From contig NC_092396.1 of the NCBI RefSeq assembly GCF_030028105.1, positions 14,033,820 to 14,097,819 of the forward strand: 64,000 nucleotides of DNA, written 5' to 3'. The notes below the pieces were generated by a model. The model ran no database searches. It was given only the letters and a program-made list of their open reading frames with translations, and was not told where the DNA came from. The position numbers were made by a program, and so were the translations under genes. The DNA is from Mobula birostris. Its lineage: Eukaryota. Each line of letters begins with the position of its first letter. Within the stretch, counting starts at the first letter, position 1. Below, piece by piece: positions 1 through 64,000 of the stretch.

Positions 1-471
1 GAATTTAGCAAGGCATTTGACAAGGTCCCGCATGGGAGGTTGGAAAAGAAGGTTCAGTCACTTGGCATTCAAGATGGATGTCTCTCTGACTGGTGGCCTG
101 TGACAAGTGGAGTGCTGCAGGGATCAGTGCTGGGTCTATTGTTGTTTGTCATCTTTATCAACAATCCAGATGACAATGTGGTTAACTGGATCAGCAAATT
201 TGTGGATGACACCAAGATTTGGGGTGTAGTGGACAGCGAGGAAGACTATCAATTGCTAGCAGGGGGATCTGGACCAGCTGGAAAAATTGGCTGAAAATGG
301 CAGATGGAATTGTGAGGTATTGCACTTTGAGTGGACCAACCAGGATACTGTGAGAGGTAGGGCACTGAAGAGTGTGGTAGAACAAAGGGATCTAGGAATA
401 CATGTCCATAATTCTTTGAAAGTAGCGTCATAGGTTGATCAGGTCATAAAGAAAGCTTTTGGCACATTGGT
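1..471 (+). mobile_element. CR1-type LINE, RT fragment (5' part, interrupted by a Rex1 insertion)
   Basis: Decayed RT motifs: KAFDKVPH, SGVLQGSVLG.LLFVIFIN, ISKFVDDTK (ORF 40-294). Confidence 0.9.
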
Positions 472-1152
472 TTGCAGCTTCAAGTTCCTGGGTGTCAAGA
501 TCTCTGAGGACCTAACCTGGTCCAACATGTTGATACAGTTATAAAGAAGGCAAGACAGTGACTATACTTCATTAGGACTTTGAAGAGATTTGGTATGTCA
601 ACAAATACACTCAAAAACTTATATAGATGTACCGTGAAGAGTATTCTGACAGGCTGCATCACTGTCTGGTATGTGGGGGGGTGTGCTTCTGCATAGGATC
701 GAAAGCAGTTGCAGAGGGTTGTAAATTTAGTCAGATCCATCTTGGGTACTAGCCTACAAAGTACCCAGGATATCTTCAAGGAGCAGTGTCTCAGAAAGGC
801 AGCGTCCATTATTAAGGACCTCCAACACCCAGGGCATGCCCTTTTCTCACTGTTACCATAAGGTAGGAGGAACAGAAGTCTGAAAACACACACTCAGTGA
901 TTCAGGAACAGCTTCTTCCCTCCTTCCAACCGATTCCTAAATGGACATTGAACCCGTGAACACCACCCCACTTTTTAAATATGTATTATTTCTGTTTTTT
1001 GCATGATTTCAATCTATTCAATATGCATATACTGTAATTGATTTATTTATTTATCTTTTTTCTTTTTTATTATGTATTGCATTGAACTGTTGCTGCTAAG
1101 TTAATAAATTTCACGTCACATGCTGGTGATAATAAACCTGATTCTGAATTCT
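472..1152 (+). mobile_element. Rex1/Babar-like LINE 3' fragment nested in CR1
   Basis: FKFLGVKISEDLTWS...YRCTVKSILTGCITVWY motifs; 3' tail AATAAACCTGATTCTGA; CR1 reading resumes after it. Confidence 0.8.
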
Positions 1153-1770
1153 TTATCAAAATATTGAGTACAGGAGATGGGATGTTATGTTGAAGATGTG
1201 TAAGATATTGGTGAGGCCTAATTTGGAATATTGTGTGCAGTTTTGGTCACCTACTTACAGGAAAGATGTAAATAAGATTGAAAGCATACAGAATAGACTT
1301 ACAAGAATTTTGCCAGGTCTGGAGGACTTGAGTTATGAGGAAAGATTGAATAGGTAAGGACTTTATTCTTTGGAACATAGAAGATTGAGAGGAGATTGAT
1401 AGAGGTGTACAAAATTATGAGGTGGATAGATAGGGTAAGTGCAAGCAGGCTTTTTCCATGGAGGTTGGGTGGGACTACAAACAGAGGTCATTCGTTAAGG
1501 GTGACAGATGAAAAGTTTAAAAGGGATATTAAGGTGAACTTCTTCACTCAGAGGGTCATGGGGGTATGGAATGAGCTGCCAACGCAAGTGGTGCATGCAA
1601 GCTCGATTTTGATGTTTCTGAAAAGTTTGGATAGGCACGTGGATAGTAGGAGTATGGAGAGCTATGGTTCTGGTGCAGCTTGATGGGAATAGGCAGTTTA
1701 AATAGTTTGGCTTAGATTAGATGTGCCAAAGGGCCTGCCTGTTCCTGTGCTGTGTTTCTATGACTCTAAA
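1153..1770 (+). mobile_element. CR1-type LINE 3' end (continuation of 1-471)
   Basis: LVRPNLEYCVQFWSP; IEVYKIM..IDRV...RGHSL...FFTQRVMGVWNELP; CR1-type 3' tail. Confidence 0.9.
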
Positions 1771-2040
1771 AGATAATGTGCAAGAAAATTATGGTCCAAA
1801 TCTGTCATTTTTTTTGTTGAGCAGAAACAAAGCTGTAGGGCATATTGGCCTAGTCATATCATAAACATTTCTTTGTTCTAATTCTTAATGCTAACCAGAA
1901 TTAAAAGTCTAGTAACTGTTTAAGCTTGGCATAACACAGAAAAATGTCAGAAATGCAGAGCAGCACACATGAAATGCAAAGAACTGAGATGGTTGAGTTA
2001 GACAGTCCAGACTTCTGAAACAGCTGCGATATTGGTTAAT

Positions 2041-2207
2041 ACACTCAACATGCTGGAGAAACTCAGTGAGCCGGATGAAGGGTCTCAGCCTGACACATCA
2101 TCATTCTTTTTCTCTTTTTCATAGGTGCTGCCTGACCTGCTGAGCTCCTCCAGCGTTTTATGTGTGTTACTGTGGATTTCCAGCATCTCCAGAGTTTCTT
2201 GTGTTTG
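2041..2207. mobile_element. Penelope-like terminal repeat remnant with a short inverted 5' copy and a degenerate hammerhead motif
   Basis: TGCTGGAGAAACTCAG is inverted relative to CTGAGCTCCTCCAGC; GGATGAAGGGTCTCAGCCTGACAC resembles the HHR motif seen in other copies. Confidence 0.7.
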
Positions 2208-2999
2208 AGCTAAATTAGTCATATCAAATGATCTTACTGCAGTAGTTTCCACTTGATAAGTGTATACAAGCTCCTTCCTCTTATCCCAGTTACCTCAATT
2301 TCTACATTTCTTAAAGCCTTAACTTGGCCTTATGGTTTAGCATCATGAACAATTGGTGCATATAATGGAATCTGAGGAGTGAATGGTGCTTGTGCATTTT
2401 CAACCATGCAGAACATCACATTTCAGGTAAAACTGTGGAATGGGTTCCTTCTGGGAGTAGATAACATTGATGCATTCAAATTGAAATTAGATTACTTTCA
2501 GGAAAGCCATATTCTGGGATTGAATATGTGAGTAAGTCTGGATAAATGTAGCATGCTCTGCCTCTATCATAGATGAATTATTAGAGTTTGGTTTCTGGTA
2601 TTATATCTTTACTCCTATCACTGTTACATATTTTCTTAAATGGATTTCTGTACTCTGGATAGACTTTAGATTTTAAGCTACCATGAGCCCAGTCCTGTTC
2701 TCTTCAGATGTCCATACATATACTTCTTGTGGGAATTACTGGATAGCAATGTGCATCAGGAATCAGATTAGATTTTTTCTTCTTTGCATATTTAAAGGAC
2801 AAGGAAGCCATTTGTAAAGTTCTGGCTGAGATCAACAAATCAGAAACAAAAGTAGTCCATAGAACTCTTTAAGTAACTGAGGCATTGGGGAAAACTGCTA
2901 CACAGCGTAAAATTCTTTTTGTATAACAGAGAGTGACATCATTGAGTTACAAGTGTTATTGTCCCATTCTCCTTTAAATCAGGCTTGTCTGTTACTGGC

Positions 3000-3241
3000 C
3001 CAATTGACTTATTTGTGAATGCCTTTCTCACCAAGTTTGCAGTCTCCGCCCAATGCCCAGCCTCCATGCCTAGAAAAGTCTCTGCTACACTTTCATCTAA
3101 TCTTCCTCGGCACCAGATGCCATCACCATGGCGACAGGGACGCTACATGCTGAGCTGCAGTAAATAATGTGGTTTCATAATAGCAGGCCACTCCTGCTCA
3201 CCAGATCCCTGTGGAGTTTTAAAAAAAATCTTCAGGTACAG
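3000..3241 (+). promoter_or_regulatory. TP73: Candidate TP73 P1 (TA) promoter / non-coding exon 1
   Basis: Repeat-free with locally elevated CpG; CCAAT at 3000 and 3050; GC box CCGCCC 3046-3051; X-box-like ATCACCATGGCGAC 3122-3135; donor-like CAG|GTACAG at 3236. Exon 2 starts with an acceptor, so an upstream exon is required. Confidence 0.35.
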
Positions 3242-5819
3242 TAACAAGCAAATGAAGCGCTTTTTAAACGTTAACGTGCTGGTGCTCTCTGAAACCGAGG
3301 GGTGGAAACGTGCAGATAAGTTGTGCGGGGGAGGTTATTTAGAACTTCAGGAGCTGGGCTATTGTACTTCACTCAGAGCTTTGTCTTAAGTCTCTAGAAT
3401 TCTGAAAAGAAGTTAACCCTTTGTGTGTGGATTCTGTACAAAATAGATTTGGCTGAAGCAGTTCTTATTATAAATATTTCGTTTATGTATCCCGTTGACA
3501 CAGTTGTCAAGTATAAACTTGGAGAGCCGTTCTGCCAAATACACCAAGTTAGTGAAAACTCTGCTGAATTAGCAATCTCAGCTCACGTGCCAGTATGACT
3601 GAAAAAAGGAAATACATTCAGGTTCATACTCATTCTCGGGATCCAGTGATTCATGGCTGCAATATTGACAGTTGAGAAGCGGCTCTGAAGGTGTGCATGA
3701 AGAAATGACGGTTGGCTCCCAATCTTCAGGTTTGTCTGCAAGGTGGAAGAGGGCACTTGGTTCTTAGAACTCAGTCACAACAAGACTGACTACTTACTGA
3801 AAAGGAGAAATGTTCAGAAGGAAAAGTGACCATTTTGCTTTGAGAACTTTTCCTTACACTCCATTTAAAGCATCTGATTTCTCCTTTTTAAAATGCTATC
3901 TTATGAAATTGTACATGATTTATCTTGTAAGCTATTTCAAAACATTTGAAACTTGACATGTTCTGTCTGAACATGTTAAACCTTGAGATTGAATGCTTAA
4001 TCAAATGTCCCTTCTCTGGAATAACTGCATTTGCAATCATAATTTACTTAATGCATACAGATTATAACCCCAAATGGATTATTTAAAAGTTGATTATTTC
4101 ATTATTGTCTGATTTTTGTGACAATTGACAATTAGTCTTTTTACTTTTAATCATGATTAACATTTGAATCAGAATCAGGTTTAATATCACTGACATGTGA
4201 AATTTTGTTTTCTGTGGCAGCAGTATAGTGCAATACATTATACTATAACTTACAATAAGAAAACATATATACATAGTGCAAGAAGATTAAAAATAGTGAG
4301 GTAGTGTTCATAGGTTGGTTCATTGTTCATTCCAAAATCTATGGCAGAGAGGAGGAAGTTGTTCCTGAAACATTCCTAAATCATTTGGAGATTCTTCCAA
4401 ATAAATCTTAAGCATTCTTAATCATCTTCAAGTATTATGGATATTTGTGGACTTCCTGGAAGTATTTTCATATAGATTTCACTTGATTATTCGGTAAAGC
4501 TCAAAATTCTTTTGTGTCTGTTTGGAAGCTCCGGATTGAAAAATGATGTCCCAAAATAATAGGAAGAACATTTTACTGCCGGGTATTATCACTTGAATAG
4601 ATTAAATTGTTCCTATTAATATGTGTTGGTGTAATTACAGCTATTCAAATGAGTTTATTTATTTTTCTTTTATTTGATTGTAAAGCCAAATTACTGTATG
4701 CCTGAAGCTAGTATTAATAACTTGGTCAGAGAATCATAAAGATTTGAATTTATGCAAATAGTCTTCATTCATATTGCCCTGTTTTTACTAAGAGAAGTTT
4801 CTGTGGTTTGTTTCCTTTGCTCTTTAACCAGACTATTTACTAAGGAAAGCTGGAAACACTTGGCAGGCAGTATCTGTGGAAAGAAATACAATGTTCATGC
4901 TTCAGGCTGCCTGACCTATTACCAGCATTTTCTGTTATTAATTTACTAAATTATCTTTGTTTACCAGTCACTAGGTTTTACTCTGGGTCACACCTCCAAT
5001 TCATTGGTTAACAGAATGTTGGCAATAAGTACTCTGAAAATTAAACTTCTCCTTTTGATATTGTTGACTTGATCTTTTTTGCTTTTAAATGCATTTTCTA
5101 AAGTAGCTTCTGCAGGGAACATTGGATCCTACTGATACACCTTTCTATGTATAAGGTTTATGCATTTAATATTACACAGTGCCTTTATTTCCCTATTGCT
5201 ACAGCCAGCAAAACTCTGCCTGCCATGTTAAATGCTGCTGGATTCAAGCATTGGAATTGGTTCTGGAGCAAGAATGACAACAGTGCAATCTTGCCTCCAC
5301 CAGCCTGAAAACCATCTGAAGCCTATACCAGGAAAATGCCAATGGTTCTGTGGCAAAAGAAACTACTGCCCTTACTAAGATGACAGCATTTCTGCTCCAA
5401 CTATTGGCACTTTCTTCCCAGAACCAGCTAACCCAGAATGCTGCTGTTGATTGCTGAGATGATGCAGCCCTTAGTTGGTCCATAAGTCTCTCATTTGATC
5501 TTCATAGTTTGTTGACCCTCGCCGTTGCAAAAGGTCAGCCTTTCCCTGACTTGCTGCATGCAAATACAGGGCAACACTGCTTAGAGGAAACCCTCTTGAG
5601 AAGCACAGGAGTAAATAGTAAATATTTATAATTGTGACGTCTATTAGTTTAATTACACTACAGATTAAAACTGATTTGTTTTATAAATTTTGTTATTGTG
5701 AAATCTAGACCATTAATGGTTTTTGCTGCAGGCATCATGAGGGTGAGCAATAAAATAGAAAGCACAATGTGGAATATGCAGTTTTATGCGCATTATAATT
5801 TACCTTGTGACAGTGCTGA

Positions 5820-5980
5820 GGACTACCAGACTCAAAAACGGTTACTTTCCCCAAGCAGTAAGGCTGATCAACACCTCCACCACTACTTTATTATTTCCCA
5901 TCAGTCACCTAACATACAGCCTAGCATCACTTTTTGTACATACAATCAATCAATGTTTGTATGTTATTTTATGTATCTAT
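5820..5980 (+). mobile_element. Rex1-like 3' tail fragment
   Basis: RTTRLKNGYFPQAVRLIN C-terminal motif followed by 3' UTR. Confidence 0.65.
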
Positions 5981-5987
5981 ATTTAAT

Positions 5988-6310
5988 CACAAACAAGAGA
6001 AAATCTGCGGATGCTGGAAATCCAAGCAACACACACACAATGCTGAAGGAACTCAGCAGACCAGGCAGCATCTATGCAAAAGAGGACGTTTCGGCAGGAC
6101 TGGAGAAAAAAAGATGAGGAATCAGAATTAAAAGGTGGGGGGAGGGGAGGGTGAAGCACAAAGTGATAGGTGGAACCGGGAGGGGTGAAATAAAGAGCTG
6201 GGAAGTTGATTGGTAAATGAGGGAATCTAATAAGAGCGGACAGAAGGCCATGGAAAAAAGAAAGAAGGGTACTCCTCCCCTTTACTTTCTTCCTTGGCCT
6301 TCTGGAGCAA
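5988..6310 (-). mobile_element. Penelope-like terminal repeat (pLTR) fragment
   Basis: Reverse complement of the 17050-17452 terminal region; HHR stem II deleted. Confidence 0.8.
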
Positions 6311-6344
6311 ATGGTCACTTCAGGTAGCTCTGTAGTGTAATTGG

Positions 6345-6930
6345 TGAGTCATTCCGTCATCGTGGCTATCCCTCGAGGTTGAGGATGATGGTCTTCATTC
6401 TGTTGATCTACTTATGGACTCTCAAGTGGCTTATGAGTCCAATCTTGGCTTTGAAAGTTCTCCTGCATTCAAGACAGGTAGTTCCGGATGGCAGATCGGG
6501 CTTTGGTTGTTGCTGCCTCTCTTTCCATTTTCTTCTCTTTTCTTCTAATTCTGCACATCTGTTGGCTTCGAAAGTTTCTGTTCCTTCTCAGATGATGGCT
6601 TGCAAGAGTTTCCTGTCCGTGGCATTGGTTTCCCAATTGTCGATGCTACATTTCTTCATGTTGGCTTTTAAGACGTCTTTGAATCTCTTCTGTTGTCTGC
6701 CTGTTTTACATTTGCCTTCTTTAAGCTGGGAGTAGAAGATTTGTTTCGGCAGACATTCATCTTTCATCTGAACAACATGACCGCTCCATCTTAGTTGGTT
6801 CTTGATGACGTAGGCTTCAATGCTTGTTGTTTTTGCTTCATTTAGCATGCTGACGTTGGTTCTTCTATCTTCCCAGCTGATGTTTAAGATGTTTCGAAGA
6901 CAGCGTTGATGGAACTTTTCAAGTGCCTTC
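6345..6930 (-). mobile_element. RTE-clade LINE 3' end
   Basis: SIEAYVIKNQLRWSGHVVQMKDECLPKQIFYSQLKEGK...QQKRFKDVLK (ORF 6588-6848). Confidence 0.9.
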
Positions 6931-8409
6931 AGATGTTATCACTGATTTCAACAAGATAGTGTCATCCTCTTCCTGCTCTGAACAATCAAGTGTTTTGACT
7001 TTAATTAAAAGATCTTTAATCAAGACCTTTCCTTTCATTCTCCTAGTTGGTGAAAATCACACTAATGCAGTAGAGTGTTCTATCGTTCTTTCCTACGGAA
7101 AGAACAATAGGTGCCTAGCTTCAGTGTTTCCTTGATTGATGTAAAAACAACTTGTTTGCATCATTATTATGTGCTCATCATTGGAGAGACACATTGCCAA
7201 AATCATCAATGCAAGATTGGTTAAAAGATAATCCGTATGTGGTTAAAGAAAACGGATGTTCGTCCCTGATTGCCATTGTTCCCTAATAATAATGTTCCTC
7301 CAAGGTGAAGAATAGTGTAGTGGTATGTGCAGTATCCAGAAATTGAAGTCTTGATGTACTTCCATCTGATTATCAATGGCATTGGACTTGATATACTGCT
7401 CCAAACCAAACACTGGAATGTCACCGTGATACCCCTTACCTATCCAAAACTCAGGAGGCCCGAAGTGTGATTTCATTGGGTCTTTTGCATCTCCTCTATT
7501 AAGCTAGAGAGCCAATAGTGTTGCAGCACATTCAGAGAAGCTCTTTCTTTGTTGCTTTCTCAGGTGGCAAAATTGTGTGATTAGCTGCAGACAATACCAA
7601 AGCAGGGTATCCTTCATAGAGGTAACAGCAGAAAGCTTTGAAATGGAGTGTTGCTGTTACTGATACACACAGACACACACAAACACCAGCATGATTTTCA
7701 AACACATCATCACAAAATTCTCTGCCATGTAAAAGAGGAATGTGTATCATTTTAACAAGTTGTGTAAATCAGACTTTCTTATAGGTAATAGCATTCAAAC
7801 TATTTCTCTAGTAAAGGAGCAAGGTCTGTTGGTTTAAAGTCAAATTAAATTGGTTAGGTCAGGAATGGGTAATGCCAAATATGGCTTTTAAAATATCAAA
7901 GATAGTTGCCATATTTTCAGTAGTACACCCTGGTACCAAGGTGGCATAATTCATGCATGTAGTACATGTAACATGCAGCATCTACATTATGCAGTACTGC
8001 TGCAGGTTGAAAAGGAGCAGTTTGAATTTAACCCTCTTCCAGATGTCCAAAGGGAGTTAATTAACACTCCTTCCATTCTTTTCACCCTTCTCCACCCTTC
8101 TGTTAGAGTAGGTAACAGGAATGGAGAGTTATTTCAGCAGGGTTCTACACTGTGTGTGTAATGTGTGATATATATGTGATAGAATTGAGAGGTTCCCTAG
8201 AACAGCAAATAATAAAGGAGTGATTTTTAAAAACGCCTTCAGCAGAAGAAGTTTATTTTTTTTATATAACTTGAAGAGCATCAAGAGTACAAAATAATAA
8301 CAAATACTACTACTGTTGGAAATATGAAGTAAAAACACAAAAATGTTGGAAATGTTCAGCTGGTCAGCTGCATCAGTTAAGAGATAAAATTAACACCACA
8401 AATCAAGTA

Positions 8410-9043
8410 AACTTAATGCCATTGGTTATTTGAGGCAGCTGCTTACTTGATGCTAGTGTCAGTTGCATGTGTTTGTGTTCAAAAGGAAGTGATTTTTGTC
8501 ACTGATAGTTGGTGAGAAATAAGCATTAAGACAATTGAAACTATGTTGCTTACCACGGTTTCAAGCATTTCAGGCTTGGAGATGCCAAAAATGGCCAGCT
8601 GGGAATGAAAATGAAATAATTTCAGTACTTCATCAAGTTAGGAACTATGAAGAATTTGAAGGTATCTACAATCATCTTGAATGTTACAATGAAAACAAAG
8701 ACTTAGAGAGAATGCAATAGTTGAAAGCATTGTATGAAGGCTGTATGATCTGTACTAGGTGTCTGTGCTGATTTTGTTTATTTACAATAAATCAAAAGAG
8801 CATGCAGTGTACAGTAGATGAATTCCTCTGATAACTATTAGGAACTAGTACAGTTTTATAGTACTGTAGTAGTATTGATAGTTTCTAATTTGTTCTGTAT
8901 TTCATATAAATACATAATTTGTTACTCGGTTAAACCTTTTTTATACCTTTTTAACTATTTCCATGAAACTAATTGGGGAAGCTGCTTAATTGGGCCAAAA
9001 TGTACTGATCCCAATGTGTCACAATTAACTGGAATCCATCGTA
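8410..9043 (+). mobile_element. Tigger/pogo-like non-autonomous DNA transposon, partial
   Basis: Paralogous to 44882-45711; ends CCAATGTGTCACAATTAACTGGAATCCATCG-TA; remnant EEFEGIYNHLECYNENKDL. Confidence 0.7.
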
Positions 9044-9547
9044 TTATGGAATTATTTGCACAATAGAAATGCATCAGTAGATATCAAAGTAAGGCAGTTA
9101 ATGACATTTAAACCACTTTGATGTAAAGAATGCCATTAAGTACTCCACACTCATTCTTACTTCATGAGTGTTTCAATGATTACCGTCTTTGAAAGGCATT
9201 GAAGGTATTAATTGTGCATTAAGCAGCCACTCTCAAAACAAATTGTAAATGGAGAAGCAGTGTGAAGCTAGCAGTCTAAAATCTGGCTACATCACTGTGT
9301 TAATCCACCTTGCTATACAGTGAGGAGAGATTGAGTGAATAGCCAGCTGGTCTCTGGGGAGTGGGGGGGAATGGTGTCAGTTAATTGTATTGTAATGCAG
9401 AAAGTGAGTACCAATATGAAAAACTTGTTCCTCCCAGCAGCTAATTCACCATCTGTGTGTTATTCCTGAGCTACTTCATCTAACCTCAACTGAACTCAAC
9501 TCAGTCATAGAGTAGTAGGTGATCAAAGTCCTGCTTAAGCTCTAGTG

Positions 9548-9627
9548 CAGGGGTTTCCAGCCTGGGGTCCACAGAATCCAAGTTTAATGGTATTGCTCCA
9601 TGGCATAAAAAAAGTTGAGAACCCCTG
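9548..9627. mobile_element. 80 bp hAT (Charlie-like) MITE
   Basis: TIR CAGGGGTT...AACCCCTG; 8 bp TSD CTCTAGTG/CTCCAGTG. Confidence 0.85.
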
Positions 9628-9734
9628 CTCCAGTGGAAAATACAAACATTGGGTCTTTTACAGTGAGAAAGCTATAAGCAACTTGGTCAAAGATGAAGAC
9701 TATGAATTAATCTTTGAAATCAATGATCTTTCAG

Positions 9735-10082
9735 AAAGAAAGAAGGTACAAGTGCCCCAGAATTCACACCACCAAGTTCAAAAGCAGTTACTACCCCTCA
9801 ACCATCAGGCTCTTGACCAAAAAAGGATAACTACACTCATTCTATTTCTGGTGTTCCCACAACCGATGATCTCACTTTTAAGGACTTTTTATCTTGTTAG
9901 TTAATGCTCTCGTACTTATTGCTATTTATTTATATTTGCGTTGCCACAGGTTGTTGTTCATTGATCTTATTTACAATTACTGTTCTATAGATTTGCTGAG
10001 TATGCCTGCGGGAAAAAGAATCTCAGGGTTGTGTGTGGTGACACGTATGTTCTCTGATAATAAATTTTACTTTGAACTTTAG
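9735..10082 (+). mobile_element. Rex1-like 3' tail
   Basis: CACCACCAAGTTCAAAAGCAGTTAC...TCTCAGGGTTG...AATAAATTTTACTTTGAACTTT, shared with other copies in the window. Confidence 0.75.
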
Positions 10083-11599
10083 AAGAAGACAAGATGTTAA
10101 ATAATTGAAATGAACCAGAAGTATTGACTGTTTCTTTCTTCCATGCTGCTACCTGACCTGCAGATAGTTTTTAGCTTCTGCTTTTGATTTTGATGTCAAT
10201 TTTGAGGAATGTAGCCTCCTCGTCTGTAGGAAAATTGAAGTTGTGCTTTATTCTCTTTCAGGTGAAAAGTACATGGGGCTTTGCACAGTTAAATACTAAT
10301 GAAAAGTTCTTTCCCAACGGACTATTTCCACGTTCCCATTCTTTCACTGAATTATTGTTCCAGGACTAAATTCAAGTACTCCCCAAATCACTGGGTTGAA
10401 TAATGTATTGTTGACCCTTTTTCACTGTTCCCTCTATCACCTTCCCAGGTGTTTAAAGATTTTCTTGATTTCCCTTCCTATTCCTGATGTTCTTAGTCTT
10501 TAAATGTGTCTGCAGTACTGGATGGTTTTGTTTTTAATCCAGTCAAGCTCTGTTTTCCTTATTAATAATTCAATAAAAGATTATTTAATTCAGTTGACAG
10601 ATTATCTGAGGCTTTGTGGACATTGAATCTTTATGACTGTATATATCTTGAATGCTGTTGGAGGTCACAAACATGCCTTTTAGGGAGATCTGCATAATCA
10701 AGCCATGTCAAAGTGCTGAAAGATAGTTTGCATCCAGAACATGTTTATTTGAATCTTTGTGAATAAAGGAGAACACCTGCTCTGAGTGCCATGTTGTTAA
10801 TGAAAAGGTTGTTATTTTTTAATGTTGATTTTTAGTGCTGGTTAAATGGGTGATTAATTCTGAAAATCAGTTAGACATCTCACAATCAGCTGATATATGA
10901 GGCATTTACCTTTCTGAGTTTAATTCTTAACTACTACTGCAAGATTATTCTATAGCCATCCTTCTTCCCCTCCAGCCGCATCAAACAACTGCTCTTTAGT
11001 AAATCCTGGGGTAGATCATGTCAAATTTTATTTGATTGTGCCAGAGAGGTGCATTGGAATATGTGGCAGAAGAGCATGTGTGCCAGACATGATTCTAGTG
11101 TGGTGGAAACTAGCACCTGGGGAATGCAAATCCTTACAAAGTAGGAAGGCACCATAAACACCTAAGGTTAAGGAATAATATTCTCTTTGTTCCATCGTCA
11201 AGGAATAATATTCTCTTTGTATTTCTTCTCCTTACAACATTCTACTAGCTACTCATTTTACAGTGGCTGTCAAAGCTCTACAAGTTGCTCTATAAGCTTG
11301 CTCTTATGCTGTACTGTCACGTGAAGGATCACTCTAGCATGTGAAAGCTAGGTGGACAATTTTCATTAAGTTGTTCCATTTGCTTGTTGCATGCTGCTAT
11401 CAGCAACACATCAAATAAGCAAGAGGTGCGCAAATTATTTCCACAGTATTGCCGAGCTCAAGAGACATTTGCACTCTGTTTTAAATCTTTATTTGTTCCC
11501 CATTGAGTACTGCAGTTGAGTTCAGAATCTTATTTTTGCTATTGACAGAAAAACCATAAACACTGAAGTGATGTTTGTCTAATAAGAACTTATCAGATC

Positions 11600-14062
11600 A
11601 CATAAGCAGGGGGATGGGAATGGAAGTGATAGGGCTGAGGATGGGGAATTGGTGTACAAGTTAATGCTTTGTGTACTGAGACTGAAAAAGGTCTGGAAGA
11701 TTATAGGACAAATTTGAAGTCAGTTGGATGAGTTAAAGTGTTGCACGGGCAAAATCAAAAAGGATAATGTATACAGGACTGAAAGGTGTTATATTTGAAT
11801 GCACATAGTATACGGAATGATGTAGATCATCTTGTAGCACAGTGAGAGATTGGCAGGTATGACATTGTGGCCGTCACTGAGTTGTGGCTGAAAGAAGACC
11901 ACAGTTTGGAGCTAAGCATCGAAGGATACACATTTTATCAAAAAGACTGGCAGGTAGGCAGGAGGTGGGGTGCCTCTGGTTAAAAAATGAACTTAAATCC
12001 ATAGAAAGAGGTGACATAGGATCAGAAGATGTAGAATCCTTGTGGGTAGAGTTAAGAATCTGCAAGGGTAAAAAGATCATGATGGGTGTTGGATACAGGT
12101 CCCTGAACAGTAGCCAGGATGTGGGATATAAATTTCAAAGAGAAATAGAAAAGAAATGTAAAAAGGGCGATGTTACAATAGTCATGGAGGATTTCAATGT
12201 GCAGGCAGATTGGGAAAATCATGTTGATGCTGGATCCCAAGAGAGGTAATTTATAGAATGCTACAAGATGGCCTTTTAGAGCAGCTTGTGGTTGAGCCCA
12301 CTAGAGAAAAGGCAATTCTGGATTGGCTGTTGTGTAATGAACCAGATTTGATTAGGGAGCTTTAGGTAAAACAACCCTTAGGAGGCAGTGATCATAATAT
12401 GATAGAATTTACCTTGTATGTTGAGAGGGAGAAGACAAAATCAGATGTATCGGTATTACAGTGGAGTAAAGGGAATTACAGATGCATGAGAGAGGAGTTG
12501 GCCAAAGTAGATTGGAAGGGGACACTATCAGGGATGATGGCAGAACAGCAATGGGTGGAGTTTCTGTGGGCAATTCAGAAGGAACAGGATATATACATTC
12601 CAAAGTTGAAGAAGTATGCTAAAGGGAGGATGAGGCAACTGTGGCTGACAAGGGAAGTCGAGGACAGCAGATAAGCAAAAGAGTGGGCATATAATATAGC
12701 AAAAATTGGTGAGAAGTTAGAGGTTTGGGAAGCTTTTAAAAACCTTTGGAGGCCATTAAAAACATAGGGAAAGAACAAATGAAACATTGGAGTGAAAAGA
12801 TGAAGTATTAAGGTAAGCTAACCAGAAATTTAGAAGAATGAAGGGGGACCTCATAGAAACATTTCGAATGTTGCAAGGCATGGACAGAGTGGATGTGACA
12901 AAGTTGTTTCCCATGATGGGGGAGCCTAGTACGAGAGGGCATGACTTAAGGATTGAAGGGCGCCCATTCAGAACAGAGATGCGAAGAAATTTTTTTAGCC
13001 AGAGGGTGGTGAATCTATGGAATTTGTTGCCACGGGCAACAGTGGACGCCAAGTCATTGGGTGTATTTAAGGCAGAGATTGACAGGTATCTGAGTAGCCA
13101 GGGCATCAAAGGTTAAGGTGAGAAAGTGGGGGAGTGGGACTAAATGGGAGAATGGATCAGCTCATGATAAAGTGGCGGAGCAGACTCGATGGGCCAAATG
13201 GCTGACTTCTGCTCCTTTGTCTTATGGTCTAAATATCAAGGAGGATAGCAAAAGTTTTTTGAGATATATGAAGAGTAAAAGAGAGGCGCTGTCTATTTTC
13301 TAAATGGGGAGAAAATTGAAAAGTCAGAAGTGCAAAGGGACTTGGGAGTCCTTGTGCAGGATTCCCTGTAGGTTAACTTGTCAGTTGTTTCAGTGGAAAG
13401 GAAGGCAAATGCAATGTTAACATTCATTTCGAGAAGATTACTATACAAGTGCAAGGATATGATGCTGAGGCTTTCTAAAGCACTGGTCTGACCACAGTTG
13501 GAGTACTGTGAGCAGTTTTGGGCTCTTTAACTAAGAAAAGGTGTGCTGGCATTGGAGAGGATCCTGAGGAGGTTCATGAGAGTGATTCCAGGAATGAAAA
13601 TGTTAATATTTGAAGCATTTAATGGCTCTGGGCCTGTATTTGCTAGAGTTTAGAAAAATGAAGGGGGTGGGATCTCATTGAAATCTATTAAATATTTGAA
13701 GACCTAGATAGAGTGGATGTAGAGAAAATGTTTTCTGTCGTGGCCTAGTCTAGAACCAGAGGACACAGGCTCAGATTAGAGGGACATCCATTTATAACAG
13801 AAATGAGGAGGAATTTCTTGAGCCAAAGTGTGGTAAACCTGTGGAATTCATTGCACGGACAGCTGTAGAAGCCAAGTTATTGAGTATATTTAAGGTGGAA
13901 GTTGATAGGTTCTTGGTAAGTCAGGGCATCAAAGATTACAAGGAAAAGGCAGGAGAATGGGGTTGAAACAGATATTAAATCAGCAATGATGGAATGACAG
14001 AGCAGACCCAATGAGCTGAGTGATCTGATTCTGCTCCAATGTCCTACAGCCTTATGGTCTTC
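11600..14062 (+). mobile_element. CR1 LINE: APE endonuclease region plus 3' end; RT core deleted at ~13287; younger CR1 nested at ~12826-13230
   Basis: YDIVAVTELWL, VESLWVEL, GVGYRS, MEDFN (endonuclease); abrupt jump to the 3' ORF2 region; CR1 tail CTTATGGTCTT. Confidence 0.9.
12826..13230 (+). mobile_element. Younger CR1 3' fragment nested in CR1
   Basis: MKGDLIETFRML.GMDRVDV...RGHDL...FFSQRVVNLWNLLP plus tail; host frame resumes at AAATATCAAGGAGGAT. Confidence 0.85.
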
Positions 14063-14144
14063 AACAGTGATTCTTTATATGGGAACTCCTTCAGCTGCAC
14101 TTCATAGGATATGTTTCAGTTTGTATCCTAATTCTACCTATTGG

Positions 14145-14312
14145 ATACAATAGGGTCTTTTAAGAGAGTCTTAGATAGGTTCATGCAGCTTAGGAAAATA
14201 AAGGGCTATGTGGTAGGCTGATTCTAGTCAGTTTCTAGAGTAAGTTACATGGTCAGCACAACATTGTGGGCCGAAGGGCCTGTAATGTGCTGTAGATTTT
14301 TGTGTTCTATGT
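14145..14312 (+). mobile_element. CR1-type 3' tail fragment
   Basis: GGGCCGAAGGGCCTGTAATGTGCTGTAG...GTTCTATG tail. Confidence 0.65.
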
Positions 14313-14549
14313 TGTACCTGGTGAACATAAAGTAAATCAAATAACAGTCTCAGCACCTTGTGAGTATGTAAGATTAAGTGAAGCTGTGATCACTATTGGA
14401 GAACTCCTCCAGGAAAGGGTCATCTGGGTCTTGGGAAAGCAGCAGTTCTCCAAAGAGCTTTCAGGAAGCTTTTTTCCTTTTTTTCAGTGCTCCTCTGTGT
14501 CTGGACCCAAACCTGTTTATAAGTGGCAGTTTTTCCCTGATGAAGGCAT

Positions 14550-14820
14550 CGCAGCATGTCAGAGTACATTTATTATCAAAGTATGTATACTGTATACAAC
14601 CTTGAGATTCATGTTCTTGCAGGCAGGCACAAAACAAAGAAATACAATAGAGCCCATGTTCTTAAAAAAACCCACACCACAAAGACCATCAAACACCCAA
14701 TCTGTGTTTTAAAAAAAAACATGCAAGCAATGAACAAGTAAACAAATAACACACAGAACATGATGTGCAGAATCCCTGAAAGTGAGTCTGCAGCTATGGA
14801 GCCAGTTCAGTGCCGAGGCA
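14550..14820 (-). mobile_element. Rex1-like 3' tail
   Basis: TTTATTATCAAAGTATGTATAC...ACAACCTTGAGATTC is the reverse complement of the Rex tail. Confidence 0.6.
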
Positions 14821-15469
14821 GACACATCGCTTTAGAATTTCATCAATTTATGTAATCAATCACCATGTACCTTATCATTCCATTTAAATACCTTGTATAC
14901 TAAAAAAATCTATTTGTTAAAATGGGCACAATTTCAGACCTATGACACTTGTCTCATCAGCACTTGTCTGACCATCCTTTCCAGCTATTCTCTGTGGGCA
15001 CTATGGGCATAGAGTATTAAAATTAGGTGTTCAGATAGGGAATTTTCTACTAATCCTGCTCCAGATATCTGTCAAGATGTAAGTTTGCTCCCACAAAGTA
15101 TTATAACAGAACCTATGTTTTATCAGAAATAATACTGTAAAGGATGTCATGTTCTGTCAGTGCAGATCTTGTAGATCTCGGCACCTATCTCACAGTCCGC
15201 AGTCTCTGGGTTTGAAACTTCAACTTCCTCTTAAAGCCATATTTGGTCCCTCAGTGACTGTTGGTGGGAGGATGAATCTTGAGCTACCTTCCTCTGGAAC
15301 CTGGGCAGACAGCAACTTTCTTCTTCCCAGTGCTGATAAAGAGTCTCCACCAAGAAATACTAGCTCTGGTTCTCTTTCCATGTATACTGCCTAGCCTACA
15401 GTTTCCAATATTTTCTGTTTTTGTTTCAGAATTTTAGCATCAGAATTTCTTAGATTTTTGACTTTTTCT

Positions 15470-16015
15470 TCAATAAATTTATTGTCAAAGTACATAAGTG
15501 TCATTATATACAACCCTGAGATTCATTTTCCTGTGGGCATACTCAATAAATTTAATAACCTTAACAGAATAAATGAAAGACTGTACCTACTATGTATTTA
15601 ACCAGTGTGCAGAAGACTACAAACTGTGCAAGCACAAAAAGGAGATAATAATAATTAAATAAGCAATAAGTATTGAGAATATGAGATGGATTCCTTGAAA
15701 GTGAGTCTATAGGTTGTGAGAACATTTCAGTGATGGGCGAGTGAAGTTGAGTGAATTTATACCCTGTGGTTTAAGAACCTGGTGGTTGAAGGGTAATAAC
15801 TATTCCTGAACCTGGTGGTGCTGAGGTCCCTGTACCTTCATCCTAGTGGCAGCAGTGAGAAGAGAGCATAACCTAGGTGGTGGGGATCCATGACAATGGA
15901 TGCTGCTTTCCTGTGACAAAGCTCCAGGTAGGTGTGCTCAGTAATGGGGAGGGCTTTACCCATGATGGACTGGGCCGTATCCAGTACTTTTTGTAGAATT
16001 TTCCATTCAAGGGCT
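15470..16015 (-). mobile_element. Rex1-like LINE 3' end
   Basis: Reverse complement of the 54380-54815 region (TTCCTGAACCTGGTGGTG, GGATGCTGCTTTCCTGTGAC). Confidence 0.8.
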
Positions 16016-17452
16016 TAATCAACTTTGCCTCCAACTTTCACCCTACCCTCAAATTTACTTGGTCCATTTCAGACACCTCCCTCCCCTTTCTCACTCTTTC
16101 TGTCTGTATCTCTGGAGACAGCTTATCCACTGATACCTTTTATAAATCCACTGATTCTCACAGCTACCTGGACTATACCTCTTCCTACCCTGCTACTTGT
16201 AAAAATGTCATGCTCTTTTCTCAATTCCTCTGTCTCTGCTGCATCTGCTCTCAGGATGAGGCTTTTCATTCCAGAACTAAGGAGATGTCCTCATTCTTCC
16301 AAGACAGTGGCTTCCCTTCCTCCACCATCAACGCTGCCCTCAACCAAATCTCTTGTATTTCGCGAAAGTCTGCCCTCACCCAATCCTCCCGCCACCCCAC
16401 CAGAGATAGGATTCCTCTTGTCCTCACCTACCACCCCACCAGCCTCCGCATCCAGCACATAATTCTCTGTAATTTCCATCATCTACAACGGGATCCCACC
16501 ACCAGGCACCTTTCCCTCTTCCCTCTTCCCCCGCCCCCCCACTTTCTGCTTTCCACAGGGATCGCTCCCTATGCGACTCCCTTGTCCACTGGTCCCTCCC
16601 CACTGATATCCTTCCTGGCACTTATCCTTGCAAGTGGAATAAGTGCTAACCTGCCCCTACACCACTCCTTTCACTACCACTCAGGGCCCCAAACAGTCCT
16701 TCCAGGTGAGATGACATTTCACCCGTGAGTCTGTTGGGGTCATCTACTGTATCCGGTGCTCCTGGTGTGATCTCTTGTGTATCGGTGAGATCCAGTGTAA
16801 TCTGGGAGACTGCTTCATGGAGCACCTGCACACTGTCTGCCGGAAAAAACTGGATCTCCCAGTGGCCACCCATTTTAATTCTACTTCCCATTCTCATTTT
16901 GACCAGTCAGTTCACAACCTCCTCTACTGCCATGATGAGGCCACACTCACATTGGAGGAGCAACACCTTATAATCCAAATGGGTAGTCTCCAGCCTGATG
17001 GCATGAACATCGATTTCTTGAATTTCTGATAAAGCCCCCCCTTTCCAACTTCATTCCTCATTCCTATTTCCCTCTCTCACCTTATCTCCTTACCTGCCTA
17101 TCACCTCTCTATGGTGCTCCTCCCCCTTCCCTTTCTTCCATGGTTTTCTGTCATCTCCTATCAGATTCCTCCTTCTCCAGCTCTTTATCTCTTGAACTAA
17201 TTGACTTCCAAGCTCTTTACTTCACCTCTCCCCCTCTCTCAGTTTCACCTATCACCTACTACTTTGTATTTCTTCCTCTGCTCCCCCCTCCATCTTCTTA
17301 CTTGACTTCACTTCACTTCCCCCCGTCCTGATTAAGTGTCTTGGTCCAAAACGTCGACTGTTTACTCTTTCCATAGATGCTACCCGACCTGCTGAGTTCC
17401 TCCAACATTTTATGTGTTGCTTGGATCTCCAGCATCTGTAGATTTTGTTTGT
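16016..17452 (+). mobile_element. Penelope-like element, 5'-truncated: RT thumb, GIY-YIG endonuclease and terminal repeat
   Basis: SQFL...ICSQDEAFH...GFP...RIPLVLTYHP; VIYCIRCS.CDLLCIGEIQCNLGDCFMEH (GIY-YIG); LPVATHFN; EEQHLI..MGSLQPDGMNIDF; degenerate HHR ~17324-17359. Confidence 0.9.
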
Positions 17453-19697
17453 GATTAAGCTATTCCATATCCTTTCATAGTTGGAGTCTGCCAAGCAGTA
17501 TAAATTGAGACTAAACTGGCGGCTAAAAGCAGGTTTGAAGGTTTATTCATGAAGATTATTATGTGTAGAAGTGTCATAAAAGCTCAATATTTATAACATC
17601 TCAGTAAACACTGACAGGTTCCTGTGCTGTAACTCAATGATGGGTTCATTTGTACAATACAATTCTCTCATCCCAGGTTGTCTTTCTACTAACATACACC
17701 AACTGGAGTTTGTGTTCGTAAGTCAACAGATCCATGAAAAATATGAAACTCTTAAGATGGCATTTTTGCCAATGGGGAACCTGATACCTTCTGGGATCCC
17801 TTTGGATCTCTGACTGGAGCCATGCACCAGATATCAGTGTTAACAGCAATCTGGTGCATTCAGTCTACAAAGAAATTCTTTGATAGAGTGTTCTATCCAG
17901 TGGCTTTAGTGAGAGGAGCCTCGTATCTTGTGAATTGAGTTGTAGAACAAAGAATAAACTGTTATACTCATATTATTTCCAGCAAATATTAACCAGGAGA
18001 TTTATTACTGTGAACAAATTGTATTGTAAACTTATGTTATGCTTTTAGTCTTAATGTGATTTTTGACCCTGTGGATTATGCTGCTGTAACTTTGACCTGA
18101 TGAAAGCCGGCGCACATTCAGTCAAATCTGGGTTTGTTCATTCATGGCAGTGTTTGATCAAGGTTTGCTTCTGAGAGGCTGGGGCTGTTTGGTAAAAGGA
18201 AATTTGCAATGTTTGAGGTTGATTGAATTCCATTTTATTTTGGTCATTTTGGGAGGGGCTTGCTTATATACTTGAGTTAGTACATCTTGGAGCAAGTTTG
18301 CTTCCCAGTATTGCCACTGTTTCCTATTACTTGACAAATTTTCTATCCATGCTACTCCTGCCCTCTTTATTTTATGGCCTCTCAGTTTCAATTTTGCACT
18401 TTTACAAATATCTTACAAAAAAGCTATATACCATATCAACCTTTTTTCTCTCATCTATTACACTATTAAAACAAAAGTTCTATCAAGTTGGTTTGACATG
18501 ATTTCCCTTCATCAAGTCAGTGGCTTCCAGAAACTCATTAGTATAATTTTGCTCAGTGAGCAAAAGGTGCAAGAATGAGCTCTAAGGAAATTAGAAAACC
18601 CCAAGTTTGGAGTCTTGTTCAGTGCTGGATTAGCTAGAGGGTTGCTGTTGTTATCCACTGTACCCAGAGTCCAAGAAAGTAAAAAAAGATATTCAAAGTG
18701 CTCTATTGAAATTGTGTACTTGTGTAAACACTTTGGGCTAGGACAGAATTGAGATGAAATGTCATCCTACTCATGCTCAACTGAAGAGCTTTTGGCTGAC
18801 ATGATACTTGGCCATGTTTATAACAACACTTCAACAGTACTTAGAGAACAATACGCAAATGAGTCTTAATCTCCTCTGCAGTTTAAAATGAATGAACTCC
18901 GCATGTAAAGTGGAGAATGATGTGACCAGAACCATTGTCTGAAGATATTTCTCCCTAATAAAGAGTGGCCATTATCCGGGGCTAATGGGTATATTACCAA
19001 TGAAACAATCTTTGGAGATTTTCGGGATGAAGATTCTGTATAGGAAATTGTACGTTTATTCCCATGGAAGGAAAAATATTTTTACATCTGTATTTTTGTA
19101 CTCTTTTAGAAATCATTTTTGGTTCTACTATTTTCTCATAAAGACATGTTTGAGAAAATAGAAAATTCAAAAGTAATCTAAGATGGGTCAGAATTAACAT
19201 ACCCTGTTAAAACTACAACAAATAGGATTAGTTCAGATTGGATTCCAGGAGGAATATAAATCTCCAGCATTTTAGGAGAGAAAAAAAATGAGGAAAATGC
19301 TGAAAAAAAGAAATCTGTGCATAATTTATTCCTTTGTAAATAATACTTGTACAGAATTAAAATGTTGAAAGAGCAAACATAGTGGGCTAAGAGATTAGCA
19401 ACTAGACAAATAATTTACAAATAGAATTTGATATTGTTATGCGTGAGATTTCTTCAATTGGTAAACACGATGTGAATTTTAATCATTTCTGATTCAATTA
19501 ATCCCAAGAGGTACCCAAATTTGATGCCTGATTAGTACAAAGGGATGGTACTACGTTAGGACTGCTGACTCACAGATGAGATTCTGCTGTCAGGTCTGTG
19601 TAAATGATCTCAAAAGCTATTTGAAAATGAACAGGAGTATTCTTTCTGGTATCCCTAAATGATAACTGTCTTTCAATCAATATTCTTAAAAACACAT

Positions 19698-20255
19698 TAA
19701 CACAAGAAATTCTGCAGATGCTGGAAATCCAGAGTAACAACACAAAATAATGGAGGAACTCAGCAGGTCAAGTTGCATGGAGGGGAATAAGTGTCGATAT
19801 TTTGGACCTCAACCTCTCATCAGGACTATGGTGACTAACAGGACCTGAGAGAAGAGGTGGGTCAGAGAAATACTGGAAATTAGAGAAATCAATGTTCTTG
19901 CTATTAAGTTGGAGACAACCCAGCCATAATATGAAGTGTTGTTCGTCTGCCCTGAGTGTGGTCTCATTGTGGCAGTAAAGGAGAGCTTGGACCGACACGC
20001 TAGAATGGGAAGTAATAATGGAATTGGTAGCCACTAGAAATCCCATCTTTTGTGAAGGTGCACAATGAAACGGTCCCCCATTCTACCTCAAGTTTCTTCA
20101 TTGTATAGGAGGCTACACCAGAAGCACCAGATATAATAGATGACCCAGAGAGGCTCGCAGGTGAAGTGGTACCTCACCTGGAAGGACTGTTTGGGACCCT
20201 GAAAGGCGGTGAGGGAAGAGGTGCAGGAGCAGGTGAAACACTGACACACATGCAG
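19698..20255 (-). mobile_element. Penelope-like element fragment (GIY-YIG and pLTR)
   Basis: QGPKQSFQVRYHFTCEPLWVIYYIWC..CSLLYNEET; EQHFILWLGCLQLNSKNIDFSNF; degenerate HHR ~19790-19827. Confidence 0.85.
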
Positions 20256-20549
20256 GGATACATGCCTGAAGTGGGGAACAAAGCATGGAAGCTTGCAAAG
20301 AAGAATTCCAGTGACTAGCCCAAGCATTTGAAAGCATAATCACTAGTGATGGTGTGATTCAAAGTGGAGATTTGTAATAAGCCAAGAATGGAGATGCACA
20401 CATTTTATATGTTCGGAGGACTGAAAGATTCATCCTTAAATGAAGTTGAACATTTGGAGCTGTAACATTAATGCTTTACTAGTCTGTATGCTCTATGCTT
20501 CCTAGTTAATACCACAAGTTGACAACTGGGGTGGAACTTTGCTTTCAGA

Positions 20550-20770
20550 GACTCCTTGGTTAATGTGTCATTTGTTTACTTTTTATTATTCACACAATTT
20601 GTTCTTTTTTCACACCTTGGGTGTTTGATGGTCTTTGTTGTGTGGGTTTTTTCTTTAAATGGGTTCTATTGCATTTGTTTGTTTTGTGACTGCCTGCAAG
20701 AAGATGAATCTCAGGGCTGTATACTGTACACAGTACATACTTTGGTAGTAAATGTACTTTGAACTTTGAA
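20550..20770 (+). mobile_element. Rex1-like 3' tail
   Basis: GAATCTCAGGGCTGTATA...TACTTTGAACTTTGAA tail. Confidence 0.65.
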
Positions 20771-21780
20771 TATGGTTTTCAAATTGTAACAGGAAAGTCA
20801 GAAGTGCTTTCCTGAACTAATTTTTACAACCTTTTACAATATGCAGCACATGAAGGTCAACAAACCAAATAATCTGGTCCGTATGGTTCCTTGCTGTTGG
20901 TTTTTGAACTTGTGTGGTAAATATCTAGTATAGTGGAACAAATAATTTTAGGACTATGGGTAGGTATTTGTGTGCTTCTGTGATCACAGATGTATAAGTA
21001 ACAAGAATTTATAAAATTGTGCATAGTGGATTTCAAACATAATTCACTCTCATTTAGAAGCTTCAATTTGTATCTACAGATACATATTAGATTGCCCTTG
21101 TGGAATTGTATAGAATCAAATTCTGTAACTGATGGCTAATTAGTTGCCAAAATATCAAGTATAATAAGCGGTATCTTCAGGACTCCTTTAGAAATTAAAG
21201 AAATTATATAAATATCAATATAATTCCAAATATAATTCCAAATACTTGAGACCACCTACTATTTTAGAAATATATGCTGGATTATGTAATGCGACAATCT
21301 GTCAAGGCCTTTTCAACAGCAAGTCGCAAACCTGTGGACCTCTAGTTTCCAGGAGGAAAGGGCAGCAGGCATGTGAGAGATCAGTATCAAGTTTTCACCC
21401 AATTTACAAATTGTTCTAACTTGAAGTTTTCACTGTTCCTTTATTATCATTGGGTCTAGATTTTAGAATTCATATTATATCAATATGTATTGGGCTTGAA
21501 ATGTTCTCCACACCTTATGAATGAATAAAAACAATCTGTCAACATCTATAAAGGGGAAAGCAAGCTAATCTTCAAAATGGAGATTTTCATTGCATGTGAT
21601 TATCTAAAATATTGAATTGAACCATATGTCCAAATAGGTGGTTCCTAAATTTGAAAATCATGCCTTACTGTACCCAACGTAATACTCTAAACCCTCCATA
21701 ATTAACAATTTTTCCCATTAAACATTGATGATTAAGTATCTCTTATTTTTATTTAGATTTTAATTTTGAAAGTCTTTCTG

Positions 21781-22086
21781 CAGGGCCGGCTGGTGGCGCA
21801 ATGACATCAGCGCCGGACCCGAGAACGAACGGAGGTTCCTGGGTTCAAAACCAGTCGGGTCCGCCCCTGAGTACGCTTTCCATCTGTGCTGGGTTGAGTG
21901 TCGAGATCGCAACTCGACCTTGTAAAATAAAAAGGGGAAAATACTCGAAAATGTCTGTGTGAGGAGTGGCGCGTCACACAGTCTCTCTCTCTTGCACTGC
22001 GCCTTGTAAAAAGCCATGAAAAAGACATCACGGGTGCACACACACAGACGCGCACGCACGCACGCAGGCACACGCCAAGAAAAAAA
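21781..22086 (+). mobile_element. Young tRNA-derived SINE with A-rich tail
   Basis: Pol III A box TGGCGCAATGAC and B box GGTTCAAAACC; CpG-rich; perfect 13 bp TSD GAAAGTCTTTCTG (21768-21780 / 22087-22099). Confidence 0.9.
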
Positions 22087-22429
22087 GAAAGTCTTTCTGT
22101 CTCTGTGAGAAGATTTTGATTATGGTTCCATAGTGTTCATAATATACTGGAAATCATGGATCAGGAAATGATATTGAATCTTCATTTACTGAAACCAACT
22201 TCCACAAAATTTGTGTCTTGATTGGAGAATATATGGACTAGAAATATAGAAAATGGAGCATTTGTTCTCCACATACCAATGCAATAAAAATGGGTAATGG
22301 AAGTCAGAAAACCATTAGATACATCATGGCTGATATATTTCCGGGCCTTAATGAATATTGATTCATTGTGGTTCATTCTTACCTTATCTATGATAATCTT
22401 TCAATTTCTGTCTCGAAAATAAAGAGGAA

Positions 22430-22745
22430 CTTTTTTTGTCAGATGTATATCGAAACATAGATCGAAATGGGTAGTTGGTGTCAAATGAAAACAGGGAGGA
22501 ATGTGCTGGGGTCAGCCCAAAAGTGTCACCATGCTTCTGGTTCCAGTATACCATGCCCACAAATTACTAACCTTTACCATAGATATTTAGACTGTAGAGG
22601 AAACTGGAGCACCCAGAGGAAACCCATACAGTCATGGGGATAATGTACCAACTCCTTACAGACAGCAATGGAAATCGAACCCCAATTAGTAATCGCTGGT
22701 CCTGAAAAGCAATTGAACTAACCGCTACATTACCATGCCGCCAAT
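22430..22745 (-). mobile_element. V-SINE (HE1-like)
   Basis: V-domain reverse complement GGAGCACCCAGAGGAAACCCA; B box ATCGAACCC. Confidence 0.75.
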
Positions 22746-23769
22746 GTCATTTTCATTTGATTCAGTATTCAGAGCCTTCTGATCAAAGAATTCCAAATTC
22801 TCAGGTCAAGCAAATATTAAAATTTGTCTCCAACTATGGAGGTAATTTGGCATGATACATATCATCAATTTGATTATAAATTTATAACTATTTAAAGTAA
22901 ATTGAAATAAAAGAGTGAATTATTGATGGATTTAGAACCAAGACTCATTGTTCAAGATAGCGTTAAAACTAATATGAAAAATATATGCAGACTCATAAAA
23001 CTCTGCGTTTAAATATGCACATTGTCAAATAAAGTGAAGATTGAAAGAATGTTCTGAGGTCATCACAAAGTTAAATTGTTGAAGTGATTTCCACACAGCA
23101 AAAATGTTGTGGGAAGGAAATTGCAGATTGAAATATTTGGTTTTAGAAAGAATGAAAGAAAGTTCAGAGAAAGTAGTCTAGACGAAATAGAAAGAGATTG
23201 AAGAGGAAAACCCAAGGAGAAATTGTTGGTGAAAAAATGGTTCACTTTTTTATTTCTCTAATTATGCAAGAAATATTAGATAATGCTTTATTTTGCTTAT
23301 CTGAAGGTTAGACCCATGAATGTCTTTCCTTTTCCAGTAGGAATCAGTACCACCATTTGTTTACCCATATTTGTGATCAGGTTAATAGGTAAATGGAAAA
23401 CAGGATCATAAGCAGGACAGATCCACATGACTTCAATACCGTGACTTATTATTTAAAACTGTTTGAAAGAAGTTTCAGCTTAAAAACTGTAGATTTATTT
23501 TGAAGGTTTGACATCAGGTCAAACATTATTGTGAATAGGCTTGATTACTCAAATTTTCTATTAAAATATTTTGCAAACAAAATGAATGACTGCCAATTTA
23601 GTTTGCATCTCAATGAGAGGGCATTATTGTCTGCAACAAGAGAGAAAGTCGTCTTTGTAAATTATGTTTTTTATTGCCTTATTAGGAAATATGATACTAC
23701 TTACACACTTCCTCAGCACTGTGGGGCAGCGTCATCATGGATTATCTGGTTAGAACATTATGAACTCTG

Positions 23770-24985
23770 AAATTTGAAACAGCTGTAGGCCATTCACCAT
23801 TCATACCTGCTTTGCCATTCACTAAGACCAGTTTGATTTTCCTGCAATAACCCCATATCCCTCGATTACTTTAATAACAAAATTCTATCCATATTTGTCT
23901 CGAATATACTCAATGACTAAGCATCCAGCCTCTCTTAGGCAAAGAGTACTGATGATTCATTATCCTCTGATTGGAGAAATTGCTTCTCTTCTCAAATATG
24001 AATGGCTAACCCCATTATTTTGGAATTGTTCTCGATGTGCCACCGTTGGAGAATTTTGTCTGTGCATCTATCCTCTCAAAAAAATGAGTGAGATCATTTT
24101 ACATATTTTTAAACTCTGGCGAGCACAGGTACAGTCTTTTTATCTTTCCTTGAAGACAACCACCACTTCTCTCTATAATTTTGCCCCTCTGTCCACCATC
24201 CCAGGAATCAATATGGTTTGTCTTTGTTGTATTCCTTGCATTAAAATATATTTATTCTTTCTGGGGTATTAAAACCAGTCCTAAGCATAATATTGCAGAT
24301 AAGATCTTATAGAGCCTAATGATCTAGCAAAAAGTTATTTCTATTATTGCACTCAAATCCTCTTGCAATAAAGGTAAACCTCTGGTGATCTGTGTGCTAA
24401 CAGCACACTTGTTAATTTTAAAAACAAAACCACTTTTTTATGTTTTCTACCTACATTGTATATCCTCCTCCTTGTCCACACTCCCATTCAACTTTGTGTC
24501 ATCAACAGAGTTGGATATTTTATGCATAATTTCTTCATTCTTGTTTAATGAGGGTGTCAAAGGTTACAAGGAAAAGGCAGGAGAATGGGGTTGAATGGAT
24601 TAATAAATCAGCCATGATGGGATGGTGGAGCAGACTTGATGGGCCAAATCACCTAATTCTGCTCCTATGTCTCATGGTCTTAAGGTCTCATTCAAATCAA
24701 CAGTTCATATTATAAACCGTGAGGCTCCAGTACTGATCTCTGCAACATCCCACTACTCATAGACCACTAACTCAAAATAAAATGGGTTGTTTATTTGTAC
24801 ATTGCTCTCTGTATATTGACCAGTCCGGTATTTATAAGACCATAAGATATAGGAGCAGAAGTAGGCCATTCGGCCCATCGAGTCTGCTCCACCATTCAAT
24901 CATGGGCTGATCCAATTCTTCCAGTCATCCCACTCCCCTGCCTTCTCCCCATACCCTTTGATGCCCTGGCTAATCAAGAACCTTA
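23770..24985. mobile_element. Cluster of CR1 fragments: old minus-strand copy, plus-strand tail 24540-24685, minus-strand tail 24835-24985
   Basis: CR1 3' tails: ...GCTCCTATGTCTCATGGTCTT and AAGACCATAAGATATAGGAGCAGAA. Confidence 0.75.
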
Positions 24986-26129
24986 ATTATCCTCTTATGG
25001 ACTCAACTTTTGTTAAATTAGATTTTCTGTGGCAAGTAATTGAAGTTCCCCTGAAAGTCCATTGTATTCCTCCTCATTAATTCTGCTAGTTACAATCTCA
25101 ATATATTTGTCAGATATAATTTCTCTTTCATTAATCCTTGTTAATTCTGCTCAATCCTATCATTTTTTTCTAAATGTCCTCTAACTAGTCATCATATCTT
25201 GTGGATTTCTCAGTTTTCAGTCCCTAATATCTTCACTCCATTGTTCTACTTACATTAATTTCTTTAATTCACCTTTCTTTACAATTTTCAGGATGTTTTC
25301 TGAATCTTGTGTTGTAAAGACAGACAGAAAATATTTGTGTAATTTATCTGGCTTACTTTCCAATTAATGTAATTTCTTCTGTCTCATTCTGTTAGAGATT
25401 CACATTAACTTTTGCCAATCATTTTCTTGTACGACAGCCATTGAAATCTTTTAAAGTCTGTTTTTTATGTTTGTCACTAGCAACAGTAGACCAAAGGCAA
25501 ATGCCAAAAGAAATTGCAGAAACTGGGCATGTCTTATTTACAAGGCAAATGGAGGAACTGGCATCTGTGACACTGTTGCATTATAAGGGTAAATGGCTGA
25601 TCTTGCAAAGGTTCCACAAGTTGCAGTGGATTAGTAATGCAAAGAAGAATTGAATCTCTTTTGTTGATGCAGTTGTAAAGCCAGCTTTGGCAGAGTATCT
25701 AGCTTTACTCATACACTTCCAATTGAGGTTTATTTGGGCTCAGGTGTGTAGCAATGTTTCATTCATCTCAGTCCCTGGAGGCTGATGTGAACAGATGGAA
25801 GGTGGCAGATCAAAGGTGATACGTGCATTTCAGGCAAGTTTGGGCACGTATATTTGGCAAAGATTACATTTTCTCTGGATGTCTATGTGATTTAATAGTC
25901 ACATACTGAGGCCCTCTAGCGTCCCATTGGAAATAATAACTTGCATTGAAACAAGTGGTATGTAGAGTAAATGTGTGCATTGTACATAAGCTTTCACAGA
26001 TGATAATTTACATGAAAAGCATTAACAAATGCTTATGAAATTTCCTGGATAGACTGATATAATTCATTTTTTGCAGATTTTTAGGGCTTTGTTAACTGTA
26101 TCAATTTAATAGCAAACCATCAACCTAAG

Positions 26130-26209
26130 CAGGAAGTCCCAAACTTTTTTATGCCGTGGACCAAAACCACTAAACAAGGGGTCCATGGACCACTGGTTGA
26201 GAAACCCTG
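26130..26209. mobile_element. hAT MITE (same family as 9548-9627)
   Basis: CAGGAAGTCCCAAAC...GGTTGAGAAACCCTG; shared internal TTTTTATGCC motif. Confidence 0.75.
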
Positions 26210-27134
26210 ATCTAAAGCTCTTTGCTGTGACCTTGTAGGTTTGAGCCCAGTTTTGGCCCTGAAGACTTAAATATGGTCAACTTCCCAGTGCATTGGTGAC
26301 ATAACGCAGCATTTTCAGAGTAAATACCCCCTTGGATATAATATTAAACTTCATCTGATGTAAAGATTCCATGCCATTATTTAAAGAAGAGCAAGTAAAT
26401 CTTCCAGGGGCGTAATAAACACTTTCTTTAAACCAAAATCATTTTAAAGTTAGCAAAGGTAATTATTTATCTCAGTGTTATTTGTAGGATTCTGCTGACT
26501 GGATGTTAACAATTATTGCCTTCCATCTTATGATATAATGATGCTTCCAAAATATGTTATGGTGCTTTCTAAATGCAGGTCTTTCTTTCTGTTCAAATCA
26601 ATGAAGCACTTAAACACAAATGACACTTGTAGTCCAGCTTCCTGATTCTCCTTCCCTTTGGAAAAACTATCTTTGTCACCTTTGTATCTCTACAGTGGTC
26701 CATGTGGAGAAATGTAGGTTTTCACCTACAACTTAACATTTGGCAGCACCGGCTTCACGATCATCAAATTCCCTCTAATATATTGCAACACCTTTCAGTT
26801 TAATTCCTGCAATTCTTGGAGGTTTCACTTCATGATAGCTACTTTTCTATCCGTATACAAAATGATCCTACAATGGAGTATTTCCAAAAAAGGTCACTTG
26901 CAGAAACCACATGTAAAGAAGAGCTACAAATTAGCAGAGATGACTGTTTAACTCATACTTCCTGAGTGAGATTTAGCTTCTGTTGAAAAACAGTAGGTAT
27001 CTTTTTTAATGTAGGCATGATTTTGGAGTAGATTCATCCAATTACCTGGGTCAGTGATGGTATTTTCCTTCCATATTAGTGCTAAGGAATTTTGTAGTTT
27101 CTGCACTGATTAAAATGAGAGATCTAATTCCTCA

Positions 27135-27311
27135 AACACGAGGAAATCTGCAGATTCTGGAATTTCAAGCAACACACATAAAAGTTGCTGGTGAATGCAA
27201 CAGGCCAGGCAGCATCTCTAGGAAGAGGTCAGTTCTAAAGAAGGGTCGCAGCCTGAATCGTCGACTGTACCTCTTCCTCAAGGTGCTGCCTGGCCTGCTG
27301 TGTTCACCACT
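27135..27311. mobile_element. Penelope-derived fold-back (inverted pLTR pair) with TSD
   Basis: Inverted arms around a degenerate HHR; 13 bp TSD ATCTAATTCCTCA (27122-27134 / 27312-27324). Confidence 0.85.
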
Positions 27312-28787
27312 ATCTAATTCCTCATAATTTATCTTAGTGTCTGTTGATTTGATCAGCTACTATTTATAGACTTCCATTAAGGCCTAACCACATTCCTTTG
27401 CTTCAATCTATTTGTTCTTCCTGAGGGCACTGATCCACGTTGTAGTGCAGTTCTGACAGTACAGATTGCTTTGTGCACTCAATTAATTGACAAGGCCGCT
27501 TTAGTTGGCCTGTATTAATTGATTAGCTGTGACAGGACAGTCATCATACTCATACCCAATTCCGCATTCCCTATTATCCAGACAAATACACTTTCATTAA
27601 GGTTGTTGGGTTGAGATAAGGAGTTAGAGTCCCTGACATGGAGACAAACTAATAGATGATTACTACCACCCCAACTGAGCTCACTAAGAATCAGACCTGT
27701 AGTGTGCGGGACAAAAAACAGTGCTTGCTTCTGAGTGCAAACTAACAATTGAGGAAAAAATCCTTAATGTGGTTAACAGATGAGCTCTTTGTTTTCATAT
27801 GTTTCAGTGATTAAATCATTTTAATTTGTGTATGCTAAAGGAAGAGTGGCGAATACAGCTTTGGTCTTGATGTGCCGTGGATACATTCATCAACTGCATT
27901 TAACACATGTTAAGCTTTAGTTAGTCAGCTGAAAATAATTCAGTATGTTTGCATTATAATTAAATCATTAAGGACAATTGATTTACTTAACATTACCTTT
28001 GTTGAATATGTGGTACTACTGTATACAAGAACATGAGAGTACCAGCAAAGGATAGGAAAATTTGGGATGAAGATATTCTGTTTACGAACCTCCTTGTCAA
28101 TTTGAGCCTATGCATAGCCGAAGTGAGCTACTCAAATGCTTTTTGTTGGCACTGGGACTACCAGGGGGACCTACCAGTAAGAGTATTAGAGAAGGTTGAC
28201 CTTATCACATTGGTATTTGAAGCTCTGTTACCTGCTTTTTTCTGCCAGCTGAGTTAAGCTTAATATGTCAGCAGTTTAATGCACCTCTTGCTATTAGTAC
28301 ATTGATATGTGCCTAATATGAGTACATACCTTATTAAGGCTTTCTGAATTGATATGTGTCATGTTGACATGAATATTATTGTGCCTGTACTGGTGTATAT
28401 GGGAGAACAGTGATTTAGGTTGTTCTCCCACAGTTTCAATCAAACTGTTAATTTCTAAAATGTTAGATTTAAAGGACTTGAAAGATTAGTCAACAATATA
28501 GGAATCGATTGATCCATTAAACAAAGTAAGAGAAACAAAGACTACAGAATTTAACATAAAACTGAACAATTATATGGAGGGATTTTGAATCTTGAACTGA
28601 GTGTAGTATGAATTGTTGCACCAACAATATTTTTTAAACAATTATTAAGCTTCATTTAGGTAGCTGAATACAAATGCAATCAAAATTAATCAAAAACAGT
28701 TCTAGCAATTTATGATTGTGTTTATAAATGTATGTTTCTTTCGGTTGCAGGGTTCTTTACCCATCACTGGACCATCCTATATCCAAG

Positions 28788-28846
28788 ATGGCTCAGTCTT
28801 CCCCAGCAGATGAAGGTCCTACATTTGAACACCTCTGGAGTAGTTT
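28788..28846 (+). CDS. TP73: TAp73 exon 2, coding part (exon 28751-28846); transactivation domain MAQSSPADEGPTFEHLWSS(L)
   Basis: Matches vertebrate p73 N-terminus MAQS...TFEHLWSSL with the FxxLW motif; acceptor TTGCAG|G at 28750/28751; donor TT|GTAAGT at 28847; phase 2. Confidence 0.97.
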
Positions 28847-30979
28847 GTAAGTGTGCAATTGTTTTGTTTTTGTAATTATAAGATAGAATCAAAAACAGTA
28901 AAGCAGTGGTCCTTCTACACAATATTCATACTTATCTGCTGCAAAATCTTAGCCATCCTTGAAGATGCTTTTGATGGAAAGCATATTTAAGGACTTTAAA
29001 GAGGAAAAGAAAATTGAAAATGAACAGTGATTTGCAAGGATGGAGAGTCAAGAGTTGGTTTCTTCTGGAGAGGTGCACTGAGGACAGATTGAAAGGAAAA
29101 GGGTGCATACCTGGAGGGTAAAAACAGTTCAGAATTTACAAGTGGAACAAGAAAGGTTTGTTGGATGGTTAGCAGTTTGGTGAGGCTATGGTCAAGGGAG
29201 CAGGCATTGACCCTTATAGACAAGATGAACTCAGGGAGGCCTGTGTCCCAACAACACAATGGAAGCACCTTCCCCAGAAGGAGTGCAGCAGTTCAGGAAG
29301 GCAAATCACCATCACAATATCAATGATCATAATGCTGGTGATGGCCAGATTCTGACATTCAGCATGTGTATGAGAAACTAAGGAAGAAGAGGTAACTGAG
29401 GCAAGGAAACAACAGAGGCAGATGATCTCAGACTTAGTGACAGTAAGATAAATGAGCTCTTTGTACTAGTTGGGATAATGAGCTAGTGGGAGCTAGGGAG
29501 ATAAGAAAGTGGTTTGTGCTTGATAAAAGAACTAAGATTTAGGGATTATTTTGGAATGGTGAGCAGTTTGTGCAGGTAACATTAACTCTTTATGTTGTCT
29601 AGCTTGATCAAGCACTGAAAGCAGATGACCTGTTCAACCTATCTACCGAAGTTTACGTTGTTTGGAGTTAATAGAACAGGGTCAACGTTCTAGGTTCTGA
29701 TCAGTAATAGTTTTAATGTAAACTCAGCCATCAAAGGTGGAGGTGAGGATGTGGTGGTTGAGCAGATTTATGATTGAATATATTGTCTTGATGAATAAAG
29801 GACCAAAGGTCTAGCAGCGGAGGCTTAGAATTCCTGTTTGAAGTTTGCTTTCTACTGGTGGCTCAGTTGAGGTAGAGTTGTGAGACGGGAGACCAATATG
29901 GGTAGAGGTCAACTTAGGACTTTATTGTGATGAGACATTAGGAACAGTGAGAACAGATGGGGTTACAAAGTTGATAGAGGTGACCATAAATCTGGTAATT
30001 CTGGTGAGAAGGTGATGCGCTCAGACGCAGTGCCTCTCTGGGTCCAGCCAAAGGTATAATTGTTCGTCCTTTACGTCCTTTTCACGATCACAAGACACTG
30101 CTGGTTATCAAGGACGTTAAGTACTACAGGTCTATCCCACTAGCTGGATAGGGATGGAGCTAGAATTGTTGCGCACCAAATTCCCTGCTTTACCTAGGGA
30201 GGAAGGTATCAGCGGCACGTGGAAGCAGTGCAAGTCCAGTGGATCGGGATGGTTAACTTGGACGTTTTTGTTGTGATTGCAAGACCCTGTTAGACATGGG
30301 TAATGTAGAATACTGTGAGTCCGATTCACTGGTTTATTGGTGAAACCGATGGTGGGGGCACTGTGTGGCCTCGGTTGTGGCACAGACTAGGCCTCATCTA
30401 TGCTTTGGGATTGCCTGTTACGGCCACTGAGGAAGGAGGCATCAGAGCTAGCTGTGTGTCACTGGATTCTGTGCTGTGTGTCACTGGATTCCATGCTGTG
30501 TGTGACTGTGGTTCTATGTTTTGCACCTTGGCCCCAGAGGAACACTGTTTCATCTGGCTGTATTTGTGTGTATGGTTGAATGACAATTGAACTTGAACTT
30601 GAAATGTGAATTGGGTACCTACATGAAGAGAGAATTTGAGAATTGATTCAGTAACTTACTGTGGAAAAAATAAAGAAACCATGATTGGGGGATAGGCAGC
30701 TTTAGTTTAAAATAGCAGTAAAAATGAAAACTGTATCAGAGTTAGGGGAACAAATAGGGTGAGAGAGATATTAGAGGAGAAAGAGCGAAGGAAAGTGGCT
30801 ACTCGCCAAGGAGAGTGATTTACAATAAACAACCCCACAAGATGCTCACTACCTAGGCCCCATCTTCTTTAGTCAACTAGCTCCTTTCTGCTGGTTAGGA
30901 ATTGGTGATAATGTGTCTCAATAGTAATGGAACAAAATGAGACCTTTCACATGTCCATTATCTCTCCCTAATTCTACTA

Positions 30980-31165
30980 TCCAACGATAACATATAGTAG
31001 CAAATTAACCTACCAACACATTTTGGGATGTGTGAAGGTGGAGCACCCAGAGGAAACCAATGCAGTTATGAGTAAACATGAAAATTCCACAAAAACAGCA
31101 ACAGGGGTTAGGTCTGAACCCTGGTTACTGGAACTGTGAGAGTACCAACTCTTCCCACTGTGCCA
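30980..31165 (-). mobile_element. V-SINE (HE1-like), decayed
   Basis: GGAGCACCCAGAGGAAACC V-domain; CTGAACCC B box. Confidence 0.65.
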
Positions 31166-31642
31166 TTCCTATTGTAATGTGTCATGAATTATTGTGTCTC
31201 CAAATTTTAGTCTGATTCAGGAAAATTAGTCTGATTCAAGAATCTTGATTCTGAATCAGGAAACCAAAGTTTGTCTCCTTTTTTGTCAAGGGAATTGTCC
31301 TTATTCACTTACTGTTTCAGAGGGATAAAATGGAGTTGCATTTCTGCTAAAAGTGATCCTAATTTTAAATGGGAATAGGAAATAAAATGTACTGACTAGA
31401 AAGTTGCCTTTTGCATGTTATGACATAATAGAATAAATTATGTGTAACATTTACTTAAAAAATCATCTGGTACAATTTAGCACCTTCAATTTTCTTTACA
31501 GTATAACTATCCATAGAAGGCCAGGCTCTTATACAAACACCAAAATCTTTATTAATATTACTATATCCCCCACAAGAATTTTGTTCATAATTCGGCACCA
31601 ACTAATGAAATGGAAATGTCCTCTGCCTAATATCAGTGACTG

Positions 31643-31745
31643 GAGCAACACACATCAAAGTTGCTGGTGAACGCAGCAGGCCAGGCAGCATCTCTAGGAA
31701 GAGGTACAGTCGATGTTTCAGGCCGAGACCCTTCGTCAGGACTGA
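31643..31745 (-). mobile_element. Penelope-like pLTR with a near-intact hammerhead motif on the antisense strand
   Basis: Reverse complement reads CAGTC-CTGACGA-A-GGGT-CTCG-GCCT-GAAA-CA-TC-GACTG. Confidence 0.85.
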
Positions 31746-32145
31746 AACAAACCGCATTAAAATATGAATAGAAATTTCAGGCATGGAAACTGCTAATTGT
31801 AGAAAATCAGAACTGCCATTAAAGTGAAGTGGTAGGATTCTGAGATTGAGAATGAGAAGCATTGTGCATTCCAATAAAGGAAATGTTGATTTCTTGTCCC
31901 ATATCTGACCTGTGAGTTATTGATGCCAATGTCAAATGACTGAAACTAAAGAAATTGGATTTCCAAGCATTCAGAAAAATGGCATGGAAAAGTTTTGTTC
32001 TGCAAAAATCTCTTACATCCTTACAATTAAAACAGCTCTTTACATGCTTCTCACCAAATAATGAAGAAATAGAGTTGGCATATCTGAAATTGTGATTGAT
32101 TCCATTGAAATGCATTTGGTGAGCTATGGAAATTATTTGTTTCAG

Positions 32146-32284
32146 AGAACCAGACAGTACATACTTTGATATCCCACAAACCAACCTCTCCAGCAGCAAT
32201 GAGGCTGTGCCAAACTTGTCACAAAATCGAACTGAAGTTTGCATGGATGTGTTTCAGATGAGGGACATGAATGAATCTGTGATG
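32146..32284 (+). CDS. TP73: TAp73 exon 3: (L)EPDSTYFDIPQTNLSSSNEAVPNLSQNRTEVCMDVFQMRDMNESVM
   Basis: Matches p73 EPDSTYFDLPQ...MDVF...SVM; acceptor TTTCAG|A completes the TT|A Leu codon; donor ATG|GTGAGT at 32285; phase 2 to phase 0. Confidence 0.97.
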
Positions 32285-32578
32285 GTGAGTTTAATTAAGC
32301 TATCTCATTTTACTTCATTTTGTGTGGATTAGTAATGGAATAATGATCAAGAAATTTTGTATTGTGGAGTGTAACTGTCATAATTTTGGATTATAGTATG
32401 CCAGCTGGCTGATACTGGAAATCAAACCCTTTCCTCTGTTGTAAAAAAAGAGATATTCATTGTTTGGCATTTACAATGTTGTGATGAATCTCAAGAAGAA
32501 TAAGCAATATTATTTTGGATAAATGAATTGATAATTCATAAATTGGTTTGAAATATCTAAAATATGGATGATGTAAAG

Positions 32579-32655
32579 CTGAGGTTCCCAACCTGGGGTT
32601 CGCGGACCCCTTAATGGTGTTGGTCCATGGCATAAAAAAGGGTTGAGAACCACTG
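32579..32655. mobile_element. hAT MITE
   Basis: CTGAGGTTCCCAACC...GGTTGAGAACCACTG; degenerate 8 bp TSD ATGTAAAG/GTGTAGAG. Confidence 0.75.
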
Positions 32656-33604
32656 GTGTAGAGGAACAAGCTACACAAATTCCACAACTTTAGCCCAACA
32701 ACCTCTGTCTTTTTGTACACAACAACTATGCTGATTAACTATCAATTTTGCTCCTGATTATGAAACCTACTCTTTAACATTTTTTGGACAACAATTGCAG
32801 CCTTTCTCATGACTACCGGTCCTATCCCACAGCCACCACAACACCTCTTCCCCTTCATGATAATGCCTTCAATCCCTTACCATCAATCTTTCTACTGACT
32901 ACCAGATCTAACACCCCCTCTCCCACCTGCCAACTGACCATCAGTCATTTTGTACAACATTATAAAGTATGATAAATTCTGGTGAAACTCTAGCTTGCAG
33001 GGCTTTTATTTATTTTATCAAAGTATACATCTTTATATTTCCCACAACTTCTTGAATGTAGAGAAAAGTGCGGGTGTAAGTGATCAAATCTTGAACTGAT
33101 CTAAAGATGTGGCACCATCTCCTAGATCCATTTTCTAAAGCTGTGCAATATCTACATGTATTTCACAAAAGAAAAAGGTTGTCTGCTGTCATCTATTTTG
33201 TTCAACTTTTACCAAGAATGCTTCAAATGATATTCTCAAAGATCATCTTGCAGTACATACAGCATCTGAAGTTTTAAAGAACAGTGGAAATACTTTTTTG
33301 CCAGATGATATTTTGTCGTAGGTGAAGTTTATGAGCATTTTTTGGTTGTACACTCCATCAGATGATTGAATAACAGGCCAGATGTTAGGCTGGCTCGTGA
33401 GACTTAGTAGAAGTTGCTGCAAGTTATTATGGCATTGCAAAGAGAATGGAATCTCAGGGATACACACAGGAAGGTACCAGAGACTATCTGTCCTGTTTGT
33501 TAATATCAGTATGAGAGATTTTGATCGATGCTATCTTTGGCCTCTATACAACCAGGAAGTTGTAAAGGATTCTTTGGATTTCACTATTTTTCTTCAATAC
33601 CATT

Positions 33605-33985
33605 AGACCCTCAATGCAGATAAGGTAAGAAAAATAACAATGTAGAATAAAGTGTAAAGAACATCATGGATGAAACGAATATCTGAAGAGGATGTCACGA
33701 ACAGAGCAAACACAAAAAGAGAAATCATGTATGAGATCATGAAAAGGCAATGTAACTTCTTTGGACATATGATTAGGAAAGAGGAGTTAGAATTTACAGT
33801 AATTATGGGAAGGATTGAAGGGAAGAAAGCAAGAGGAAGACAAAGACAAATGATGCTGGAGACAGCAGCCAAAGAACTAGAAATGAATACCAATGAATTG
33901 ATCCACTTGACCCAAAACAGGAGTGTGTGGGCCATGGCAGTCAAAGCTCAAACTGGGCACGGCACCTGATGATGATGATGATGAT
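33605..33985 (+). mobile_element. RTE-clade LINE 3' end with (GAT)n tail
   Basis: FFGHMIRKEELE...MGRIEGKKARGRQR; tail TGATGATGATGATGAT. Confidence 0.85.
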
Positions 33986-34945
33986 AATTGTTGCCTTTTT
34001 GAAGCTAGTGGGAACTTCTGCCCTTAGCAGTGAGAGGTTGAAAATGTCCTTGAATACTCCTGCTAGATGGTTGACACAGGTTTTCAGAGCCTTACTAGGT
34101 ACTCCATTGGTACCTTCCGCCTTGCGAGGGTTCACTCTCTTTAAAGACAGTCTAACATTGGCCTCTGAGACGGGGATCACAGGGTCATCAGGTGCAGCAG
34201 AGATCTTCACAGCTGTACTTGTGTTCTCCCTTTCAAAATGTGCATAGAAGGAGTAATGCCTTGCAGACCCTGACAGAGTTGCCATGCATCCAATGTTGCC
34301 TCCAACCTCGTTCAAAATTGTCTCTTCACCCTTGAAATAGCCCTGCGCAGATCATACCTGGATTTCTGGTACAGGCCTGGGTTGCCAGACTTGAATGCCA
34401 CAGATCTAGCCTCCAGCAGACGATGTACCTCCTGGTTCATCCACAGCTTTTGGTTTGGGAATGTACAGTAAGTCTTTGTGGGCACACACTCATCCACACA
34501 GGTTTTAATGAAGTTAGTAACAACTGCAGCATACTCATCCAGGTTCGAAGATGAGTCCCTGAACATAGTCCAGTCTACCGATTCAGAGAAGTCTTGTATG
34601 TGCTCTTGTGCTTCCCTTGTCCATACCATCTTAGTCCTCACTGCCGGTGCTGCAGTCTTCAGTCTCTGCCCATACTCAGGGAGTAGGAGTACAGCCAGGT
34701 AATCAGATTTCCCGAAGTGAGAGCGTGGAATAGCACAGTAGGCATTCTTGATGGTGGTGTAGCAATGGTCCAGAGTGTTGTTTCCTCTGGTACTGCAAGT
34801 GATCTGTTGATGGTAGTTGCTTAGTGATTTTTTTCAGACTGGCCTGGTTAAAATCTCCCAAAATGATGGTGAAGGCATTAGGATGCGCTGTTTAGTGCAT
34901 GTTGATCCCATTACTCAGATCATCTAAAGCCTGCTTGACATTGGA
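33986..34945 (-). mobile_element. Rex1-like LINE internal fragment (endonuclease-RT linker)
   Basis: ESVDWTMFRDSS...FIKTCVDECVP...FPNQKLW; LKRVNPRKAEG.NGVP...LAGVFKDIFNLSL...VPTSFKKATI. Confidence 0.9.
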
Positions 34946-35999
34946 GTTCTAGTCATTAATCTGTCACTGACCAAATCCTGCAGTTGCATGCCATGTAATT
35001 TATGTAGTTACTTTGGTAGCAGAACTGATATTCTGTGCATTACAGGATTTGAAGAGCTCTCTGTAATTTGAAATGATTTTCTTTCTGTCATATTTTCTCA
35101 GAGGTATTTGTAGCTAGCTATATGTGAAACTGTAGAAGATACAAATGTTACATCATCCTGATTAGTATTTTATACACTTTTATAAAGCCTCCATTGTCAT
35201 AACAATTTTCATCAATGAAAAGCTGGAAGTAACATTCTGGGGATTTTTCCTGAAATTTTTAGTGATTGATCAGTGGGCTTTTTGTCAACCTTTGAAGAAA
35301 TCTTTGTCAGTGGTGCCTTTTTATATTGCATTATGCATTACTGAACAGTAATATCGCTTGAGAAGCATATAATGAAAATCATTCATTTGTTTTAATTAAA
35401 CTCTGATTCCCTCCTAAATGGGAATTTTTCCCTCCTCGATTCCTTGTTCCCACCAAAAGCTCATTTAATGGAGGGAATCTGTGTGTGCCAATAGTCTTGA
35501 CCTAGGGGAAAGTAGAATGACGAACACAACAGAAGCAAAGCATCTTTTGATTCACTAATTATGTACCAAGCCAAGCCTGACAGCTTAGAGATCAGTTACA
35601 CCATATGCGGCAGAAACTAAGGCAGCTGAATACTGAATGGGCTCTTAATGTTTAATGAAGAGGTTAAACTGCTTTTGGATGGTGCCGCAGGACAAACAAT
35701 GCTTTAAAAGTACTGTCTATAAAATGCAGAATACTTTGTTCTTAAGACTTAATTTGATTTTGCTTTTTGCTTTGAATGAAAACATTTAATCCAACAGGAA
35801 AGACTCTACAACTGGCACTGAGCAGCCCTTGGCCAGGCGAGACAAATTCAGTTACAACATTAATCTTTTCTACTTGAAATATATTGTCTGTCTGTTATTT
35901 AAAATTTGATATCAATGTATATCTCATAGTCTACAAAGATAGATGACATAAGAACATAGCAGAAACAGGATTAAGTCTTTAGGGCCCTCATGACTGCTC

Positions 36000-38200
36000 G
36001 GCAATTCAATAAAATGTGTTGATGATTGCTGTTTCCCCCAATACGCAACGGTATTATTTGATGTAGTGAGCTATTCCATTCATACTAAGCCATTCCATTC
36101 ATACTCTTAAAAATAAATGCTTGTGTCCCTTTATTGCAATAGCCCTATATCCCCTTATTCCATTAAAATTTAAAAATCTATCAAACTATCGATCCCACGT
36201 CTTTGTTGTATCCCTCTATCAAGAGTATATCATTTTTAGATAGAGAGACTAGTGCTGCACACAATATTCCAGAATACAGTCTCACGAGAGTCTTATATAA
36301 TTAGAGCAAGACATCGCTAATCTTATACTCAAATCCTCTTACAACCTTCGTAACTGCTTGATGCATCTGCTCATAACTTGGAATGATATTTGTGTAAGGC
36401 ATTCATGTCTTTTTGAATGTTCCTTTCACTAATCTTTTAAATACCATGCCTTTTAATTCTTTTTCTATTGAAGTGCATGGCCTCATATTTTTCCACATTA
36501 TATTCTATCAACCATATGCTCTGTAATCCATTTACCCTACCTAAATGCTCATGAAGTTTCTCTGCATTTTCCTCATTGCCTATACTGCCAGTCAGCTTTG
36601 TATCTTCACCAAAGTTGATCATGTTCAATTACAATTTGATCACTTCATCCAAATTCTCCAGTAGCAAACCCATGGCACCCATTTGTCCCAGCTTGCTGAA
36701 AAAAAATAACATATTTATTCCATATGTGCTTACCCTGAAGAAGTTTAAATCTACTCCGACTGCAGTTCTGTGAGACTCACTCACTGCTCCCCTGCTGTGA
36801 TCTCTGCTGACTTCCAAATCTTCATGTGCTTACACAGACTCGCTACCATAGCCACATCACCTATCACCATCAAGCTTTTCCTCCTTCCCCTTTCCCCACG
36901 ATCTTCTTCTGGCATCTTCCCCCTTCCTTTGCAGCCCTGATGAAGAGTCTGTACCTGAACTGTCGATTGTTGATTGATTTCCGTAGATGCTGCCTGACCT
37001 GTTGTCTTACTCCAGCATTTTGTATGTGTTACTCTGGATTTCTGCATCTGCAGAATCCCTTGTGTTTATATTTATTCTTTCTTTATTTTTTGTCTAATAA
37101 CCAGTTTTCATTCTACTCTACTGTATTAACCCCCTTCAAGTGGATCGCCTCATACTTTTCCACATTTTTATATTTTATCAGCATACATTTCCACATTTTT
37201 ATATTCTATCAGCCATATGCTTAGTATATGGCGATAGAATATAATGTAAAAATTTAGCTTAGCAACCTCTTATATAGCATTTAATTCAAGACTGCCTGAA
37301 AATCCAAATACAACATATTCATTGTTTTCCCCTTATTTACTGTGCATATTATAACCTCAAACAAACTCAACAATTCTGTTATTTTTGCTTTAGTAAATTA
37401 ATGTTGAGTGTGCCCAATCCCAGTAGGAATTTTGACACTTCCAGCAACAAACTGGTGTGTAGTACCCAGCGTTTGCCTTTCTTAAATGGTTGAATTAGAT
37501 TTGCCTCCTTCATATCTATTGAAACTATTACAACATTTTGGAAATGCACAGCTACTGCAGTTACCCTCTCTGAAGTCAGCACCCTTAAAATCCTAGGATG
37601 CAGATCATCCGGGCTTGTAGATTCATTGCCTTTCAGTCCTAATAATTTTTCCAATACTCATTTTTATTTAAACTTATACCAATTTCTTTGAGCTCCTCGT
37701 TAACTTAGGCCTTTAATACTCCGGTTGCCACAAGTGATTTTCTGTGAATAGAGACGCAGAAGAGGTTAATTTATCTGGAGTTGACTTAGTCTGTAAGAGA
37801 CCTACAATAACAGATTAATCTTTTATCTGTATAGTTCATAGAATTTTTTACAGACTTTTTTTTTGTTTTAAGGATTTTTTTAAGCTTTAAGTTATTTTTC
37901 TTTCCATCTTCATCGATACTTTGGCCCTCCTTTGCTGAATTCTGATAACAAGCATAGTCCTTAAATCTGCTGTTTGTTGGTAACTTTATAAGGCTTTTTC
38001 TTTGATTTAATGATATCTTTATCGTCTTGATAAGTAGGGCTGGACTATGTTTCCTGCTTTCTTTTTCCTTATATATTACATGCAAGCTATATATTAATTC
38101 TTTAAATATATATTTTCCAATTTACAATAGTCAAGTCATGCATAATGCCTTCATTGTTTGCTTTATTTAGAGTTAAGACTTGGCCAGCACATCCTATTGT
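36000..38200 (-). mobile_element. Old CR1 LINE, highly decayed, interrupted by a pLTR at 36845-37067
   Basis: NFGEDTKL...W.IEYNVEKYEAMHF; LLGLKGNESTSPDDLHPRIL. Confidence 0.75.
36845..37067 (+). mobile_element. Penelope-like pLTR with degenerate HHR
   Basis: CCCTGATGAAGAGTCTGTACCTGAACTGTCGATTG followed by GATGCTGCCTGACCTG...CATCTGCAGA. Confidence 0.8.
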
Positions 38201-38709
38201 GTTTGTGTCTGTTAAATTCCAGATATTCATCATCATCTAATGATCCTTTGATGTTCTAAGCTGCCCTTCACTTGTAACTTCTTTGTACTGTTTTCCTTAT
38301 CCTTTCTACTACAACCATCTGAGGTGCACTTCCTGGGCATCCAATTCTCTTTCCATTACACTATCTATTGGAAGGACTTTAGATGGCTTATCCTTAGATT
38401 CTGACATTTCTTGCTGGCATCTCTTCTTTTAATATCCTTGTTTAAGTTGCTTGAAATATTTTCTTTCAACTATACATTTAATCAGCTCTCCTAATTTTTC
38501 CATTGATATTTGGTGTCCAAATATTGGAAACTAAATCATTGCATGTATTTAAAGCAGAGGTTAATAGGTACTTAGTGAAGATGTCAAAGATTACAGGGAG
38601 TGATAATAAATCAGGTGTGATCAATTGGCAGAGCAGATTCAATGGCCAGATGGCCTAATTCTGCTGCTGTGTCTTCACCCTGTCTACTCCTGTTATATTT
38701 TCCCAGTGT

Positions 38710-38726
38710 GTCACTAGAGGGCACCA
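38710..38726 (+). promoter_or_regulatory. Candidate CTCF motif
   Basis: GTCACTAGAGGGCACCA is close to the CCASYAGRKGGCRS consensus. Confidence 0.4.
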
Positions 38727-40157
38727 TTGAGTATAATTTTAGATTGAATATATGACCAGAAGAAAGCAGCTTTAAGTTTCAGGGCAAATGTTACGACTCA
38801 AGAGGCTCAAGTGATCCCTAGAAGTGCCGAAAGTCGGGAAGTTAAAATAGAATTTGATTTTCCATTAGTCTAGCTGTCATTACAATTACCTTTATTTCTT
38901 GCAACTATCATTTGAACCCGGATCACTGGTACAGTACCAGCGGCCTGGGTTCCATTCACGCCACTGCCTGCAAGGAGTTTGTATGTTCTCCCTGTGACTG
39001 CATTGGTTTCCTCCAGGTGCTCCAGTTTCTTCTCACACTCCAAAGACTGACTTGGGGATGTTCAGCCCCTTGTAGTAATTCCTTTCTGACTGAAGAAAAG
39101 ATGGATTGGTATGTAATATTTGATTGTACTTTAGTGATGCTGACTTGAAAAAGGTGTTTTGCCTTTCAGCGCAATCTCAGTTAGGCTATGTCACAAAAAA
39201 AGTCATGAATCAGGGTTCATGGGGACATAAGAAGCTGCAGATGCTGGAACCTGAGACAGTAAAACAACCTCCTGCAGGAACTCAGTGGGTCAGGAATTAT
39301 CGACAGAGGAAAATGGACAGTTCGTATGTCAGACTGATACCCAAAAGTTATCACCAGTCCAAAACTGGATATAGATTGGTCAAGGTGCAGAACTACTATG
39401 GAGAGATTTCAGGAAGAAAATAATGAAGGGCAGATTGTTTGACTAGTTGGCCAGTATGGATTAAGTCATAAACCAGAACTTTACTGTTTAGCTTTAAATT
39501 GACAGATTTTCATTTTTAATACCAGTCACCTAGTAATAAAAAGAAGTTATTGTATAAATAACCTACTGTAGGATTAGAATGAACAACTTTGCGATATTCA
39601 GTGGGATTAAATTCTTCAGACATTAAGGCTAATATGTTTGTTATCCTCAAAGGATATTATTTTGTTAAAGTTTCTTTATCTTCTGATATAAAATGAGAAA
39701 GATATGAATTTGATTCTCTATCCAGAACGATCAAATTCTTCTTTTGTTCTGACATAGAAGAAAGACATTAATGACATCAGCTCTCACGACTCTCCCATCA
39801 GTTGTATTCCCTTACTTGTATCCCTGTAACTGATTCTCTTTCACATTCCCTAGCACTTCTTAGAAAAATGGATACCAAGTAGCAATGGAAGAATTAGGAG
39901 AGCTAATTAGATGCACAGTTGAAAGGAAAGGTGTCAAATAAAGATATTAAAAGAAGGTATGCCAGCAAGTAATGGCAAGTATATAGATATTGGCAGGTAC
40001 ATTTCCTAGACACTGGTGAGAAGGCAAATATTATTACCAAATATGATATTTTCTAATGCTGTCCTTTCAAGGCCATCTGCCATATCTTCCTGTTTGGTTA
40101 AAAGCTTAAAGAAGAAAGCCATCATCCCTTGTATTGTGCAGCAAGCCAGAATGCTGA

Positions 40158-40640
40158 TAAGACCATAAGATATAGGATCAGAATTAGGTCACTTGGCCCA
40201 TCAAGCCTTTTTCGCCATGTCATCGTGGCTGATCCAATTTTCCTCTCAGCCCCAATCTCCTGCCATCTCCCTGTATCTCTTCATGCTCTGACCAAATCAA
40301 GAATCTATCAACATCTGCCTTAAATATACATAAAGACTTGGCCTCTACAGCTGCCTGTTGCAAAGAAATCCACAGATTCACTACTCTTTGGTGAAAGAAA
40401 TTCCTCCTCATCTCTGTTCTAAAAGGACACCCCTCTATTCTGTGGCTGTGCCCTCTATTCTTAGCCTCTCCCATTATAGGAAACATCCTCTCCATATCCA
40501 CTCTGTCAAGGTCTTTCACCATTCGATAGTTGTCATTGAGGTCACCGCTCATTCTTCTGATTTCCAGTGAGTACAGGCCCAGAACATTCAAATGCTTGAA
40601 ATATGACAAGCCATTCAATCCTAGAATCATTTTCATTAAC
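40158..40640 (-). mobile_element. CR1 3' end
   Basis: LGLYSLE.RRMSGDL...RGHS...FFHQRVVNLW (ORF 40220-40636); tail AAGACCATAAGATATAGG. Confidence 0.9.
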
Positions 40641-41771
40641 AGATGTATATTGCATAATAGCTTTGATACTGGTGTACTTCATGCCCAGTGGTGCTTGCCC
40701 AGGCTCTAAATACTCATTCCAAATATCTAGATGCCCAACTAAATTCTGCAGTATCTGAGATCACTAGAACCCTTATTTATGCTTTCAGTATTTTCCAGTA
40801 TTGCTGTCATAATTGTTTGTCACAATGCAGCCTTGTACAGTATAGAGATATAGATGGCATCATAGATATTCCGTAATTTTTCAACCTCACTACTTGTTTT
40901 CCTTGAAACATTTTGGATACTCAAACAGGACATACAGTATAGTAAAAAAAAATTAAAGATTAGCTTTTTTTTGTAATTTATTTTTTATTGAATTTCATCA
41001 TCAAACATTTCCACAAGATGTATTTCAGACACTGTACATATATATACATACACACACACACACACACACAGATATACATATATATATCATATAATCATAT
41101 TTGTCACAAATCTCCACATAATATTTATCTGAGGTATACACTTATAGAAAGGAGAGGGAAGAAAGAACAATCGAAAGAAGAGAACTATGTACAGAGTAGG
41201 GAGTGATCTTTTTTTTACAACATACTCATTGATGTGTGAGAATAAAATCAGGCCTATGAGGTATTATGTAGTTAAACCATTTTTTCCAGTATAAATAAAA
41301 TTGTTCCAACTTATGATTAACAGATGCTGTTATCTTCTCCATTTTGTAAATGTCCATTGTAATTTCCATCCATACATTTATAGTTGGGCTCTCCTGTGAT
41401 AACCATTTCCTGGTCAGGGTCTTTTTACCAGCCACCAGAAGTACATTAATTAAATATTTATCTCTTTTCAACCATTCTTGAGGTATAAACCCAAAATATA
41501 TGGTCTTACTCTCTAAGGGTATTTCACATTTAAAGATGTCTTGTAGGGCATTATGTATCCCACTCCAATAGTCTTTGATAACGAGGCATTCCCAGAAAAT
41601 ATGATAATGATTTGCATTTTGATTTCCACAATTTCTCCAGCAGACAGTGGGGTTACTATCATAATGAGATTTCTGAGGGGGTGTAATAAAATATCTTATC
41701 AAGTTTTTCCACCTGAACTCCCTCCATTTCTGTGAACTGGTACACTTCCATTGACACCTCTATATTATTGT

Positions 41772-42738
41772 GATACTGTGATATACTGCGTCCAGTGTTC
41801 CCGATGTGGCCTTCTGTATATTGGCGAGACCCGACGCAGACTGGGAGGACAGTCCTTCCAGGTGAGGTGACACCTCACCTGTGAGTTGGCTGGGGTGATG
41901 TACTGCGTCCGGTGCTCCCGATGTAGCTTTCTCCCTGAGCCAATAGACTGGTCCTGGACTTTTTTCCATTTGGCATAGTTTGCATTTTGTTGTTTGATTG
42001 TTTGTGGTTTTTGTATTGCTATATTTATGCTCTATTCTTGGTGCAGCTGTAATGAAACCCAATTTCCCTCGGGATCAATAAAGTATATCTATCTATCTAT
42101 CTATATATTGGTGAGACCCGACACAGACTGGGAGATCGTTTCGCTGAACACCTACGCTCTGTCTGCCAGAGAAAGCAGGATCTCCCAGTGGCCACACATT
42201 TTAATTCCACATCCCATTCCCATTTTGATATGTCTATCCATGGCCTCCTCTACTGTAAAGATGAAGCCACACTCAGGTTGGAGGAATAACACCTTATATT
42301 CCGTCTGGGTAGCCTCCAACCTGATGGCATGAACATTGACTTCTCTAACTTCTGCTAATGGCCCACTTCCCCCTCGTACCCCATCTGTTATTTATTTATA
42401 TACACACATTCTTTTTCTCCCACTGTCCCTCTCACTATACTCCTTGCCCATCCTCTGGGTTTTCCCCCCTCCCCCTTTTCTTTCTCCCTGGGCCTCCTGT
42501 CCCATGATCCTCTCATATCCCTTTTGCCAATCAACTGTCCAGCTCTTGGCTCCATCCCTTCCCCTCCTGTCTTCTCCTATCATTTTGAATCTCCCCCTCC
42601 CCCTCCCACTTTCAAATCTCTTACTAGCTCTTCTTTCAGTTAGTCCTGACGAAGGGTCTCGGCCCGATACGTTGACTGTACCTCTTCCTAGAGATGCTGC
42701 CTGGCCTCCTGTGTTCACCAGCAACTTTGATGTGTGTT
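41772..42738 (+). mobile_element. Penelope-like element (GIY-YIG and pLTR) nested in L1
   Basis: VIYCVQCSRCGLLYIGETRRRLG; 16 bp TSD ACCTC(T/C)ATATTATTGT (41756-41771 / 42739-42754); HHR 42642-42677 with GAAA changed to GATA. Confidence 0.9.
41932..42100 (+). mobile_element. LINE 3' tail with (TATC)n end nested in the PLE
   Basis: AATTTCCCTCGGGATCAATAAAGTA(TATC)n splits the PLE sequence TTTCT|CTATATATTGG. Confidence 0.7.
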
Positions 42739-42888
42739 ACCTCCATATTATTGTCCAGTCTTTGTCAGATATTATTATCCCTCCTTCCTTCTCCCATTAT
42801 GTTTTAATGTATGAAGTTGAATGTGTTTTAAGATTTGACAAACCCTTATACACGCTTGAAATCATTCTACTACCGTTGTCTGAATTAT

Positions 42889-43175
42889 ATTAAAGATTAG
42901 CTTTATTTGTCACATGTACATAAAATATCGAAACGCACAGTAAAGTGTATGGTTTGCATCAATGCCCAATGCAGTCTGAGGGTGTGCAGGGGGCAGCCTG
43001 CAAGTGTCGCCGTGCTTCTGCCATGAACATAGCAGGCCCATAACTTACTGACTCTGACCTATACGTCTTTAGAAGATGGAAGGAAATCAGAGGATGTGGA
43101 GGAACCCCACACGGTCACTGGGATAACGTACATACTGCTTGAGATTGCTGCCAACTTCTACATTACTGTGCCACT
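42889..43175 (-). mobile_element. V-SINE (HE1-like); its tail is the L1 insertion target
   Basis: CTTTATTTGTCACATGTACA tail as in 22430; GGAGGAACCCCACACGGTCAC V-domain. Confidence 0.7.
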
Positions 43176-44881
43176 CTAGGAATCTAGATGGAAGAAGGAA
43201 AAATCAGGAAAATCTTGAATTTGCAAACCAGCAGTGAAGCTACCCGTTCAAGACACACTGGGGAAATCTGAACAGGTCATGGTCATTGGTGCCTTTTACA
43301 CATGTGGTCTGAGTATCCGACAGGATATGACTGTTTCGTCTGATTTAACTCTGCAAAACACTGTAAACTTTCAGTGCCATATTTAAGGTAAACTCCCTTT
43401 CCTCAAACAGTAGATTGGTTAACAAACCTCAGAGTGAACCAAAGTTTGTTCCTCAAACCAGCCTCATAAAAAATGAGTTTATGTTGCTGTTTATAGGGGT
43501 CATGCCATCCAGATATCATCAGCTATGTTTTTACATCACAGTAGTGATTGTACATCAAATATAATTAGTGGCTATAAAACAACGTGATGTCCTGCAGTGA
43601 TCGAAAGCACCATATAAATGCAAATTCATTCTTTGACTATTTCTGCCCTTTTATATTTTCTTTTGCTATAAATTATGAACATCGTCATCATCTGGGATTG
43701 AACTTGTGAAGCTGAGTTTCTTTTGCCACAACCCCCATTGAAACTTTGCAAAAGAAATCAACCACGACCTTCTGGATCTAATAATGTACAAATTTAAGTT
43801 TGATCAATATTGTGTAAACTGGAAGCAGCAGCAAAATTTAACATTATAAGGTGCTCTAGTAATCAGATGTGACCCCTCCCAATCCTGTGGGACAGTAGCT
43901 GTCAGCAGACGAAAACCTCTGATCTAAAATTTCATTGTTTATAATTGAACAATTAATGCCAAGGAAAATTGGGGTAGGGTTAAAGAATTAATGGTTTCTT
44001 AGCGACTTAAATTTTAGGCTATACAGCCTAAAATTTACCTGTGCACGTGGAGACTTTCCAAGAGTATTTGTAGTTCATTGGTATGAAATCTCACATCAGC
44101 ATCTTTCTTCATTACATGGTGTAAAATGTTTTTGAAATTGGAAAAAAATTGCAGATGCTAGAAACAGGAAATGTGGACAAAAATTCTGGAAACATTCATA
44201 AGGGCTGACCGTATCTGTGGAAAGAGAAACATAGTGCTTGTCTGAGTGCTTTCAACTGAAATAATTTTGTTTGCTTAATTTTTATAGTCTCCTTTCCTAA
44301 ATACTGTAGTTCTTGCTGGGTGGAATTCAGTGGCTATAAACAACCTCATCTAAATATTCATTTTGTAACACCCAAAACAATGATTGTCCGTGTTATTTTT
44401 ATCTTAAGGAGCTACGTCAGTTGAAACTTGGTTCTGAAGGACATTGACTAACTCACAATTTGGGTGGACTATGAAACCTGAACTAAGTGTAGTTAGAAAT
44501 TAGAAAAGCTACTACTTTAACCCTTGCTCTTTTCAAATACATGATCAAAGTATTGGCCCTTTAATGTATGGGTTTCATTTTCAGCAGGAATGTAAACATT
44601 TCTTCTCACCAGGTTGGGGCACCCAGGTAACATGATTACTCCATAAGCCTGCTCTTGCAGAAATCTGGGGGAATTTAACTTGGGATGTTTTTCCATACTG
44701 GGCAGGGAATTACATTGTAATTATGGTGATTTCAGTCAGAGAAACTGGTGAGAATCTGAGAATGGAACTTGTATGATTTTAGCTAAATTCTAGGAATTTT
44801 GGCTTGGTATCATTTTTGTCACAAGTTTATAAAACTAATCTGTTTGTGGATATCAACAAATAATTCAAGGAGATGCATAAT

Positions 44882-45711
44882 CAGTTGATTTAAGTTAATT
44901 AGGCCATTGATAATCAGGGCAGCCTTTATTTGGTAGAACTCTTAAAGAACAAAAAACTAATTGAGAAAGTAGGTGGAGTTCAATTCATTTATTTGAGACA
45001 CTATGCCACTTAATTGGGAGAAGAGACTGTTGCTGAATAGTTTCTAACTAGCACCAGTTGTGTGCACTTGCAGTGGCCATTAGACACTATACCATGCTTA
45101 GAGTGAACAGTTTTTAAATAATTTCAGTTGCATATGTTTGTGTTCAAAAAGCAGTGATTTTTGTCACTGATGGTTGGTGAAAAAGAAGCAGCAAGACAAT
45201 CCAGAACTGTTTTGCTCATTATGGTTTCAAGCATAGTCATTGACAGAGGCTTGGAGGTGCCAGAAACAGCCGGGAATGAAAATAAATCAATTTCACTACT
45301 TCAGCATGTTAGGATCTATGAAGAATTTGATGTTATTGACAATCATCTTGAATGTTAAAATAAAAATGAAGATTTGGAGGATGCAATTGTTGAAAGTATT
45401 GTATGAAGCTAGTCCATTATCTGCACTAGTGTTTCTACTGATTTTGCTTATTTACAATCAAAAGAACAGGGCAGTGACAATGATTGACTTCCTCCATCAT
45501 TATCTGTTCAGAACAGTTGTGTAGTATTATTGATAGTGTTCTAATTTGTTCTGTATTTCATTTAAATGCATAATTTATTACTCAGTTAAACAGTAGTTTG
45601 TCTTTCTTATACCTTTTAACAATTTCCATGAAACTTTAGCTAATTGGGGCAGCCGTTAACTGAGCCAAGATGAACTGGTCTTGATGTGTCCCAATTAACC
45701 AGAATCAACTG
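44882..45711 (+). mobile_element. Tigger/pogo-like non-autonomous DNA transposon
   Basis: TIRs CAGTTGATTTAAGTTAATTAGG / CCAATTAACCAGAATCAACTG followed by TA; remnant YEEFDVIDNHLEC. Confidence 0.75.
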
Positions 45712-46411
45712 TATTGTAAGCAATACCATAATATGGATAAAATATCAAAATTGGACTCTGGTATCTACTGACATGCATACAAATAATCCCCTAGATTTTT
45801 CAAATAAGAGTCAGTATTTCTTCCAATACATTTATCACCATCTCACTCATCACTTATTTTGATAAGAAATGTGATTTCACTAAAAATGTAATCTGTTAGT
45901 TAGGATGCCAGTTCTTTCTGTCATTTTCTGATTTTATTTGTTTTTCTGCAGCTTGTAGTAGCTTCCTTTTTTAAAAAAAAAGAACTCTGCCTCTTTTATG
46001 TTCAGAGGTTTTTTACCACAATTCTATTGGCTATTCCACCATTTTATAGATGCGTAAAATATCCCCTGGGAAAAGTGGTCTAAGTAACCTATCCTAGTAT
46101 TTGTATAAGCATCTGATATTTTGAGCTCGGGCATGGCAATTATGACTGCTCAAAACGTCCAGCCCTGTTTTGAAACACACAATCTGTTCAAACGCCTTTG
46201 TTTCTGAAATATGTGGTTTGGTTATCTGTTATTTCTGTCATCAGGTCAGATGTTTTGAAATGTGACATTTGACTTCAGCAAGATAATTTGCTAAAATCTA
46301 AGATATGATGGCTTGAGTATGACAGGAAATGTGTGTGGTGCTTGAAGGATTTAGACCTCTCATGTTTTATGTGTTATAGGTAATAGTCTACAACACGTAA
46401 AACAGGTAATG

Positions 46412-46715
46412 ATGCGACATGGTAGTCTAGTGGTTAGCACAATGCCTTACAGTACCAGTGACCTAGGTTCAATTCCAATCACTGCCAGTAAGGGGTTTGT
46501 ACATTCTTCCTGTAACCGTGTGGGTTTCCTCTGGGTGCTTTGTTTTCCTCCCACTGTCCAAAGACGTCCCAGTTGGTAGGTTAATTGGTCATTGTAAATT
46601 GTCCTGTGATTAGGCTAGGGTTGAATCGGGGGTGAGGGGGTGCTGGGTGGCACGGCTGGAAGGGTGCATTCCACAATGTATCTCAATAAATAAATAAATA
46701 AACAAATAAATAAAT
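46412..46715 (+). mobile_element. V-SINE (HE1-like), near full length
   Basis: A box GGTAGTCTAGTGG; B box GGTTCAATTCC; V-domain GTGTGGGTTTCCTCTGGGTGCT; (TAAA)n tail. Confidence 0.85.
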
Positions 46716-47727
46716 CTAGAGAATCATTAACATAAAAAGAATAGCAGTGTTGGTAGAGGTTTATAGTAGTCGTTTCCATAAAACAAGTATTAAATAATTT
46801 TAACAAGTTTAATCAAATTTAATCAAAATTAGTAAACCTATGATCCATCAGGCAGTATTTTATATTTTAAAAAAAGGATAATGTATGCATATACATTAAC
46901 TTTAGTTTGTTATAGACCACAGTGAAACTTTTATTCCAACAATAACAACATTTTTCACTTAATGGGTGCTAATAATATAGGTAAAAATCTTGCGAGAAAC
47001 TTCACAAAGTGCATAATTAGATGCTAGTTTACATTAAGCCAGAGAGGGAGACCGTAGGTCAGATTACCCAAGCTTTGTATAAGAGAAGGAGATTTAGAGA
47101 AGGAATTCAAAACTTCTGACCTGGGTACTTGAAGGCACAGCTGCTAATAACAGGCAATAGCCAGCAGGCCCAAAGTAGAAAAGTGCAGAAATCAAGTACA
47201 GTGGGGTGAGGCCATGGGAAGACTTTAGACAAGAGCATAAAACAAATCAAACCACCATGTTTATAGTCACGAGTATGGGCATGGTAGTTGATTGGCAATT
47301 GGTGCAAATTAGTATTCAAGCAACAAAGTTTGGAGGAATTTTGTTTTGTGGAGGCCAGCCAGTGGACTTTTGTAATTGTCAGGTCCGGATACATAGGCTT
47401 CCAGCCACCACTGAAAGGCAAGTGATATTATGGAAATGAAAGTATTGGGATTAGGATGTCAAGAGCTCAGGTAACATCTGCAGCTAGAGAATGATATTCA
47501 AGGTGAGGGTTGAACACAGTAGGTTCAGACTTTCCAATATCCAAATGGACTTGAAATGCAAGCTGAATTTCAGAATGTATAACCTAATTGGTGAATTTGG
47601 TAGTAGTTAAAATTGAATGTTTAAAAAAGGAAACATTAATAAGCACTGCAGGTAAACTATTCCCTTTTTAATTAATGAAGCCCCTCTGTAACCGCATATC
47701 TGAAATGGTATAGTCTCAAACATCGCT

Positions 47728-47747
47728 GGGCAAGTCTAGGCCTGCCT
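47728..47747 (+). promoter_or_regulatory. TP73: p53/p73 response element in the DeltaNp73 (P2) promoter
   Basis: GGGCAAGTCT AGGCCTGCCT: one perfect RRRCWWGYYY half-site plus one half-site with a single mismatch, zero spacer, ~310 bp upstream of the DeltaN ATG. Confidence 0.85.
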
Positions 47748-48059
47748 TGTGGTTAATTGAATAGTCATGAGGAATAGAGGGGAGGTCCAAGTTTTGTTGT
47801 TAGATGCAGTCAAGAGAGAGGGTTGAGAAAGAGGCAGAGAAAAAGGAAGATAGGAAGAGATGGAAAAGCAACAGAAGCTGTCCCAATGTGTTTCACCGTT
47901 CCATTGTCCCCAAGACTTGGTTAGTAAATGTGAGTGAGGTGTGCTATAGATCCTGCACTATGTTTGTGTAAGTCAGAGAAAAAGATCCCTCCTCTCTCTC
48001 CCTGATGACACCTGAGGTGGGAACAATCCCAGCTGCACATACAATCCGGGAATACTAAA

Positions 48060-48098
48060 ATGCTTTACATAAGTGACGCAGCCCAGCACTGCACCACG
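48060..48098 (+). CDS. TP73: DeltaNp73 alternative first exon (exon 3') coding part, MLYISDAAQHCTT
   Basis: 13 codons matching human DeltaNp73 MLYVGDPARHLAT in length and motif; AAAATG start; donor ACG|GTAGGT at 48099; phase 0, the same as TA exon 3. Confidence 0.95.
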
Positions 48099-50582
48099 GT
48101 AGGTGGCTATAAATTTACCTCTTTTGAAATTCCTTTTATTTTTGAAACATATATTTATGTTGAGATCTGTACCTACTTGCTGATTTGTAGAAAAATAGTT
48201 TGATGCTGTTTTCAATTTCATTTAGCTTTGTTGCTAGGTAATTAGATAACTCCATGACTGAGATTAATGTTATTATTTTGACCTATTTTGTCTCCAATCT
48301 CAGGGATTTTTTTTTTAGTAATCCTGGTCCAAGTCACGCAGCCTTCTAGTGCTGCTATGTCCTTGACTCAAATTCCTATTGGATTCCGTCAAATCTGCTG
48401 GGCTAACTTTGGGGATCATATAATAGATATGTTCCAATTTGTTTAAAAAGACTAGTTCCTATGTGGTTTTTCTGTCATTTTATCATTGTCTATGCTTTAC
48501 CAGCACTGCTTTTGTTTATCACTGTTCTGACCTACCTGCTTGTGTTCCTTCAAAGTTGCAAATTCAGCACTGCGTACACTGCCTCCTTCCTTGCATTCAA
48601 CTTCATTGAAATCAGGACCTATCATTTCTTCTCCTGTAACTTGCTTTTGTTGGACCTTGAAAACTCAATCCTTTGCTTGCCTAAAGATTTCTTCCTTCAG
48701 ATTTTCAAATTATCCCCAAAGAGCATTTAATGAATGGATTGGCTCTGATGTCATAATATTTGAACAAAATCTTGATACTCTTATATTCTTCAATATATGA
48801 AATCACTGTCTAATGAGCTTGGTTAATAGCATCTACAAGTACAACTATATAAGCTATACAAACCTGTATTTCCTATATAAGTTAATTTTAATAAATAGAT
48901 TTAACCACAAGCCCAGTAGAATTTTTTAAAAGTTTCAAAGGCATGTTTCTCCAACCATACATTTTCTAAGAAGTGGTATGTAGATATATTTTTCTGGCAC
49001 TAGGAACTAAAATTACTAGTACTAGAAATTTAACCAAAGACTAATTAGCTGAAAATAAAGAACAATTCTAAAGGAGAGAAAACTGAGGGTTTCAACCCGA
49101 ACCATTGACAATTCATTTTTTCCCTACAGATGTTGCTTCTCCCACTGAGCTCCCCCAGCAGATTGTTTGTTGCTCTGGACAAAATTTTCTTCAGTTTTAC
49201 TAGTTCTATTTTTCTTGCCTGTCTTGAATCACCTAAAAAGAATCAATGCAGCCTGTCTACAAGAGAACATTAGATACCACGTATGATAAATATTGAACTT
49301 AGTGAATGTCTTTTTCCAGTTTAATTTCATCCTAGTGTAAGGTCATAATAAGTTAGAAGTTGGATATGTTTCGATAAACTCAAAACATGCTGCATACTAC
49401 TTGTAGTCAGACATTATTGTCCTTTAGGGGATGCTTTGTTCTGCATCACATGCAAATGACGCATTGGGGACTATTCTGAATTAGTGACACAATGGCATGT
49501 AATCCTAGAAACCACAGATGGAAGTTGATCAGCCTATAATGCACATTAGTGCTAGCTCTTCAAATGACTCATAATACGCAACTCAAATTCCATTTTCATG
49601 CCTTTCTCTCGTGTCCTTTTTTATTCTCTTTTCTGGCTAATTAGCATGTTCCTTGATACATACTTTACTCAAAAGCCCTTTCACTCTGTGTTCTAATGAC
49701 TCTTGGACACCTTCAGAAAGCAAGTTGGATGAATATAGAGACCTTCATGTGCCTCACCTGCAAACGTTTTACAGGGGGTAGAGGACTATGCGGAATAGTC
49801 AAGCCTGAGAATAGGGAGAAGAAGCTTAGGGAAGGAGAAATAAGAAATCTAGTTAATTGTTCATGTGAAACCTTGGAAGAATGGGGAAAAAAGTTTGACT
49901 GAGAAATAGTTTAAATTTATGTCAGGGTAACTTAGTGCCAATGGGATTGATAAATTTTTGAAAGCATCCTTATTGCTTTGGGTTTTTAAAAAATGTTTAT
50001 TTTAGTGCTTTGTCAAACTGGTAGATCCTGATATTCTTATATGACTGCCTCTTGATCTTGAGGATAATTCATCAGTCCATTACACCCAGCAGTGAACTTG
50101 CTGTCACAAGGGCTGCGAGTTAGTGATGGTTCTTTAACAACTGTAGCCTGATTTTCCATCCTTGCTCCCAATAGGATCAAATAGTAGTATGGGAGTGCCA
50201 AGTTACCTGTTACTGTTTTTTAAATCAGCCTGGTTCACTACATTGAATCTCACATAAGTCTCATTTATAGCCTCTGATCTCTGAGCACCTAACCTATGAG
50301 CTAAGAAATGAATCTTTTATCAAAAACTTTCAGAATCCCTGTAGATAAAGAAAGGCAGTTGAACTACTGTTTTGTATGGTCAGCATAAATATTTATCAAA
50401 ACTCATGAAATTTTATTTTTTCTCCATAACCCCATTCTTCCTTAAATGTATTGACAGTTGGAGATGACTGTATATGAGCATGAGACAACGTGGGTAACTA
50501 ACCAATAAAGTTCATTGAAATCAGTACCAGAAACCTTAGTGTTATTGGATGAGGAAGTTTATTTCTGCTCTAGGTAACTTAT

Positions 50583-50812
50583 AAACACAAGAGATTCTGC
50601 AGAAGCTGGAAAGCTTGAGCAACACACACATAGTGGTGGCAGAACTCAACAGGTCAGACAGCATTTATGGAAGGGAATACACAGTTGATATTTCAGGCCA
50701 AGGTTCTTCATTAGAACTAGAAAGGAAGGGGCCAGAAACCAGAATACAAAGGTCGGGGGAGAGGAAGAGGCGCAAATTGGCAGGTGATAGGTGAAACCAG
50801 GTGAGGGGGAGC
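50583..50812 (-). mobile_element. Penelope-like pLTR with degenerate HHR
   Basis: AAACACAAGAGATTCTGCAGAAGCTGG...GTTGATATTTCAGGCCAAGGTTCTTCATTAGAACT. Confidence 0.8.
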
Positions 50813-50999
50813 TATTTGCCACTTTTCATGTCACTGATCATTTTTATAACTCTCAGCTTGTTTCTGCCACAAACTACTCTTACAATTAAACACATTGAAC
50901 AAGTGAAATTACTCATTAGATAAATAATAAGATTAAAACTTAAGGATAAATAATAAGAAAATAGACTAGAATCTCTCATTTTAAATCTTAAAGTAATTT

Positions 51000-51280
51000 T
51001 ATTTATTTATATATTGGCATGCAAAGTGGAATAGGCCCCTCGAGCCATGCTGCCCAGCAGTCCCCCAATTTAATCATAGCCTCTCCACAGGACAATTTAT
51101 AATGACCAATTAACCTACCAACTGGTACACCTTTGGACTGTAGGAAGAAACCAGAGCACCCAGAGGAAATCCACACGGTCAAGGGGAGAATGTACAAACT
51201 CTTTACAACCAGCAGTGGGAAATGAACCTGGGTCACCTGCACTGTAAAGCGTTTGCTAACCACTACACCACTGTGCCGAG
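51000..51280 (-). mobile_element. V-SINE (HE1-like)
   Basis: Reverse-complement similarity to 46412-46715. Confidence 0.8.
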
Positions 51281-52039
51281 GCTAACCCTTGTTCAAACCA
51301 TTGGATTAAATGTAGTACAATATTCAGTCCCATAAAGCAAGAGTTAAGAGATTGATTTTAAGGGGAAGGTAAGTTTTTAAAAAAAGGAAAGGAACTGCCA
51401 TTTTTGATGCCCAAGTAAAGGACCCACAGAGTATTGAACCTGGAACTCAATATCCACTGGATAAATATCTAGCATTTAATATGTCTGTAACTTGCAAAGA
51501 GTTACTGAGAGATGCCATTGTTAAGAGGACAATGTTAGTGATCCTTGGGCTAGATGGAAGAGTGTAAGTAGCAATTCCTGCATGCTATCCTATCATTGCC
51601 TGATAACAATGGAAATAAAATAAATATTAGAAAAGATGTAGAGTTCATCCTTTAAATCAATACACTTGACAGCTTGTTTGTAATAGTCATACATTTAATA
51701 CTGACAATTTACACTGATCCAGAGTATAGCACCAATGAGCCTCATAGATCTTCCCTCAAAGGGATGTGATTCAAGCTCCGGTATATGCCCATGAAAATAA
51801 GGAAAACTGGAAGTAAATACTCTCAGCTCAAAACCTGCCAGCAGCCGTTACTTGATAATGATTGAGCTAAATTTATCTCTTAACCAAAACCAAACCAATC
51901 AAAATATTGCGTGTGCACTTGCTCCCTGCAGAGTATTTGCAGTGCCCTCATTCCCAGCAGGAGAGGAGCTCCTGTTTGCAGATAAAGAAAAACAAATTAA
52001 AAGGATCCTGAAAGCTAGTGCTGGAAATGTACTCTAAAT

Positions 52040-52596
52040 GACCACTGAGTGTATTTTCATGGTCTTCTGCTGTTGTAGCCCATTCGCTTCAAGGTTTGAC
52101 ATGTTCTGCAATTAGAGGTGCTCTTCTGCAAATCACTGCTGTAATGTTTGGCTGTTTGAGTTAATGTTGCCCTCCTGTCTGCTTGAACCAGTTTGGCCAT
52201 TCTTCTTTGACCTCTCTTATTAACAAGGCGGTTTTGCTCACAGAACTGTTGCTCACTGGATCTTTTTTCTTTCTTTCTATCTCTATCTCTCTCTATCTCT
52301 CTATCTATCTATCTATATATATATATATATATATATATATTCTCTGTAAACTCTGGAGACTGTTGTGCATGAAATTCCCAGGAGATCAGCACTGAGGTAC
52401 TTGAACAAAACCGTGTGGCATGAACAATTATTCCACAAAGTCACTTAGATCACATTTCTTCCCCATTCTGATGTTTGGTCTGAACCTCTTGACCAGGTCT
52501 GCATGCTTTTGTGCACTGAGTTTCTGCAACATGATTGGCTGATTAGTTATTTGCATTAATGAGCAGCTGTACCTAATAAATTGCTAACTGAGTGTA
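52040..52596. mobile_element. Tc1-derived non-autonomous element containing a (TC)/(TATC)/(TA) microsatellite at ~52275-52340
   Basis: Ends GTACCTAATAAATTGCTAACTGAGTG-TA (Tc1-type TIR plus TA); similar ACTGAGTGTA motif near 52045. Confidence 0.65.
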
Positions 52597-52856
52597 CCAT
52601 ATGACCGTCAACATCTGAGGGGGAGCTAGAGGAGATATCTTAATGGTAGATCTCCCTTTCAATTAAGCCTGTCATTACCAAACCTCACAAACTTAATGTT
52701 CAATTCCAATATTATCTGTTCCTCTTTTAGTCTAAGTGCAATGATAAAAACTGAGTAAATATAACTGACTCCTGTGCTTTAACTGGTTTAAAATAAAGTT
52801 ATCCATGACAATACACTAAGCGTTAAGTGAAGGAAGATACTGACTGCTAGAAATGA

Positions 52857-52998
52857 GTCAGTTAGTCCTGACGAAGGGTCTCGGCCTGAAACGTCGACTG
52901 CACCTCTTCCTACAGATGCTGCCTGGCCTGCTGCGTTCGCCAGCAACTTTGATGTGTATTGCTTGAATTTCCAGCATCTGCAGAATTCCTGTTGTTTG
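52857..52998 (+). mobile_element. Penelope-like pLTR (solo)
   Basis: High similarity to 42636-42738 and to 31643-31745. Confidence 0.85.
52864..52899 (+). ncRNA. Minimal type I hammerhead ribozyme motif with intact core; predicted cleavage after C52895
   Basis: AGTC (stem I) CTGACGA A GGGT-CTCG-GCCT (stem II) GAAA CG TC GACT (stem I'); helix III reduced to the palindrome ACGT, as in PLE-associated dimeric HHRs. Confidence 0.75.
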
Positions 52999-54815
52999 CT
53001 TTCAGGAATTCCTTGGGATTCCGGATGATTTTCATCCACTTTGGTTCTATGAGCTTTGAAATGACTTAAGGTCACTGTGTAACCACAGATTCTGCCATAA
53101 TTGGGGAATACGGTATGATGAAGCAAGGGATGCAGTTAGTTTGGGAGATGGTGTCCTCTTTCTTCTGTTTACAGTGGGATCTGTATGTCCCTGATGAATG
53201 TACTCAAGCTGTCAGTGCCTTTCTGAATACTTCATCTCTATTTTGAGTGGTCTTTGGTAGGGGATGGCCACATGCCAATGGGGATTTGCAAGGAGGCTTT
53301 CAAAACATTTTTGACCCAATTTTCTGTTCCTCCAGTAACCTCTGATGCCAGGATTACGAACAACATAACATGCCCATTGTTGCAATATCTGTCCAGTGCT
53401 TTAAGGTACTTGCTATAGATAATCCATAACCTCGAAGCATACAGGCAGTGATCACTGCTGTCCAGTAGACCATAAGCTTTGTGCTATTTATAGCATCCTT
53501 TCCTCAGATATTTAAAAATTGGTGTGCTGAAAGCAACAGTGTATTTCATCATTGGCAATGATTTTTGCTGAGAAATGGAAGGTGCACCACATTTTTCACA
53601 GCCTTGTCTTGAAAACCCCATTCTATCCTATGCTTCAATAGCCTCCAAACATGCAAATGTTGTCTCTGCATGACAGTATGATGACTAATGTTGCAATGGA
53701 GTTGGCACAGGTTGAACAATTGTGCATTTATCTGTAGATTAGCTGGACTCCAGCTTAAAGCTTGATGAAGTACGGCAGGAAAATCCAAGGAAGCTGTGGC
53801 AATGATGCAGTTTTGACACCAATGAGGTTGGGTTATTTGTGGACTTTTGGTTTAGAACGTAATCTCCATCAGCACAATTGCACCTCAAGGCTGTGTGTTT
53901 ACCCCCTGCTCTACTCACTTTGTACTTATGACTGTGAGGCTAAGTAATGCTTCAGTGCCATATTTAAGTTTGCTGATCACTGTTAATCACCAAATCAAAG
54001 TTGGCGGCAAATTGGCATGCAGGAGGGTGATTGAAAGTCTGACTGAGTAGTGCCACAACAACTTTTCACTCAATGTCAGCAACACCAAGGAGATAAGTAA
54101 TGAATTCAGGAGGAGGAAACCGTAGGTTCATGAGTGCCCTCATCAGGGGATCAAAGGTGGAGAGGATCAGCAATTTTAAATGCCTCAGTGTTATCATTTC
54201 AGAGTAGTTTTCCTGGGTCCAGCATGTAAATGTCATTATGAAGAAAGCACAGCAGCGCCTCTACTTCTTTAGAAGTTTGCAAAGATTCAGCATGACATCT
54301 AAAACTTTGACAAACTTCTGTAGATGTGTGGTGGAGAGTATATTGACTGGTTGCACCACGGCCTGGTATGGAAACAACAATGCCCTTGAACAGAAATTCC
54401 TGCAAAAGATAGTTGATATAGCCCAGTGCATCATGGGTAAAGTCCTCCCCAACATTGAGCACTTCTACATGGAGCACTGTCACAGGAAAGCAGCATCCGT
54501 CATCTAGGACCCCCACCACCCAGGCTATGCTCTCTTCTCACTGTTACCATCAAGGAGAAGGTATAGGAGCCTCAGGACCCACACCACCAGATTCAGGAAC
54601 AGTTATTACGACTTTCAAGAACTTTTCATCTCATGTTCTTGATATTTATTTTTTGTTTACTTTTTGTTTTCTTTTGCACTTGCACAGTTCGCTGTCTTTT
54701 GCACATTGGTTGTTCGTCTTGTTGGATGCAGTCTTTAATTGATTCTACTGTATTTCTTGAATTTACTATGTATGCCCGCAAGAAGATAAATCTCAGGGTT
54801 GTATGTGATGACATA

Positions 54816-56446
54816 CAGTGGCACACAAAAGTTTGAGCACCCATGGTCAAAAATCCTGTTACTGTGAATAGTTAAGTGAGTAGAAGATGAACTGATCTCC
54901 AAAAGTCATAAAGTTAAAGATGAAACATTCTTTTCAACATTTTAAGCAAGATTAGTGTATAATTTTTGTTTTGTACAATTTTAGAGTGGGGAGAAAAGGA
55001 AAGGAGTACCATGCAAAAGTTTGAGCACCCCAAGAGATTTGAGCTCTCAAATAACTTCTACCAAGGCCTCAGACCTTAATTAGCTTGTTAGGGCTATGGC
55101 TTGTTCACAGTCATCATTAGGAAAGGCCAACTGATGCAAATTTCAAAGCTTTATAAATCCCCTGACTCCTCAAACCCTATCCCAACAATCAGAAGCCATG
55201 GGCTCCTCTAAGCAGCTGCCTAGCACTCTGAAAATTTAAATAAAGGATGGCCACAAAGCAGAAGAAGGTTATAAGAAGATAGCAAAGCATTTTCAGGTAG
55301 CCGTTTCCTCAGTTCGTAATGTAATTGAGAAATGGCAGTTAACAGGAATGGTGGAGGTCAAGTTGAGGTCTGGAAGACCAAGAAAACTTTCCGAGAGAAC
55401 TGCTGATAGGATTTCGAGAAAGGCAAATCAAAACCCCCGTTTGACTGCAAAAGACCTTCAGGAAGATTTAGCAGATTCTGGAGTGGTGGTGCACTGTTCT
55501 ACCGTGCAGCGACACCTGCACAAATATGACCTTCATGGAAGAGTCATCAGAAGAAAACCTTCCCTGCATCCTCACCACAAAATTCAGCGTCAGACGTTTG
55601 CAAAGGAACATCTAAACAAGCCTTATGCATTTTGGAAACAAGTCTTGTGGGCTGATGAAGTTAAAATAAAACTTTTTGGCCACAATGAGCAAAGGTATGT
55701 TTGGAGAAAAAAGGGTGCAGAATTTCATGAAAAGAACCCCTCTCCAACTGTTAAGCACGGGGGTGGTTCGATCATGCTTTGGGCTTGTGTTGCAGCCAGT
55801 GGCACGGGGAACATTTCAGTGGTAGAGGGAAGAATGAATTGAATTAAATACCAGCAAATTCTGGAAGCAAACATCACACCGTCTGTTTAAAAAAAAAAAG
55901 CCGAAGATGAAAAGAGGATGGCTTCCACAACAAGATCATGAACCTAAACACACCTCAAAATCCACAATGGACTACCTCAAGAGGCGCAAGCTGAAGGTTT
56001 TGCCATGGCCCTCAAAGTTCCCCGACCTAAGTATCATCGAGAATCTGTGGATAGACCTCAAAAGAGCAGTGCATGCAAGACGGCCCAAGGATCTCACAGA
56101 ACTAGAAGCCTTTTGCAAGGAAGAATGGGTGAAAATCCCTGAAACAAGAATTGAAAGACTCTTAGCTGGCTACAGAAAGCATTTACAAGCTGTGATACTT
56201 GCCAAAGGGGTTATTACTAAGTACTGACCATGCAGGATGCCCAAACTTTTGCTTTGGGCCCTTTTTCTTTTTTGTTATTTTGAAACTGTAAAAGATGGAA
56301 ATAAAAATGTAATCTTGCTTAAAATATTAAAGAAATGTGTCATCTTTAACTTTATTCCTTTTGGAAATCAGGTTATCTTTTACTCACTTAGCTATTCACA
56401 GTAACAGAAATTTTGACTGGGGTGCCCAAACTTTTTCATGCCACTG
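54816..56446 (+). mobile_element. Full-length (1631 bp) Tc1 transposon, IR/DR type
   Basis: TIR CAGTGGCA..AAAAGTTTG.GCACCC with TA TSDs (54814-54815, 56447-56448); ~215 bp inverted ends with inner direct repeats (~55011-55030, ~56233-56252). Confidence 0.97.
55198..56227 (+). pseudogene. Tc1 DD34E transposase, inactivated
   Basis: RSGRPRK, WADEVKI, KHGGGSIMLWAC, QQDHEPKH-34 aa-IENLW; stops at 55237 and 55840; frameshift at the poly(A) run ~55889-55899. Confidence 0.95.
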
Positions 56447-56686
56447 TATATGTACATTGATAATAAATTTACTTTAAACTTTGAACTTTAATTTTGACAT
56501 CATTGTAGATATATGCTATACATTTCTGTGGGCACATAAGTTTGGAAAGAATGTTGCACGGCTTCTTGGGGTTGATGTCAACAATTTTTGTGAGATGTAG
56601 AATGACCATACATTGTAGTTAATGTTGCTCCCTGCATTTTTCTTGGAATTTTCTCAATGAAAATCATCATTAGTGTGGCTCTAGGT

Positions 56687-56766
56687 CAAGGGTTCCCAAC
56701 CTGGGATCCACAGACCCCTCAATTAAAGGTAGTATCCGTGGCATAAAAAGGGGTTAGGAGCACCTG
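56687..56766. mobile_element. hAT MITE in the left arm
   Basis: Perfect 8 bp TSD CTCTAGGT on both sides. Confidence 0.85.
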
Positions 56767-57484
56767 CTCTAGGTGAATAGAATCTATGTTGAAATTCAAG
56801 GAGCAATTTTCAGCCCTTGAGGAGGGGATTGAGAAAGACCATGAAGATGACTCTTTGCTTTCACAGACAGCAGTGAACGCGTTCTGTAGGTATCACAATC
56901 AGACTTGTCCCCCTTCTATGAGTGATGAAAATGTCAGGATTCCTGAGGTCACCCTCACACATTTTCATCTTTCCAGATATGCGAGGTGTGTTGTGAATTT
57001 GTTATTAAGGTTTCTCACTTCCACATTTTAGAACTTCAGCAAGAATGCTTGCATCTCTGAGGCCTTTTTGTTTTTCAGTTGTCACAGGATATTTTCAAGC
57101 TCTTGTTGGCTTTGGTTTCTGGTGAGACTGGGCTGGATAATTACTGCAGAATGGAGTCAAGGCCGCTCAGTCAAGATCAGTTTCAACCTGTTCTTTGGGT
57201 TGAGGGGTTTACTGCTGCTTGGTAAAGCTGTTTCTTTTCACTGGAAGAATAGTGGAGTTTCCAGTCTAGAAAATCCTTGTGTTTGTAGTTAATGGATCTC
57301 CCAGTAATTTTCACCAAACCAATCGTAATGTTTTTGGTAGCTTATGTTTGATCAGTCTGCCTCCCTTTTGGTACAAAAGATTTTTTTTCAAGATTGAAAT
57401 TATTTTATGCCGTGCCTGTTGCTTTCAGATTTGATGTTGGTGCATTGTTAAGAAGCTTACTGATTCCATGTTAGAGTGAACTGG

Positions 57485-57625
57485 AGAGTTGCAGAAACAA
57501 ATGAAAGTCCAGAAACGGGGATCAGAAACAAAGACAGAAATGCTAGGAGAACTCAGCCAATGAAATGGCTTCAGTGGAGGGGAAAATGGTGAATATTTCA
57601 GGCCAATAGCCCTTCCTTGGAACTG
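57485..57625 (-). mobile_element. Old Penelope-like pLTR remnant in the spacer of the inverted duplication
   Basis: AAATGCTAGGAGAACTCAGC...ATATTTCAGGCCAATAGCCCTTCC. Confidence 0.55.
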
Positions 57626-57699
57626 CTTAATTGGCTGAATTAGAATCATAGAGTCACAGAACACTAAAATACAAAAACCGTAAAGAGACCTGAGACCAC

Positions 57700-58875
57700 A
57701 GCAAACTGCTATAGAATGCTAGGATTGTTTTGATGAGAATTACTAGGAGATGCAGAAGGTATTAGCCACAAACACAAGGATTTCCTACACTGGAAACTCT
57801 GCTATGCCTCCAGTGAAAAGAAACAACTTTACCAAGCAACAGTAAACCTCTAACCCAAAGAACAGAGATTGGGTTGAAATAATGCTGACACTGTCGCAAA
57901 TTATTTATACCCATGATGGAGGTGATAGTGCCATTTCTGGTCCAAATGTGCAAGGCCCACACTGCTGGGATCTAGGAGCAAATGCACACTTCTTAAGGAC
58001 TGAGAAGCTGCTGGCCCCCTTTGGAAGGGGCACTTCAAAGAATTCCTCAACCATGACTCTGTTGTTGATTGAGCACCCTTGACTCCGTTCCAGTCCAGTC
58101 TCACCGCAAACCAAAACCAACAAGAGTTTGAAAATGTCCTAAAACAACTGAAAATCAATAAGGCCTCAGAGGTATAAGTATTCTTGCTGAAGTTCTAAAA
58201 TGTGGAAGTGAGGAACTTTAACAACAAATTCACAACTCACCTCATGTGTCTGGAAGGATGAGAATGTGCAAGGTCGACTTCAAGAATACTGAAATTTTCT
58301 TCATATTTCTGTCTGTGAAAGCAAAAGTCATCTGCATGGTCTTTCTAAATCCCATCCTCCTTGTGGCTTGAGAATTGTTCTTTGAATTTCAGCAGATTCT
58401 ATTCACCTAGAGCAGGGGGTCTCAATCTTTTTTATGCCAGTGAGCCTTGCCATTAACAGAGGGTTCCATAGACCCCAGGTTGGGAACCTCCAGGTCCCAA
58501 AGGTACACTGTTGATGATTTTCACTGAGACAATTCCAAGACAAATACAGGGAACATCATCAACCATAATGCATGGTCATTCTACATCTCACACAAATCAT
58601 TGATTCCATCAATCCAAAAAGCTCTGCAGCATTCTTTCCAAATTTGTGTGCCCACAGAAATGTATATCATATGTCTGTGATGGTGTGCCAGTCAAGATCT
58701 AAATTAATGGTCCACAAAAAGCTCAACCTCATTGTAGATTGGTGTCAAAGAAAACTATCATTTGCCACTGTTTTCTTGAATCTACTTGTTGCAGTTCACC
58801 AAGCTTTCTGCTGGAATGGAGCTAATCTACAGACAACTGCAAAATTGTTCAGTCTCTGCCAACTCCACTTCAAGT
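57700..58875 (+). mobile_element. Ancient RTE LINE fragment (right arm of the inverted duplication) containing a hAT MITE at ~58413-58491
   Basis: QEFENVLKQLKINKAS...ILAEVLKCG; RQFQDKYREHHQP...SILSKFVCPQKCI (RTE RT domains, decayed). Confidence 0.75.
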
Positions 58876-59299
58876 TTCTACCAAAATTTTTGTTTTTGAG
58901 CTGGAGGGAACCCTATCCCAAAGGCAGAGCCACTGAGATATCTCCCTATGAAGTTATCATTCCTCTTCCAGTTTGTCCTTCCGGAAGAAGATGTACCCAC
59001 CATGTTATTTTTTGAGTTAAGTCTCATTCGGGGCAACAGAATTCATGAATTTTGATAGCAAAGTGACAAACAGGTCTCTTGTTGCCATGTTATGTGAAGG
59101 TCCTGGTGTTCAATATCATATTAAGGAGTGGAAGTTGCCTATGCAGTATATCTTTTCAGGTAGGATAGCTGTTATACAGCCATCACTGAGTGGTACCCCC
59201 ACTACCAGTGGGCTGGATTATAAGGCAATGGGCTTGGGTCAACTGGTGGACACTATGAAAAGCCCATGGTCATGGCCACCTTTGGCCTACAGAACCCAC

Positions 59300-59590
59300 A
59301 CTGACCATCAAGTACCCACTTATGCTGATCCTGCAGCAATTCCATTTCATTCTTCCCACATTCAACTCTCTCCAGATTTTACCAATCAGCCGCACACCTG
59401 AGACAATTTACAGTGGCCAATTAAGCTACCAATCTGCATGTCTTTGTATCTGTGGGGAAATCATAGCAGCTATATGAAGTTTATGTGGCCATAGGTAGAA
59501 TGTGCAAACTCCACACAAACAGCAGGCAAGATCAGTATTAAATGTGGGTCGCAGGAGCTGTGAGGCACCGACACTATGATTGTGCTGCCC
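59300..59590 (-). mobile_element. V-SINE (HE1-like), decayed
   Basis: GACAATTTACAGTGGCCAATTAA...AGAATGTGCAAACTCCACACA. Confidence 0.65.
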
Positions 59591-59629
59591 CTCTTTCCTG
59601 CATGTTTGCCTAGCTTTCTGCCAATCCAT

Positions 59630-60052
59630 AATACCATAAGATATAGGGGCAGAGTCAGGCCATTTAGCCTGTCGAGTCTGTTCCACCATTTCATGATCCA
59701 TTTTCCCCCTTAGCCCCAATCTCCTGCCTTCGCCTGGTATCCGTTCATGCCCCAACTAATCAAGAATCTATCAGCATCTGCCTTAAATACACCCAATGAC
59801 CTGGCCTCCACAACCACCCTTGGCAACAAATTCCATAAATTCATCACTCTCTGGCTAAAGAAGTTCCTCTTTATGTATCCATTCTAAAAGGACACCCTTC
59901 TATTTTGAGGCTCTGTCCTCTGGTCTTTGCCTCCCACACCATAGAAAACATTCTCTCCACATCCCTTTCAACATATCAAGCCCTTTCAACATTCAATAGA
60001 TTTCATTAAGGTCATCCCTCATTCTTCTGAATTTCAGTGAATAGAGATCCAG
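59630..60052 (-). mobile_element. CR1 3' end
   Basis: ACCATAAGATATAGGGGCAGA tail; reverse-complement similarity to 12826-13230. Confidence 0.85.
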
Positions 60053-60793
60053 AATCTCACCTTCCTCACCTTACATTAACTGGCCTAGAACCTGAACCTC
60101 CCCCAGAGACAGTGTGGAAGCAAAAGCCCATATAATGACCTGACATCCACAGATGGCAGGACTTGCATAGCATGCCTGATGGTGGCCAATCAATTCATTG
60201 ACTCGAACACTCCAATCCCACCAGTTCTATTTCTCTCTTGGATCCTGGCACTTTATTCTCTCTGTCACAATTTCTCAGTTCCCCTTTGAGTTTTAAAAAA
60301 AAATTTTTAGTAGCCATTAAAACACCAGCACATGTTCAGAACCCTGTCTATGAAGGTAGATTCATCCTGTTTTAGTATCTCACCTGCCATCTTGTCTCAC
60401 ACCCTATCTTGTATTCACCACTCTTGCTTGAAGCAAGTGGAGAGACAAGGTTTGTGTATTGCCGCAGCTGTTAAAACTGGTGCTGTGCCAGCTCAATTTT
60501 ATTATTACAGCAATAAATCATGTTGTCCTGTTTGCATTTACCTGGATAATGGAGATAATTAATTCTGTTGAGAAAGAGTTGGTGACTTTGTGTGACATTT
60601 TCCTTTTGAAAAATCCTGCTTCTGATCTGATTTGATGATCTTCAGCAATGACATTGAAGTAGACATGAAAATAGCCATTTTCACCACGTTTTGCCTGTTT
60701 GCAGTGGCAATAGAGATGAATTGGGATGCTGATGTAGATGCAAAAGCCTGTAAAGAAATTCTAGGACTTGTGCCTGAATAAAATTTACTTAAG

Positions 60794-61024
60794 CAACGCA
60801 GACAAAATGCTGGCGGAACTCAGCAGGCCAGGCGGCATCTACGGAAAAGAGTAAATAGTCGCTGTTTCGTGCCAAGACCCTTCACCAGTGCTGATGAAGG
60901 GTCTTGGCACGAACCGTCCACTATTTACTATTTTCCATAGATGCTGCCTGGCCTGCTGAATTCCTCCGGCATTTTGTGTGTGTTGCTTTAAATTTCCAGC
61001 ACTGCAGATTTTCTCATGTTTAAG
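60794..61024. mobile_element. Penelope-derived fold-back: head-to-head pLTRs with ~98 bp arms
   Basis: Arms 60791-60888 / 60891-60988, each with an HHR-derived motif; 11 bp TSD ATTTACTTAAG (60783-60793 / 61025-61035). Confidence 0.9.
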
Positions 61025-62581
61025 ATTTACTTAAGGTAGTCTTCCTGCAATTTTCATTTTTACACATCTTCAATCAATATCGTAGCTTAAGATAAAATTC
61101 CACAGAATCAGTGCATGCATGTTTTATTCCCTTCAAGATTCAGATAAAGGGCTTTGTTAACTGTATATATGTCATAAAAACAAGAAATTCTATAGAGACT
61201 TTATCAGTTAGGCAGATGACATTTGAAGGCTGCTATAACTCCTGAATGCAGAGTTGTTTTGAAATATAATGTGTTTTACTTGTGTGATTGAACACTAGAT
61301 TACCAAAAACACTAAAGAATAACATAAAATTGCAAACCATTTGACTCTTGTGCTGCAAGATACTGTATAAGAGCTATCTGTGGTATCGTCAAAAGCACTG
61401 AGGCCTAGATATAATGATGTTTAAGCCTAATTATCTCGTGGTATGTTAGCATTGAGAAAGCATTTTCCTTGATCCATCTGTACGGTCATAATGGAATCTT
61501 GCACTCAATCACGTGTGTATGTTCCCTAATAATTTACAATGTAATTCAGTTTCCCATATACATAACTGGTTTCCACAATACCAGTGGTTGAAATACTGCA
61601 GGACAGATTGAAAAGATTCCTTTGTGTGAGCAGGATTCAATTGGCAATCTTTACTCTGACTGTTGGCTCCATCTAGGTTGCCTACAAGTTTGAACAGCCT
61701 ATTTCACACGTTCAAAGTATTAATTGTTTCTTTGAAAACCAATTACTACTGCAATTCATTAAAAGGAATTCTGGCAGTTATGTCTCCTTGAGTACCACTT
61801 CTGTGGAACTGAAAGCTAATGTGCAGTTAATGCTTTGACACATTTTTGGAACAAGCCCAATTTGTTTAGCAAAACCAGATTCTGTCAACTTTTTCTCTCC
61901 TCGTTGCTAACATGTATCCATAGCCATCCTAAAGTTATATCACTGAAGCATAAGCATATCTATGCATCAGGTCCATGTATGCACATAGTTTTTAATAGTA
62001 ATCATTTGACAGTATTAAAGTACAGGGAACTGGGCTGATTTTTTCCTCCAAGGTCCCTTGTCTCTCTCCCAGCGCACTCCTACTACTAGAAGGGCAATAC
62101 CCTTACTCACCAGATAACTTAATAAACAAATGTAGTTGGATTCCTAGCTTCAGTATTATACAGCCTTGGTCAGCTGAGAGCAAGGTTTCATTATGTTGTA
62201 AATAAATAATAGCAGTTAATTCTCATTTAGGAATTTCTGATCTGTAACTCCATTATACAATGCTCTTGGAAGAGGATGTCACTGCAGCAAGGTAAACATT
62301 TTAGAGAATGTTGTCAAAGCAAGTATAAAGCTATTATAAAATATAGTTTACCAGGAAGAAATTATGCAGTCCTTTACTGTTATCTTTCCTTGTTCCATAT
62401 ACTACATACTCTATTTGTTTGATCCTAATTTATTTAAAGTTAACGCATAATCTTTTCAATTTTTTAAAAATCTCTACAATTAGGGCTCTTTTTTCATCCT
62501 AGCTCTTCAATGAAAAGAATTTGCCACAAACATTCTCAGGAACGTCAGTGATCTAATTATTCTCTATATTTTAATTTTTAA

Positions 62582-62599
62582 TAGGTCCCTCTAGTGGCA
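62582..62599 (-). promoter_or_regulatory. Candidate CTCF motif
   Basis: Reverse complement TGCCACTAGAGGGACCTA; good core, weaker 3' end. Confidence 0.35.
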
Positions 62600-63317
62600 A
62601 TAATTGTTGCTGACATATTCCAGGTCACATGCCTTCATCTGATCTTTATTAAATTGTGCATCCGCTCAAGGGCACTTGTCAATAGTCCTATATTGTAGGT
62701 TGTCCATTTTATACCTACATCATAATTTGATCTGAAAGTCCTGTGTGATATTGAGGTAGCCCTCCATCATCAGATGTATTGTCCTTCAAATGAGAGATTA
62801 AATTCAAAGTCTTGAATATCTGTGAATATTAAAGACCGTGAGATACTCCTGGAAAAGGAACATTATCTTCTTTATATTTCAGCCATCATTCTACTTTAAC
62901 CAACACTACCCATAGAAACAGATTAATTGATTATGGATCTCATTGTTTGTGGAACCTTTGTCTGCCACAGCCATTAAAGAGAATACCCTGATAGAAAATG
63001 TTTAAAAAACACGATCAGTTCAATAAATATCTGAGAAGTATATATATATATATATATCAGTATACTGCAGTGCAGCCAACTACTAAAGCTAATTTCAGTT
63101 ACGTCTTGTTTTTCCGTCCTATACTTTTTAAATGTGTAACTGCAAAATCTAAGAGTGAAAAATGTAGATTCTAGTGTAATATAGAAATTGTCCTATTCTA
63201 TTTATACATTCTAGCCTATTGCTAGTAAGCTAGTATGTGATCATAGTGACTATGCTAAACATTATACAAAGTCTTTATTATGAAAATGATCACTGCAAAG
63301 TTACCATTTTCCCCTAA

Positions 63318-63712
63318 GGCTACGTCCACACTAGACCGGATAATTTTGAAAATGCTGGTTTCAAGTAAAAACGACAGGCATCCACACTAGGCGTTTTTCA
63401 AAATACCTCTGTCCACACTAAAACAGATATTTGGGTGAATCTACTCCGACTGGCATGCGCAGATACATCTACAGAAAACAAGCGAAGAGGAAACGGTGTA
63501 ATACGTACGTTTCCGCGGCGGCGTTGTGCTATTTCCATTGGTCAAAAACTTAGAGTACCTACAACAACAGCAAAAGAAAATTTTCAACAATGTCTTCAAG
63601 GAATACAAAGAAAACTGGGAAAATCAGACTGGACTTCTTCGTTTAGACAGACAATGAAGTCGAGCTGTTTCTGCAAGTTACAAATGACTACAAAGTCAGC
63701 AAAGCAGTGGAG
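63318..63712 (+). mobile_element. PIF/Harbinger transposon left end with a Myb/SANT-like ORF remnant
   Basis: TAA|GGCTACGTCCACACTA terminus; three TCCACACTA repeats; from ATG 63590: MSSRNTKKTGKIRLDFFV*TDNEVELFLQVTNDYK (W-T-D-x-E-V-E-L motif with W changed to a stop). Confidence 0.7.
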
Positions 63713-63789
63713 ATGTTTAATTCTGAACAAGCCATTAACGTAGACAATAAAGTAAACAACACACGCACGAAGCCGTCCTCTACCCAAGA

Positions 63790-64000
63790 TCAACAATTAC
63801 AAAATGTTAAATGGTCAACTCGACAAAGACTACCAATCCCACATCAAACCCAAACCTATTAGGAGCAGAAGGGGGCACTCAACTCAATTTGAAATACTAA
63901 CTACCAAGTCAGATGTGTACAGCAATTCATTTTCCCCCTGCACAATTAAAGCATGGAATAATCTTAATCCTAACACAGTCACACAACCAAACCCAATTAA
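63790..64000 (+). mobile_element. CR1/L2-group LINE C-terminal fragment
   Basis: YKMLNGQL...RRGHSTQF...VYSNSFFPCTIKAWNNL. Confidence 0.7.

Follow-up and report, generated by a model that had tools for sequence, protein, structure and literature searches.

A putative p53-family response element upstream of an internal DeltaNp73-type first exon in TP73 of the ray Mobula birostris resembles the human P2 feedback element

For mammals, a loop leading from the TA forms to the DeltaN forms of p73 was described (PMC8227208, PMC3597522). The human P2 promoter of TP73 serves an internal first exon in intron 3, exon 3', which contributes 13 unique codons joined in frame to exon 4, and it contains a p53-family response element whose core is CCTG and which spans positions -76 to -57 (Table 2 of the review PMC6696488). 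A TATA box was predicted 25 nucleotides upstream of the human start (PMC2194062). Next to DeltaNp73, the first exon of DeltaNp63 and the start of lamprey p73 also begin with MLY and also lack the TA domain (PMC4743058 and its supplement), so that an MLY-type first exon predates jawed vertebrates, given its presence in lamprey p73. Human p53 elements were reported to show, on average, no higher conservation than the background, even when only mammals are compared, and to turn over fast (PMC1934401), so that a likeness between a ray and the human element would be unusual.

Here, a stretch of 64 kb of DNA from Mobula birostris (the window) was analysed, which carries on its forward strand the features collected in Table 1. 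The peptides encoded by exons 2 and 3 bear out the original assignment of the locus to TP73 of a cartilaginous fish, the exon 3 peptide being 93-96% identical to p73 of skate, catshark and chimaera, compared to about 60% for bony fish (seven matches among eight candidates). By protein identity, the source is a ray closest to the stingrays and mantas. No exon 4 is found within the 64-kb window, as it lies past the window end, and the 13-codon exon is located 3' of the TA exons 2 and 3, i.e., in intron 3 of TP73, as in human. The distance from exon 3 to P2 amounts to about 15.5 kb in the window compared to 7.6 kb in human. An identity as exon 3' of DeltaNp63 was considered and rejected, as the flanking exons and the splice junction are those of TP73 and the peptide is unlike the p63 starts given in the supplement of PMC4743058; the DeltaNp63 and lamprey p73 starts differ from the p73-type peptide of the window in their other residues and have a longer unique part.

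Table 1. Features of the TP73 locus in the window and p73 proteins sharing its alternative starts
Feature	Position in the window or identifiers	Strand	Remark
TP73 exon 2	28751..28847	+	TA start codon at 28788; 33/33 residues identical to ray TP73 models
TP73 exon 3 (TA), phase-0 donor	32146..32284	+	46/46 residues identical to Mobula birostris p73
Third half-site, degraded, in head-to-tail order with the element and lacking the G of the core	47718..47727	+	role doubtful
Putative p53-family response element GGGCAAGTCTAGGCCTGCCT, two directly adjacent half-sites, the second with a CCTG core	47728..47747	+	
Weak A-rich stretch GAATAGAG	47772..47779	+	about -32 to -25 by transferred human numbering (inferred); not a canonical TATA box
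Exon 3' (DeltaN first exon), extent covered by spliced contig	47827..48098	+	X19 47827-48098, X20 47877-48098
Exon 3' coding part, 13 codons, MLYISDAAQHCTT	48060..48098	+	ATG at 48060
Splice donor GTAGGT, phase 0	48099..48104	+	contigs of two runs have loose ends at 48098
RefSeq models with the 13/13 start	XP_067873257.1, XP_048470976.1, XP_072442376.1, XP_072334142.1, XP_072888272.1, XP_051895153.1		
p73 proteins with the 10-residue upstream exon	P0025, P0029, P0031, P0041, P0147, P0182, P0186, P0188, P0223 and others		
p73 proteins with the MYYVKKK-type start	P0189, P0192, P0205, P0207, P0213, P0215, P0220		

The 13-codon exon and its phase-0 donor were found as originally predicted (Table 1). 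To follow the proposed junction from position 48098 to exon 4, four of the 24 sequencing runs listed were compared with the window (X16, X18, X19 and X20). The runs X19 (organism B) and X20 (organism J) come from related species and from two studies, not from the organism of the window itself; their status as RNA is a guess, X20 being flagged as probably DNA. None of the listed runs is recorded as RNA, which was counted neither for nor against. The X19 contig shows one difference from the window and the X20 contig 17 differences and a four-base gap, and both leave the window exactly at 48098, continuing for 29-30 letters whose manual translation corresponds to the beginning of exon 4 in shark and ray proteins. 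The DNA runs X16 and X18 read through 48098 into the intron. The junction is thus seen in contigs of two relatives, RefSeq models agree with it, and exon 3' is spliced in frame to exon 4, as a join precisely at a GT donor is hard to explain otherwise. A DeltaN protein model contains the DNA-binding, tetramer and SAM domains and no TA domain.

Moreover, the exon is shared with other vertebrates. An identical 13-residue start followed by exon 4 occurs in six of 31 p73 proteins from elasmobranchs (one singleton and the 30 that were listed among the 72 members of two clusters), namely in Heterodontus, Rhincodon, Chiloscyllium, Scyliorhinus, Hemitrygon and Pristis, and it is absent from all four Callorhinchus proteins examined. 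Among 35 new matches, 29 bird p73 proteins agree with the exon 3' peptide in 10 of 13 residues, and among 47 further proteins gar and lungfish agree in nine of 13 each and one teleost in five of 13. The human exon 3' peptide, as printed in PMC2194062, is identical in six of the 12 residues after the methionine. The 13 codons are homologous to the vertebrate DeltaNp73 starts. That the exon would easily be missed by annotation is contradicted by the six RefSeq shark and ray models that already start with it; these are automatic "tumor protein p73 isoform X" models, which are not named DeltaNp73 and are silent on the promoter element. Exon 3' itself is ordinary and already contained in automatic annotations.

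Upstream of this exon, the original prediction had placed a zero-spacer element at a distance of about 310 bp, and the element is indeed found there, 313 bases separating its end from the ATG. Its half-sites have the cores CAAG and the non-consensus CCTG, and the first half-site is a perfect consensus. As a bare match to the p53 consensus the element is not above chance: with up to two mismatches, the window contains three matches compared to 2.65 expected, and 52 of 100 shuffled sequences reach three. It is the only one of the three with a single mismatch, for which about 0.1 matches are expected per window. Another of these sites, a zero-spacer p53-family-like sequence with two mismatches at 25832-25851, about 2.9 kb upstream of exon 2, is likewise at chance level. 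A second copy of the element region is not present within the window, so that it is not an in-window repeat; about 11.6 kb of the window consist of repeats with other in-window copies (about 55 intervals), none of which overlaps 47300-48400.

What stands above chance, as judged from sequence, is the likeness to the human site rather than the match to the consensus. The human site given in the original prediction agrees exactly with Table 2 of PMC6696488, and a scan of both strands of the window with this 20-mer confirmed the claimed 16/20 identity and the shared non-consensus CCTG core, returning a single 16/20 match at 47728. No other match exceeded 14/20, a value reached twice, once by this very site when read backwards. 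Under a base-composition model, 0.006 matches of this quality are expected per window and about 2.5e-5 within the 500 bases preceding the ATG. If a consensus site with a single mismatch is taken for granted, a 16/20 likeness has a probability of 0.003 under a null that treats the consensus letters as equally likely. This value errs on the optimistic side, since G-rich flanks are preferred in real sites; the FUCA1 site in Table 2 of PMC6696488 also begins with GGGCAAG. The human element likewise has no spacer and carries CAAG and then CCTG, and the four of 20 bases that differ in the ray are all in the flanks, the ray first half-site fitting the consensus fully. The human element was studied functionally, whereas the ray element is known from its sequence. 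Taking one human 20-mer and the rough position together, the ray element is likely the ortholog of the human -76 to -57 element of DeltaNp73.

The human start lies about 57 bases after the element, and in X19 the contig begins 80 bases downstream of the ray element, i.e., at a similar distance; this 5' end at 47827 has no loose end listed, and contig starts cannot show a transcription start. Transfer of the human numbering puts +1 near 47804, with which the start of the X19 contig is compatible, and the P2 start would accordingly be expected near 47.80-47.83 kb. By this comparison, the position of the ray element appears compatible with that of the human one. Local constraint was assessed with the two DNA runs. 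X16, for which all 25 changed places are listed, differs within the element at a single position, 47738 (A>G, still a purine), and X18 shares this change (13 of its 36 changed places are listed). This only listed element change in two relatives keeps the consensus, and one change in 20 bases is as expected from the flank rate. In X16, the proximal promoter shows one change in 123 positions compared to 19 in 619 flanking positions (Fisher p=0.13), and promoter and exon together six in 401 compared to the same flank (p=0.08), neither being significant. Two scans of metagenome contigs for host DNA of other vertebrates, with the element plus a downstream motif and with the exon pattern, returned no loci.

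These observations bear on a convergent or accidental likeness, in which a consensus-like site arose independently near the ray promoter or persists as a non-functional by-product of slow sequence change. The chance-level number of consensus matches in the window, the fast turnover of p53 elements even among mammals (PMC1934401), the lack of significant local constraint and the fact that no intermediate species was seen would agree with such an origin. However, the 16/20 identity includes the same off-consensus base, the placement is similar, and the single change listed for the two relatives leaves the consensus intact, which makes convergence or accident very unlikely.

Instead, the locus is probably best explained as the internal first exon of ray TP73 together with an inherited counterpart of the human feedback element, enabling p73 to induce DeltaNp73. 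By analogy to mammals, a TAp73 tetramer, more than p53, would bind the two half-sites and activate P2, and the DeltaNp73 produced would compete for the sites, form mixed complexes and damp TAp73 as well as p53. The CCTG core is likely under selection because it would bias the site towards p73. The shared 13-codon exon and the 16/20 site suggest that such a self-regulating switch likely goes back to the origin of jawed vertebrates; if true, the circuit is no younger than the split between cartilaginous and bony fish. Of the mammalian background on which the original prediction relied, the induction of DeltaNp73 by TAp73 stands while that by p53 is disputed, and the dominant-negative role agrees with mammalian work describing DeltaNp73 as an inhibitor, although according to PMC8316356 it is not purely dominant-negative.

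The dispute matters for the question of which family member would act on the ray element. In a p53-driven stress loop on the same orthologous site, p53 would induce DeltaNp73, which in turn restrains p53, comparable to the loop of p53 and MDM2. Induction of P2 by p53 was reported by Grob 2001, who found P2 induced by both p53 and TAp73 (as told in PMC2194062), and by Kartasheva 2002 (second-hand in PMC2194062 and PMC8227208), and the perfect consensus of the first ray half-site would suit p53. However, Nakagawa 2002 saw induction by TAp73 only and no activity of p53 (as told in PMC2194062), and Table 2 of PMC6696488 gives the P2 element as positive for p73 and negative for p53 and p63. In B-cell lines, knock-down of p53 left DeltaNp73 unchanged while knock-down of p73 altered it (PMC3597522). 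Finally, in the supplement of the Fischer census (PMC5511239), which is resolved by gene and not by isoform, the p53 expression score of TP73 is 0 on a scale from -20 to 20 and the gene is called a direct p53 target in four of 16 sets, compared to a score of 19 and 16 of 16 sets for MDM2. A mainly p53-driven loop is therefore unlikely. Since the P2 element is positive for p73 only in Table 2 and the p53 score of TP73 is 0, autoregulation by p73 is better supported than a p53 loop, and by analogy a p73-biased autoregulatory site is favoured also for the ray.

This preference can be taken further. It is conceivable, and we propose it tentatively, that the element is p73-selective and that, CCTG included, it was kept base for base since the common ancestor of shark and human, the mismatch being a code for a drive by p73 and not by p53. 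A developmental p73 circuit, i.e., that of Cajal-Retzius and olfactory neurons, would then date to the origin of jawed vertebrates, and the input of p53, i.e., that of human cell lines, would be weak or a later add-on.

Alternatively, the orthologous site might serve a positive or maintenance autoregulation in development and not a brake, in which p73 forms including DeltaNp73 itself keep P2 switched on in Tp73-positive neurons, for example Cajal-Retzius cells. The 13 residues of exon 3' were reported to matter for activation (PMC8316356), and they are identical in all six shark and ray proteins starting with them. Moreover, the marginal zone was reported to express only DeltaNp73 (PMC9091270), the skate has Tp73-positive pallial neurons, for which the isoform is not resolved (PMC12393536), and lamprey p73 is without a TA domain (PMC4743058). 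However, cells with DeltaNp73 only may drive P2 through other factors, no direct sign of self-activation was found and mammalian work casts DeltaNp73 as an inhibitor. Taken as the main function, such maintenance is improbable, yet it is compatible with the p73-driven feedback preferred here and the two are not mutually exclusive.

The circuit is already known in mammals and the exon is already in RefSeq, so that the element extends a known system and does not define a new one. Among the matches listed by a full-text search, no report of the element in cartilaginous fish or of its deep conservation was found; most subscription journals lie outside this search, and alignments may be shown in the primary P2 papers, in Lane 2011 on the p53 family of the elephant shark, or in their supplements. 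The matching passages of PMC5007497, on zebrafish p53 targets, PMC5543598 and PMC7564633 contain nothing on this element. If the assignment is true, it dates the regulatory link, and not just the protein, to the jawed-vertebrate ancestor, and the pair of ray and human elements offers a clean handle on the old dispute whether p53 or only p73 drives P2.

Some further observations concern the ends of the transcripts and proteins. The DeltaN 5' leader contains five upstream ATGs between 47860 and 48058 (at 47860, 47886, 47928, 47960 and 48005), the last of which opens 17 codons whose stop (48056-48058) is separated from the main ATG by a single base. In X20, the differences listed (13 of 17) abolish the ATGs at 47928 and 47960 and keep those at 47886 and 48005. 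A translational control by these upstream ATGs is possible. The leader also includes a pyrimidine-rich stretch ending in AG at 47898-47914, 184 bases before the donor, which is a weak candidate for a splice acceptor; the human DeltaN' form includes 198 bases of exon 3' (PMC8227208).

At the TA end, the reading frame of exon 2 is open upstream of the usual TA start (28751-28787). In 20 of the 231 p73 proteins compared, a near-identical coding exon of 10 residues is spliced onto exon 2 (from ray, birds, turtle, frog, coelacanth, gar, teleosts and a marsupial), and this upstream exon was not found in the window. It represents a deeply conserved N-terminal extension of TAp73 and resembles the long TA form known for p63. 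Another short alternative start, seven residues long and of the MYYVKKK type, has its best match in the window at four of seven residues with no donor, i.e., it was not found there. Seven of the 231 proteins possess it (those of gar, lungfish, teleosts and a wallaby), six of them with exon 4 following immediately, and it may perhaps correspond to the I3a form named in PMC8316356.

Follow-up and report, generated by a model that had tools for sequence, protein, structure and literature searches.

The hammerhead motif at 52864-52899 of the window (the whole 64-kb stretch of DNA analysed here) lies in what is very probably a recent, 5'-truncated terminal-repeat insertion of a Penelope-like element in intron 3 of TP73, doing little or nothing there. 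Penelope-type minimal hammerheads are known from many animals, in thousands of copies per genome; the motif described here joins these already known ribozymes and is not a feature of TP73. What we add is the date and the boundaries of a recent insertion with an empty orthologous site. A literature search on this hammerhead family in sharks and rays, with most subscription journals and supplements outside its reach, found nothing relevant.

The motif was read element by element, and its parts are as follows.

52864-52899, + strand: minimal type I hammerhead motif (sequence reading and descriptor search)
52864-52867, + strand: 5' arm of helix I, with its partner at 52896-52899; a U52863-G52900 pair may lengthen the helix (sequence, pair probabilities)
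52868-52874, + strand: core box CUGACGA, C3 to A9 (sequence)
52875-52887, + strand: unpaired A 52875, followed by a 4-bp helix II with a 4-nt loop and a G-U closing pair (folding)
52876-52879 with 52884-52887, + strand: the two strands of helix II (sequence)
52888-52895, + strand: core box GAAA (52888-52891), ACGU palindrome (52891-52894) and GUC triplet (52893-52895) (sequence)
52896-52899, + strand: 3' arm of helix I (sequence, pair probabilities)

The stretch contains the core of a minimal hammerhead, namely CUGANGA, GAAA and a UH cleavage site in type I order, and the ACGU palindrome (hammerhead positions 15.1-16.1) replaces helix III. Hammerhead numbering puts the predicted cut between 52895 and 52896. 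A sequence-only reading had claimed that all type I core elements are present here and that it found no other copy with an intact core and palindrome on the transcribed strand; the first claim is upheld by the reading above together with a descriptor search, and the second holds within the 64-kb window, where both strands were scanned with the full descriptor (core boxes, helix II of at least 3 bp, palindromic helix III, UH, 4-bp helix I). That descriptor matched once in the window and in none of 500 dinucleotide shuffles, and a chance origin of the motif was rejected on this result. The core boxes alone matched twice against 0.40 expected (five of 100 shuffles reach two), and at the second match, 31715-31739 on the minus strand, the palindrome is broken. 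A motif search had been suggested as a check: the descriptor finds the site, and Rfam covariance models gave no match to the motif at gathering score and, at E ≤ 10, five matches of which none is to a hammerhead family. The folding energy of the 36-mer is ordinary (z -0.37 against shuffles).

Partition-function folding favoured the helix II register GGGU/GCCU, with pair probabilities of 0.81-0.95 in four of five context lengths and 0.05 in the remaining one (52850-52915), over the alternative AGG/CCU register, which did not exceed 0.02. Short helix I and helix II together showed a similar division (0.65-0.95 in four of the five contexts, about 0.05 in one). With the favoured register the closing pair 10.1-11.1 is G-U rather than the usual G-C, and the nucleotide after A9 (A52875) is unpaired, as in published minimal hammerheads; among 12 aligned family copies this closing pair is G-U in six, G-C in four and unpaired in two. 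A pair other than G-C at 10.1-11.1 would be expected to lower hammerhead activity; a literature search for its measured effect gave nothing usable. Covariation, also suggested as a check, was scored on the same 12 of 21 family copies, the other nine being more decayed or without the hammerhead part. In the true register 77.8% of positions were paired, compared with 21-40% in slid controls, but the covariation score of 0.276 was reached by 42 of 500 shuffles, and decayed copies give such a score little power. Since covariation does not rise above shuffles, support for the stems comes from the known architecture and the slid controls. An apparent double change in helix I of the copy at 60881 sits at the centre of an inverted duplication and was not counted as covariation support.

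The claim that the motif derives from a Penelope-like terminal repeat was well founded: it belongs to a family with 21 matches in the window, it has sister copies behind remnants of GIY-YIG open reading frames (ORFs), and it has the optional tail and the truncation of such elements. The copies that bear most directly on it are listed here.

52857-52998, + strand: the whole insertion, a 142-bp, 5'-truncated pLTR copy of a Penelope-like element (empty-site contig; family homology over 52858-52998)
52961-52998, + strand: optional tail of about 38 nt (family copies stop near 52960 or at 52998)
41778-42741, + strand: a member of the same young subfamily (91% over 103 nt, 42636-42738) still joined to its element (homology and ORF)
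16012-17456, + strand: older remnant with reverse transcriptase C-terminus, Cys linker and GIY-YIG (16012-17026), 3' UTR, and a decayed hammerhead with tail (17323-17456) (profile and ORF)
19699-20243, - strand: antisense remnant, an endonuclease piece (20243-19873) followed by a decayed hammerhead with tail (profile and ORF)
31644-31743, - strand: closest paralogue, 95% identical over 100 nt, with core boxes intact and palindrome broken, antisense to TP73 (homology)

Within the insertion, a few 3' UTR bases are followed by the hammerhead, then by some 65 nt, and then by the tail of about 38 nt. A family profile built from nine window copies gave, at E ≤ 0.01, ten plus-strand and 11 minus-strand matches in the 64 kb; downstream of TP73 exon 2 the numbers are five and six. 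Nine of the 21 matches stop at model position 137-140 and five at 106-117, in keeping with a tail that is optional, and the public runs described below hold numerous contig junctions at 52999. Each of the three ORF remnants (16012-17026 and 41778-42352 on the plus strand, 20243-19873 on the minus strand) has a hammerhead copy behind it on its own strand, about 290 nt past the ORF end at both plus-strand remnants; in the young subfamily member, the GIY-YIG remnant is followed by a pyrimidine-rich 3' UTR and a hammerhead with a mutated core (42642-42677). The placement of the hammerhead in a terminal repeat on the ORF strand is thus seen in the sister copies at 17323, 42639 and 19828, the TP73 copy being truncated before the ORF. 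The database relatives of the ORF remnants are Mobula and Hypanus proteins. Five of these were scanned: Pfam GIY-YIG was found in four of the five, weakly (E 0.0005-0.002, below the curated cut-off), the Y(I/V)D(D/N) reverse transcriptase motif in four, and the CX2-5CxxC linker in all five. Among ten ORF pieces of the window searched against Pfam, the four from these elements and the two TP73 exons matched no family. Two scans of metagenome contigs for further family copies both gave zero matches.

Within the aligned set, both core boxes are kept in two of 12 copies, the TP73 copy and the antisense copy at 31743, so the TP73 copy is the one in sense orientation; two plus-strand family matches outside the set are badly decayed. 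Neither the profile copies nor the descriptor revealed a second sense copy with an intact catalytic half in the 64-kb window. Three sense copies (17318, 27225 and 42636), 10-36 kb upstream, keep a cleavable triplet and the 3' arm of helix I. Among the other copies, the inverted pair at 27133-27309 has a reversed copy that starts 1 nt past the predicted cut site, and the two copies overlap by six bases at the helix I complementarity, which suggests a fold-back during DNA synthesis.

The surrounding gene is identified by exons in the window.

28751-28846, + strand: TP73 exon carrying the TA start (ATG at 28788), matching Mobula birostris p73
32146-32284, + strand: TP73 TA exon 3, whose translation agrees with Mobula birostris p73 at all of 46 residues (100%)
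48060-48098, + strand: coding part of the putative DeltaN first exon of TP73, proposed from a motif match and a GT donor

The motif sits in the sense orientation in TP73 intron 3 of a devil-ray-like batoid, downstream of TA exon 3 and of the putative DeltaN exon, and exon 4 and all later TP73 exons are absent from the window. Its location in a TP73 intron on the sense strand, as had been claimed, is confirmed by the perfect match of the flanking exon 32146-32284, and because the motif is downstream of both starts it falls within both TA and DeltaN pre-mRNAs, again as claimed, the DeltaN exon being putative. The relevance to TP73 that such a position had seemed to imply is not supported: the insertion is lineage-specific, a close relative lacks it, and the 21 family matches to which it belongs show no strand bias. 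A PDB search with TP73 exon 3 gave no matches. The frame is open upstream of the TA start (28749-28787), and this part matches an N-terminally extended Mobula birostris p73 isoform (P0007, residues 3-15).

The age of the insertion was read from filled and empty sites, by comparing four public runs (X1, X5, X13 and X18, of 24 listed) as contigs over 52360-53500. The contigs of X1 (organism A) are identical to the window over 52551-52885 and 52975-53500; as they match across 52857 and 52998, both insertion junctions are present, with the proviso that the junction contigs enter the element by 29 and 24 letters, under the 31-letter bridging rule, and that X1 is possibly the source sample itself. 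Organism B (run X5) shows an empty orthologous site: in a single contig of 1262 nt (contig 30), 52551-52856 and 52999-53500 are separated by 12 other letters, and the 142 bases 52857-52998 are missing; its flanks carry 11 substitutions and one indel in 808 bases (about 1.4% diverged). The contig of X13 (organism D), with 31 differences in 502 bases (about 6% diverged), extends 55 letters past 52999. For the bin 52789-52827, an empty site with 12 letters predicts a depth of 8.92 x 14/39, which agrees with the 3.2 observed, so that X13 would have the same empty site by arithmetic from depth rather than by a displayed alignment. Parsimony places the gain of the insertion on the branch leading to A, later than the separation from B; a loss in B rather than a gain in A is possible. 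No target-site duplication was visible by eye at the insertion junctions.

Given the empty site in so close a relative, the intact core of the TP73 copy is best explained by youth and not by selection, and the case for a TP73 function is removed. The lack of the insertion in relatives may be compatible with an effect in the carrier species. The pair of filled and empty sites could help in asking whether solo minimal hammerheads in host pre-mRNAs are cut in vivo.

The same runs speak to the abundance of the family. Summed contig depth in X1 is about 6 million over the element against 6-7 on unique flanks, and in X1 and X5 alike the excess is roughly a million-fold, figures that do not translate into copy number; together with one match per 3 kb in the window, this depth indicates a very abundant family. 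In X1 and X5, the majority of loose ends upstream of 52858 resemble the 3' UTR at 42606-42635. Some contigs return from 52898 to 52864, that is, to a second hammerhead start after the first (two in X1, two in X5 and one in X13), in some cases through linkers of 2-3 letters; naturally occurring tandem dimers could be present at such places elsewhere in these genomes, and activity would be likelier there than in the TP73 copy.

From these boundaries a course of insertion can be proposed. The protein of the element would have nicked the target and reverse transcription would have started at the tail end, 52998; copying would then have passed through the uncut hammerhead and halted 6-7 nt past helix I, with about 12 target bases lost or replaced. 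The insertion spans the cut site, as would be the case if an uncut template was copied. For a cut at 52895/52896, the catalytic half of a second RNA copy would have to pair over 4 bp of helix I and 4 bp of the ACGU palindrome, with the element's protein probably acting as a helper. The tandem transcript of an active element would offer an adjacent partner, which the copy in the TP73 intron would be without. The core of this young copy is intact at present and would be expected to decay as it has in the neighbouring copies.

In folding predictions for the monomer, GACG (52870-52873) pairs with CGUC (52892-52895) and buries the core (p 0.91-0.98 at all four lengths); as there is no space for helix III, the monomer would be unable to form the core by itself. 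Two monomers come to -20.0 kcal/mol and the best dimer to -28.3, compared with -9.5 for the double-hammerhead fold, and the probability of helix III was 0.0 in both modelled tandem constructs; nearest-neighbour energies omit core and tertiary contacts, so these values understate the active fold. Because the cores of a double hammerhead are hybrid, a cut at 52895/52896 needs the intact CUGANGA-helix II-GAAA of another copy. The rest of intron 3 and of TP73, beyond the window, may hold an intact sense partner, and partners in trans are conceivable given the abundance of the family. Dimer cleavage is reportedly the subject of a study by Lunse, Weinberg and Breaker.

Comparison with known systems places the copy among the minimal hammerheads that sit in the pLTRs of metazoan Penelope-like elements (Cervera and De la Pena, 2014; PMC4209133). 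According to the available portions of that work, a single minimal hammerhead gives no detectable cleavage and dimers give low cleavage; in the double hammerhead, each triplet is cut by the partner copy's catalytic half, and the palindromes form a helix III common to both. The ray copy resembles these in its type I order, a helix I of 4-5 bp, the unpaired nucleotide after A9, the palindromic 15.2-16.2 positions and missing loop 3, and in its place in a terminal repeat behind an RT/GIY-YIG ORF, with copies mostly solo and truncated. It departs from them at G10.1-C11.1, which is highly conserved there and lies outside the published search descriptor, whereas the ray copy has a 4-bp helix II with G-U. 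The hosts named in the main-text portions of PMC4209133 are bony fishes, coelacanth, Xenopus and reptiles, and no cartilaginous fish.

Within the Penelope-like elements, the CX2-5CxxC linker is given as a mark of Neptune and Nematis in the portions available of PMC8557442, and the ray family shares with these endonuclease-bearing (EN+) elements the C-terminal GIY-YIG, this linker, the hammerhead in the pLTR, 5' truncation, inverted adjacent copies and an optional tail of 30-40 bp. The ray ORF is known from its C-terminal part alone, and the likeness is one of features rather than of phylogeny. The Poseidon element PAc of Anolis carolinensis (available portions of PMC11167929) is alike in that its hammerhead has no stems other than I and II, its 3' ends past the cut site are fixed at two places, and its insertions run through the uncut hammerhead; it differs in belonging to the Penelope/Poseidon clade without the Cys linker, and in that its activity was measured whereas the ray copy is read from sequence. 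Its hammerhead is described there as cleaving only with the element protein, with uncut RNA as the main template for insertion and no RNA-seq ends at the cut site.

Animal non-LTR retrozymes (10.64898/2026.07.22.740005, as far as available) are non-coding, derive from Penelope-like elements, carry type I hammerheads and commonly occur as solo monomers, much as here, and were reported in the one chondrichthyan sampled. Their definition, however, calls for two or more hammerhead-bearing units in tandem, whereas the TP73 copy is solo. No tandem repeat was found at this copy, and a retrozyme identity was rejected on that ground. Taken from its sequence, its predicted folding and its published relatives, the TP73 copy is likely inert, and those relatives would agree with inertness in being inactive as monomers, weak as dimers, or protein-assisted.

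Against this, one can suppose that the copy, a passenger by origin, is nevertheless cut or cuts measurably in vivo, whether through pairing in trans, with the help of element protein, or by its catalytic half acting on other sense copies in the TA pre-mRNA, in which case intron 3 would be nicked and TP73 output slightly lowered in the carrier species. We regard this as unlikely. The catalytic and substrate halves of the copy are both intact, and the three sense copies at 17318, 27225 and 42636 offer a cleavable triplet with the 3' arm of helix I, but they lie 10-36 kb off, with binding limited to 4 plus 2-4 bp; folding predicts a buried core, with no helix III in either tandem; and the G-U closing pair differs from the G10.1-C11.1 conserved in PMC4209133 (available portions). 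The anole element cuts both ways, since it gives a precedent for protein-assisted cleavage and yet, in the portions available of PMC11167929, its RNA-seq lacked ends at the cut site. Family-like contigs do occur in X18, a run guessed to be RNA, where there was no cover on unique flanks and there were no pile-ups of ends, contigs being unable to show ends or levels. In the same contig data, the depth of the X18 hammerhead bin is 0.47 of that of the next bin, compared with 0.95-1.02 in the three other runs, and it climbs gradually over 52901-52939 without a step at 52896. Put more broadly, young solo hammerheads in the host introns of rays might be cut in trans or with protein assistance, every fresh insertion in sense orientation giving a host pre-mRNA one more place of cleavage, and the TP73 insertion would lower or reshape p73 output in one lineage only; this we consider very unlikely.

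The two remaining accounts look to the host gene itself. Domestication by TP73, with the motif regulating either splicing or the TA/DeltaN balance, would have a precedent in the intronic hammerheads of RECK, CTCL and DTNB in amniotes, likewise type I and within host genes (PMC6155905, portions available), and the motif is sense, intact and downstream of both promoters. Those amniote ribozymes are conserved across lineages, whereas the ray copy is minimal, lacking helix III, and a relative about 1.4% diverged has no copy at the orthologous site; an antisense paralogue, 95% identical, has the same core sequence, and the presence of the motif in both isoform pre-mRNAs means that position cannot discriminate TA from DeltaN. 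Domestication is accordingly extremely unlikely and was rejected on the empty orthologous site in X5. An effect on the host through splicing signals stands only a very slim chance: on this account, a cryptic 3' splice site formed by a run of pyrimidines with CAG (52903-52915) would lead to exonisation of the tail. An acceptor-like pyrimidine tract ending in AG does lie 3' of the hammerhead here and in most other copies, and the hammerhead core box resembles the branch-point consensus; the tract, however, is short (nine pyrimidines). Introns near the hammerhead are described for Penelope elements in the available portions of PMC4209133. At 52903-52916 and in sister copies, the AG-ended tract is followed by an ATG and looks like a 3' splice site of the element itself.

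Several other repeats share intron 3 with the preferred passenger insertion. Another high-copy repeat lies at 52436-52590, 270 bases upstream of the insertion, with a summed depth in X1 of up to 840,000. A Tc1/mariner-type transposon occupies about 54846-56417, its inverted arms 87% complementary and its ORF pieces (55240-55842 and 55838-56227) matching Pfam HTH_Tnp_Tc3_2 and DDE_3, and nested inverted repeats at 56578-58603 form a foldback of about 2 kb (arms 82-86% complementary) that is probably a non-autonomous DNA element. Lastly, an inverted pair of the hammerhead family itself, at 60791-61022, consists of near-perfect hammerhead-plus-tail arms, 2 nt apart and each starting at the first base of the core box, which as sense RNA would make a hairpin of about 98 bp in TP73 intron 3.
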